Source: Candidatus Woesearchaeota archaeon (GTDB lineage Archaea > Nanobdellota > Nanobdellia > Woesearchaeales > GCA-2686295). Taken from it: DNA of 35,593 bases. Below the pieces are notes generated by a model. It had not been told where the DNA came from. It saw only the letters and a list, made by a program, of their open reading frames with translations, and did not search any database. The stretch's first letter is position 1. Each line of letters starts with the position of its first letter. The translations under genes and the position numbers were made by a program. The stretch covers positions 1-35,593 of the forward strand of contig NZBB01000012.1 of assembly GCA_002686295.1 (NCBI GenBank), given 5' to 3'. Below, piece by piece: positions 1 through 35,593 of the stretch.

Positions 1-3000
1 CAGTTGAGTTAACACCAAAAGTATTTACTGATTTTAGATGCACATAATACATTTCTCCAGGTACAAGTGTTAAGTTTGTTATTTCATATGACACATTATT
101 TCCTACTGCAAACCACGTTTCTTCATTATCATAACCATTATTTGGATAAGTCTCTGTTCCGACTGCTAATTCATAATGATCAAAGTATTGCTCACTCGTA
201 GTGTTTGTCCAGCTAACATTTAACATAAATCTATTATCTGTTGTTGCACCCGTATCATTTATTTCTGAAGATCCTGAGATTGTTGCAGCAATAATTATTG
301 CTTTATTATCTGTTATCTGATGATTTATTGTATCATTGATTGTGAATGATAGATTGTATGTGTCGTCTGAAAGACTTTGTGTTAAGCTACATGTTTGCAA
401 ATATCTATTTCCTGAGCAGCTTATGTTTGCTCCCATCTCCCAACTACTTATGTTGTGAGCTGTTTCTTGATCCCATACATGCATTGTGCTGTTTGTACTA
501 TTTGAGATGTTCAACAGCAATGTTGGCAGGCTAACATTGTAATCATCCTCTAAAACAAATGTTATAGTTGGAGTGTTAGTAGTTAAGTTTCCTGGAATTG
601 TTGAAAGATTTATTGTTGGAGCTGAATTGTCATAGAATATTGTTATTAAGTCAGAATCCTGTCCTATTAATCCAAGCCTACTACCTTCTAATGTTATATT
701 GTTCTCCCCTTCACGTAAACTGAGCGTGATGTTAAACCATCCTTTTGGATAATTTGTGTCATAAACACTTATTGAAGTTGTAGTTGGTACTGTGGCTGTT
801 AAGTTTTCCTGCATACAAACTCGTGTATAAAATGCGTTTTCTCCTTCCCCCCAGTCGTTTGTTCTGTTTGTAATATTATATCTTTCAAAGTAAGCATTAC
901 TCTTATTGTGATTTACAAATTCAATCCATCTTCCTGGAATAAAACTCTCATTCAGCGTCTTGTTTACATATACACAATATTCTCCTTGTGATGCCTGTTG
1001 TTTTAGTGTGGTTGTTATTAAATTTAATTCTGAATCTTGAGTACTTGTGGTGTAGTTGTTGTATGGTATTAACTCTCCTTGTTCTATTGTTGCATTCACT
1101 AATGTGTTGTTTTTACCTATTACTCCAATTATGTTTGCAATGTTTGTGTCTATTAATGATTCATAAAGCCATATTCCTGCTTTTTCCGGAGTGTTTGATA
1201 TTGTGAATGTTCGTGTTTCTGAAGTATTTGTTAATCCTAAGTCATTTTCACAACTAACATCCCAGTTATATTCTCCATCTGTCAAGTTATCTAATTGAAC
1301 TCCTGTGCTTGTTCCATTCTGTACTGTTTCGTTTGTGTTGTTTAATATTGTGTTTATGTAAATGGAGCAGTTCAATGATTGGTCGAATATATCTGTAACA
1401 TTGAAGCTTAATGTTATGTTATTATTATCATCCTCTTCATAATTATCTGCAAGCAACTCTAAGCTAACTATTGGCGTCTGAGAATTAACAAGAAATTGTT
1501 TTTTCTCGCTTGTGTTGCTGTTTCCAATTACATCATTTATACTAACTGTTATGTTATGGTAACTATTAGTTAAGTTTGCATTTAACGAACATTCTTGTTG
1601 TGTTGCTGTTCCTGAACAACTAACATTTGTTGAGTTGTATATTGTTCCTGATATATTCGCCACTACTGTTGAAACATTCAAGACATAGTCATCTGAAATT
1701 GAGAAGTTTATCTTTGCATTGTTAATTGTATAATTGGTGACTAATGACAAGTTTATCGTTGGCGCTGTAATATCTGAGAATGTGTTGAATGAATCTGATA
1801 CAGGACCATAGTTCTCCAGTCTCTTAGCATCAACCTGTATAGTGTTATTTCCTGAGAACAAAGGCACCGATACATTGAACCATCCTGTTGGTTTTGATTG
1901 ATTATAAGCTGAAACTGAATCGCTTGTGTTTATATCTTCTCTTAGAGACGGAGTTATGTTTATTTGATATCTGTCTGCAAATTCCGTTGTGTCGATTATT
2001 TCATATCTTTCCCAGTTTGGTGGTTGATGGTTTGAAAATTCTGTGAAATTACCTACTCCAAAACCTGCTGGTAAGGATCCTTCTTTATTTATGTAAAAGA
2101 AACCATTGCCTGCTATTTGTGATTCATTTATTGTCGCCGTTCCTGTTTTACTTGATGTTTCTGTTGTCAGTGTTGAATTTATATACTGACTTGCTTCTTG
2201 CTGTGCATAAACTGTTACATTTGTATTTAGTCCACTTCTGTTCACATATCCATAGATGTTTATTCTTGTATCACTTGTTAAATTGATTGGAGTGAATATT
2301 ACTGGTTTGTCAGGTGTTACATCTACTGTAAAGCTTTTTGTTTCTGAAGTGTTGTTGTTTCCTGCAAGATCTTCACAGCTGATATTCCAGTTATAGTTTC
2401 CGTCGGCTAAGAATTTATTTACAAATTCAGTTTTAGTGTCGTTTTGTACTGTGCTGTTTGTTTCGTTCAAAACACCATTTATTATTAGGTCACAATCCAG
2501 AGTGTTTGAATAAGCATCTGTTACATTAAATGTGAAGTTAAAATTGTTTTGATCCAGATAAGTATAACTATCTATTGGATTTGATAAATTCATTGTAGGG
2601 TTTGAAGTGTCTAAAAGAACATACGCTGTTTTTATTGGCGTTTCGTTGTTTCTGGCATCATCTCCTGAAAAGTACTTTACTGTGTTGTTTCCTTCTGAAT
2701 TGATTGTTTGAGAATTTGCAGCTGTTGGTGTACAACCAACTCCTTGACATGAATAGTTTGTTATCGGGCTAAGATCATCGTTATCAGATGTAAAATTAAC
2801 TATTATGCTACTAACACTTTTCCATTCACTTGGAGCATCTGTGCTTGATATTGGTGCTAAGTTGTCAATACCGATAATATTTTCTGAAGAAGACATAGAT
2901 CCATTGTTGTTACTGCAGTTAACATACCATGTATGTGTTCCATTATCCAAAGTTTTATTGGCTAATATTGTTGTAGTAACATTCTCCAAAACATTAGACT

Positions 3001-3229
3001 CGTTTCCATAATTATCATCATCTATGTATAGTGTACAATTAGCAAGTGCAATAGGTCCTCCAGTCCAATTGAAACGGAAATCTATAGTGTCGTTTGTTCC
3101 GTTTATCCACCCTGAAGCTGATAAATCTGCAGGATCATAAATTGTAACATAACTGATAGCAGCACTTACTAGCAATACAACTAACAAAAACAATATTGCT
3201 CCGAATCCTATTATGCTCTTATTTCTCAT
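1..3229 (-). CDS. Large secreted/surface glycoprotein with Ig-like and FN3-like domains (partial, runs off the left edge, >=1076 aa)
   Basis: Missing from the ORF track because it has no stop in the window. Manual translation from ATG 3229 starts MRNKSIIGFGAILFLLVVLLVSA (signal peptide) and stays open to position 2. Repeated motifs NFTFNVTD/LSFNVTD, YNWNISC/YNWDVSC and DxxAPTINL, an FN3-like YYVHLKSVN segment, and very many N-x-S/T sequons. GGTGA lies upstream. Confidence 0.9.
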   Translation of the reverse strand, partial: MRNKSIIGFGAILFLLVVLLVSAAISYVTIYDPADLSASGWINGTNDTIDFRFNWTGGPIALANCTLYIDDDNYGNESNVLENVTTTILANKTLDNGTHTWYVNCSNNNGSMSSSENIIGIDNLAPISSTDAPSEWKSVSSIIVNFTSDNDDLSPITNYSCQGVGCTPTAANSQTINSEGNNTVKYFSGDDARNNETPIKTAYVLLDTSNPTMNLSNPIDSYTYLDQNNFNFTFNVTDAYSNTLDCDLIINGVLNETNSTVQNDTKTEFVNKFLADGNYNWNISCEDLAGNNNTSETKSFTVDVTPDKPVIFTPINLTSDTRINIYGYVNRSGLNTNVTVYAQQEASQYINSTLTTETSSKTGTATINESQIAGNGFFYINKEGSLPAGFGVGNFTEFSNHQPPNWERYEIIDTTEFADRYQINITPSLREDINTSDSVSAYNQSKPTGWFNVSVPLFSGNNTIQVDAKRLENYGPVSDSFNTFSDITAPTINLSLVTNYTINNAKINFSISDDYVLNVSTVVANISGTIYNSTNVSCSGTATQQECSLNANLTNSYHNITVSINDVIGNSNTSEKKQFLVNSQTPIVSLELLADNYEEDDNNNITLSFNVTDIFDQSLNCSIYINTILNNTNETVQNGTSTGVQLDNLTDGEYNWDVSCENDLGLTNTSETRTFTISNTPEKAGIWLYESLIDTNIANIIGVIGKNNTLVNATIEQGELIPYNNYTTSTQDSELNLITTTLKQQASQGEYCVYVNKTLNESFIPGRWIEFVNHNKSNAYFERYNITNRTNDWGEGENAFYTRVCMQENLTATVPTTTSISVYDTNYPKGWFNITLSLREGENNITLEGSRLGLIGQDSDLITIFYDNSAPTINLSTIPGNLTTNTPTITFVLEDDYNVSLPTLLLNISNSTNSTMHVWDQETAHNISSWEMGANISCSGNRYLQTCSLTQSLSDDTYNLSFTINDTINHQITDNKAIIIAATISGSSEINDTGATTDNRFMLNVSWTNTTSEQYFDHYELAVGTETYPNNGYDNEETWFAVGNNVSYEITNLTLVPGEMYYVHLKSVNTFGVNST

Positions 3230-3407
3230 CTTTCAAATTCACCATTAGGGCTGTGCCTATCTTTGTTATTGTAAGCTGTTCACGATACATTTTTATCAGG
3301 TCGCGTACAGTTCCCATTTCTATTTCAAAATGTTTTGAGATTGATGTATAGGTTTGATTAGGATTATTCTCTAAGAATTTTGTAAACTCGACTCTATCAG
3401 GGATTAT
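3219..3407 (-). CDS. Small putative (winged) HTH protein, ~62 aa, probable non-canonical ATA start
   Basis: Open frame IIPDRVEFTKFLENNPNQTYTSISKHFEIEMGTVRDLIKMYREQLTITKIGTALMVNLKDEK* with an HTH-like pattern. SD-like GGTGA at 3418-3414 lies 6 nt before ATA 3407. Its stop overlaps the start of the surface protein gene. Confidence 0.6.
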   Translation of the reverse strand: MIPDRVEFTKFLENNPNQTYTSISKHFEIEMGTVRDLIKMYREQLTITKIGTALMVNLKDEK

Positions 3408-3591
3408 TTTAAATCACCGTTGTTTTCTCTTTAATATCAATTAAAAACAATTGTTTTCTCTTTTTTTTAAGAAAAAAAGCTTGAAAACGCTTTCTTTCAC
3501 ACATTTTAACTTTTCAATACTTGATAACCAATATCTAATGATGTTTTTATAAAATCTCCTACTATATAAATATTTTGGTGGGAAAAACTTT

Positions 3592-4149
3592 TTAGAAAAA
3601 AGCATTAAGCAAATTTGAATAGACACTAAAGCCGTCAATACCAGGTATTGGCAACATATTCAAAATAAATAAGAAACCATTTATCTTTTTTGTTAGCAGT
3701 AAATAATAAGTTTTTTTCCTGTCAAGCTTCAGGTTCTTAAGAGCAAAAGAAGAACCAATCCAAAAAAGTGCATGCATTAAAGGACCTGCAAAAGAAATCA
3801 TTGCAAACTGCAAATTCGTACCTGTTCCAAGAATAGAAACAAAACCCGGAACAAAGAATATGAAACCAAAATTCATCAATTTCAACAAAATACCCAATCC
3901 TAGAAAAGTATAATGTGCATGAAATGTGGCTTGCATTCCGAAACTCAGAGCAAAAAACTTGTGTGCCAACTCATGAAAAATTATGGCAGGTACAACAACA
4001 GAACAGGCAAACCAAAAATTGCCCCAATTAAAACCTGATTTGAAATCAACCAGAACATCTTTCGGTCTATTTTTGAAAACATTCATAAAAATATATCCAA
4101 TACCAAAAGTCATTATTATAGCGTCAATAAATTCTTGAAAAACAAACAT
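3592..4149 (-). CDS. Site-2 protease / M50 family intramembrane metalloprotease
   Basis: HELAH zinc motif, FAGP, NMLPIPGIDG (NxxPxxxxDG motif), several hydrophobic segments. Confidence 0.9.
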   Translation of the reverse strand: MFVFQEFIDAIIMTFGIGYIFMNVFKNRPKDVLVDFKSGFNWGNFWFACSVVVPAIIFHELAHKFFALSFGMQATFHAHYTFLGLGILLKLMNFGFIFFVPGFVSILGTGTNLQFAMISFAGPLMHALFWIGSSFALKNLKLDRKKTYYLLLTKKINGFLFILNMLPIPGIDGFSVYSNLLNAFF

Positions 4150-4188
4150 GATAGTATTTAGAGAATCTGTTTTTTAAAAAATTTGTGT

Positions 4189-4770
4189 TTAGCAACAAAG
4201 AACAGATGTGAAAGAATTCTCTTTAACATCACCAGCGTCTTGCAAAGAACAATAACCTGCAAAAGTTCTGACTCTAACATCACAATTACCAAATTCATTA
4301 GAAGAGTCTTTGAACTGCAAACCACTACAAGAACTATCACTTGAGGAATAATAGCTTACTGTTTTAGCCTTATTGGTCATTAAGCAAGAATCATAACCAG
4401 AAACTTTGCAAGCAGTTTTTCCAGTCATGGCTTTAATCTTTGAATAACCTTTATTATCAAGATTTATCCAAGAGCATTTTTTATCAGAAATATCCTGAAC
4501 AGAACTAACAACCGCTTTCCCTCCAATATTACTATTCTTAAATGAGAATACAGACTTTGTTATTTCAAAATCTAAATTTTTAAAAAAGTCTTTACTAAGA
4601 GCTAAAATTTTTGGAGATTCAACAGTTTTTTTTAAAAATGTAGAGTCTTGATTTGATTTCTTTACAACATTAGCAGTTGGACTTACTTGATTAAAAGATA
4701 ATGTCATCATAAAAAAAGCTAAAATTAGAACTATAGCCATAAAATGAATATCATGTTCATGATTTCCCAT
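4189..4770 (-). CDS. Hypothetical N-terminally anchored/secreted protein with a Cys-rich C-terminal domain
   Basis: One N-terminal hydrophobic helix, 8 Cys in the C-terminal half ending in VLCC, GGGGTG SD upstream. Confidence 0.8.
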   Translation of the reverse strand: MGNHEHDIHFMAIVLILAFFMMTLSFNQVSPTANVVKKSNQDSTFLKKTVESPKILALSKDFFKNLDFEITKSVFSFKNSNIGGKAVVSSVQDISDKKCSWINLDNKGYSKIKAMTGKTACKVSGYDSCLMTNKAKTVSYYSSSDSSCSGLQFKDSSNEFGNCDVRVRTFAGYCSLQDAGDVKENSFTSVLCC

Positions 4771-4818
4771 AAAGCACCCCTAAATAAATCCAATACTAAT
4801 GAAAGTATTTAAAGTTTT

Positions 4819-4851
4819 CTAAATACCGTCTAAATACCGTTTAAATACTGA
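4819..4851. repeat. 11-bp tandem direct repeat (CTAAATACCGT x2 plus degenerate TTAAATACTGA)
   Basis: Read directly at 4819-4829, 4830-4840 and 4841-4851. Abuts the minus-strand BRE/TATA (GAAAACTTTAAATA) of the 4770 gene. Confidence 0.8.
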
Positions 4852-5446
4852 TGAAATTGACTGCAAAGAACAATATTAGTAAAGAAGGTACAATTACTGC
4901 AGCATAAGCTTTCTTGCTCCATATCAAAACCTTTTTTCCATCTAAAATAAAGAAAGGCAACATATTGAAAAAAGCCAAGAAAGCATTCACCCAAACACCA
5001 TAAGAAGCTAATTCTTGAATTATATCTAAACCAAAACTATTGGCTAAAAAAAAGATAATTAAAAAAAACAGAGACAAAAAAATGTTCATAACAGGTCCTG
5101 CAATCGATATTTTCCCATTTTGAGCTCTTGAAACTCGTCCTGAAATCATAACTGCTCCTGGAGCAGCTATCAAAAAGCCGAAAAAACTCATTATTAAAGC
5201 AAGTACCAACATCTGAATATTAGCTCTGAACTCTGCAAAACAACCATACCTTTGAGCAACAATTTTATGACCAAGTTCGTGAAGAAGAAAACCAGAACCA
5301 ACAGTAAAAGATGCAAAAATAACAGATTTTATTATATTTAAAGAGAATAAATTTCCTCCATTCAACAATATTCCAAAAGCCAGACTTATGAAAATCCAAG
5401 CTTCTAAAAGATCATGTATTTCTCTCTTCGAAGTTCTTATTTTCAT
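4841..5446 (-). CDS. Site-2 protease / M50 family intramembrane metalloprotease
   Basis: HELGH, IAGP and FNMLPFFILDG motifs, multiple TM segments. ATG at 5446 (ORF track starts at TTG 5449). Confidence 0.92.
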   Translation of the reverse strand: MKIRTSKREIHDLLEAWIFISLAFGILLNGGNLFSLNIIKSVIFASFTVGSGFLLHELGHKIVAQRYGCFAEFRANIQMLVLALIMSFFGFLIAAPGAVMISGRVSRAQNGKISIAGPVMNIFLSLFFLIIFFLANSFGLDIIQELASYGVWVNAFLAFFNMLPFFILDGKKVLIWSKKAYAAVIVPSLLILFFAVNFISI

Positions 5447-5566
5447 CAAATTGTAAGAACTTATTTTTGTTTATAAAATTTGTTAAACAAACTATGACTA
5501 CTCAAGAATAGATAAAATCAAAAAGTTTATATAATTAGTTTGATTTCAAAAAAATAAGGGCTCAAG

Positions 5567-6064
5567 GTGGATAGCAAAGGACCAATTTTAATAAGTTATT
5601 TGTCTCAAATAATACTAATAATAATTCTTTTTCAAGCAAGCGATTTATTAAAAGCATTTACAAATATTGCATTGATGGCTTCATTATTATTGGTTATAAC
5701 AACCATGGCAAAAGAGAAAAGATTAGCATTTAGTCAAAAATACTCTTTTTTCACATTCATAATACTAGCACTATTTGTATTTATTAATATTTCAAGTAAA
5801 ACATCAGATTCATTGTCGATATTAATCATACTGTCTTTAATAATAGGATTTTTTCTGACAGCTTTCTCAAAAGAAGAAACAACTGAAACAAAAATTGTTG
5901 ATTTAGAAATGCCTAAAAAACCAAGAATAGTGTCTGCCAAAGATAGTTTGAAATATCATTCAACAGATTGCGGATATGTCAACAATGCAAAAGAATTAAA
6001 ATTTTTCAACTCTGAAAAACAGGCAGAAGCAATGGGCTTAAATCCATGCAAGATGTGTCAATAA
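5567..6064 (+). CDS. Four-TM membrane protein with C-terminal Ada-type metal-binding domain
   Basis: Four hydrophobic helices, then KYHSTDC...FFNSEKQAEAMGLNPCKMC, which matches the YHxxxC...AxxxGxxPCxxC Ada metal-binding pattern. GTG start. Confidence 0.75.
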   Translation: MDSKGPILISYLSQIILIIILFQASDLLKAFTNIALMASLLLVITTMAKEKRLAFSQKYSFFTFIILALFVFINISSKTSDSLSILIILSLIIGFFLTAFSKEETTETKIVDLEMPKKPRIVSAKDSLKYHSTDCGYVNNAKELKFFNSEKQAEAMGLNPCKMCQ

Positions 6065-6795
6065 TTAGATAAATTTTTCTGATTTTTATTATGTCTGACA
6101 AGCCTCATAGGAGAATTAACAAGCTTCCAGGAAAAACCCCATTTTTTAAGCATCTCTTCCGCATTTGGAGCAATTTTTGGAGAAGCAATTATTCCTGAAA
6201 CATTCTTAACACCTCTCAATTCTTTTATTTTTTCAACATAACGCCTAAGCTGTTGAACAGCATCTAAACCAGCAGTATAGCGTTTACATTCTATAATTAC
6301 TAATGTTCCATTATTGTCATGCCCAAAAACATCTATGAATCCAAACTTAGTATGCTCCTCTCTACTAAGAGGTTTAAAATTCTTACTTATAAGAACAGGA
6401 TTTTGCTTTATCATATCACTCATATCAGCTTCTGTTCCAGCAAGTAATTGTTTTTGACCATCATCTAATTTTCTAGACATAAAAGAATAAACTCTACTTA
6501 TTTCTAACTCCAAATATTCTTTTGTTGAAGAATTATAAGCTTTGAACAAAATATCATATTCTTGTTTTATTATCTCAACACAACCTCCTGCCTTCATATA
6601 ATTTATAGGATTTCCTCCTTCTGGTTGATGAACAAAAATTGTTCCATCTTGTTTTACGCCAACTAAACGATCCCCCTTTCCTAGAGACGCTTCAGCTCTT
6701 CCACTATAAACTATTTTGCATTTACAGAAAAACACGATGAATTCTTTTTTATTAGCAGATTCTTCAAACTTATATTCAAATTCCCTCAAATCCAT
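6058..6795 (-). CDS. nucS: Endonuclease NucS/EndoMS
   Basis: YSGRA, GDRLVGVKQDGTIFVH, PINY, RecB-like GFIDVFGHD...IIECKR and QLRRYV motifs. C-terminal PIP-like QKNLSNY. Confidence 0.93.
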   Translation of the reverse strand: MDLREFEYKFEESANKKEFIVFFCKCKIVYSGRAEASLGKGDRLVGVKQDGTIFVHQPEGGNPINYMKAGGCVEIIKQEYDILFKAYNSSTKEYLELEISRVYSFMSRKLDDGQKQLLAGTEADMSDMIKQNPVLISKNFKPLSREEHTKFGFIDVFGHDNNGTLVIIECKRYTAGLDAVQQLRRYVEKIKELRGVKNVSGIIASPKIAPNAEEMLKKWGFSWKLVNSPMRLVRHNKNQKNLSNY

Positions 6796-6838
6796 TAAAT
6801 TAAAGAAAAGAACACTCTTAAAAAAGCTTACGGAATTA

Positions 6839-8056
6839 TTAAAAATAACTGCTTATCTTTAGTTGATTCTTTAAATCTTTTAATAACTTGCTTTTATTCA
6901 ATAGTTCTTTAACATCATAACCAAACTCTTTTTTCACTAAAGTCTTAACATATGTTAACATTGATTTCTTGCTGTCAAAAATAACTGGTTTATTAGACAA
7001 CGTCTTTCTGACGGTCTGTCTTACAACCCATACACCAAGAGGAACCCAATAATCATCAGTTACAAAACGAAGAAGTAACGCTGCTCCCTGTCTTTTCTTT
7101 TTCTTCAAAAACTCTGTTACTGGCAATCTTGCAGCATAATAACCTCCAACAGTATTAAAAGCATATTTTTTTCTTCCATCATAATTTTCAAAATCAGCGA
7201 ATGTTTTTAGCTCCTTAAGTTTCCAAGGCTCATCAGGCATATAGGTTTCAAACAATTCATAACTCCAAATATCTGGGAAAAACATTATCACATAAAAATT
7301 ACCCATATAGTCTCCTGTGAAAACAGAATAGTCTATTTTATTATTAAAATCTTTAATATTGTCTATGTTCTTCTTTCCAATAGTATCATCGACAGCAGTT
7401 ATAGACCACCTTGTCGGAACAAGCTTTCTCTCAGTTTTAACTCCTAATGTACCTGCACTCAAAAGCTTTGTCAAATAGTGTTCATCGAAATTTTTTTTGT
7501 TAAGATAATCAATTGCTTTAGTTGCTTTCAAATCAGTATCTGAGAAAACCTTGTCAACTTTTGAAGGAATTTTAGGATTCTCTGTTATAGATGCTTTTTT
7601 AAGCTTCACAGTCGGACCATAAGGAGTTATATCTTCTGAAACTTTCAAAGTATATCTTGGTTGTTTATTGAGATTAACCTCTAAATCAACAGGTTCTTTT
7701 GCCATACCTATTTCCTGTGTTAAATCCAGCAACCTATCATTGAAAGACTTGACATTTAGCTGGAAGTTTGAGTTTATCAAAAAACTTCTTAAAGAAACAA
7801 TCTTAGGAATATCAAACCCTTTTTCATACCAAAGTAAAGGATCATCATACTCAGCAGTTATTTTTTCATTTGATAATAATCCGACATTAACTTTTGGATA
7901 TCCATGCTTTCCAACAAAAATATTTGGTGCTTCTCCAAAAAAATCTTTCTTTGGTTTTGAATGTTTTTTAGTTAATTCATTCAAACGTTTGTAAAATAAA
8001 TGTGCATTCTTCAAAACCGGATGCTCTTCGTTTTTCTTTCTATCAGACTTAACCAT
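6839..8056 (-). CDS. nreA: Archaeal DNA repair protein NreA
   Basis: PNIFVGKHGYPKVNVG, RKLVPTRWSITAVD, GGYYAARL and YWVPLGVWVVR motifs. C-terminal PIP box QLKISSYF. Confidence 0.92.
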   Translation of the reverse strand: MVKSDRKKNEEHPVLKNAHLFYKRLNELTKKHSKPKKDFFGEAPNIFVGKHGYPKVNVGLLSNEKITAEYDDPLLWYEKGFDIPKIVSLRSFLINSNFQLNVKSFNDRLLDLTQEIGMAKEPVDLEVNLNKQPRYTLKVSEDITPYGPTVKLKKASITENPKIPSKVDKVFSDTDLKATKAIDYLNKKNFDEHYLTKLLSAGTLGVKTERKLVPTRWSITAVDDTIGKKNIDNIKDFNNKIDYSVFTGDYMGNFYVIMFFPDIWSYELFETYMPDEPWKLKELKTFADFENYDGRKKYAFNTVGGYYAARLPVTEFLKKKKRQGAALLLRFVTDDYWVPLGVWVVRQTVRKTLSNKPVIFDSKKSMLTYVKTLVKKEFGYDVKELLNKSKLLKDLKNQLKISSYF

Positions 8057-8149
8057 CCCAAAAAAAGAAAGTTGTCAAGTTATTAAAAATTTTTCAAAAA
8101 AACATTTCGCGTCAAAAACTTTAAAAATAACCCTTAAATTCTTTTTTAT

Positions 8150-8809
8150 ATGAATAGATACGAATTTCAAGAATTATTTGAAGAAATCGGAGAGAAAAGT
8201 TCAGAACTAAGAAAAAAAATTGTTATGATAATAGGTAGCGGTAGCTTAGGTTCAACTGTTTCAGACATGCTTCATAGAGAAGGCGTTCCTTTAAAAATAG
8301 TCGATAAAGGTCGTTCAGAAATAAAAGATTTGCAACACCAAAGTCTTTATTTGGAAGAAGATGACAATAAATTTAAGGTCAAACAGATAAAGAAAAGATT
8401 AGAGCCAATAAATACCAAAAACAAGATTAGAACATTCCACGAAGATTTAGTTGAAGATAACCTTTTCCTACTTGATTCTGTAGATATAATAATTGATTGT
8501 AGCAACGATTTAGAAACAATGAAAATGGTTGGCAACTATGTTAAGAAAAAAACTCAACTGATAAACTGCAAATACGCAGGTTCAAAAGGAACAATATTCA
8601 TATCTAATAGAAAACATTACTTCAAAGATGTTGTTGAGAAAATAAAAATTGGAGATATAAATAAAGAAGGTCTGATAAACTCAACAGTCCATTTAGCTGC
8701 AGGAATAATTGTTTCTCAAGCACTAAAAATACTTGTTGGAGAAAAAATAACAGATAACTTCATATTATTTGATGTTTGGAAAGATTCTGTTAGAAGAATT
8801 AGTATTTAA
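8150..8809 (+). CDS. ThiF/MoeB/E1-like family protein (degenerate)
   Basis: IIGSGSLGS Rossmann motif and IIIDCSND. Canonical SNLxRQ is replaced by KDLQHQ and there are no CxxC zinc motifs. Confidence 0.8.
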   Translation: MNRYEFQELFEEIGEKSSELRKKIVMIIGSGSLGSTVSDMLHREGVPLKIVDKGRSEIKDLQHQSLYLEEDDNKFKVKQIKKRLEPINTKNKIRTFHEDLVEDNLFLLDSVDIIIDCSNDLETMKMVGNYVKKKTQLINCKYAGSKGTIFISNRKHYFKDVVEKIKIGDINKEGLINSTVHLAAGIIVSQALKILVGEKITDNFILFDVWKDSVRRISI

Positions 8810-8853
8810 ATTTTCTAGTTAAGTTTTTAAGCAAGAAAGAATTACCAATTATT

Positions 8854-9852
8854 ATGTCTAGGGGGGATATAAAAATATTTGCTTGCAGAGCAGGTAAACC
8901 TTTTGCTAAAAGAATTATTTCTGAACTTAATAAAATTCTTGAAAGCACTGGCAGAATAGTTAATCTTGGAAAATCTAAAAGTGTCAGCTTTGCAGACGGC
9001 GAAATAAAAACGGTTATTAAAGACTCAGTAAGAGGAAAAGATGTTTACCTAGTTCAAAGTTTTATTAACACCAATGATTTGAGTGTCAATGATAACATAA
9101 TGGAATTCTTATTGGCTGCAAACGCTTTGAAACGGTCTGGACCATCACATATTAATTCTATAATACCCTATCTGGCATATTCAAGACAGGACAAACCAAA
9201 AGATAGAGAACCAGTAAGTGCAAGTTTATTAGCAGAAACAATTGAAAGAGCAGGAATAGAAGGAATAATAACAATGGATGTTCATTCAGATCAAATAGCA
9301 GGATTTTACAAAAATATAGGATTTGACAATCTTAGAGCATCAATGACATTAATAAATTATTTTAAGAAACACAAAAGTTTAGATGACGTAGTAGTTATAA
9401 GTCCTGATGCGGGTGGAGCAAAACGTGCAAAGTTCTATGCCAAAAAATTAAAGACTGATATGGCTATAATGCATAAAAATAGAAACTATGAAAAAGAGAA
9501 TGTTGTAGAAAAAACATCTCTTCTTGGAGATGTAAAAGAAAAACAAGCTCTGATAGTTGACGATATTGTAGATACAGGAGGAAGTCTTGTAAACACAATA
9601 GAAGAGCTTTACAAAAACAATGTGAAAACAGTTAGTGTCGCATGCACACATGCATTACTTAATAATCATGCAAAAGAAAAACTTGACAGATTATACCAAG
9701 AAGGAAAACTCGAATACTTAGCAGCCACAGATACAATTATTCAAAAAAACAATCCTAAATGGCTAAAAGAAGTTCCTGTCTCAGGATTATTTGCACAAGT
9801 AATAAATAATATGAATATGGATCTTTCTGTTAGTGAACTCTACGAACAATAA
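8854..9852 (+). CDS. prs: Ribose-phosphate pyrophosphokinase (PRPP synthase)
   Basis: FADGE, PYLAYSRQDK, DVHSDQI, SPDAGG and VDDIVDTGGS motifs. Confidence 0.97.
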   Translation: MSRGDIKIFACRAGKPFAKRIISELNKILESTGRIVNLGKSKSVSFADGEIKTVIKDSVRGKDVYLVQSFINTNDLSVNDNIMEFLLAANALKRSGPSHINSIIPYLAYSRQDKPKDREPVSASLLAETIERAGIEGIITMDVHSDQIAGFYKNIGFDNLRASMTLINYFKKHKSLDDVVVISPDAGGAKRAKFYAKKLKTDMAIMHKNRNYEKENVVEKTSLLGDVKEKQALIVDDIVDTGGSLVNTIEELYKNNVKTVSVACTHALLNNHAKEKLDRLYQEGKLEYLAATDTIIQKNNPKWLKEVPVSGLFAQVINNMNMDLSVSELYEQ

Positions 9853-9857
9853 AAAAA

Positions 9858-10475
9858 TTATTCTATAAATATTTTATTTATGAAAACATCTTCTACAGGC
9901 CAATCAGTCATACCATTCTTTACTGATGTTTGAACAGTTGCTATTTCATCAACAACAGCCATCCCTTCAATTACTTTTCCAAAAACAGCATAACCATCAT
10001 TTCCAGATGCATAATTTAACATATTATTATCAACAAGGTTTATGAAGAATTGAGATGTTGCACTATCAGGAACGCTTGTTCTGGCCATAGCAATTGAGGC
10101 CCTATTATTTTTTAAACCATTGTTTGATTCTAATTTAATAGGAGTTTTTGTTTCTTTCTGTAATCCATCTGAAGAAAAACCTCCTCCTTGTATCATAAAA
10201 CCACTGATAACTCTGTGAAAAACTAATCCATTAAAAAATCCATCCTTCACATAACTTAAAAAATTTTCAACTGTTACAGGAGCATTTTCTCTGTCTAACC
10301 TTATTTTTATAATTCCTTTACTTGTTTCCATAATCACAATATCTTCAGTCATTTGATCTTCCTCCAATCCTAATTTTGTTGTTTTCTCAACGCCCTCAGA
10401 TTCTAGAATAATTGGTTTAGCACAACCAAAAATAAAAAATGCCAAAACAACCAATATGAAAAGTTTTTCTTTCAT
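9858..10475 (-). CDS. Cyclophilin-type peptidyl-prolyl cis-trans isomerase with lipoprotein-like signal
   Basis: [28 protein letters not shown] and YAVFGKV motifs. Start re-called to ATG 10475 (MKEKLF...FIFGC), preceded by GAGGA SD overlapping the hppA stop. Confidence 0.93.
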
Positions 10476-10488
10476 CTTTAGCTCTTCC

Positions 10489-12435
10489 TCATAAAAATAA
10501 TGGTACAAAAACAACTGCAACTATACTCATAAGCTTTATAAGAATATTTAGGCTTGGACCGCTTGTATCTTTGAAAGGATCTCCAACTGTATCACCAATA
10601 ACTGTTGCTTTATGAACCTCACTTCCTTTACCGCCAAAATGTCCTTCTTCAACATATTTCTTAGCATTATCCCATGCACCACCTGCGTTCGCCATAAAAA
10701 CAGCCATTAAAAATCCTGTAGCTGTAACACCAGCAAGTAATCCTCCAAGAGCTTCAACACCTAAAAATATTCCTACAAATACAGGAACTATAACTGCTAA
10801 TAATCCTGGCAAAATCATCTCTCTCAAAGCTGCAGAAGTGCTTATATCAACACATTTCTTGTAATCAGGTTTTGCTTTCCCAGCCATTAATCCTTTAATT
10901 GTTTTGAATTGTCTTCTAACTTCCTTAATCATATGAAAAGCTGCTTTTCCAACTGCATTCATTGTTAGTGCACTATAAACAAATGGCATTACTGAACCAA
11001 GAAACAAACCAACTATAACTAACGGCTTGCTTAAATCTATTGATTCGAGACCTGCTACTTCTGTAAAGCTGACAAACAAAGCTAACGCAGTAAGAGCAGC
11101 AGATCCTATTGCAAAACCTTTTCCAATAGCAGCAGTAGTGTTTCCTACAGCATCTAAAGCTTCTGCTCTTTCCCTTGCTTTTTTACCCATACCTGCCATC
11201 TCTGCAATACCTGCCGCGTTGTCAGCCACAGGACCATAAGTATCAGTTGCCAAAGTTATTCCAAGAGTGCTTAACATTCCAACCGCAGCAATTGCTATTC
11301 CATAAAGTCCACCAAAATGATGAGCCAATATTATAGCTGCAGATACAGACAAAACAGGCACGACTGTACTAATCATTCCAACCCCTAATCCTCTTATTAT
11401 ATTAGTTGCCCCACCTGTCTGAGCTTCTTTCGCTATACTAATAACAGGCTTGTTATCCGGAGAAGTATAATATTGTGTTGAAAGACCAATAACTATGCCA
11501 GAAAATAAACCAGATAATACTGCGAAAAATAAATCTGACGAGCCCATATAACATTTTATGAGCAAGAAAGAAAATATTATCATGAAAAAAGACGCTGAAA
11601 AAACTCCTTTATTTAAAGCGCCATGAAGATTTTTTCCTTTTACTTTCACAAAGAAAGTTCCAATCATAGAAGCAAGAATACCAAATCCTGCTAATAACAA
11701 AGGAAGAATAGCTCCTTTTGCTGCAAAAACAATTGTTCCTAAAACCATTGCAGCGATTATGCTGTCAACATAGCTTTCAAACAAATCAGCACTCATTCCA
11801 GCCACATCACCAACATTATCTCCAACATTATCGGCAATAACAGCAGGATTTCTTGGATCATCTTCAGGAATCCCCTTTTCAACTTTACCAACAAGATCTG
11901 CACCAACATCAGCAGCTTTAGTGTATATTCCACCACCAACCCTTGCAAATAACGCAATGCTTGAAGCTCCAAAACCAAAACCATAAAGTATGTTTGGCTC
12001 ATTAAAAATCAAGTATAATACTGTAACTCCCAGAAGTCCTAAACCAACAACGCATAAACTAACAACTGTTCCGGTTAAAAAAGCAACTTTCAAACCTTTA
12101 TTCAAACTCTTATTGGCTGCGTTTGCAGTTCTTGCATTTGCAGAAGTAGCAATCCTCATCCCAATATTTCCAGCGACACCAGATAATATCGCACCAATAA
12201 TAAAAGTATAAGACATATTTTTTTCTATAAAAAAGAATAATATGAGAAATACAACTACGATGAATATTACTAAAACCTTGTATTCCCTGTTTAAAAAAGT
12301 CAACGCACCTTCTCTAATAGCAGAAGATATCTCCTTCATTTTTTCAGTACCTTCACTATACTTCTTAATCTTTAAAGCAGAAATAAAAGAATAAAACAAC
12401 GCCAGAACACTTATTATTATAACAAATTTCAACAT
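10489..12435 (-). CDS. hppA: Membrane-integral ion-translocating pyrophosphatase, K+-dependent type (probably Na+-pumping)
   Basis: [29 protein letters not shown] and [14 protein letters not shown] motifs. GNTTAA indicates the K+-dependent class. Start re-called to ATG 12435 after a GGAGG SD. Confidence 0.96.
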
Positions 12436-12547
12436 TATAAAAACCTCCTTAATCAAAATACTAAATAATATTATATATAAAACTTTTGATAAACATTATT
12501 TTGCACATTTAATAATCCAAAAATCAAACTACACAACAAATCCAGAA

Positions 12548-13108
12548 TTAGCTTATTTTAAAAAATTTATTAAATTTTTCTTGAAATTTGTAATAAAATA
12601 GCAACATAAACACACCTACTAACATCCAAATAATAGATTTTGTTAAGAATCCAAAAAAAGGATTACATAAGTCTAAAGGATTTCCTGTTATATTATCTGT
12701 TCCACAAATAAAATTCCCAGATATTTCATGAATTGTAAATATTATTGGAAGCAGAAAAACATACTTTTTATTCTTATTCTTAGATTTTTTATAATAAAGT
12801 ATGGCTAAAAAAGTGGACATTAGGATTATTGTGATAATTCCACCTAAAGCAAAATTTAAAGATGGATTTCCTTCTATTATTTTAGTTCTTTGTGGGAGTT
12901 TAATAAAACTAAAAAGAGGCATATCAATCCAGTTTTCAATACTAAATTTAGTTATAGTCCCATCTTCTATTAGATTTCCTAAAAATCCATAAGCTATATG
13001 TCCTCCCTCGTGGATATAAAAAGAACCCCCATAAACAAATAAACTGATTAAAAAAGAAATAATGAACAATATGAAAAGAAAGTAAGCTTTGAAAAAAACT
13101 TTTTTCAT
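12548..13108 (-). CDS. Membrane protein with HExxH motif (M50-like metallopeptidase)
   Basis: YIHEGGH follows a TM helix, ALGG lies in a later helix, 4 hydrophobic segments. No canonical NPDG motif. Confidence 0.65.
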   Translation of the reverse strand: MKKVFFKAYFLFILFIISFLISLFVYGGSFYIHEGGHIAYGFLGNLIEDGTITKFSIENWIDMPLFSFIKLPQRTKIIEGNPSLNFALGGIITIILMSTFLAILYYKKSKNKNKKYVFLLPIIFTIHEISGNFICGTDNITGNPLDLCNPFFGFLTKSIIWMLVGVFMLLFYYKFQEKFNKFFKIS

Positions 13109-13288
13109 CTTAGTTACCTATAAACTTACAAAAATCACGCTCTTTATTCATATTATTTTATTGTTTTCACATATTTAAGTAATTTATGTTTTATGGAATA
13201 TTTCCGGAAAAGATTAAGAAAACAATATAAATCTAAAATAATAATGATTATTTAATGAAAATAAAAGTAACATCTTGCTGTTATATTC

Positions 13289-13378
13289 TTTGACTCTACA
13301 AACGAAGTGGATTGGAGTCAAATTTCGTTCGCAGAGTTGAGAATTTGTCTTTATTCTAGCACGAAGTGCAATCTAGGA
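13289..13378. repeat. Two hairpins sharing an ACGAAGTG apex (REP/attC-like structured element)
   Basis: TTTGACTCTA...TGGAGTCAAA (13289-13322) and TTCTAG-CACGAAGTG-CAAT-CTAGGA (13354-13378). Confidence 0.55.
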
Positions 13379-13401
13379 AAACATTAAGGGCGGGAAGAAA
13401 A

Positions 13402-13527
13402 TTAGTTTTGGAATATTTTTATTATCTCTTTTTCAACTTCTTTAGATTTAGATGCCTTGAGAGACCCAATCTTATATAGAATGATGGATTTATCAGCAGT
13501 GAATAGCCTGTTTGGTTTTATTAATGT
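13402..13527 (-). pseudogene. C-terminal remnant of a PemK/MazF-family toxin
   Basis: Frame reads TLIKPNRLFTADKSIILYKIGSLKASKSKEVEKEIIKIFQN*, matching the I(R/K)PNR(L/I)FTADxxIIxYxxGxL C-terminus of a PemK/MazF subfamily. In-frame stop immediately upstream and no start codon. Confidence 0.7.
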
Positions 13528-13585
13528 TTAAAGCAGATAAACTTTTCAACAAACTTTTTAAAAATTAGCTTGTTCGTTATCTTTA

Positions 13586-14614
13586 ATGGCTATAAATCAA
13601 AAGGAGATTAATGAGATTAGAAAAGCACTTGGAAAATCTGCTAGGCCTTTGATTTTCTTTGACGATGATCCTGATGGTGCTTGTTCTTTTTTGCAGTTAT
13701 ATCATTATGTTGGCGAAGGAAAAGGAGTCATACTGAAAATAGGTTCTGAGCTTGGAGAAGTTTTTGCAAGAAAAGTTGATGAATATCAACCAGACTTAGT
13801 CGTTATTTTAGATGTTCCTAATGTTAGCCAAGATTTCATTGACCTAGTAAAACAAAAAATTATCTGGATAGATCATCATCCGCCTATTAAAAGAAAAAAA
13901 GTTAATTATTACAATCCAAGAATTCACAACGATAAAGATAATCGTCCAACTAGTTATTGGGCATGGAAAATAACCAAGAAAGATTTGTGGATTGCAATGG
14001 CTGGCTGTGTTGCAGACTGGTCAATACCCGATTTCAAAGATGACTTCATGAAAAAATATTCTGGTCTGTTCAAAAAAAACATAAATAATCCTGCAGAAGC
14101 TTTGTTTAATACAAAAATTGGTTTGTTAGCAAGGATGATTTCTTTCAACTTAAAAGGAACTGTTGCCGACTCAATGAAAGCTGTCAGAATTCTTTCAAAG
14201 ATTGAGCATCCTAATGAGATCTTAAAGCAGACAACACCGAAAGGAAAATTTATCTACAAAAAATTCAATTATTATAATAAAGAATATCAGGATATACTGA
14301 AGGAAGCAAGCCAAACAAAAAGCAAAATTTTATTACATATTTATCCGTACAACAAAACTTCTTTTACAAGCGAGTTAAGTAATGAATTATTATACAAACA
14401 TCCCAATAAGTTAATACTTGTTGGCAGAGATCGGAATGGTGAAATAAAGTTTTCAGTTAGAGGAAAAGATATAAAAGTTCTTCCAATAGTAAAGAAAGTT
14501 CTTGAAACACTTGAAGGTCGTGGAGGAGGGCATGAATATGCTTGTGGATTGCAGATAAAAAGCGTTGACTTAGATAAATTATTGAAAATAATTAATGAAG
14601 AGTTAGAGAATTAA
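13586..14614 (+). CDS. DHH/DHHA1 phosphoesterase (RecJ/NrnA-like)
   Basis: DDDPDG, ILDV, WIDHH, VADW and C-terminal GGGHEYACG motifs. Confidence 0.9.
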   Translation: MAINQKEINEIRKALGKSARPLIFFDDDPDGACSFLQLYHYVGEGKGVILKIGSELGEVFARKVDEYQPDLVVILDVPNVSQDFIDLVKQKIIWIDHHPPIKRKKVNYYNPRIHNDKDNRPTSYWAWKITKKDLWIAMAGCVADWSIPDFKDDFMKKYSGLFKKNINNPAEALFNTKIGLLARMISFNLKGTVADSMKAVRILSKIEHPNEILKQTTPKGKFIYKKFNYYNKEYQDILKEASQTKSKILLHIYPYNKTSFTSELSNELLYKHPNKLILVGRDRNGEIKFSVRGKDIKVLPIVKKVLETLEGRGGGHEYACGLQIKSVDLDKLLKIINEELEN

Positions 14615-14888
14615 TCTAATGTCATTCAAAACTCGTATATTTAAAAAAAATAAAAAATTATTTTTCTGCAATAATTAATAAAGTTAAAACAGCAATGATG
14701 GGTGAGGATTATGTTTTCCCGTCAGAAAAAATGATATTTGAATGATTAATTCAAACCAAAATCAATCCTTGCTTTATTATAATTAAAAACATTAGGAAAT
14801 ATTAAATAAGCAAGTGAAAAAACAAACTAACACTTAAAATAAAAAGAATTATAAACTAAAAACATAAATAATCTTTGAGAGGTGGGAA

Positions 14889-17555
14889 ATGGACGAGCAC
14901 AGAATTCATCTTAAAGAATTATATGATAGAACTAATTCTTCATTCAATGGTTTAAGCTCTGAAGAAGCAAGAAAGAGACTTGTAGAATATGGATCAAATA
15001 TAATAGAAGAAAAAAAATATGTTTCTCTAATAGTCAAGTATTTGAAAAACTTCACTAATTTCTTTGCAATCCTTTTAATGACTGGTTCGGTTCTTGCCTT
15101 AATAGCAGAATATCTTTCTCCAGGAGAAGGAAACTTATATATCGGCATAGCCCTATTTGTAGTTGTAATTCTTAATTCAACATTCACATTCATACAGGAA
15201 TATCAATCTGAGAAAATAATGCAGAGTTTCAAAAAGATGATGCCTACAAAGATACAGGTTTTGAGAGATGGAAGAAGAAAAGAAATACTGGCAGAAGAAC
15301 TTGTTCCTGGGGATATAATTTTTCTTTCTGAAGGTGACAAAGTGCCTGCGGATGCCAGACTAATTGAACATCACGCTTTGAAAGTTGATAATTCTTCCTT
15401 AACAGGTGAATCAGAACCACAACTAAGAAGTTTGGAATGTACTCATGATAATATTCTTGAATCTAGAAACATGATTTTCTCCGGAACACTTGTACAGACA
15501 GGGACAGGAACAGCAATAGTTTATAGTACAGGCATGAAAACTCAGATTGGTAGAATAGCTCAGCTAACAAAAGAAACTGAAGAAACAATCACTCCTATGA
15601 GAAAAGAAATAAACCATTTCATAAAAATAATTTCTTCAATTGCAATAATTCTTGGCGTAGCTTTTTTTTTCTTAAGTTTTGCATTAGGAAATAGGCTTAT
15701 GGGTAGTCTAATTTTTGCAATTGGAATAATAGTTGCGAATGTTCCTGAAGGATTATTACCAACTGTAACGCTGTCTTTGAGTATGGCTTCAAAAAAAATG
15801 GCAAAACATAATGCGCTCATAAAGAATCTCGAGTCTGTTGAAACTCTTGGTTCAACAACAGTTATCTGCACTGATAAAACAGGAACCATAACACAAAACA
15901 AAATGTTTGTTAATTCGTTATTTCTTAATATGACTGAATTAAACCACTCTGAAGATTTCTCAAACATAGATGGTTTTGACAAAGTTATAGGTGTTTCTGT
16001 TCTCTGTAATAATTCAAAACTTGACAAATTCAATGAAAAATACTTGGGTGATCCTACTGAAGGAGCCTTACTGATGTTCACAGAAGCTTATGCTGATATT
16101 GATAAACTGAACAAAGAACATCCTAGAATTGATGAACAGCCTTTTGATTCAAACACTAAATGCATGATTACTGCAAACAAATCAGGAAAAAAAACTTTTT
16201 CTTATCTTAAAGGTGCACCAGAAATTGTTTTGGAAAAATGTGATTATATATTATTAAACAATAAATTAGAGCATTTAGATCAAAACTTTAGAACAATCAT
16301 TAAACATCATTATGATAAAATGAGTTCTCGTGGAGAGAGGGTTTTAGCATTAGCTTTTAAGAATGAAGAAAAGAGTTTTATATTTGTTGGATTAGTAGGA
16401 ATAATAGATCCTCCAAGACCTGAAATAGCTGAAGCAATTTCTAAATGTAAAGAAGCAAGCATCAAAGTAATAATGGTTACAGGCGATTATAGTTTAACGG
16501 CAGAAGCTATTGCCAACATGGTTGGTATGTCCAATGATGGAAGTGTAAACGCAATTACTGGCTCAGAACTTAACAATATTTCTGATGAAGAGTTAAAAGA
16601 ATTATTGAAAAAACAGAATCTTGTTTTTGCCAGAACAACACCCATTCAAAAGCTCAGAATTGTGCAGACTCTGCAATCAAATGGAGAAGTTGTTGCAGTA
16701 ACGGGTGATGGAGTAAATGACGCACCTGCCTTGAAAAATGCAGACATAGGAATTTCTATGGGTCTTATGGGGACTGAAGTTGCTAAAGAAGCCAGCAACA
16801 TGGTTTTATTAGATGATAATTTCTCAACAATTGTGCATGCAGTAGAGCAGGGAAGAACAATTTATTCCAATATAAAAAAGTTCATAACTTATATTCTTAC
16901 AAGTAATGTTCCTCAAATACTTCCATTTATAGCATTTGTTTTACTAGGAATCCCTTTACCTTTGACTGTTGTTTTGATTCTGGCTATTGATTTAGGCACT
17001 GACTTGCTTCCAGCTCTTGGTTTGGGAAAAGAGAAAGCTGAATCTGATGTAATGAAATATCCTCCTCGTTCAAGGAAAGAAAGACTTCTTACAAGACAAC
17101 TTCTAATAGTTTCTTATGGCATAATAGGAGTTTTACAGGCTATTGCAGGATTCTTCTCTTATTTTGTAGTATTGTTTATGGGCGGATGGACTTTTGGTGA
17201 AAGTCTTGCTTTTAATGATCCTTTATATCTTAAAGCTGTAACTGCTTTCTTTGCCAGCATTGTCATATGCCAGATTCCTGATGTATTGGTTTGCCGTACC
17301 AGAAAACAATCTTTACTAAAACAGGGACTCTTCTCTAATGGTCTTGTATGGTTAGGTATATTTACTGAGTTATTATTGCTTAGTGTAATTGTTTTTGTTC
17401 CTTTCGCAAATAAGTTCTTTGGAACTCATAGCTTGTCTTTTTTTGAATTGTCTTTATCTCTGCCTTTTGCTTTGTTAATATTGCTGTTTGGTGAGTTTAG
17501 AAAATTCTTGATTAGAAAAGAAAATCTTTTTGTCAATAAATATTTGAAGTGGTAA
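14889..17555 (+). CDS. Cation-transporting P-type ATPase, P2C (Na+/K+-ATPase-like)
   Basis: TGES, VANVPEGLL, DKTGT, KGAPE and TGDGVND motifs. TM5 YILTSNVPQ, TM6 ILAIDLGTD, TM8 TAFFASIVICQIPD. GAGGTG SD. Confidence 0.93.
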   Translation: MDEHRIHLKELYDRTNSSFNGLSSEEARKRLVEYGSNIIEEKKYVSLIVKYLKNFTNFFAILLMTGSVLALIAEYLSPGEGNLYIGIALFVVVILNSTFTFIQEYQSEKIMQSFKKMMPTKIQVLRDGRRKEILAEELVPGDIIFLSEGDKVPADARLIEHHALKVDNSSLTGESEPQLRSLECTHDNILESRNMIFSGTLVQTGTGTAIVYSTGMKTQIGRIAQLTKETEETITPMRKEINHFIKIISSIAIILGVAFFFLSFALGNRLMGSLIFAIGIIVANVPEGLLPTVTLSLSMASKKMAKHNALIKNLESVETLGSTTVICTDKTGTITQNKMFVNSLFLNMTELNHSEDFSNIDGFDKVIGVSVLCNNSKLDKFNEKYLGDPTEGALLMFTEAYADIDKLNKEHPRIDEQPFDSNTKCMITANKSGKKTFSYLKGAPEIVLEKCDYILLNNKLEHLDQNFRTIIKHHYDKMSSRGERVLALAFKNEEKSFIFVGLVGIIDPPRPEIAEAISKCKEASIKVIMVTGDYSLTAEAIANMVGMSNDGSVNAITGSELNNISDEELKELLKKQNLVFARTTPIQKLRIVQTLQSNGEVVAVTGDGVNDAPALKNADIGISMGLMGTEVAKEASNMVLLDDNFSTIVHAVEQGRTIYSNIKKFITYILTSNVPQILPFIAFVLLGIPLPLTVVLILAIDLGTDLLPALGLGKEKAESDVMKYPPRSRKERLLTRQLLIVSYGIIGVLQAIAGFFSYFVVLFMGGWTFGESLAFNDPLYLKAVTAFFASIVICQIPDVLVCRTRKQSLLKQGLFSNGLVWLGIFTELLLLSVIVFVPFANKFFGTHSLSFFELSLSLPFALLILLFGEFRKFLIRKENLFVNKYLKW

Positions 17556-17582
17556 ACACAAAAACACCACTCAACAGTGATT

Positions 17583-17602
17583 AAAACCGAAATATTTATA
17601 TA
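17583..17602 (+). promoter_or_regulatory. BRE/TATA promoter (AAAACCGAAATA-TTTATATA) with no downstream ORF
   Basis: Purine-rich BRE-like element followed by TTTATATA at 17595-17602, in the convergent intergenic region between the ATPase and srp54. Confidence 0.65.
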
Positions 17603-17621
17603 ATAGTGGTTCCTACATAGT

Positions 17622-17696
17622 AGTAAATAGGGCTTGAACGAGCTATTCTTTTTACCAACACCTCATACACCCCTTAGCTCTTCACGCCCATTTATT
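17622..17696 (+). ncRNA. Candidate small hairpin RNA with C-rich anti-Shine-Dalgarno loop
   Basis: Stem TAAAT-A-GGGC-T-TGAA-C-GAGCTA / TAGCTC-TTCA-C-GCCC-ATTTA closes the loop TTCTTTTTACCAACACCTCATACACCCCT. It begins ~20-22 nt after the TATA box. Confidence 0.55.
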
Positions 17697-17697
17697 C

Positions 17698-19053
17698 TTA
17701 AAATTTAAAACCAGATTTACCAGAAAAACGTTTCATAAGCTTATCAATATTCTTTTCGCCACCACCTTTCATCATTTTAGCCATCTTCTTAGACTGACGA
17801 AACTGTTTTATTAAAGAACGAACATCACTAACAGATAAACCAGAACCTTTAGCAATTCTTTGAACATGAGCACCATCAAGGACATCAGGATTCTCAAGCT
17901 CTTCTTTAGTCATGCTATCCATCGCATAACGCCACTTTTCAAGCATACCTTCCTGTACCTTTAAAGCATCTTTTGGAATTTTCAATTGACCAAAACCAGG
18001 AATCATCTCTGTAAGTTTACTTAAAGAACCCATTTTTTTCATGGCTTTCATCTGTTCATAAAGATCTATGAGATTATGCTCTCCTTTCAAAAATTTCTTT
18101 CCAAGATCCTCTGCTTCATCCTCAGACATCGCATCTCTTGCTTTTTCAAGCAAAGCATCTAAATCGCCCATACCAAGAAGTCTGCCGACAAAACCTTCTG
18201 GTTTGAATTCCTCTAAATCAGAAATCTTCTCGCCTACACCTAAAAACTTAACCTGAGAACCAGTTACAGTACAAGCTATTAAAGCACCACCACCTTTAGC
18301 AGTACCATCAAGTTTAGAAACAACAACACCAGAAACACCACAAGAATCATGAAACGCTTCAGCTTGCTTCTCTGCAGCTTGACCTATATCAGCACTCAAA
18401 ACAAGCAAGTTCTCATTAGCCTTAACAACTTTATTAAGAGAATTAAGCTCTTTAATCAGCTCAGCACTCAAAGCATCACGCCCAGCACTATCAACAATAA
18501 CCAAATCATATTTATCCAGATTTTTTTTATTAGAATTATATATTTTAACAGGGTTCTTTTCTTTTTTATCGCCAAAAAAGTCAACTTTTGCTTTTTCGGC
18601 CAACTGCTTTAACTGGTCATAAGCTGCAGGCCTCCATGTATCTGTCTGAATAACAGCAACTTTATAACCTCTAGACTTGAAAAATCTCGCCAATTTACCT
18701 GAAAGAGTTGTCTTTCCACTTCCAAACAAACCAACCAGTAAAATCTTGAAAGGCTTTTTTTTACCAATAGAAATTTTAGAGCCTGGACCCCCAAGAAAAT
18801 CGACTAATTCATCATAAACAATCTTTATCAAAAGTTCTTTCTTTGAGATAGCTGCAGAGTCTATTTCCTTTAAAGCACGTTTTTTTATTTTCTTAGTTAA
18901 ATCAAAAACAAGTTGTACATTAACATCTGCTTGAAGAAGAGCTTTCTGAATATCTTTAACTAATTCATTTATCAGCTTTTCATCAACAAAAACTGCTTTA
19001 GTAATTTTCTTCAAAGTATTTTTCAAAGAACTTGAAAGCTTATCTAATACCAT
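17698..19053 (-). CDS. srp54: Signal recognition particle 54 kDa protein
   Basis: ALLQADVN, GLFGSGKTT, DTWRPAA, DSAGR, SKLDGTAKGGG motifs and a Met-rich M domain. Confidence 0.97.
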   Translation of the reverse strand: MVLDKLSSSLKNTLKKITKAVFVDEKLINELVKDIQKALLQADVNVQLVFDLTKKIKKRALKEIDSAAISKKELLIKIVYDELVDFLGGPGSKISIGKKKPFKILLVGLFGSGKTTLSGKLARFFKSRGYKVAVIQTDTWRPAAYDQLKQLAEKAKVDFFGDKKEKNPVKIYNSNKKNLDKYDLVIVDSAGRDALSAELIKELNSLNKVVKANENLLVLSADIGQAAEKQAEAFHDSCGVSGVVVSKLDGTAKGGGALIACTVTGSQVKFLGVGEKISDLEEFKPEGFVGRLLGMGDLDALLEKARDAMSEDEAEDLGKKFLKGEHNLIDLYEQMKAMKKMGSLSKLTEMIPGFGQLKIPKDALKVQEGMLEKWRYAMDSMTKEELENPDVLDGAHVQRIAKGSGLSVSDVRSLIKQFRQSKKMAKMMKGGGEKNIDKLMKRFSGKSGFKF

Positions 19054-19140
19054 TCACTTATAAAATAATAAATTGTTTATAAATATTTACGTTGAAAACT
19101 TTAATAACCTTTTTATATCTAGGAAATAAACTTTTAATAA

Positions 19141-20112
19141 ATGAAAAAAACTATTGTGATAACAACTTTATTACTTTTGTTTCTGCAGTTAGCTTCAGCT
19201 CAAACAATCTCTAAACCTATAAAACTCGAAACAGTTAGCGATTATGAATCATTATCAAACACACCTGTTAATTATGAACTTAATTCTTTATCAAACAATA
19301 AAACTTTTGAAGGAACAATAATCTCGACAAATAATGGTTATATTGAACTAGATTTTTTCTCTGGTTTTCAAGAATTAATTTTGTCTATAGATAATATTAA
19401 TACAGAAGGAATTGATTTCTTTGGAAAACATTCTTTTTTTGTAAATGACTCTAAAGAAGTTGTTGTAGCATTATTTCCAGTAGGTTCTTTAAGGATAATA
19501 GTTGTTGACAAAAAGAACAATGCTTTGCAAACACCTATTAGAATTGACTGCTCAAAAACAAATGGAGTACAAGGATATTTTATGACAGATGAATTTGGAG
19601 TTCTGTCAGCAAACTACCTTCCAGTTGGAAGTTGTACAATTAGGTCGGCAGTTGATGATTTCATAAAAACAGAGTACATCAATATTTCTAAGGGATCAAG
19701 ACAAGAATTAACAATTAAATTCGAGGAATATTCTCAGAAAAACAAAGGATTAGTTTTTTGGTTTGTCACAATAATTTTTTTAGCAGTAATAATTTATTTA
19801 AAAAAAACATTAAAGAAAAAATCAACTGAAAAACTTTCAGAAAAAAAAGAATTATCGTCTGTAAAAGAAGACATACTAACTGCACTTGGTAAGAAAGAGC
19901 AGCAAGTTGTCAGATTCATGCTCAAAGAACAAGATATTAGCGATAAAAAAAGATTTTATCTTTCTCAAGCGTCTATTGTCAGAGGAGCAGATATTCCTAA
20001 AACATCTTTGGTTAGGATTTTTGATTCTTTGGAGCAAAAAAACATTTTGAAAATAGAGAAGTTTGGAAAGATGAAGAAAATCTCGTTTACAGATTGGTTC
20101 GAGTCCAAATAA
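19141..20112 (+). CDS. Membrane-anchored putative transcriptional regulator (signal peptide, extracellular beta domain, one TM, C-terminal wHTH)
   Basis: Signal ...LQLASA, carboxypeptidase-regulatory-like TDEFG..LPVG segment, TM LVFWFVTIIFLAVIIYL, then LGKKEQQVV...SQASIVRGADIPKTSLVRIFDSLEQKNILKIEKFGKMKKI (wHTH). Confidence 0.8.
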   Translation: MKKTIVITTLLLLFLQLASAQTISKPIKLETVSDYESLSNTPVNYELNSLSNNKTFEGTIISTNNGYIELDFFSGFQELILSIDNINTEGIDFFGKHSFFVNDSKEVVVALFPVGSLRIIVVDKKNNALQTPIRIDCSKTNGVQGYFMTDEFGVLSANYLPVGSCTIRSAVDDFIKTEYINISKGSRQELTIKFEEYSQKNKGLVFWFVTIIFLAVIIYLKKTLKKKSTEKLSEKKELSSVKEDILTALGKKEQQVVRFMLKEQDISDKKRFYLSQASIVRGADIPKTSLVRIFDSLEQKNILKIEKFGKMKKISFTDWFESK

Positions 20113-20263
20113 ACCTTCTTTCTCTAATCGGACGAAAATAACCTGAAATCAGCCATAATAATGTGTTTTGGCCCTTTTTTTACTTTTTTAGACCACTCAA
20201 AGTATTTATATTTGTCTCGCTTTATAACCTTTAAGCAAAACATAATTTGCGGAGGTAAACAAA

Positions 20264-21454
20264 ATGAATGAAAAAACATTGCTTGCATCATTGGTGTTAC
20301 TATTAATACTTGTGTCAAGCGTTAGTGCAGCTGTTCAGACAGAGATTGCACCAAACACATTAGCAATCAAAACAGCCGACAATAAATTTGTTGGAATACA
20401 AACAACAAATGACAAAGAAACTATAGAAGTTGAACTTGGAGAAGAGTTTAAAGCAAATATTGGCGATAGAATAAGAGTTGCAGATACAGCATTATTTTTT
20501 GAAATAGCTGATATAAAAGTAGAATACCCAACTTCTTTACCATATGTAAAGATGAAACCAATAGGGAAAGCTTTATTGTTAGTCTCATATAAAAGCGAGC
20601 TTGATGAATATATTAGTTCAGACTTAACTATTGAAGAAACAAGTTCAGACTTAACTATTGAAGAAACAACATCCATAGAACAACCAACAACTTATAAAAA
20701 AGCAAGAGTTGTTGTGGATCTATTTGATAGCAAAGACATTTTTGGTTTTTCTATAGAGTTTCGAAAGCTCAACGACAAAACAGCATTCTTCAAAGTAAAT
20801 AAAGGAAAAAATCCTGCAATATTAATGAATTCTGCTATTAGTATTGGTAATCCAGGCGACATGGGTATTCAAACCATCAAAGAACCAATGAAAAAACCAA
20901 CGTTCAAATTGATAATGCCGACAGAGAAAGGAATTACGGCAGGAATGATTGCAACTAACAGCATATCTATAAAACCAGGCGATTCAAAGCTCAGTTTCAA
21001 AGACTACGAAACAAAAAAAACAATTGAGATGGAAGCAGATCTTGAAAAAGGATTGGTTTTACCGATTGTAACAAGTGCCGAGAACAACTTTTTAACTATT
21101 AGAGGCAACAAAGAAAAACTGGAAAGTTATATCCGAGATGAGGAAACAGTTGTAAGCACAAGAGCAGAACTTATAAGCAAAGAAAACGGATTGTATCTTA
21201 AATCTGTTCATGGAGAAAAACCTGTAAAAGTAATGCCTTCAATAGCAGCTAAAAAAGCAATTTTGGCAATGGGCGGATTTGACAAAGCAGAGTTAAAAGC
21301 TGTTGAAAAACCAGTCTATAAGTTCAGCAAGGAGAAACAATCAAAGTTGTTCGGCTTAATACCTATAAAAATGCAGTTAGAAGCACAAATAGATGCCGAA
21401 ACAGGAGAACTTGTTTCTTCAAAGAAACCATGGTATGCTTTCTTAACAAGATAG
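20264..21454 (+). CDS. Secreted protein with C-terminal PepSY-like domain
   Basis: Signal peptide ...SSVSA, GGAGG SD, C-terminus PVYK...KLFGLIPIK...IDAETGE...KKPWYAFL. Confidence 0.8.
   Translation: MNEKTLLASLVLLLILVSSVSAAVQTEIAPNTLAIKTADNKFVGIQTTNDKETIEVELGEEFKANIGDRIRVADTALFFEIADIKVEYPTSLPYVKMKPIGKALLLVSYKSELDEYISSDLTIEETSSDLTIEETTSIEQPTTYKKARVVVDLFDSKDIFGFSIEFRKLNDKTAFFKVNKGKNPAILMNSAISIGNPGDMGIQTIKEPMKKPTFKLIMPTEKGITAGMIATNSISIKPGDSKLSFKDYETKKTIEMEADLEKGLVLPIVTSAENNFLTIRGNKEKLESYIRDEETVVSTRAELISKENGLYLKSVHGEKPVKVMPSIAAKKAILAMGGFDKAELKAVEKPVYKFSKEKQSKLFGLIPIKMQLEAQIDAETGELVSSKKPWYAFLTR
20615..20668 (+). repeat. Perfect 27-bp in-frame tandem duplication (SSDLTIEET x2)
   Basis: AGTTCAGACTTAACTATTGAAGAAACA at 20615-20641 and 20642-20668. 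Confidence 0.95.
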
Positions 21455-21469
21455 GAAATCATTAATTAA

Positions 21470-21498
21470 AGAATTTTTTATTTTTTTATTTTATTTTT
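21470..21498 (+). terminator. T-rich archaeal-type terminator
   Basis: Runs of T (TTTTTTATTTTTTTATTTTATTTTT) after the 21454 stop, between convergent genes. Confidence 0.5.
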
Positions 21499-21795
21499 TT
21501 AAATTCCTAATAACGCTTTTGCTTCATCACTAATCATTTTTGGAGTCCAAGGAGGGTCAAAAACGAATTCTACCTGTACCTTTTTCACCCCTTTCAACTT
21601 TTTGACTACTTCTTGCGACTCAGACATTATTTGAGGTGCAATAGGACATCCTGGTGAAGTTAGAGTCATATCTATCTCAACAAGACCATTATTAATTCTG
21701 ACATCATATACTAATCCGAGATTCACTAAATCAATTCCTAACTCAGGATCAACTACTTTCTTTAAAGCTTTCATAACATTCTCTTTTTTCACCAT
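21499..21795 (-). CDS. DUF59/SufT/MIP18-family Fe-S cluster assembly factor
   Basis: VVDPELGIDLVNLGLVY, MTLTSPGCP and FDPPW motifs. Confidence 0.93.
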   Translation of the reverse strand: MVKKENVMKALKKVVDPELGIDLVNLGLVYDVRINNGLVEIDMTLTSPGCPIAPQIMSESQEVVKKLKGVKKVQVEFVFDPPWTPKMISDEAKALLGI

Positions 21796-21838
21796 AATTT
21801 AATAGTGGAGAAGACCATTTATATAATTTATGATTTGA

Positions 21839-22414
21839 TTAAAGTCCCTTATTAAGAATTTTTTTTATATTGTATTTCTCTGTATACTCTGCCTGTGATT
21901 TTAATTGAAAAGATCTAAGAACATCCTGAATGACCTTTGCAGTCTTTTCAGGCTCATCAAGAAATTTTAGTTCAATCTCTTTCTGTCTCATACTGCTAAG
22001 CTCCAAAATCACCGTTCCAATACTGAAAAGACCATCAAAAAATCCATCATCATTAAATGCAACTCTTGAAATGTTTTGATAAGGAATATTTTTTGTTTTT
22101 GTGAATAAGAGAAATGATTTTTTTGTAAAAATTAATTTGTTCTCAAGAAATTTATATTTCACATTGGAAACTGCTAAATAAGTTGTTGCTAAAACAAACA
22201 TGGCAATTAAGAATAATATAAATATAACTCCGGAAAAAGCATCAATGCCAGATATTTTAATTCCAAAAGCCAAGAAAGACTCATACAAAGAATTTAATCC
22301 ACCAGATAACTGCATCAGAGCCAGTATTAAGACCATTACAAGCACTCCTGAAACTACTTTAAAAAGATTTATCAACAATATTTTCTTTTTATTAGGAGTT
22401 AAAAGCGTACCCAC
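21839..22414 (-). CDS. Membrane protein with bacterial PH (bPH_2-like) domain
   Basis: Two TM helices, then YKFLENKL...IPYQNISRV...GFFDGLFSIGTVILE. Confidence 0.7.
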   Translation of the reverse strand: MGTLLTPNKKKILLINLFKVVSGVLVMVLILALMQLSGGLNSLYESFLAFGIKISGIDAFSGVIFILFLIAMFVLATTYLAVSNVKYKFLENKLIFTKKSFLLFTKTKNIPYQNISRVAFNDDGFFDGLFSIGTVILELSSMRQKEIELKFLDEPEKTAKVIQDVLRSFQLKSQAEYTEKYNIKKILNKGL

Positions 22415-22469
22415 AAATATACTTATATCATAAAGAATTAATATATTTTTCTAAAAAAGAACTATTTTT

Positions 22470-23687
22470 CTAAAAATTTTCTTCAATCCTTAAAAGCTGA
22501 TTGTATTTTGCAGTTCTTTCTCCTCTACATGGAGCGCCTGTTTTTATCATACCACAACCAAGTGCAACAGCAAGATCGGCTATGAAGGAATCTTCTGTTT
22601 CTCCACTTCTATGACTAACCATAACCTTCCAACCTTCATAATAAGCTTTTTCTGCAGATTTTATTGCTTCTGTCACAGTCCCTATCTGATTAAGCTTCAA
22701 AAGTAATGCGTTGCACGCACCAACATCAGCAGCTTTTTTTATACGCTCAACATTAGTAACCAACAAATCATCACCAACGACCAATATTTTCTTGCTAACA
22801 TCTCTCATAAACTCAGCGAATGATTTAAAATCATCCTCTTGAAAAGGATCCTCTATAGATATTATTGGATACTTCTTAATTAACTTTTTATACAGATTTG
22901 CAAGCTCTTTTGAATCATAAGATTTTTCATTGACAAAATAACTTTTTTTCTTGTAAATATCCGATGCAGCTATGTCCATCGCCAATTTCACATCTTTTTC
23001 ATAACCCAAATTTTTTGCTGCTTCCATTATTAATTCTAAAGGCTCTTCAAAACTTACAATATCAGGAGCAAAACCTCCTTCATCACCAACACCTGTTGAT
23101 AAACCTTTTTTCTTCAAAATTGTTTTTAATTCATGATATATTTCTGAACCAATTCTTAATGATTCTGAAAAAGTTTTTCCTTGAGGAACAACCATGTATT
23201 CCTGAAAATCAAGATTGTTATCGGCATGCAAACCACCATTTATAATATTCATGAATGGTGTAGGCATCTTAGCATCCTGTTTTATTAACGAATTAAGATA
23301 TTCAAATAATTTCTGTCCTTTCTCCAAAGCAGCAACTCTTGCACAAGCCATGCTAACAGCAAGGATTGCATTTGCTCCAAAACGCCTCTTATTTTCTGTT
23401 CCATCTAATTGTATCATTAAGAAATCAAGTTCTGACTGATCAACAACATTTTTTCCTTTTAGAAATTTTTCTATACGCACAATTTTTTTAACTGCTTCTC
23501 TAACGCCTAAACCAAAATATCTTTTTTCTCCATCTCTCAACTCCAAAACTTCATGTTTTCCAGTACTGGCGCCTGAAGGAACTATTGCTCTCGCAGAAAA
23601 ATTTTCTGTAAATACTTCTGCCTCAATAGTCGGATTTCCCCTGGAGTCCAAAACTTCTCTTCCAAGAATCTTCGTTATTTTAGGCAT
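22470..23687 (-). CDS. eno: Enolase
   Basis: DSRGNPT, VPSGASTG, GDEGGFAP, LLKLNQIGT and SHRSGETED motifs. Confidence 0.98.
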   Translation of the reverse strand: MPKITKILGREVLDSRGNPTIEAEVFTENFSARAIVPSGASTGKHEVLELRDGEKRYFGLGVREAVKKIVRIEKFLKGKNVVDQSELDFLMIQLDGTENKRRFGANAILAVSMACARVAALEKGQKLFEYLNSLIKQDAKMPTPFMNIINGGLHADNNLDFQEYMVVPQGKTFSESLRIGSEIYHELKTILKKKGLSTGVGDEGGFAPDIVSFEEPLELIMEAAKNLGYEKDVKLAMDIAASDIYKKKSYFVNEKSYDSKELANLYKKLIKKYPIISIEDPFQEDDFKSFAEFMRDVSKKILVVGDDLLVTNVERIKKAADVGACNALLLKLNQIGTVTEAIKSAEKAYYEGWKVMVSHRSGETEDSFIADLAVALGCGMIKTGAPCRGERTAKYNQLLRIEENF

Positions 23688-23736
23688 ATTATTTAGAACA
23701 AAGCCACACTATATATAAGTTTTGATTAATTTGAAA

Positions 23737-26142
23737 CTATTTTTTCAAATTTTTTTCCTTCTCTGCAATCAAAAGAGTTGTTTTTATCACAGTATCAGGA
23801 TTTAATGAGATGCTCTGAATGCCTGCTTCAACTAAAAACTCTGCAAATTCAGGATAATCTGATGGTGCCTGACCACATATACCTATGTATTTTCCTTTTT
23901 TATTTGCCACATCTATAACTTTCCTTATCAATTTCTTCACAGATTCGTTTCTCTCATCATAAATATCACTAACTATTTCTGAATCTCTATCAAGACCGAG
24001 AGTTAATTGCGTTAAGTCATTACTACCTATTGAAAAACCGTCAAAAACATCTAAGAATTCATCTGCCTGTAAAACATTTGAAGGAATCTCACACATCCCA
24101 TAAACTTCAAGCCCATTTTCTTTCTGTTTTAGACCTGCTTCTTTCATTGTGGAAACTACTTTTTTTGCTTCTTTAATAGTTCTGCAGAAAGGAATCATGA
24201 CTTTCACATTTGTCAAACCAAATTCGTTTCTCACTTTAAGTATGGCCTTACATTCCAATTGAAATCCTTCCCTATATTCTTTTCTGTAAAAACGCGAAGC
24301 ACCCCTCCAACCAATCATAGGATTATCTTCTTTTGGCTCGTATAAATACCCTCCAATGAGATTTGCGTATTCATTGCTTTTGAAATCAGACATTCTTACA
24401 ATTACCGGATTAGGATAGAAAGCAGCAGCTATTTTCCCAATTCCTCTAGCCAGTTTATCTATGAAAAATCTTTTTTTATCATTATAATTATATGTTAAAT
24501 CAGATATTTTCTTTTTAAGGGCAGAATCTTTTATTTTTTCAAAGTTAATCAGTGCATTTGGATGAATTTGTATATGACTGTTTATTATGAATTCTTCTCT
24601 TGCAAGTCCAACTCCTTGACATGGTATGAATGAATCCTCAAAAGCTTGATCTGGCTGTGCAACATTCATCATTATCTTAGTTTTTGTTTCAGGCAAATTT
24701 TTAAGGTTATGCTCTTCTTTTTTGAATTTCAACAACCCTTTATAGACATACCCTATCTCTCCTTGAGAACAATCAATGGTTATTTTATCGCCATTTTTTA
24801 TTTGTTTTGTACCTTCATCAGTTCCAACAATGCAAGGTATGCCAAGCTCTCGACTAACAATTGCTGCATGACAGGTTCTTCCACCTCTGTTTGTTACTAT
24901 TGCAGATGCGATTTTCATTATTGGCTCCCAATCAGGATCAGTCATCTCTGTAACAAGAACTTCTCCTTTCTTGAATTCGTGAATTTTTTTAGGATCTTTT
25001 ATCACTCTTGCTTTTCCAAAACCTATTTTTTCACCTACAGAACTTCCTTCAACTATCACTGTTCCTTTCTCTTTCAAAACATATTTTATTATTTTAGTCA
25101 TATCCTTTTGTGAATGAACAGTCTCTGGTCTTGCTTGTACTATGAATAATTCACCAGTCAAACCATCTTTTGCCCATTCCATATCCATCGGTTTGAAATG
25201 ACCTGCTTTTTCTGAGTAATGATTCTCTATTATGCAAGCCCATTTTGCTAATTGCAGTACTTCATCTTCTGAAAGAACATATTTTTTTCTATCCTCTATA
25301 TCAACAGGAATATTTTTTATTAATTTTGAACCCTGAGAATCATAAACCATTTTCTTTGATTTTTCACCAACTTTTTTGCTTATGATTGGTTTAAATCCTA
25401 GCTTTAAAGTTGGTTTGAAAACATAATACTCGTCTGGATTAACACTTCCCTGCACTATGTTTTCTCCTAATCCATAAGAACCCGTTATGAAAGCAACTTC
25501 TTTAAATCCTGATTCCGTATCTATTGAGAACATCACTCCTGAACAAGCCTTATCTGAACGAACCATTTTCTGCACACCAATACTCAAACCAATAGAGAAA
25601 TGATCAAAATTTTTATCTTCACGATAACTTATAGCTCTATTTGTAAATAATGAAGCAAAGCATTTTTTACACGATTCTATTAACTGTGCTTCCCTAACAT
25701 TAAGATATGTTTCCTGCTGACCTGCAAAACTTGCATCCGGCAAGTCTTCTGCAGTTGCTGAACTTCTAACTGCAACATCCACTTGTTCACCATACTGTAT
25801 TTCCAAATGATGATAAGATTCTAGAATAACTTTTTTCAATTCTTCTGGTAACTCCGCTTTTAAAATTGTATGCCTAACTTTATATCCTCTTGTTTTAAGA
25901 TTCTCAATGCTTGAAGTATCAAGATCTGAAAGTATTTCTTTTATTCTGTCTTTTATGCCTGCTTTTTCCAGAAAATAATGATATGCCCTAGCAGTTACTA
26001 TAAAACCATTTGGTACTTTTACTCCTTTCTCTGACAAGTTTCTATACATCTCGCCAAGAGAAGCATTCTTACCACCAGCCAAACCAACATCCTCAATACC
26101 AACTTGATCAAACCAAAGAATAAAAGCTTCTTCTTTATTCAT
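23737..26142 (-). CDS. ppsA: Phosphoenolpyruvate synthase (pyruvate, water dikinase)
   Basis: GGKNASLGEM, AVRSSATAED, GGRTCHAAIVSRE (phospho-His) and FSIGSNDLTQ motifs. GAGGTG SD. Confidence 0.97.
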   Translation of the reverse strand: MNKEEAFILWFDQVGIEDVGLAGGKNASLGEMYRNLSEKGVKVPNGFIVTARAYHYFLEKAGIKDRIKEILSDLDTSSIENLKTRGYKVRHTILKAELPEELKKVILESYHHLEIQYGEQVDVAVRSSATAEDLPDASFAGQQETYLNVREAQLIESCKKCFASLFTNRAISYREDKNFDHFSIGLSIGVQKMVRSDKACSGVMFSIDTESGFKEVAFITGSYGLGENIVQGSVNPDEYYVFKPTLKLGFKPIISKKVGEKSKKMVYDSQGSKLIKNIPVDIEDRKKYVLSEDEVLQLAKWACIIENHYSEKAGHFKPMDMEWAKDGLTGELFIVQARPETVHSQKDMTKIIKYVLKEKGTVIVEGSSVGEKIGFGKARVIKDPKKIHEFKKGEVLVTEMTDPDWEPIMKIASAIVTNRGGRTCHAAIVSRELGIPCIVGTDEGTKQIKNGDKITIDCSQGEIGYVYKGLLKFKKEEHNLKNLPETKTKIMMNVAQPDQAFEDSFIPCQGVGLAREEFIINSHIQIHPNALINFEKIKDSALKKKISDLTYNYNDKKRFFIDKLARGIGKIAAAFYPNPVIVRMSDFKSNEYANLIGGYLYEPKEDNPMIGWRGASRFYRKEYREGFQLECKAILKVRNEFGLTNVKVMIPFCRTIKEAKKVVSTMKEAGLKQKENGLEVYGMCEIPSNVLQADEFLDVFDGFSIGSNDLTQLTLGLDRDSEIVSDIYDERNESVKKLIRKVIDVANKKGKYIGICGQAPSDYPEFAEFLVEAGIQSISLNPDTVIKTTLLIAEKEKNLKK

Positions 26143-26206
26143 TAAACACCTCTTTTTAATGTTCTTTAATTAGAAATCTTGTTTAAATAGTATATAAATT
26201 TTTTGC

Positions 26207-26629
26207 TCAAGGTTCGAAGAAAAACTTTTTTCCATAAGCTTTAACATATCCATTAAGTTTTTTAGACCAAACATAACCTTTTTCCTTGTAAACTGACAAA
26301 ACTTTGTCAGCAATATCAGAATTATATTCATACAAATTGCTACTGTCCAATAAATGAATGTTTTTATTTTTCGAAACTTTATGTTCAAATTGTTCAATAA
26401 CTTTTTTAATTAATTCCTCAGAATATCCGTTTCCTCTGAATTCTTTTTTTACGTTAAGCCAACAAAGATATACTGATATCCCTTCCTCACAATATTTCGG
26501 GAATACATGAGGATCTGTTGAGAAATCATATGATCCTATAAGATTATCGCCGATGAAAGCCTTAAAAAGATGAGATTTAATAAACGATTCTTTTCTAAAT
26601 TCATAATCAAGTTTTAATTCAATACCCAT
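26207..26629 (-). CDS. GNAT family N-acetyltransferase
   Basis: LNVKKEFRGNGYSEELI acetyl-CoA motif A and VYKEKGY. Start is ATG 26629 or 26674. Confidence 0.75.
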   Translation of the reverse strand: MGIELKLDYEFRKESFIKSHLFKAFIGDNLIGSYDFSTDPHVFPKYCEEGISVYLCWLNVKKEFRGNGYSEELIKKVIEQFEHKVSKNKNIHLLDSSNLYEYNSDIADKVLSVYKEKGYVWSKKLNGYVKAYGKKFFFEP

Positions 26630-26683
26630 ATAAACCACTATTTTTTCTTGAAAAAATTTGAAAATAACATTCATTAATAAATG

Positions 26684-27544
26684 TTAGCAAAATTCTTCCA
26701 TTAATTTCTTTATAGAAATATTTTTCAAGCTTTGTTTTACCAAAGGAGTTTTTTTCAACACCGGATGCGTTTCTTCATACAACTCTTTTTTCTCTTTGAA
26801 AAACACACCAATTGGAATCTTATCTCCAAACTCTATAGATTTTTTAAAAGCTCGCTCTAAATTATTTGGTTTATAACCTTTTTTTTGCAAATCATAAACT
26901 CTCTCTTTGAACCAATCATAAGTGTTGTGCTTATTGAATGTTACACATGGCTGAAACATATCTACAAAAGAAAATCCTTTGAATGAAACAGCATCTGCAA
27001 TTGTATTTGTTAAATGTTCAAGATCTCCTGCAAAACTTCTTGCTATGAAAGATGTTTTTTGAGCAACCGCTAAAGCAATAGGATTTACTGGCTCGTCAAA
27101 ATTTCCTATTTGAGAAGTAACTGATTTGTCTCCATGCATAGAAGTCGGAGATGTCTGTCCTTTCGTCAAACCATATATCTGATTGTCATGCACCAAAAGT
27201 GTGATGTCAATGTTTTTCCTCAATGATTGAATGAAATGATTCATACCCTCCCCATAAATATCTCCATCTCCGCCGATAACTATTACATGAAGTTTTTTAT
27301 TTGCTATCTTTATCCCTGTTCCTACTGGTAAACCTCTTCCATGGACACCATGATATCCAAAAGTATTTATCCATTGAGGAAGCTTTGAAGAACATCCTAT
27401 TCCAGATACAACCACTACTTGATTTGGATTAAGATTCAGTTTAACAATCGCTCTTTTTAGAGCATTAAGTATTATGTAATCGCCACAACCAGGACACCAG
27501 TCAGGAGTGTAGTTTCCTGTTGATAAATTTTTCAATTCAACCAT
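26684..27544 (-). CDS. 2-oxoacid:ferredoxin oxidoreductase beta subunit
   Basis: WCPGCG, SGIGCS, HGR and the TPP motif GDGD...DNQIYGLTKGQ. Start re-called to ATG 27544 after AGGTG. Confidence 0.95.
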   Translation of the reverse strand: MVELKNLSTGNYTPDWCPGCGDYIILNALKRAIVKLNLNPNQVVVVSGIGCSSKLPQWINTFGYHGVHGRGLPVGTGIKIANKKLHVIVIGGDGDIYGEGMNHFIQSLRKNIDITLLVHDNQIYGLTKGQTSPTSMHGDKSVTSQIGNFDEPVNPIALAVAQKTSFIARSFAGDLEHLTNTIADAVSFKGFSFVDMFQPCVTFNKHNTYDWFKERVYDLQKKGYKPNNLERAFKKSIEFGDKIPIGVFFKEKKELYEETHPVLKKTPLVKQSLKNISIKKLMEEFC

Positions 27545-29291
27545 TATAAACACCTTTTAATTCATCATAAATTTCACTCGGATAAAATGTTCTGCCATTA
27601 TATTTTAACACTTTTTTTTCAATTTTAAAACCTGTAAATTCACTTATAATTCCTGCCAACTGAGCAGATTTGTTCTCTTCTACATCAACAACATTCTTTG
27701 AGTTTTTCAAGAATTCTCTAACATATTCTGAATGAAAAGGAAAAACATATACAAAATGCAAAAAATTTGCTTTAATGCCGTCTGATTCTAAATAATCCAT
27801 TGCTTCAAGTATTGCACCCTTTGTAGAACCCCAACTAATTATTGTCAAATCGGCTTTTTTTGGCCCATATAATTTTGGCAAAGGAATTTCTTTTTCTGCG
27901 GTTTTAAGTTTTCTGAATCTTTTATCTTCCTGTAAAATTTTATTATCTCCTTTCTCACAAATCTCTCCGTATTCATTATGCTCATCACTGCTTGATCTAA
28001 ACATACACTTTTGACCTGGTATTGCTCTTGGCGACACTCCGTTTTCTGTAATCATAAACCTCTTATAATCTTTCAAATTAGCAGCTTCTTCATCTGACAA
28101 TAACAATCCTCTATCTATCTTTAAATGCGAAGTATTAAACTTTGGTATTGATTTATAAGATACTGCCAAATGCTTGTCTGAAACAATAAATACAGGCAAC
28201 TGATATTTTTCTGCAAAGTTAAAAGCATTGAATGTTTCATAAAAACATTCTTCAACATCTCCTGGAGCAATTACTATACGAGGAAATTCTCCGTGACCAA
28301 TGTTTAAAACAAATTTTAAATCTCCCTGACCTTGTCTTGTTGGCAAACCAGTTGAAGGACCAGGTCTTTGAACATTTACTATCACTAATGGAACCTCAGT
28401 CATTCCAAGAAGACTTATTGTTTCTGACATCAAAGCTAAACCACCTCCACTTGTTGAAGTCATTGAGCGAACACCAGCATAAGATGCTCCTAAAGCCATA
28501 TTTATAGCTGAGATTTCATCATCGGCCTGTTTCATAACCACTTCTGAATCTAATTCTTTCTTTGCATAATAATTCATTATAGAGGATGCAGGAGTCATCG
28601 GATAAGCAGACAAGAATTTACAACCAGCTTTTATAGCTCCAAGACCTATTGCTTGGTTCCCTGTCAAAAGCATTCTTTTTTTCCTTGTTTTTTTCTTTAG
28701 TTTTACCTCAAAATCAGATAGATAATTTTTCTTCACATAATCATATCCTTTTTTTGCAGCTCTAACATTTAACTCTGCAATCTTGCTACCTTTTTTCTTT
28801 TTTGAATTAACCCCTCTAATTGCTTCAGCAAGATAATCAAAATCATAATCCAAAACAGCTATTGAAGCACCCAAAAGGACCGAATTCCTCATAATTTTTA
28901 TAGCGCCTTTTATACTCTTTAGAATTTCCATTAAAGGAACATTATAAAGTCTTATATCATATCTTATACTACATTCATCTATGTTCACTTCATTTGCATC
29001 ATATATTATTCCACCACCAGCAGTTACAAAATTCTTATGTCTTATAATTGTGTCCTTATTAAGAGCTGCAACTAAATTATACAATAATATAGGACAAGTA
29101 AGTTCTCGCTCTTCAACTCTTACACCAAAAGAGTTATGACCTCCTCTTATAAGTGAAGGATATTCTACATGCGTAAAAACATTCAGCCCACCAAGAATCA
29201 TGGCTCTAGCAAATTTTTGTCCTGCAGTCATTATTCCATAACCTGCTTCTCCTCCAACCAACCAAGAAAGTTTATTTATATCAATCGCCAT
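27537..29291 (-). CDS. 2-oxoacid:ferredoxin oxidoreductase alpha subunit (gamma-alpha fusion)
   Basis: GGEAGYG, YPSLIRGGHN, YPMTPAS, TSTSGGG and QRPGPSTGLPT motifs. Confidence 0.95.
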   Translation of the reverse strand: MAIDINKLSWLVGGEAGYGIMTAGQKFARAMILGGLNVFTHVEYPSLIRGGHNSFGVRVEERELTCPILLYNLVAALNKDTIIRHKNFVTAGGGIIYDANEVNIDECSIRYDIRLYNVPLMEILKSIKGAIKIMRNSVLLGASIAVLDYDFDYLAEAIRGVNSKKKKGSKIAELNVRAAKKGYDYVKKNYLSDFEVKLKKKTRKKRMLLTGNQAIGLGAIKAGCKFLSAYPMTPASSIMNYYAKKELDSEVVMKQADDEISAINMALGASYAGVRSMTSTSGGGLALMSETISLLGMTEVPLVIVNVQRPGPSTGLPTRQGQGDLKFVLNIGHGEFPRIVIAPGDVEECFYETFNAFNFAEKYQLPVFIVSDKHLAVSYKSIPKFNTSHLKIDRGLLLSDEEAANLKDYKRFMITENGVSPRAIPGQKCMFRSSSDEHNEYGEICEKGDNKILQEDKRFRKLKTAEKEIPLPKLYGPKKADLTIISWGSTKGAILEAMDYLESDGIKANFLHFVYVFPFHSEYVREFLKNSKNVVDVEENKSAQLAGIISEFTGFKIEKKVLKYNGRTFYPSEIYDELKGVYNG

Positions 29292-29389
29292 TAAAACAAT
29301 ATTTAAAATTAAATATATTTAAATGTATTTTAGCATTACAAAGTAGTTTAAAAAAAACTTTTATAAAGAATAAACCATTAAATGAATTT

Positions 29390-30148
29390 ATGAAGACTAT
29401 TTCTTTCAAAAACAAAGAGGACGAAAAACTTTCCGGATTATTGTCAAAAAACAATGATTCAGATATAGTTATAGTATTAAGTCATGGTTTTCTAAGCGAT
29501 AAATTTCATTCTGTTGTCACAGTTGTTTCTGAAGAGTTGTCTTCAAAAGGTTTTAACACTTTCATCTTTGACTTTTCAGGTAATGGTGAGAGCGAAGGTC
29601 TTATCGGAGATTCGTCATACATTAAAGAACAGGACGACCTTGTTTCGGCAATTGATTTTCTTGAAAACAATGGTTTCAAAAAGTTCTGTCTTATAGGTCA
29701 TAGCATGGGCGGAGGAGTTTCAATAATAACTGCTTCAATCGATAAAAGAGTCAAGTGGCTTGTTGATTTGGCTTCTCCTGGTTTTCCTGAGAAAATAAAG
29801 GAGCGAAGGTTTAATGCTGAAAAAATTCTCGAAGCTTATAAAACCGGAAGCACTAGTTATGAATTTGGTAATGAAAAAACACTTAAATTCAATAAAAAGT
29901 TTTTTGAAGATCTTGAAAAAATAGACATCTTTAAATCTATAAAAAAAGTTAAAATGCCTTTATTAATAGTTCATGGTACAAAGGACTTGGCTGTTGATTT
30001 AGAAGAGTCTGAAGAATTATTTACAATTGCAAATAATCCCAAAACAATAAAAATTATAAGCGGAGCAGACCATTGTTTTTCAGATGCAAATTCAATGAGC
30101 GAATTATTAAAATCTGTTAATAAATGGGTTTTAAAATGGGTAAAATAA
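29390..30148 (+). CDS. Alpha/beta-fold hydrolase
   Basis: HGF oxyanion motif, DFSGNGES, GHSMGG nucleophile, HGTKD and GADH. Confidence 0.92.
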   Translation: MKTISFKNKEDEKLSGLLSKNNDSDIVIVLSHGFLSDKFHSVVTVVSEELSSKGFNTFIFDFSGNGESEGLIGDSSYIKEQDDLVSAIDFLENNGFKKFCLIGHSMGGGVSIITASIDKRVKWLVDLASPGFPEKIKERRFNAEKILEAYKTGSTSYEFGNEKTLKFNKKFFEDLEKIDIFKSIKKVKMPLLIVHGTKDLAVDLEESEELFTIANNPKTIKIISGADHCFSDANSMSELLKSVNKWVLKWVK

Positions 30149-30579
30149 TTGCAATCTTATTTTTTACTTTATTTCTGATTGGTTGTTCGAATAATGTTGA
30201 ACCTGTGTTTAAATATGAAGAAGCAAAGGTTGTCATTGGTAACTTCACTGTTTCTGTTGAAATAGCTGATAATTATGAAAAACAAATGAGGGGATTAATG
30301 TACAGAACAAAACTTGAAGAAAATAAAGGAATGCTGTTCATATTTAATGAAGAAAAGTTTAGAAGTTTCTGGATGAAAAACACATTCATACCATTAGATA
30401 TAATATTCATAAATTCTGATTATGAAATTGTGAAAATTCAAAGAGGCGTTCCTTGTAAAGAAAATTCCTGCAAAACATATAATTCTGAAAAAACAGCGAA
30501 GTATGTGCTTGAAATGAACAAAGGTTTCACAGAAAAAAATAAAATACTTGAAGGAATGAATATAAGTATAATTATTTGA
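30136..30579 (+). CDS. DUF192 family protein with lipoprotein-like signal
   Basis: GLMYR, GMLFIF, FWMKNTFIPLDIIF and YVLEMN motifs, N-terminal LIGC. Start is 30136 or 30124. Confidence 0.9.
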   Translation: MGKIIAILFFTLFLIGCSNNVEPVFKYEEAKVVIGNFTVSVEIADNYEKQMRGLMYRTKLEENKGMLFIFNEEKFRSFWMKNTFIPLDIIFINSDYEIVKIQRGVPCKENSCKTYNSEKTAKYVLEMNKGFTEKNKILEGMNISIII

Positions 30580-30635
30580 AAAACGCATTTTTCGTTTTAG
30601 AAAAATTTAAATATTTCTTATTAAAATAATAGTTT

Positions 30636-32594
30636 ATGCCTGTTATAGATTCTGTCTCTGTTGAAAAAAGAAAGTTCTCACCAAAGAAGAATTTTGTTAA
30701 AAAATCTCATATAAAGAGTTTCAAAGAATACAAAAAACTTTACAATGAGTCTATAAATAACCCTGAAAAATTCTGGAGTCGAGAAGCTGAGAATCTTGAC
30801 TGGTTTAAGAAATGGAACAAGGTTTATTCTTGGAAGAAGACAAAACTTGAAACTAAGTGGTTTGATGGTGGCAAAATAAACATTTCTTATAACTGTCTTG
30901 ATAGGCATTTGAAAACTAGAGGAAATAAAACAGCTTTAATATGGGAGTCTGATAAAGGCAGAAGTAAACAGTTTACCTATAAACAATTGCATAAAGTTGT
31001 TTGTAGATTTGCTAATGTGTTGAAAAAGCATGGAATGAAAAAAGGCGATAGAATAGTTTTCTATATGCCAATGATTCCTGAACTTGCAATTGGCATACTT
31101 GCATGTACAAGAATTGGAGTTATTCACAGCGTTGTTTTTGGCGGTTTCAGTTCAGAATCTTTAAAAGACAGAATTCAAGATTCAAGAGCTAAGATTGTTA
31201 TAACCAGCAATGCCAGTATTCGCAAAGGACAAGCTATTCCAATGAAGAAAAACATTGATAAAGTTTTGTCAGAGTGTAAGTCTTTAAAGAAGGTCATTGT
31301 TGTTCAACGCGATAAAAGTTTAAAAACTTCAATGAAAAAAAATCGTGATGTATGGTTGCATGAAGAAATCAATTATTCAGACATAAATGATTTTTGTAAA
31401 CCTGCTGAAATGAATTCTGAAGATCCTGCTTTTATTCTTTATACAAGTGGCACTACTGGAAAGCCAAAGGGCGTTGTTCATTCAACTGCTGGTTATCTAA
31501 TGTATGTTTATCTGACTTTCAAATATGTATTTGATTATCGCGAAGAAGATGTTTATTGGTGTACTGCTGATATTGGATGGATAACAGGGCACAGCTATAT
31601 AGTGTATGGTCCTCTTGCAAATGGAGCTACAAGTTTAATGTTTGAAGGAGTTCCAACTTATCCTAATCCTGATCGTGCTTGGAAGATTGTTGAAAAGTAT
31701 AAAGTAAGTGTTTTCTATACTGCACCAACTGCTATTAGAGCGCTTGCAAGATTTGGTGATGAATGGGTTAATAAATGTGATTTGTCAAATTTGAGATTGC
31801 TTGGTAGTGTAGGCGAGCCAATTAATCCAGAAGCTTGGCTTTGGTATCACAAAGTTGTTGGAAAAAATAAATGCCCTATTGTTGATACATGGTGGCAAAC
31901 AGAAACAGGAGGTATTATGATTACTCCTCTACCAGGAGCAATGGATTTAAAGCCAGGATCTGCTTGTTTTCCTTTCTTTGGTATAAAAGCAAATATTTTA
32001 AGAGAAAATGGCAAACCGACCAAAAAAGGCGAAGGAGGTTACATTGTAATTGAACAGCCATGGCCAAGCATGCTTAGAACTGTTTATCGCAATCCAAAAC
32101 GTTTCAGAAAAACATATTTTAGCAAATTCAAAGGCGGAATCTACTTTGCTGGAGATGGTGCTAAACGCGACAAGGATGGTTATTTCTGGATTATGGGACG
32201 AATAGATGATGTAGTTAATGTTTCAGGTCACAGATTTGGAACATCTGAGATTGAAAGTGCATTAGTAAGTTTTAAAGGAGTTGCAGAATCTGCTGTTGTT
32301 CCTTTTCCCCATAAAATAAAAGGAAAAGCTTTATATGCTTTTGTAACTTTAAAAAAAGGATTAAATGAATCTGATGAATTAGTTGCAAAGCTAAGAACAC
32401 ATGTTTCTAAAGTAATTGGACCAATTGCTAAACCTGACAAGATTCAGTTTACAGATGCTCTTCCAAAAACAAGGAGTGGCAAGATAATGAGAAGAATCTT
32501 AAAGGCAATAGCTGAAGGATTGGATGATGTTGGCAATACAACAACTCTTGCCAATCCAGAAATTGTTGAAATTCTAAAAAAGGAAAGAGTTTGA
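30636..32594 (+). CDS. acs: Acetyl-CoA synthetase (AMP-forming)
   Basis: YTSGTTGKPKG, GSVGEPINPEAW, DTWWQTETGG and PKTRSGKIMRR motifs. Confidence 0.97.
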   Translation: MPVIDSVSVEKRKFSPKKNFVKKSHIKSFKEYKKLYNESINNPEKFWSREAENLDWFKKWNKVYSWKKTKLETKWFDGGKINISYNCLDRHLKTRGNKTALIWESDKGRSKQFTYKQLHKVVCRFANVLKKHGMKKGDRIVFYMPMIPELAIGILACTRIGVIHSVVFGGFSSESLKDRIQDSRAKIVITSNASIRKGQAIPMKKNIDKVLSECKSLKKVIVVQRDKSLKTSMKKNRDVWLHEEINYSDINDFCKPAEMNSEDPAFILYTSGTTGKPKGVVHSTAGYLMYVYLTFKYVFDYREEDVYWCTADIGWITGHSYIVYGPLANGATSLMFEGVPTYPNPDRAWKIVEKYKVSVFYTAPTAIRALARFGDEWVNKCDLSNLRLLGSVGEPINPEAWLWYHKVVGKNKCPIVDTWWQTETGGIMITPLPGAMDLKPGSACFPFFGIKANILRENGKPTKKGEGGYIVIEQPWPSMLRTVYRNPKRFRKTYFSKFKGGIYFAGDGAKRDKDGYFWIMGRIDDVVNVSGHRFGTSEIESALVSFKGVAESAVVPFPHKIKGKALYAFVTLKKGLNESDELVAKLRTHVSKVIGPIAKPDKIQFTDALPKTRSGKIMRRILKAIAEGLDDVGNTTTLANPEIVEILKKERV

Positions 32595-32648
32595 TTTTTC
32601 TGTTTCATCAAAAAAAAAGAAAAAAGTTTATAAACAACACAAAAATGA

Positions 32649-32671
32649 TTATTAATAATGATTATTAATAA
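32649..32671. promoter_or_regulatory. Perfect 11-1-11 palindromic Fur/PerR-type operator
   Basis: TTATTAATAAT-G-ATTATTAATAA, centred on the start codon of the Fur-family gene, 14 nt downstream of TATA TTTATAAA (32627-32634). Confidence 0.8.
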
Positions 32672-33062
32672 GAAATTATTGACAACAAGAAATACTATTC
32701 AGAAAAAAGGAATTCTAGAATATTTAAAAAATGTTAAAACACATCCAACCGCAGAAATAGTTTTTAAGAAAGTAATAAAAAAAATGCCTAAAATAACCTT
32801 AGCAACAGTTTACAGAAACTTAAATCAGATGGCCGAACAGAAAAAAATATTGAGACTTGAAATAAATAAAGAATATCATTATGATGCTTGCACAAAAAAA
32901 CACCAACATGGAGTTTGTCAAGATTGTGGAAAAATAATTGATTTCTTTCAAAACAACATATCTGATTTTGCAATAAAAAATCTTAAAACTAACAAATTCA
33001 AAGCGAATAATGTATCTATTATGTTTAAAGGATTATGTGATGAATGCGAGGTTAAAAAATGA
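32658..33062 (+). CDS. Fur-family regulator, PerR-like
   Basis: HPTAE, LATVYRNL, YD...HQHGVCQDCGKIID and CDEC motifs. Asp (not Glu) at the position that distinguishes PerR from Fur. Upstream of ahpC and dfx. Confidence 0.9.
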   Translation: MIINKKLLTTRNTIQKKGILEYLKNVKTHPTAEIVFKKVIKKMPKITLATVYRNLNQMAEQKKILRLEINKEYHYDACTKKHQHGVCQDCGKIIDFFQNNISDFAIKNLKTNKFKANNVSIMFKGLCDECEVKK

Positions 33063-33160
33063 TTGAAGGAGAAAACAAGGAATTTCTTATTAAAGCTTTT
33101 GAAAACGTGAAACCATTAAAACATGTTTCAGAAATATTAGAGTTTATAAAAAACCAATAG
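33059..33160 (+). pseudogene. 33-aa ORF resembling the C-terminal helix region of BCP/PrxQ peroxiredoxin
   Basis: MIEGENKEFLIKAFENVKPLKHVSEILEFIKNQ*. ATGA overlap with the PerR stop and GAGGT SD. Pattern KxFxxVKPxxHxxEILxxI. Confidence 0.55.
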
Positions 33161-33175
33161 GAGGAAAAAAATAAA

Positions 33176-33751
33176 ATGGAAGAACAAAAACTTTGTATAA
33201 ACGAAAAAGCTCCTGCTTTCACAGCAGAAGTTTACCACAACAACGAGATAAAGAAAGTAAGCTTAAAAGATTATGAAGGCAAATGGACAGTCTTATTCTT
33301 TTACCCTGCAGACTTTACTTTTATCTGCCCAACAGAATTAGGAGAGTTGGCAAACAAATATGATGAGTTAAAAAAACTAGGTGTTGAAGTGTTAAGTGTA
33401 TCAACAGACACAACATTCGTTCATAAAGCCTGGCACGACAATTCTAAAACAATCAAGAATGTTAAGTTTCCAATGGTTGCAGATCCAACCGGACAAATAT
33501 GTAAAGATTACAAAACTTACATCCTGGAAGAAGGTCTTTCTTTAAGAGGAACATTCATAATAGATCCTGATGGAGTATTGAAAGCTTTTGAAGTGCATGA
33601 TAATTCAATAGGTAGAAGTGTGGATGAACTTATAAGAAAAATACAGGCAGCACAATTTGTCAGAGAAAATGGAGGAGAAGTTTGCCCTGCAAACTGGAAA
33701 CCAGGATCTAAAACATTAAAACCAGGTTTAGATTTAGTTGGAAAAATATAG
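33176..33751 (+). CDS. ahpC: Typical 2-Cys peroxiredoxin AhpC
   Basis: FFYPADFTFICPTE (peroxidatic Cys), GEVCPANW (resolving Cys), C-terminus LDLVGKI. GGAGG SD. Confidence 0.96.
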   Translation: MEEQKLCINEKAPAFTAEVYHNNEIKKVSLKDYEGKWTVLFFYPADFTFICPTELGELANKYDELKKLGVEVLSVSTDTTFVHKAWHDNSKTIKNVKFPMVADPTGQICKDYKTYILEEGLSLRGTFIIDPDGVLKAFEVHDNSIGRSVDELIRKIQAAQFVRENGGEVCPANWKPGSKTLKPGLDLVGKI

Positions 33752-33761
33752 ATGGAAAAAA

Positions 33762-34136
33762 ATGACTGAAAAAAAACAAATCTATAAATGCCCCTTTTGC
33801 GGAAACGTTGTTGAAGTTGTTTATTCTGGAGAAGAACAATTAGTCTGCTGTAGACAACCAATGAAACAGTTAAAAGAGAACACAGAAGATGCTGCAACAG
33901 AAAAACACATCCCAATAATTGAAAAAACAGAAAATGGGGTGTCAGTTCAAGTTGGTTCTGTTCCACATCCAATGGATGAAGATCACTACATAGTGTTCAT
34001 AGAAATTATAGCAGATGGAAAAATTTATAGACAAAATTTAAAGCCCGGAAACGAACCAAAAGCACATTTTTGTATTGAAGCAAAAGAATTTGCTGTTAGA
34101 GCATATTGTAATTTACATGGTTTGTGGAAGAATTAA
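33762..34136 (+). CDS. dfx: Desulfoferrodoxin (2Fe superoxide reductase)
   Basis: YKCPFCGN...LVCC (centre I) and EKHIP, HPM..DHYI, YCNLHGLW (centre II). Start re-called to ATG 33762. Confidence 0.95.
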   Translation: MTEKKQIYKCPFCGNVVEVVYSGEEQLVCCRQPMKQLKENTEDAATEKHIPIIEKTENGVSVQVGSVPHPMDEDHYIVFIEIIADGKIYRQNLKPGNEPKAHFCIEAKEFAVRAYCNLHGLWKN

Positions 34137-34175
34137 TTTTTTTATTTTTCTATTATTATTTTATAAACAAATTCT

Positions 34176-34266
34176 TCAGAGCTCATGAGTATATTCAGAT
34201 TCTGCATTCACTATACTTGACAAAAAAAATAGCCAATATAAAGAAGACTAATTTGTTTTTCTTCAT
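34176..34266 (-). pseudogene. Frameshifted signal-peptide-encoding gene relic
   Basis: Removing one T from a T8 run gives MKKNKLVFFILAIFLSSIVNA-ESEYTHEL*. The ATG lies 11 nt after the ccdA stop. Confidence 0.4.
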
Positions 34267-34277
34267 TAACTAAACAT

Positions 34278-35246
34278 CTAATTATTTTTATTTTTCCATA
34301 AGAATCTTGCTAGTAAGACAACAAATACAATAAATAAAATCATTCCTAAAATATTTGAGTAAGGCCATACTATTAGCAAATCTTGCAAAGAATAGAAATA
34401 TTTTTTTGTCTTGAATATATCAAATACATTAATAAATCCTGTTCCTTTAAATATAAGTAAAAACAATCCCATAATAATAAATAGAATTCCTGCAATTAGA
34501 TTAGTTGAGTGAATGAAATATTTTTTTTCATCAACACTAAATTCAAACATTTTACCTTTGATAAACTTACTTTTTGAAAGATTAAACTTATCATAAAACA
34601 CAGCCAATATAAATAAAGGCATTAGATTTCCTAAAGAGTAAAAAAACAACAACAACGCAGAATAAAAAACATTGTTCAACAAAGCACCTATACCCAGTAT
34701 TCCGGCTAATATAGGACCAAGACAAGCAGTCCACCCAATTGCAAAGAAAACACCAAATAAAAAAGTTCCAGGAATATCATTTTTAAATTTCTTATCGTGC
34801 TTTATAAAAGATGAAAAACCTTTTCCAGAAAAAGATAACACCCCCATTATAAAAAGGAATATTCCAGCCACAAAAATTAACCATTCACTTTTAATAATTT
34901 GTATTGATCTTTCGCCAATAAAACCTGCTATTATACCCATTGTGATAAATGCTGAAGAAAAACCAAAAAAGAACACAAGAGTCATAAAAGTTATGTTCTT
35001 CTTCTCTTTAAATGTATAAGAAAAATAAGCAGGCAGAAATGGAAGTATACAGGGAGATAATATCCCAATAAGTCCTGCAACAAAAGCTATGAAAAAAGAT
35101 ATCTTAACAGAAAAATCAATAGTTGATTGTTTGTTATAATCTATTATTTGTTGTAATCCAACAGAAACATTTGATTGAGCAGAAATTAGATTAACAAAAA
35201 TAAAAAATACGAAAATTGAAAAAAAAAGTTTGTAATTCATTCTCAC
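34278..35246 (-). CDS. CcdA/DsbD-family disulfide-reducing membrane protein
   Basis: AGLIGILSPCILPFLPAY and GWTACLGPIL motifs, multiple TM helices. Confidence 0.9.
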   Translation of the reverse strand: MRMNYKLFFSIFVFFIFVNLISAQSNVSVGLQQIIDYNKQSTIDFSVKISFFIAFVAGLIGILSPCILPFLPAYFSYTFKEKKNITFMTLVFFFGFSSAFITMGIIAGFIGERSIQIIKSEWLIFVAGIFLFIMGVLSFSGKGFSSFIKHDKKFKNDIPGTFLFGVFFAIGWTACLGPILAGILGIGALLNNVFYSALLLFFYSLGNLMPLFILAVFYDKFNLSKSKFIKGKMFEFSVDEKKYFIHSTNLIAGILFIIMGLFLLIFKGTGFINVFDIFKTKKYFYSLQDLLIVWPYSNILGMILFIVFVVLLARFLWKNKNN

Positions 35247-35404
35247 CTAACTATTAGTTGCCCAGACATTCTGCCGTGACCTGAGCCACATGACACACTA
35301 CAATAAAATGTAAATGTTCCTTCTTTATCTGCTAAAAACTCAACTGTTTGCTCAGATCCATCACTACCAAGATATAAATCAATTATAAATGATTCTGCTG
35401 TAGA
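35243..35404 (-). pseudogene. C-terminal fragment of a cupredoxin (COX2/CuA-like) domain protein
   Basis: ...EQTVEFLADKEGTFTFYCSVSCGSGHGRMSGQLIVR* (CxxxCGxxHxxM). In-frame stop at 35407-35405 with no start. Its stop overlaps the ccdA start. Confidence 0.75.
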
Positions 35405-35593
35405 TCAAGATTTTGGGACGTTGGGAATAATTTTGAAACAACGTGCATACCATACAAATTTTATCTTTTCAGGGGACCCAAACTTTGATAATATGAAAGG
35501 ATTCTTTAGATCCCATGGTTTTGATAAATTTTATGGCGAAGAAATATTTTCAGATAAAACATTTTCTACTTCATGGGGTGTCTCTGATGAAGC
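35382..35593 (+). CDS. Internal fragment of an LTA-synthase/sulfatase-like protein (no start, runs off the right edge)
   Basis: IINDSAVDQDFGTLGIILKQRAYHTNFIFSGDPNFDNMKGFFRSHGFDKFYGEEIFSDKTFSTSWGVSDE (TL...L...Y.T.F..G...FDNM..FF...GF...WGVSD pattern). Confidence 0.7.
   Translation, partial: MINDSAVDQDFGTLGIILKQRAYHTNFIFSGDPNFDNMKGFFRSHGFDKFYGEEIFSDKTFSTSWGVSDE

Follow-up and report, generated by a model that had tools for sequence, protein, structure and literature searches.

Does the gap between two convergent genes of a Woesearchaeota genome hold a gene of its own and, if so, what does its product do? The gap is the 142 bases between the stop codons of an ATPase gene and srp54 (17556-17697), which contain no open reading frame (ORF) of at least 40 aa. 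It lies in a window (the whole stretch of DNA that was analysed) of 35,593 nucleotides. A sequence-only reading of this window proposed that the gap encodes an sRNA whose loop mimics the 3' end of 16S rRNA and pairs with Shine-Dalgarno (SD) sequences. One part of that interpretation, an sRNA gene with the marks of independence (a T-tract, a C-rich loop that is exposed, a stem that closes it and a promoter of its own), stood up to the present analysis while the other part, the global 16S mimic, did not.

A BRE/TATA sequence, which we take to be the promoter from the archaeal consensus, stands in the gap with no ORF of at least 40 aa behind it, as had been claimed, and the claimed 22-nt spacing is found between it and the hairpin (Table 1). 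The interrupted stem and the 29-nt G-free loop are also as described. The plus strand folds at -21.9 kcal/mol compared with -7.6 +/- 2.3 kcal/mol for shuffled sequences (z of -6.3, with 0 of 200 shuffles as good) and the minus strand folds more weakly (z of -3.0). A covariance model matches positions 17623-17699 with 67 bits (E about 1e-11). No T-run is present from the ATPase stop to the hairpin. The sRNA would be read from a strong BRE/TATA promoter of its own and would end at the oligo-T tract.

Table 1. Coordinates of the sRNA locus, its neighbors, the complementary SD-like sites and the candidate target gene
Feature	Position	Strand	Remarks
P-type cation ATPase ORF	14889-17555	+	888 aa; stop upstream of the sRNA element
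Upstream palindromic box CACTCAACAGTG (yACT-N4-AGTr)	17568-17579	+	3 nt before the BRE; candidate transcription factor site
BRE/TATA promoter AAAACCGAAATATTTATATA	17583-17602 (TATA 17595-17602)	+	Predicted, from consensus
Second box CCTACATAGTAGTAA, again ACT-N4-AGT	17612-17626	+	Between the TATA box and the predicted start
Hairpin	17622-17696	+	21 bp in four blocks (7+4+4+6), with one mismatch and bulges
Closing stem, 5' arm	17622-17645	+	Minimum free energy (MFE) structure; compensatory changes
G-free loop UUCUUUUUACCAACACCUCAUACACCCCU	17646-17674	+	29 nt; read directly; MFE fold
Conserved core ACACCTCATACACCCCTT	17658-17675	+	Two anti-SD-like boxes, ACACCUC and ACACCCC
Closing stem, 3' arm	17675-17696	+	MFE fold; compensatory changes
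T-rich tail ATTTATTCTT	17690-17699	+	Weak oligo-T terminator; overlaps the opposite-strand srp54 stop codon
Predicted sRNA transcript, about 75 nt	17625-17699	+	Start predicted from the TATA distance, end from the T-rich tail
srp54	17698-19053	-	Convergent; its stop adjoins the element
AGGGGTG	4781		SD-like, before a 193-aa ORF
GAGGTG	14879		SD-like, before the ATPase ATG at 14889
GAGGTGTT	26152		SD-like, before an 801-aa PEP-utilising enzyme
AGGTGTT	27555		SD-like, before the OFOR beta subunit
Surface-protein gene	G000:C25, UUG start at 25846	-	1307 aa; leader roughly 60 nt

The element is conserved in the genomes of related archaea, which are tiny and marine. A DNA search of 40 relatives matched promoter and hairpin at about 70-75% identity in 8/8 genomes of the same genus and 2/2 further genomes of the same family, and the promoter, stem, core and T-tract are kept in all 11 family genomes. 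The stem of the family alignment has 12 bp (typically GGGCAUGAAGAG paired with CUCUUCAUGCCC), and a small inner hairpin that is present in most family genomes is absent in the window's genome (G000). An invariant AACACCUCAUACACC(CC) precedes the 3' arm, the core columns AACACCTCATACACC are identical in 11/11 sequences, with invariance extending over 15 nt, and T5-T9 follows the stem in most relatives. Covariance models built from these family sequences were then used to find members in other families of the order. Credible homologues were found in G106, G015, G064, G054, G052, G044 and G089, those in G042 and G049 are less certain, and no fewer than six other families of the order (assigned to Woesearchaeota from the titles of their records) have the sRNA. 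The stem sequences are wholly different between families (for example GGGCAUGAAGAG versus GAGGUCGCAAGGGGA) with pairing retained, and the loops of the other families keep CCUCA...ACCC. The sRNA is about 75 nt long in the window and 63-98 nt in relatives, with a stem of 10-21 bp and a loop of 29-47 nt. Across homologues the loop is rich in pyrimidines and A with few or no G, and its 3' half is the nearly invariant ACACCUCA-N-CACCCCUU. The core can be written ACACCUCA-N(1-6)-CACCCC, the spacer between the two boxes being 1-6 nt. When each homologue is folded by itself (MFE), at least 80% of the core is left unpaired in 18/18 sequences that have the core pattern, the 19th sequence having no match to the pattern.

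Homologues with compensatory stem changes, whose absence the sequence-only reading had listed among the findings that would count against it, occur across the order. RNAalifold on a MAFFT alignment found 11 pairs, five of them with compensatory changes. In an alignment of 19 sequences, which was fitted to the model in a way that favors structure and with which the independent MAFFT result agrees, 92.6% of cells pair compared with 76.1% in shuffles and 37-66% in slid controls. Additionally, 10 of the 11 stem pairs change on both sides in the 19 sequences, and none of 500 shuffles attains these figures. Conservation with covariation among relatives puts the hairpin far beyond chance. The locus is very probably a genuine, selected, structured RNA gene that is lineage specific to Woesearchaeota.

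It is scarcely credible that the element acts as DNA or by being translated (for example as a binding site for a protein or as the gene of a small peptide) and is not an RNA. A 24-codon TTG frame on the plus strand and a 4-codon AUG-AGG-UGU-UGG frame on the minus strand run through the hairpin and would suit a coding function. The minus-strand frame ends after those four codons here, and the compensatory changes in the stem mark RNA structure. Loop and spacer lengths vary among homologues by non-multiples of three, which breaks any reading frame; thus the sRNA is not coding.

The hairpin could also be a merely structural 3' element, serving the convergent ATPase and srp54 genes as a terminator or 3' UTR hairpin. 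It sits between their stops with a T-rich tract next to it, it always follows the ATPase gene in the family, and there is no T-run before it so that ATPase transcripts may read in. However, terminator loops are not invariant while their stems covary, the plus strand folds much better than the minus strand, and a conserved BRE/TATA and two conserved boxes stand in front of the hairpin. The neighbors vary as well. The stretch between the sRNA and srp54 in the family holds no gene, a methyltransferase, a NUDIX gene, a TrmB-family regulator or an unassigned gene, and srp54 is separated from the sRNA by another gene in 5/11 family genomes. Outside the family the upstream gene is not the ATPase in G015, where it is a radical-SAM enzyme, or in G106, where both neighbors differ. 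The reservation that the hairpin might be only a 3' UTR or terminator, which the earlier reading attached to its own proposal, is answered by a promoter and core that are kept where the neighbors differ, and a plain hairpin of this kind is highly improbable.

The sRNA gene is previously undescribed. A search of the whole window against Rfam 15 at gathering thresholds gave no matches, and in positions 17450-17800 the best match reached 16 bits at an E of 9 (threshold 50), with none better than an E of about 4. Full-text literature searches found no Woesearchaeota regulatory sRNA and no description of the present element. ARAGORN found no tRNA, split tRNA or tmRNA genes in the window, so that the earlier claim of no described family agrees with all three kinds of search. 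A tRNA or tmRNA was rejected on the cloverleaf criterion of ARAGORN, and the GGGC...GCCCA of the element spans only 60 nt, which speaks against a tRNA reading. C/D box sRNAs carry a K-turn, a C box (RUGAUGA) close to their 5' end and a D box (CUGA) close to their 3' end. In the 11 aligned sequences CUGA is never found after the stem, only three of them have AUGAUG-like strings in the 5' flank, where these pair with the 3' flank, and snoRNA matches are weak (E of 9). In H/ACA sRNAs an ACA box comes immediately 3' of the lower stem, the pseudouridylation pocket is two-sided and the upper stem contains a K-turn or K-loop. C/U-rich sequence and T-tracts follow the present stem instead of ACA, and its internal loop is one-sided. 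The element resembles archaeal SRP RNA (RF01857) in its hairpin shape and in adjoining srp54. However, the canonical SRP RNA of the window's genome sits elsewhere (G000:C6:39281-39549; 269 nt, 113.5 bits), and RF01857 matches other loci in 5/5 genomes tested, this one included. Complementarity between the loop and SRP RNA was nothing beyond that of shuffles in five genomes.

The sRNA is a patchy speciality of one DPANN order, as far as homologues are detected, detection being limited by the fast change of the stem. Nine of 401 sampled genomes of the order contain ACACCTCA-N(1-4)-CACCCCTT exactly (reversed control 0), a count that includes one assembly artefact (G169:C101) and G379. The end of contig G169:C101 equals window positions 17623-17676 and then diverges without the 3' arm and was treated as an assembly join. 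G379 has the core, lacks stem and promoter and was dropped as a homologue. Covariance model R2 matched 18 of 151 sampled genomes of the order at E <=0.05. Twelve of the 18 matches were inspected, the six weaker ones (G050, G133, G137, G027, G148 and G085) being left out, and G156 and G107 were dropped since they lack the core. Among 151 sampled genomes of the class, model R3 matched G000, two genomes of the same order and, weakly, one genome of another order. A scan for ACACCTCAYACACCCCTT in one genome per species (185,579 species) found 38 stretches, of which 29 are bacterial, about the number expected by chance by our own estimate. The remaining nine are in records titled Candidatus Woesearchaeota, Nanoarchaeota, Nanobdellati or archaeon. 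The DPANN setting that the sequence-only reading assumed is consistent with public records of the same core titled Candidatus Woesearchaeota or Nanoarchaeota.

The promoter is conserved together with the RNA. CGAAA-NN-TTTAWATA is kept in the 11-genome family alignment and also in G106, G015, G064 and G044. The upstream box is found at the equivalent place in 11/11 family genomes (family form ACTACT-N4-AGTAGT) and in G106 and G015; G044 has a partial form, and the G064 stretch covers the TSS-proximal box only. The second box reads CTAYATAGTAGTAA in the family alignment and is present in G064 and G015, with a related form (ACCACTGAATAGTAATA) in G044, so that several homologues in other families keep the promoter boxes. 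Since the BRE/TATA is bracketed by two ACT-N4-AGT palindromes, transcription of the sRNA is probably controlled by a DNA-binding regulator acting through them. CACT-N4-AGTG also occurs with equal BRE/TATA spacing at 4-6 other promoters in the window's genome. One DNA-binding protein may therefore govern a small regulon, in which case the sRNA would be expressed conditionally. The ORFs behind the other boxed promoters had no Pfam matches, and the shared box also marks several unannotated genes. The TrmB site of Pyrococcus is TACT-N3-AGTA. The ACT-N4-AGT motif resembles it, a likeness that may serve as a lead to the regulator, and in G006 a TrmB-family gene lies beside the sRNA.

The loop sequence raises the question of whether the sRNA acts on SD sequences in general. 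The 16S gene of the window's genome is cut at the contig end; in two genomes of the same genus the 16S tail is the canonical GGAUCACCUCCU, which has only CACCUC in common with the loop. This hexamer is identical to the anti-SD core and, like the 16S tail, is single-stranded and 3' of a hairpin. However, the identity ends after 6 nt (8 nt in G089), and the further conserved A and CACCCC are not 16S. Each RNA has two anti-SD-like boxes, its promoter appears regulated, and the four complementary SD-like sites that the earlier reading listed were all found in the window (Table 1). These observations are consistent with a loop that mimics the 16S 3' end, pairs with SD sequences generally and shifts the balance between SD-led and leaderless translation. 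Genome-wide counts argue against such a mimic. Among 2479 candidate start regions (the gene calls are crude, being stop-to-stop frames with all early start codons), 288, 122 and 65 reach -12, -14 and -16 kcal/mol with the real loop. Six shuffled loops gave 224-394, 108-198 and 51-100 start regions at the same thresholds, so that there is no global excess of loop-complementary start regions over shuffled loops.

The SD sequences themselves show no adaptation to the sRNA. GAGGTG is used by only 43 of about 780 genes, and the bases flanking these 43 sites (A 51% and T 28% at -1; A 40% and T 40% at +1) do not extend the pairing. Outside the sRNA gene, the 11 genomes contain 26 copies of TATGAGGTGT and likewise 26 of its reversed control. 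Twenty of the 26 non-self TATGAGGTGT sites were examined, the other six being without a locus, and nine lie 3-12 nt before the start of unrelated genes. By our own reading of their N-termini these genes encode a ferredoxin-reductase-like protein, a radical-SAM-like protein, NrdR (twice), a PEP-carboxylase-like protein, a ribosomal protein and the surface protein (three times) discussed below. Three further sites in a conserved stretch with codon-like periodicity were read as the antisense of a coding region. With pairing no better than that of shuffles and flanks that do not lengthen the match, a global 16S mimic is improbable. The six shared bases could still matter for general anti-SD action.

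A more restricted action, by pairing with a few start regions, has about an even chance of being correct. The best duplex between the loop and a start region of the window's genome is predicted at -33.9 kcal/mol and the next at -25.0, whereas 40 shuffled loops gave duplex minima of -24.6 +/- 1.8 with a best of -29.0. The outlier is the leader of a gene whose 1307-aa product, here called the surface protein and taken to be secreted, has a hydrophobic signal-like segment at its N-terminus and gives weak MG2, Wzt_C and CopC-like matches. The leader reads CUAGGGGGU-cua-UAUGAGGUGU-guugauu-GAAGAG and pairs with ACCCCUUAG, ACACCUCAUA and UUCUUU of the loop. The predicted duplex has 9 + 10 + 6 bp and spans the SD and the UUG start.

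This candidate was selected as the top of the scan, and orthologues were checked later and independently of the selection. Orthologues in G001, G003 and G004 have 57-62% identity and leaders that are otherwise unalike. The G001 leader has UUAGGGGUAUGAGGUGU immediately 5' of the AUG, and that of G003 has AGGGG, 23 nt and then UAUGAGGUGU. In G004 the site is reduced to GAGGUGU, with a distant AAGGGUG. Thus sites matching UAUGAGGUGU and AGGGG are present in 2/3 same-genus orthologues (G001 and G003). The pattern AGGGG-N(0-25)-TGAGGTGT has three non-self matches in the 11 family genomes, all at the surface-protein gene (reversed control 1), a statistic weakened by the descent that relates the three leaders. 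Model R3 independently matched the antisense of the surface-protein leader, without the stem. From these predictions we infer that the surface-protein leader is the best functional lead and the one outstanding candidate target in the window's genome.

The surface protein would not be the only partner of the sRNA. A query with the full protein did not find the gene in G002 or G005-G008, which keep the invariant loop. This target therefore cannot explain the family-wide conservation of the core, and another partner must exist. A scan of the complete G106 genome found no outlier, the best duplex being -32.7 compared with shuffle minima of -32.1 +/- 2.9 (12 shuffles). No long perfect target was found in the genome, where the longest non-self complementary run is at most 15 nt for the loop and at most 11 nt for the invariant core ACACCUCAUACACCCCUU. 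Ribosomal RNA was rejected as a partner since 10 shuffled operons span -19.8 to -29.4, which takes in its best duplexes (-25.9 in G001 and -23.3 in G006).

Another candidate was nrdR. The antisense of the core reads as an SD followed by AUG-AGG-UGU, and nrdR of G106 begins M-R-C. The nrdR start of G106 (GGGGGUGUGUGU-AUG-AGG-UGU) complements the loop of its own sRNA with a 3-nt bulge at -29.5, which is not an outlier. UAUGAGGUGU is the SD of nrdR in G003 and G002. Among nine family genomes, pairing above the SD level is found only in these two (-26.2 in G003 and -24.2 in G002), with SD-level pairing alone in the other seven. The match is present in 3/10 genomes (G106, G003 and G002), and nrdR was rejected as a universal target.

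The sRNA may instead act on a protein, with the invariant ACACCUCA...CACCCC as a binding site and the RNA as a sponge or part of a small RNP. Archaeal KH proteins may bind C-rich RNA. A candidate partner would be a protein of KH type, or another one that recognizes C-rich RNA, for instance one whose usual ligand is the 16S 3' tail. The invariance of the core over 15 nt in 11 genomes is what a protein-binding site would also show, and a pair of like boxes whose spacer varies from 1 to 6 nt suits two contacts better than a continuous duplex. Additionally, no family-wide common mRNA target was found, G106 has no outlier target, and G089 carries AAUCACCUCAC, sharing AUCACCUC with the 16S tail. Against a protein partner, no gene for a candidate protein accompanies the RNA, the neighbors of which vary, and there is one strong, orthologue-conserved target in the sub-clade of the window's genome. 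An action on protein is unlikely on this evidence.

The covarying stem clamps the loop, and the core stays single-stranded. Under the preferred reading, pairing with a few start regions, the loop would pair with the G-rich initiation regions (SD and start codon) of a few mRNAs and would block ribosome loading or alter mRNA stability. No RNA sequencing run was found to contain the stretch. Contig sets of three metatranscriptomes from samples containing the DNA had no match over 16800-18600, and we infer transcription, pairing in vivo and the regulatory outcome from the features described above.

The sRNA has the conserved single-stranded seed that characterizes base-pairing sRNAs directed against ribosome-binding sites. 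Expression of one such sRNA, RoxS, is under a dedicated regulator, as is probable for the present sRNA. In the account that PMC6158497 gives of them, the trans-acting RsaE and RoxS of Firmicutes act on SD sequences with duplicated C-rich motifs and stop initiation there. The present sRNA would likewise be an independent small gene, with at least two unpaired C-rich boxes that may pair with G-rich SD regions, and its boxes are strongly conserved over a wide group. It differs from them in sharing no sequence or structure homology (there is no Rfam match) and in its archaeal promoter and oligo-T terminator. Its boxes share one large loop on a single long stem, and its targets are predicted. Two sRNAs of Methanosarcina mazei, sRNA154 (by its loop 2) and sRNA41, mask ribosome-binding sites, as related in the review PMC5867862. 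These, as described there, are also archaeal intergenic sRNAs with anti-RBS loops that mask sites of specific mRNAs. They belong to another phylum and have no detectable homology to the present sRNA, and their targets are experimental whereas those given here are predicted only.

For the uncultivated Woesearchaeota, the finding provides a well-defined RNA family whose covariance model works, together with a clear seed, a recognisable regulated promoter and one target candidate. If the pairing is real, the sRNA would offer a first approach to post-transcriptional control in DPANN archaea, perhaps including that of surface proteins thought to be important for host attachment. Should the RNA act through a protein, the resemblance to the 16S tail would point to ribosome biogenesis or initiation factors. 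A bolder and rather improbable proposal is that the sRNA is an order-wide riboregulator with two copies of the anti-SD core, switched by a transcription factor, which competes with the 30S subunit for SD-led leaders (including that of the giant surface protein in this sub-lineage) or titrates a 16S tail-binding factor. If that were true, an induced riboregulator would reprogramme the set of translated mRNAs and the cell surface in these host-dependent archaea.

The stretch complementary to the core of the predicted small RNA (sRNA) coincides with a particular arrangement of reading frames. At three loci, including the leader of the gene for a 1307-aa secreted surface protein, which is the top predicted pairing target, a mini upstream frame starts with AUG-AGG-UGU and its stop shares bases with the start codon of the main frame (UUGA or UAAUG). 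Overlap of this kind is typical of translational coupling, and the stop/start pattern falls exactly within the sRNA-complementary stretch. The anti-Shine-Dalgarno tail of this genome (G000) is unreadable because its sole 16S rRNA gene found, which covers model positions 4-857 only, is cut at the contig end.

Of the 29 bacterial matches to the 18-mer used in the species-wide scan, about half lie in Bacteroidales (Alistipes, Rikenellaceae, Paludibacteraceae), a share that could be due to conservation of a gene segment and not to chance. A stretch common to three relatives, G003, G004 and G010, holds TATGAGGTGT and has no match in Rfam; on its opposite strand, our own translation reads roughly T-P-H-T-F-R-H-S-F-A-T-H, similar to a tyrosine-recombinase box. 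In one DNA run, the assembly graph branches at window position 17676. A 5.8-kb contig has the 30-mer 17647-17676 in common with the window and then continues differently, and this same continuation is found at the end of a contig that was assigned to a genome of another family (G169:C101, L038). The branch stems either from a chimeric join or from another organism whose loop sequence is identical. In the same-genus genome G006, a convergent gene for a TrmB-family transcriptional regulator adjoins the sRNA.

Features and their coordinates
Feature	Location
CACT-N4-AGTG-type box, sRNA promoter	window 17568-17579
Same box type outside the window	G000:C22, C43, C48 (two sites), C29, C11
Mini upstream frames (AUG-AGG-UGU)	G000:C25 leader (L094), G003:C35 (L095), G003:C51 (L124)
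16S rRNA gene	G000:C5:5-845
TrmB-family regulator gene	G006, L019:2234-2953
TATGAGGTGT stretch	L103, L104, L127, around position 1500
Palindromes upstream of nrdR	family loci L164-L172; G106 (other family, same order), L157:1470-1500
Bacterial 18-mer matches	L047-L084

Palindromic boxes also occur elsewhere. Among the family genomes and G106, most carry 16-bp palindromes (ACACTA-N4-TAGTGT) upstream of nrdR that resemble the NrdR box consensus; if they are NrdR boxes, nrdR would be autoregulated. Elsewhere in G000, the CACT-N4-AGTG box of the sRNA promoter recurs at six sites, a few bases ahead of a BRE/TATA-like sequence, with the variant TACT at two of the recurring sites. The arrangement closely matches that of the sRNA promoter at four sites (C22, C43 and both on C48) and the likeness is less clear on C29; the C11 site has no ORF behind it. 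The ORFs behind the recurring box in G000 have no Pfam match. The box-bearing promoters, together with that of the sRNA, could form a small regulon.
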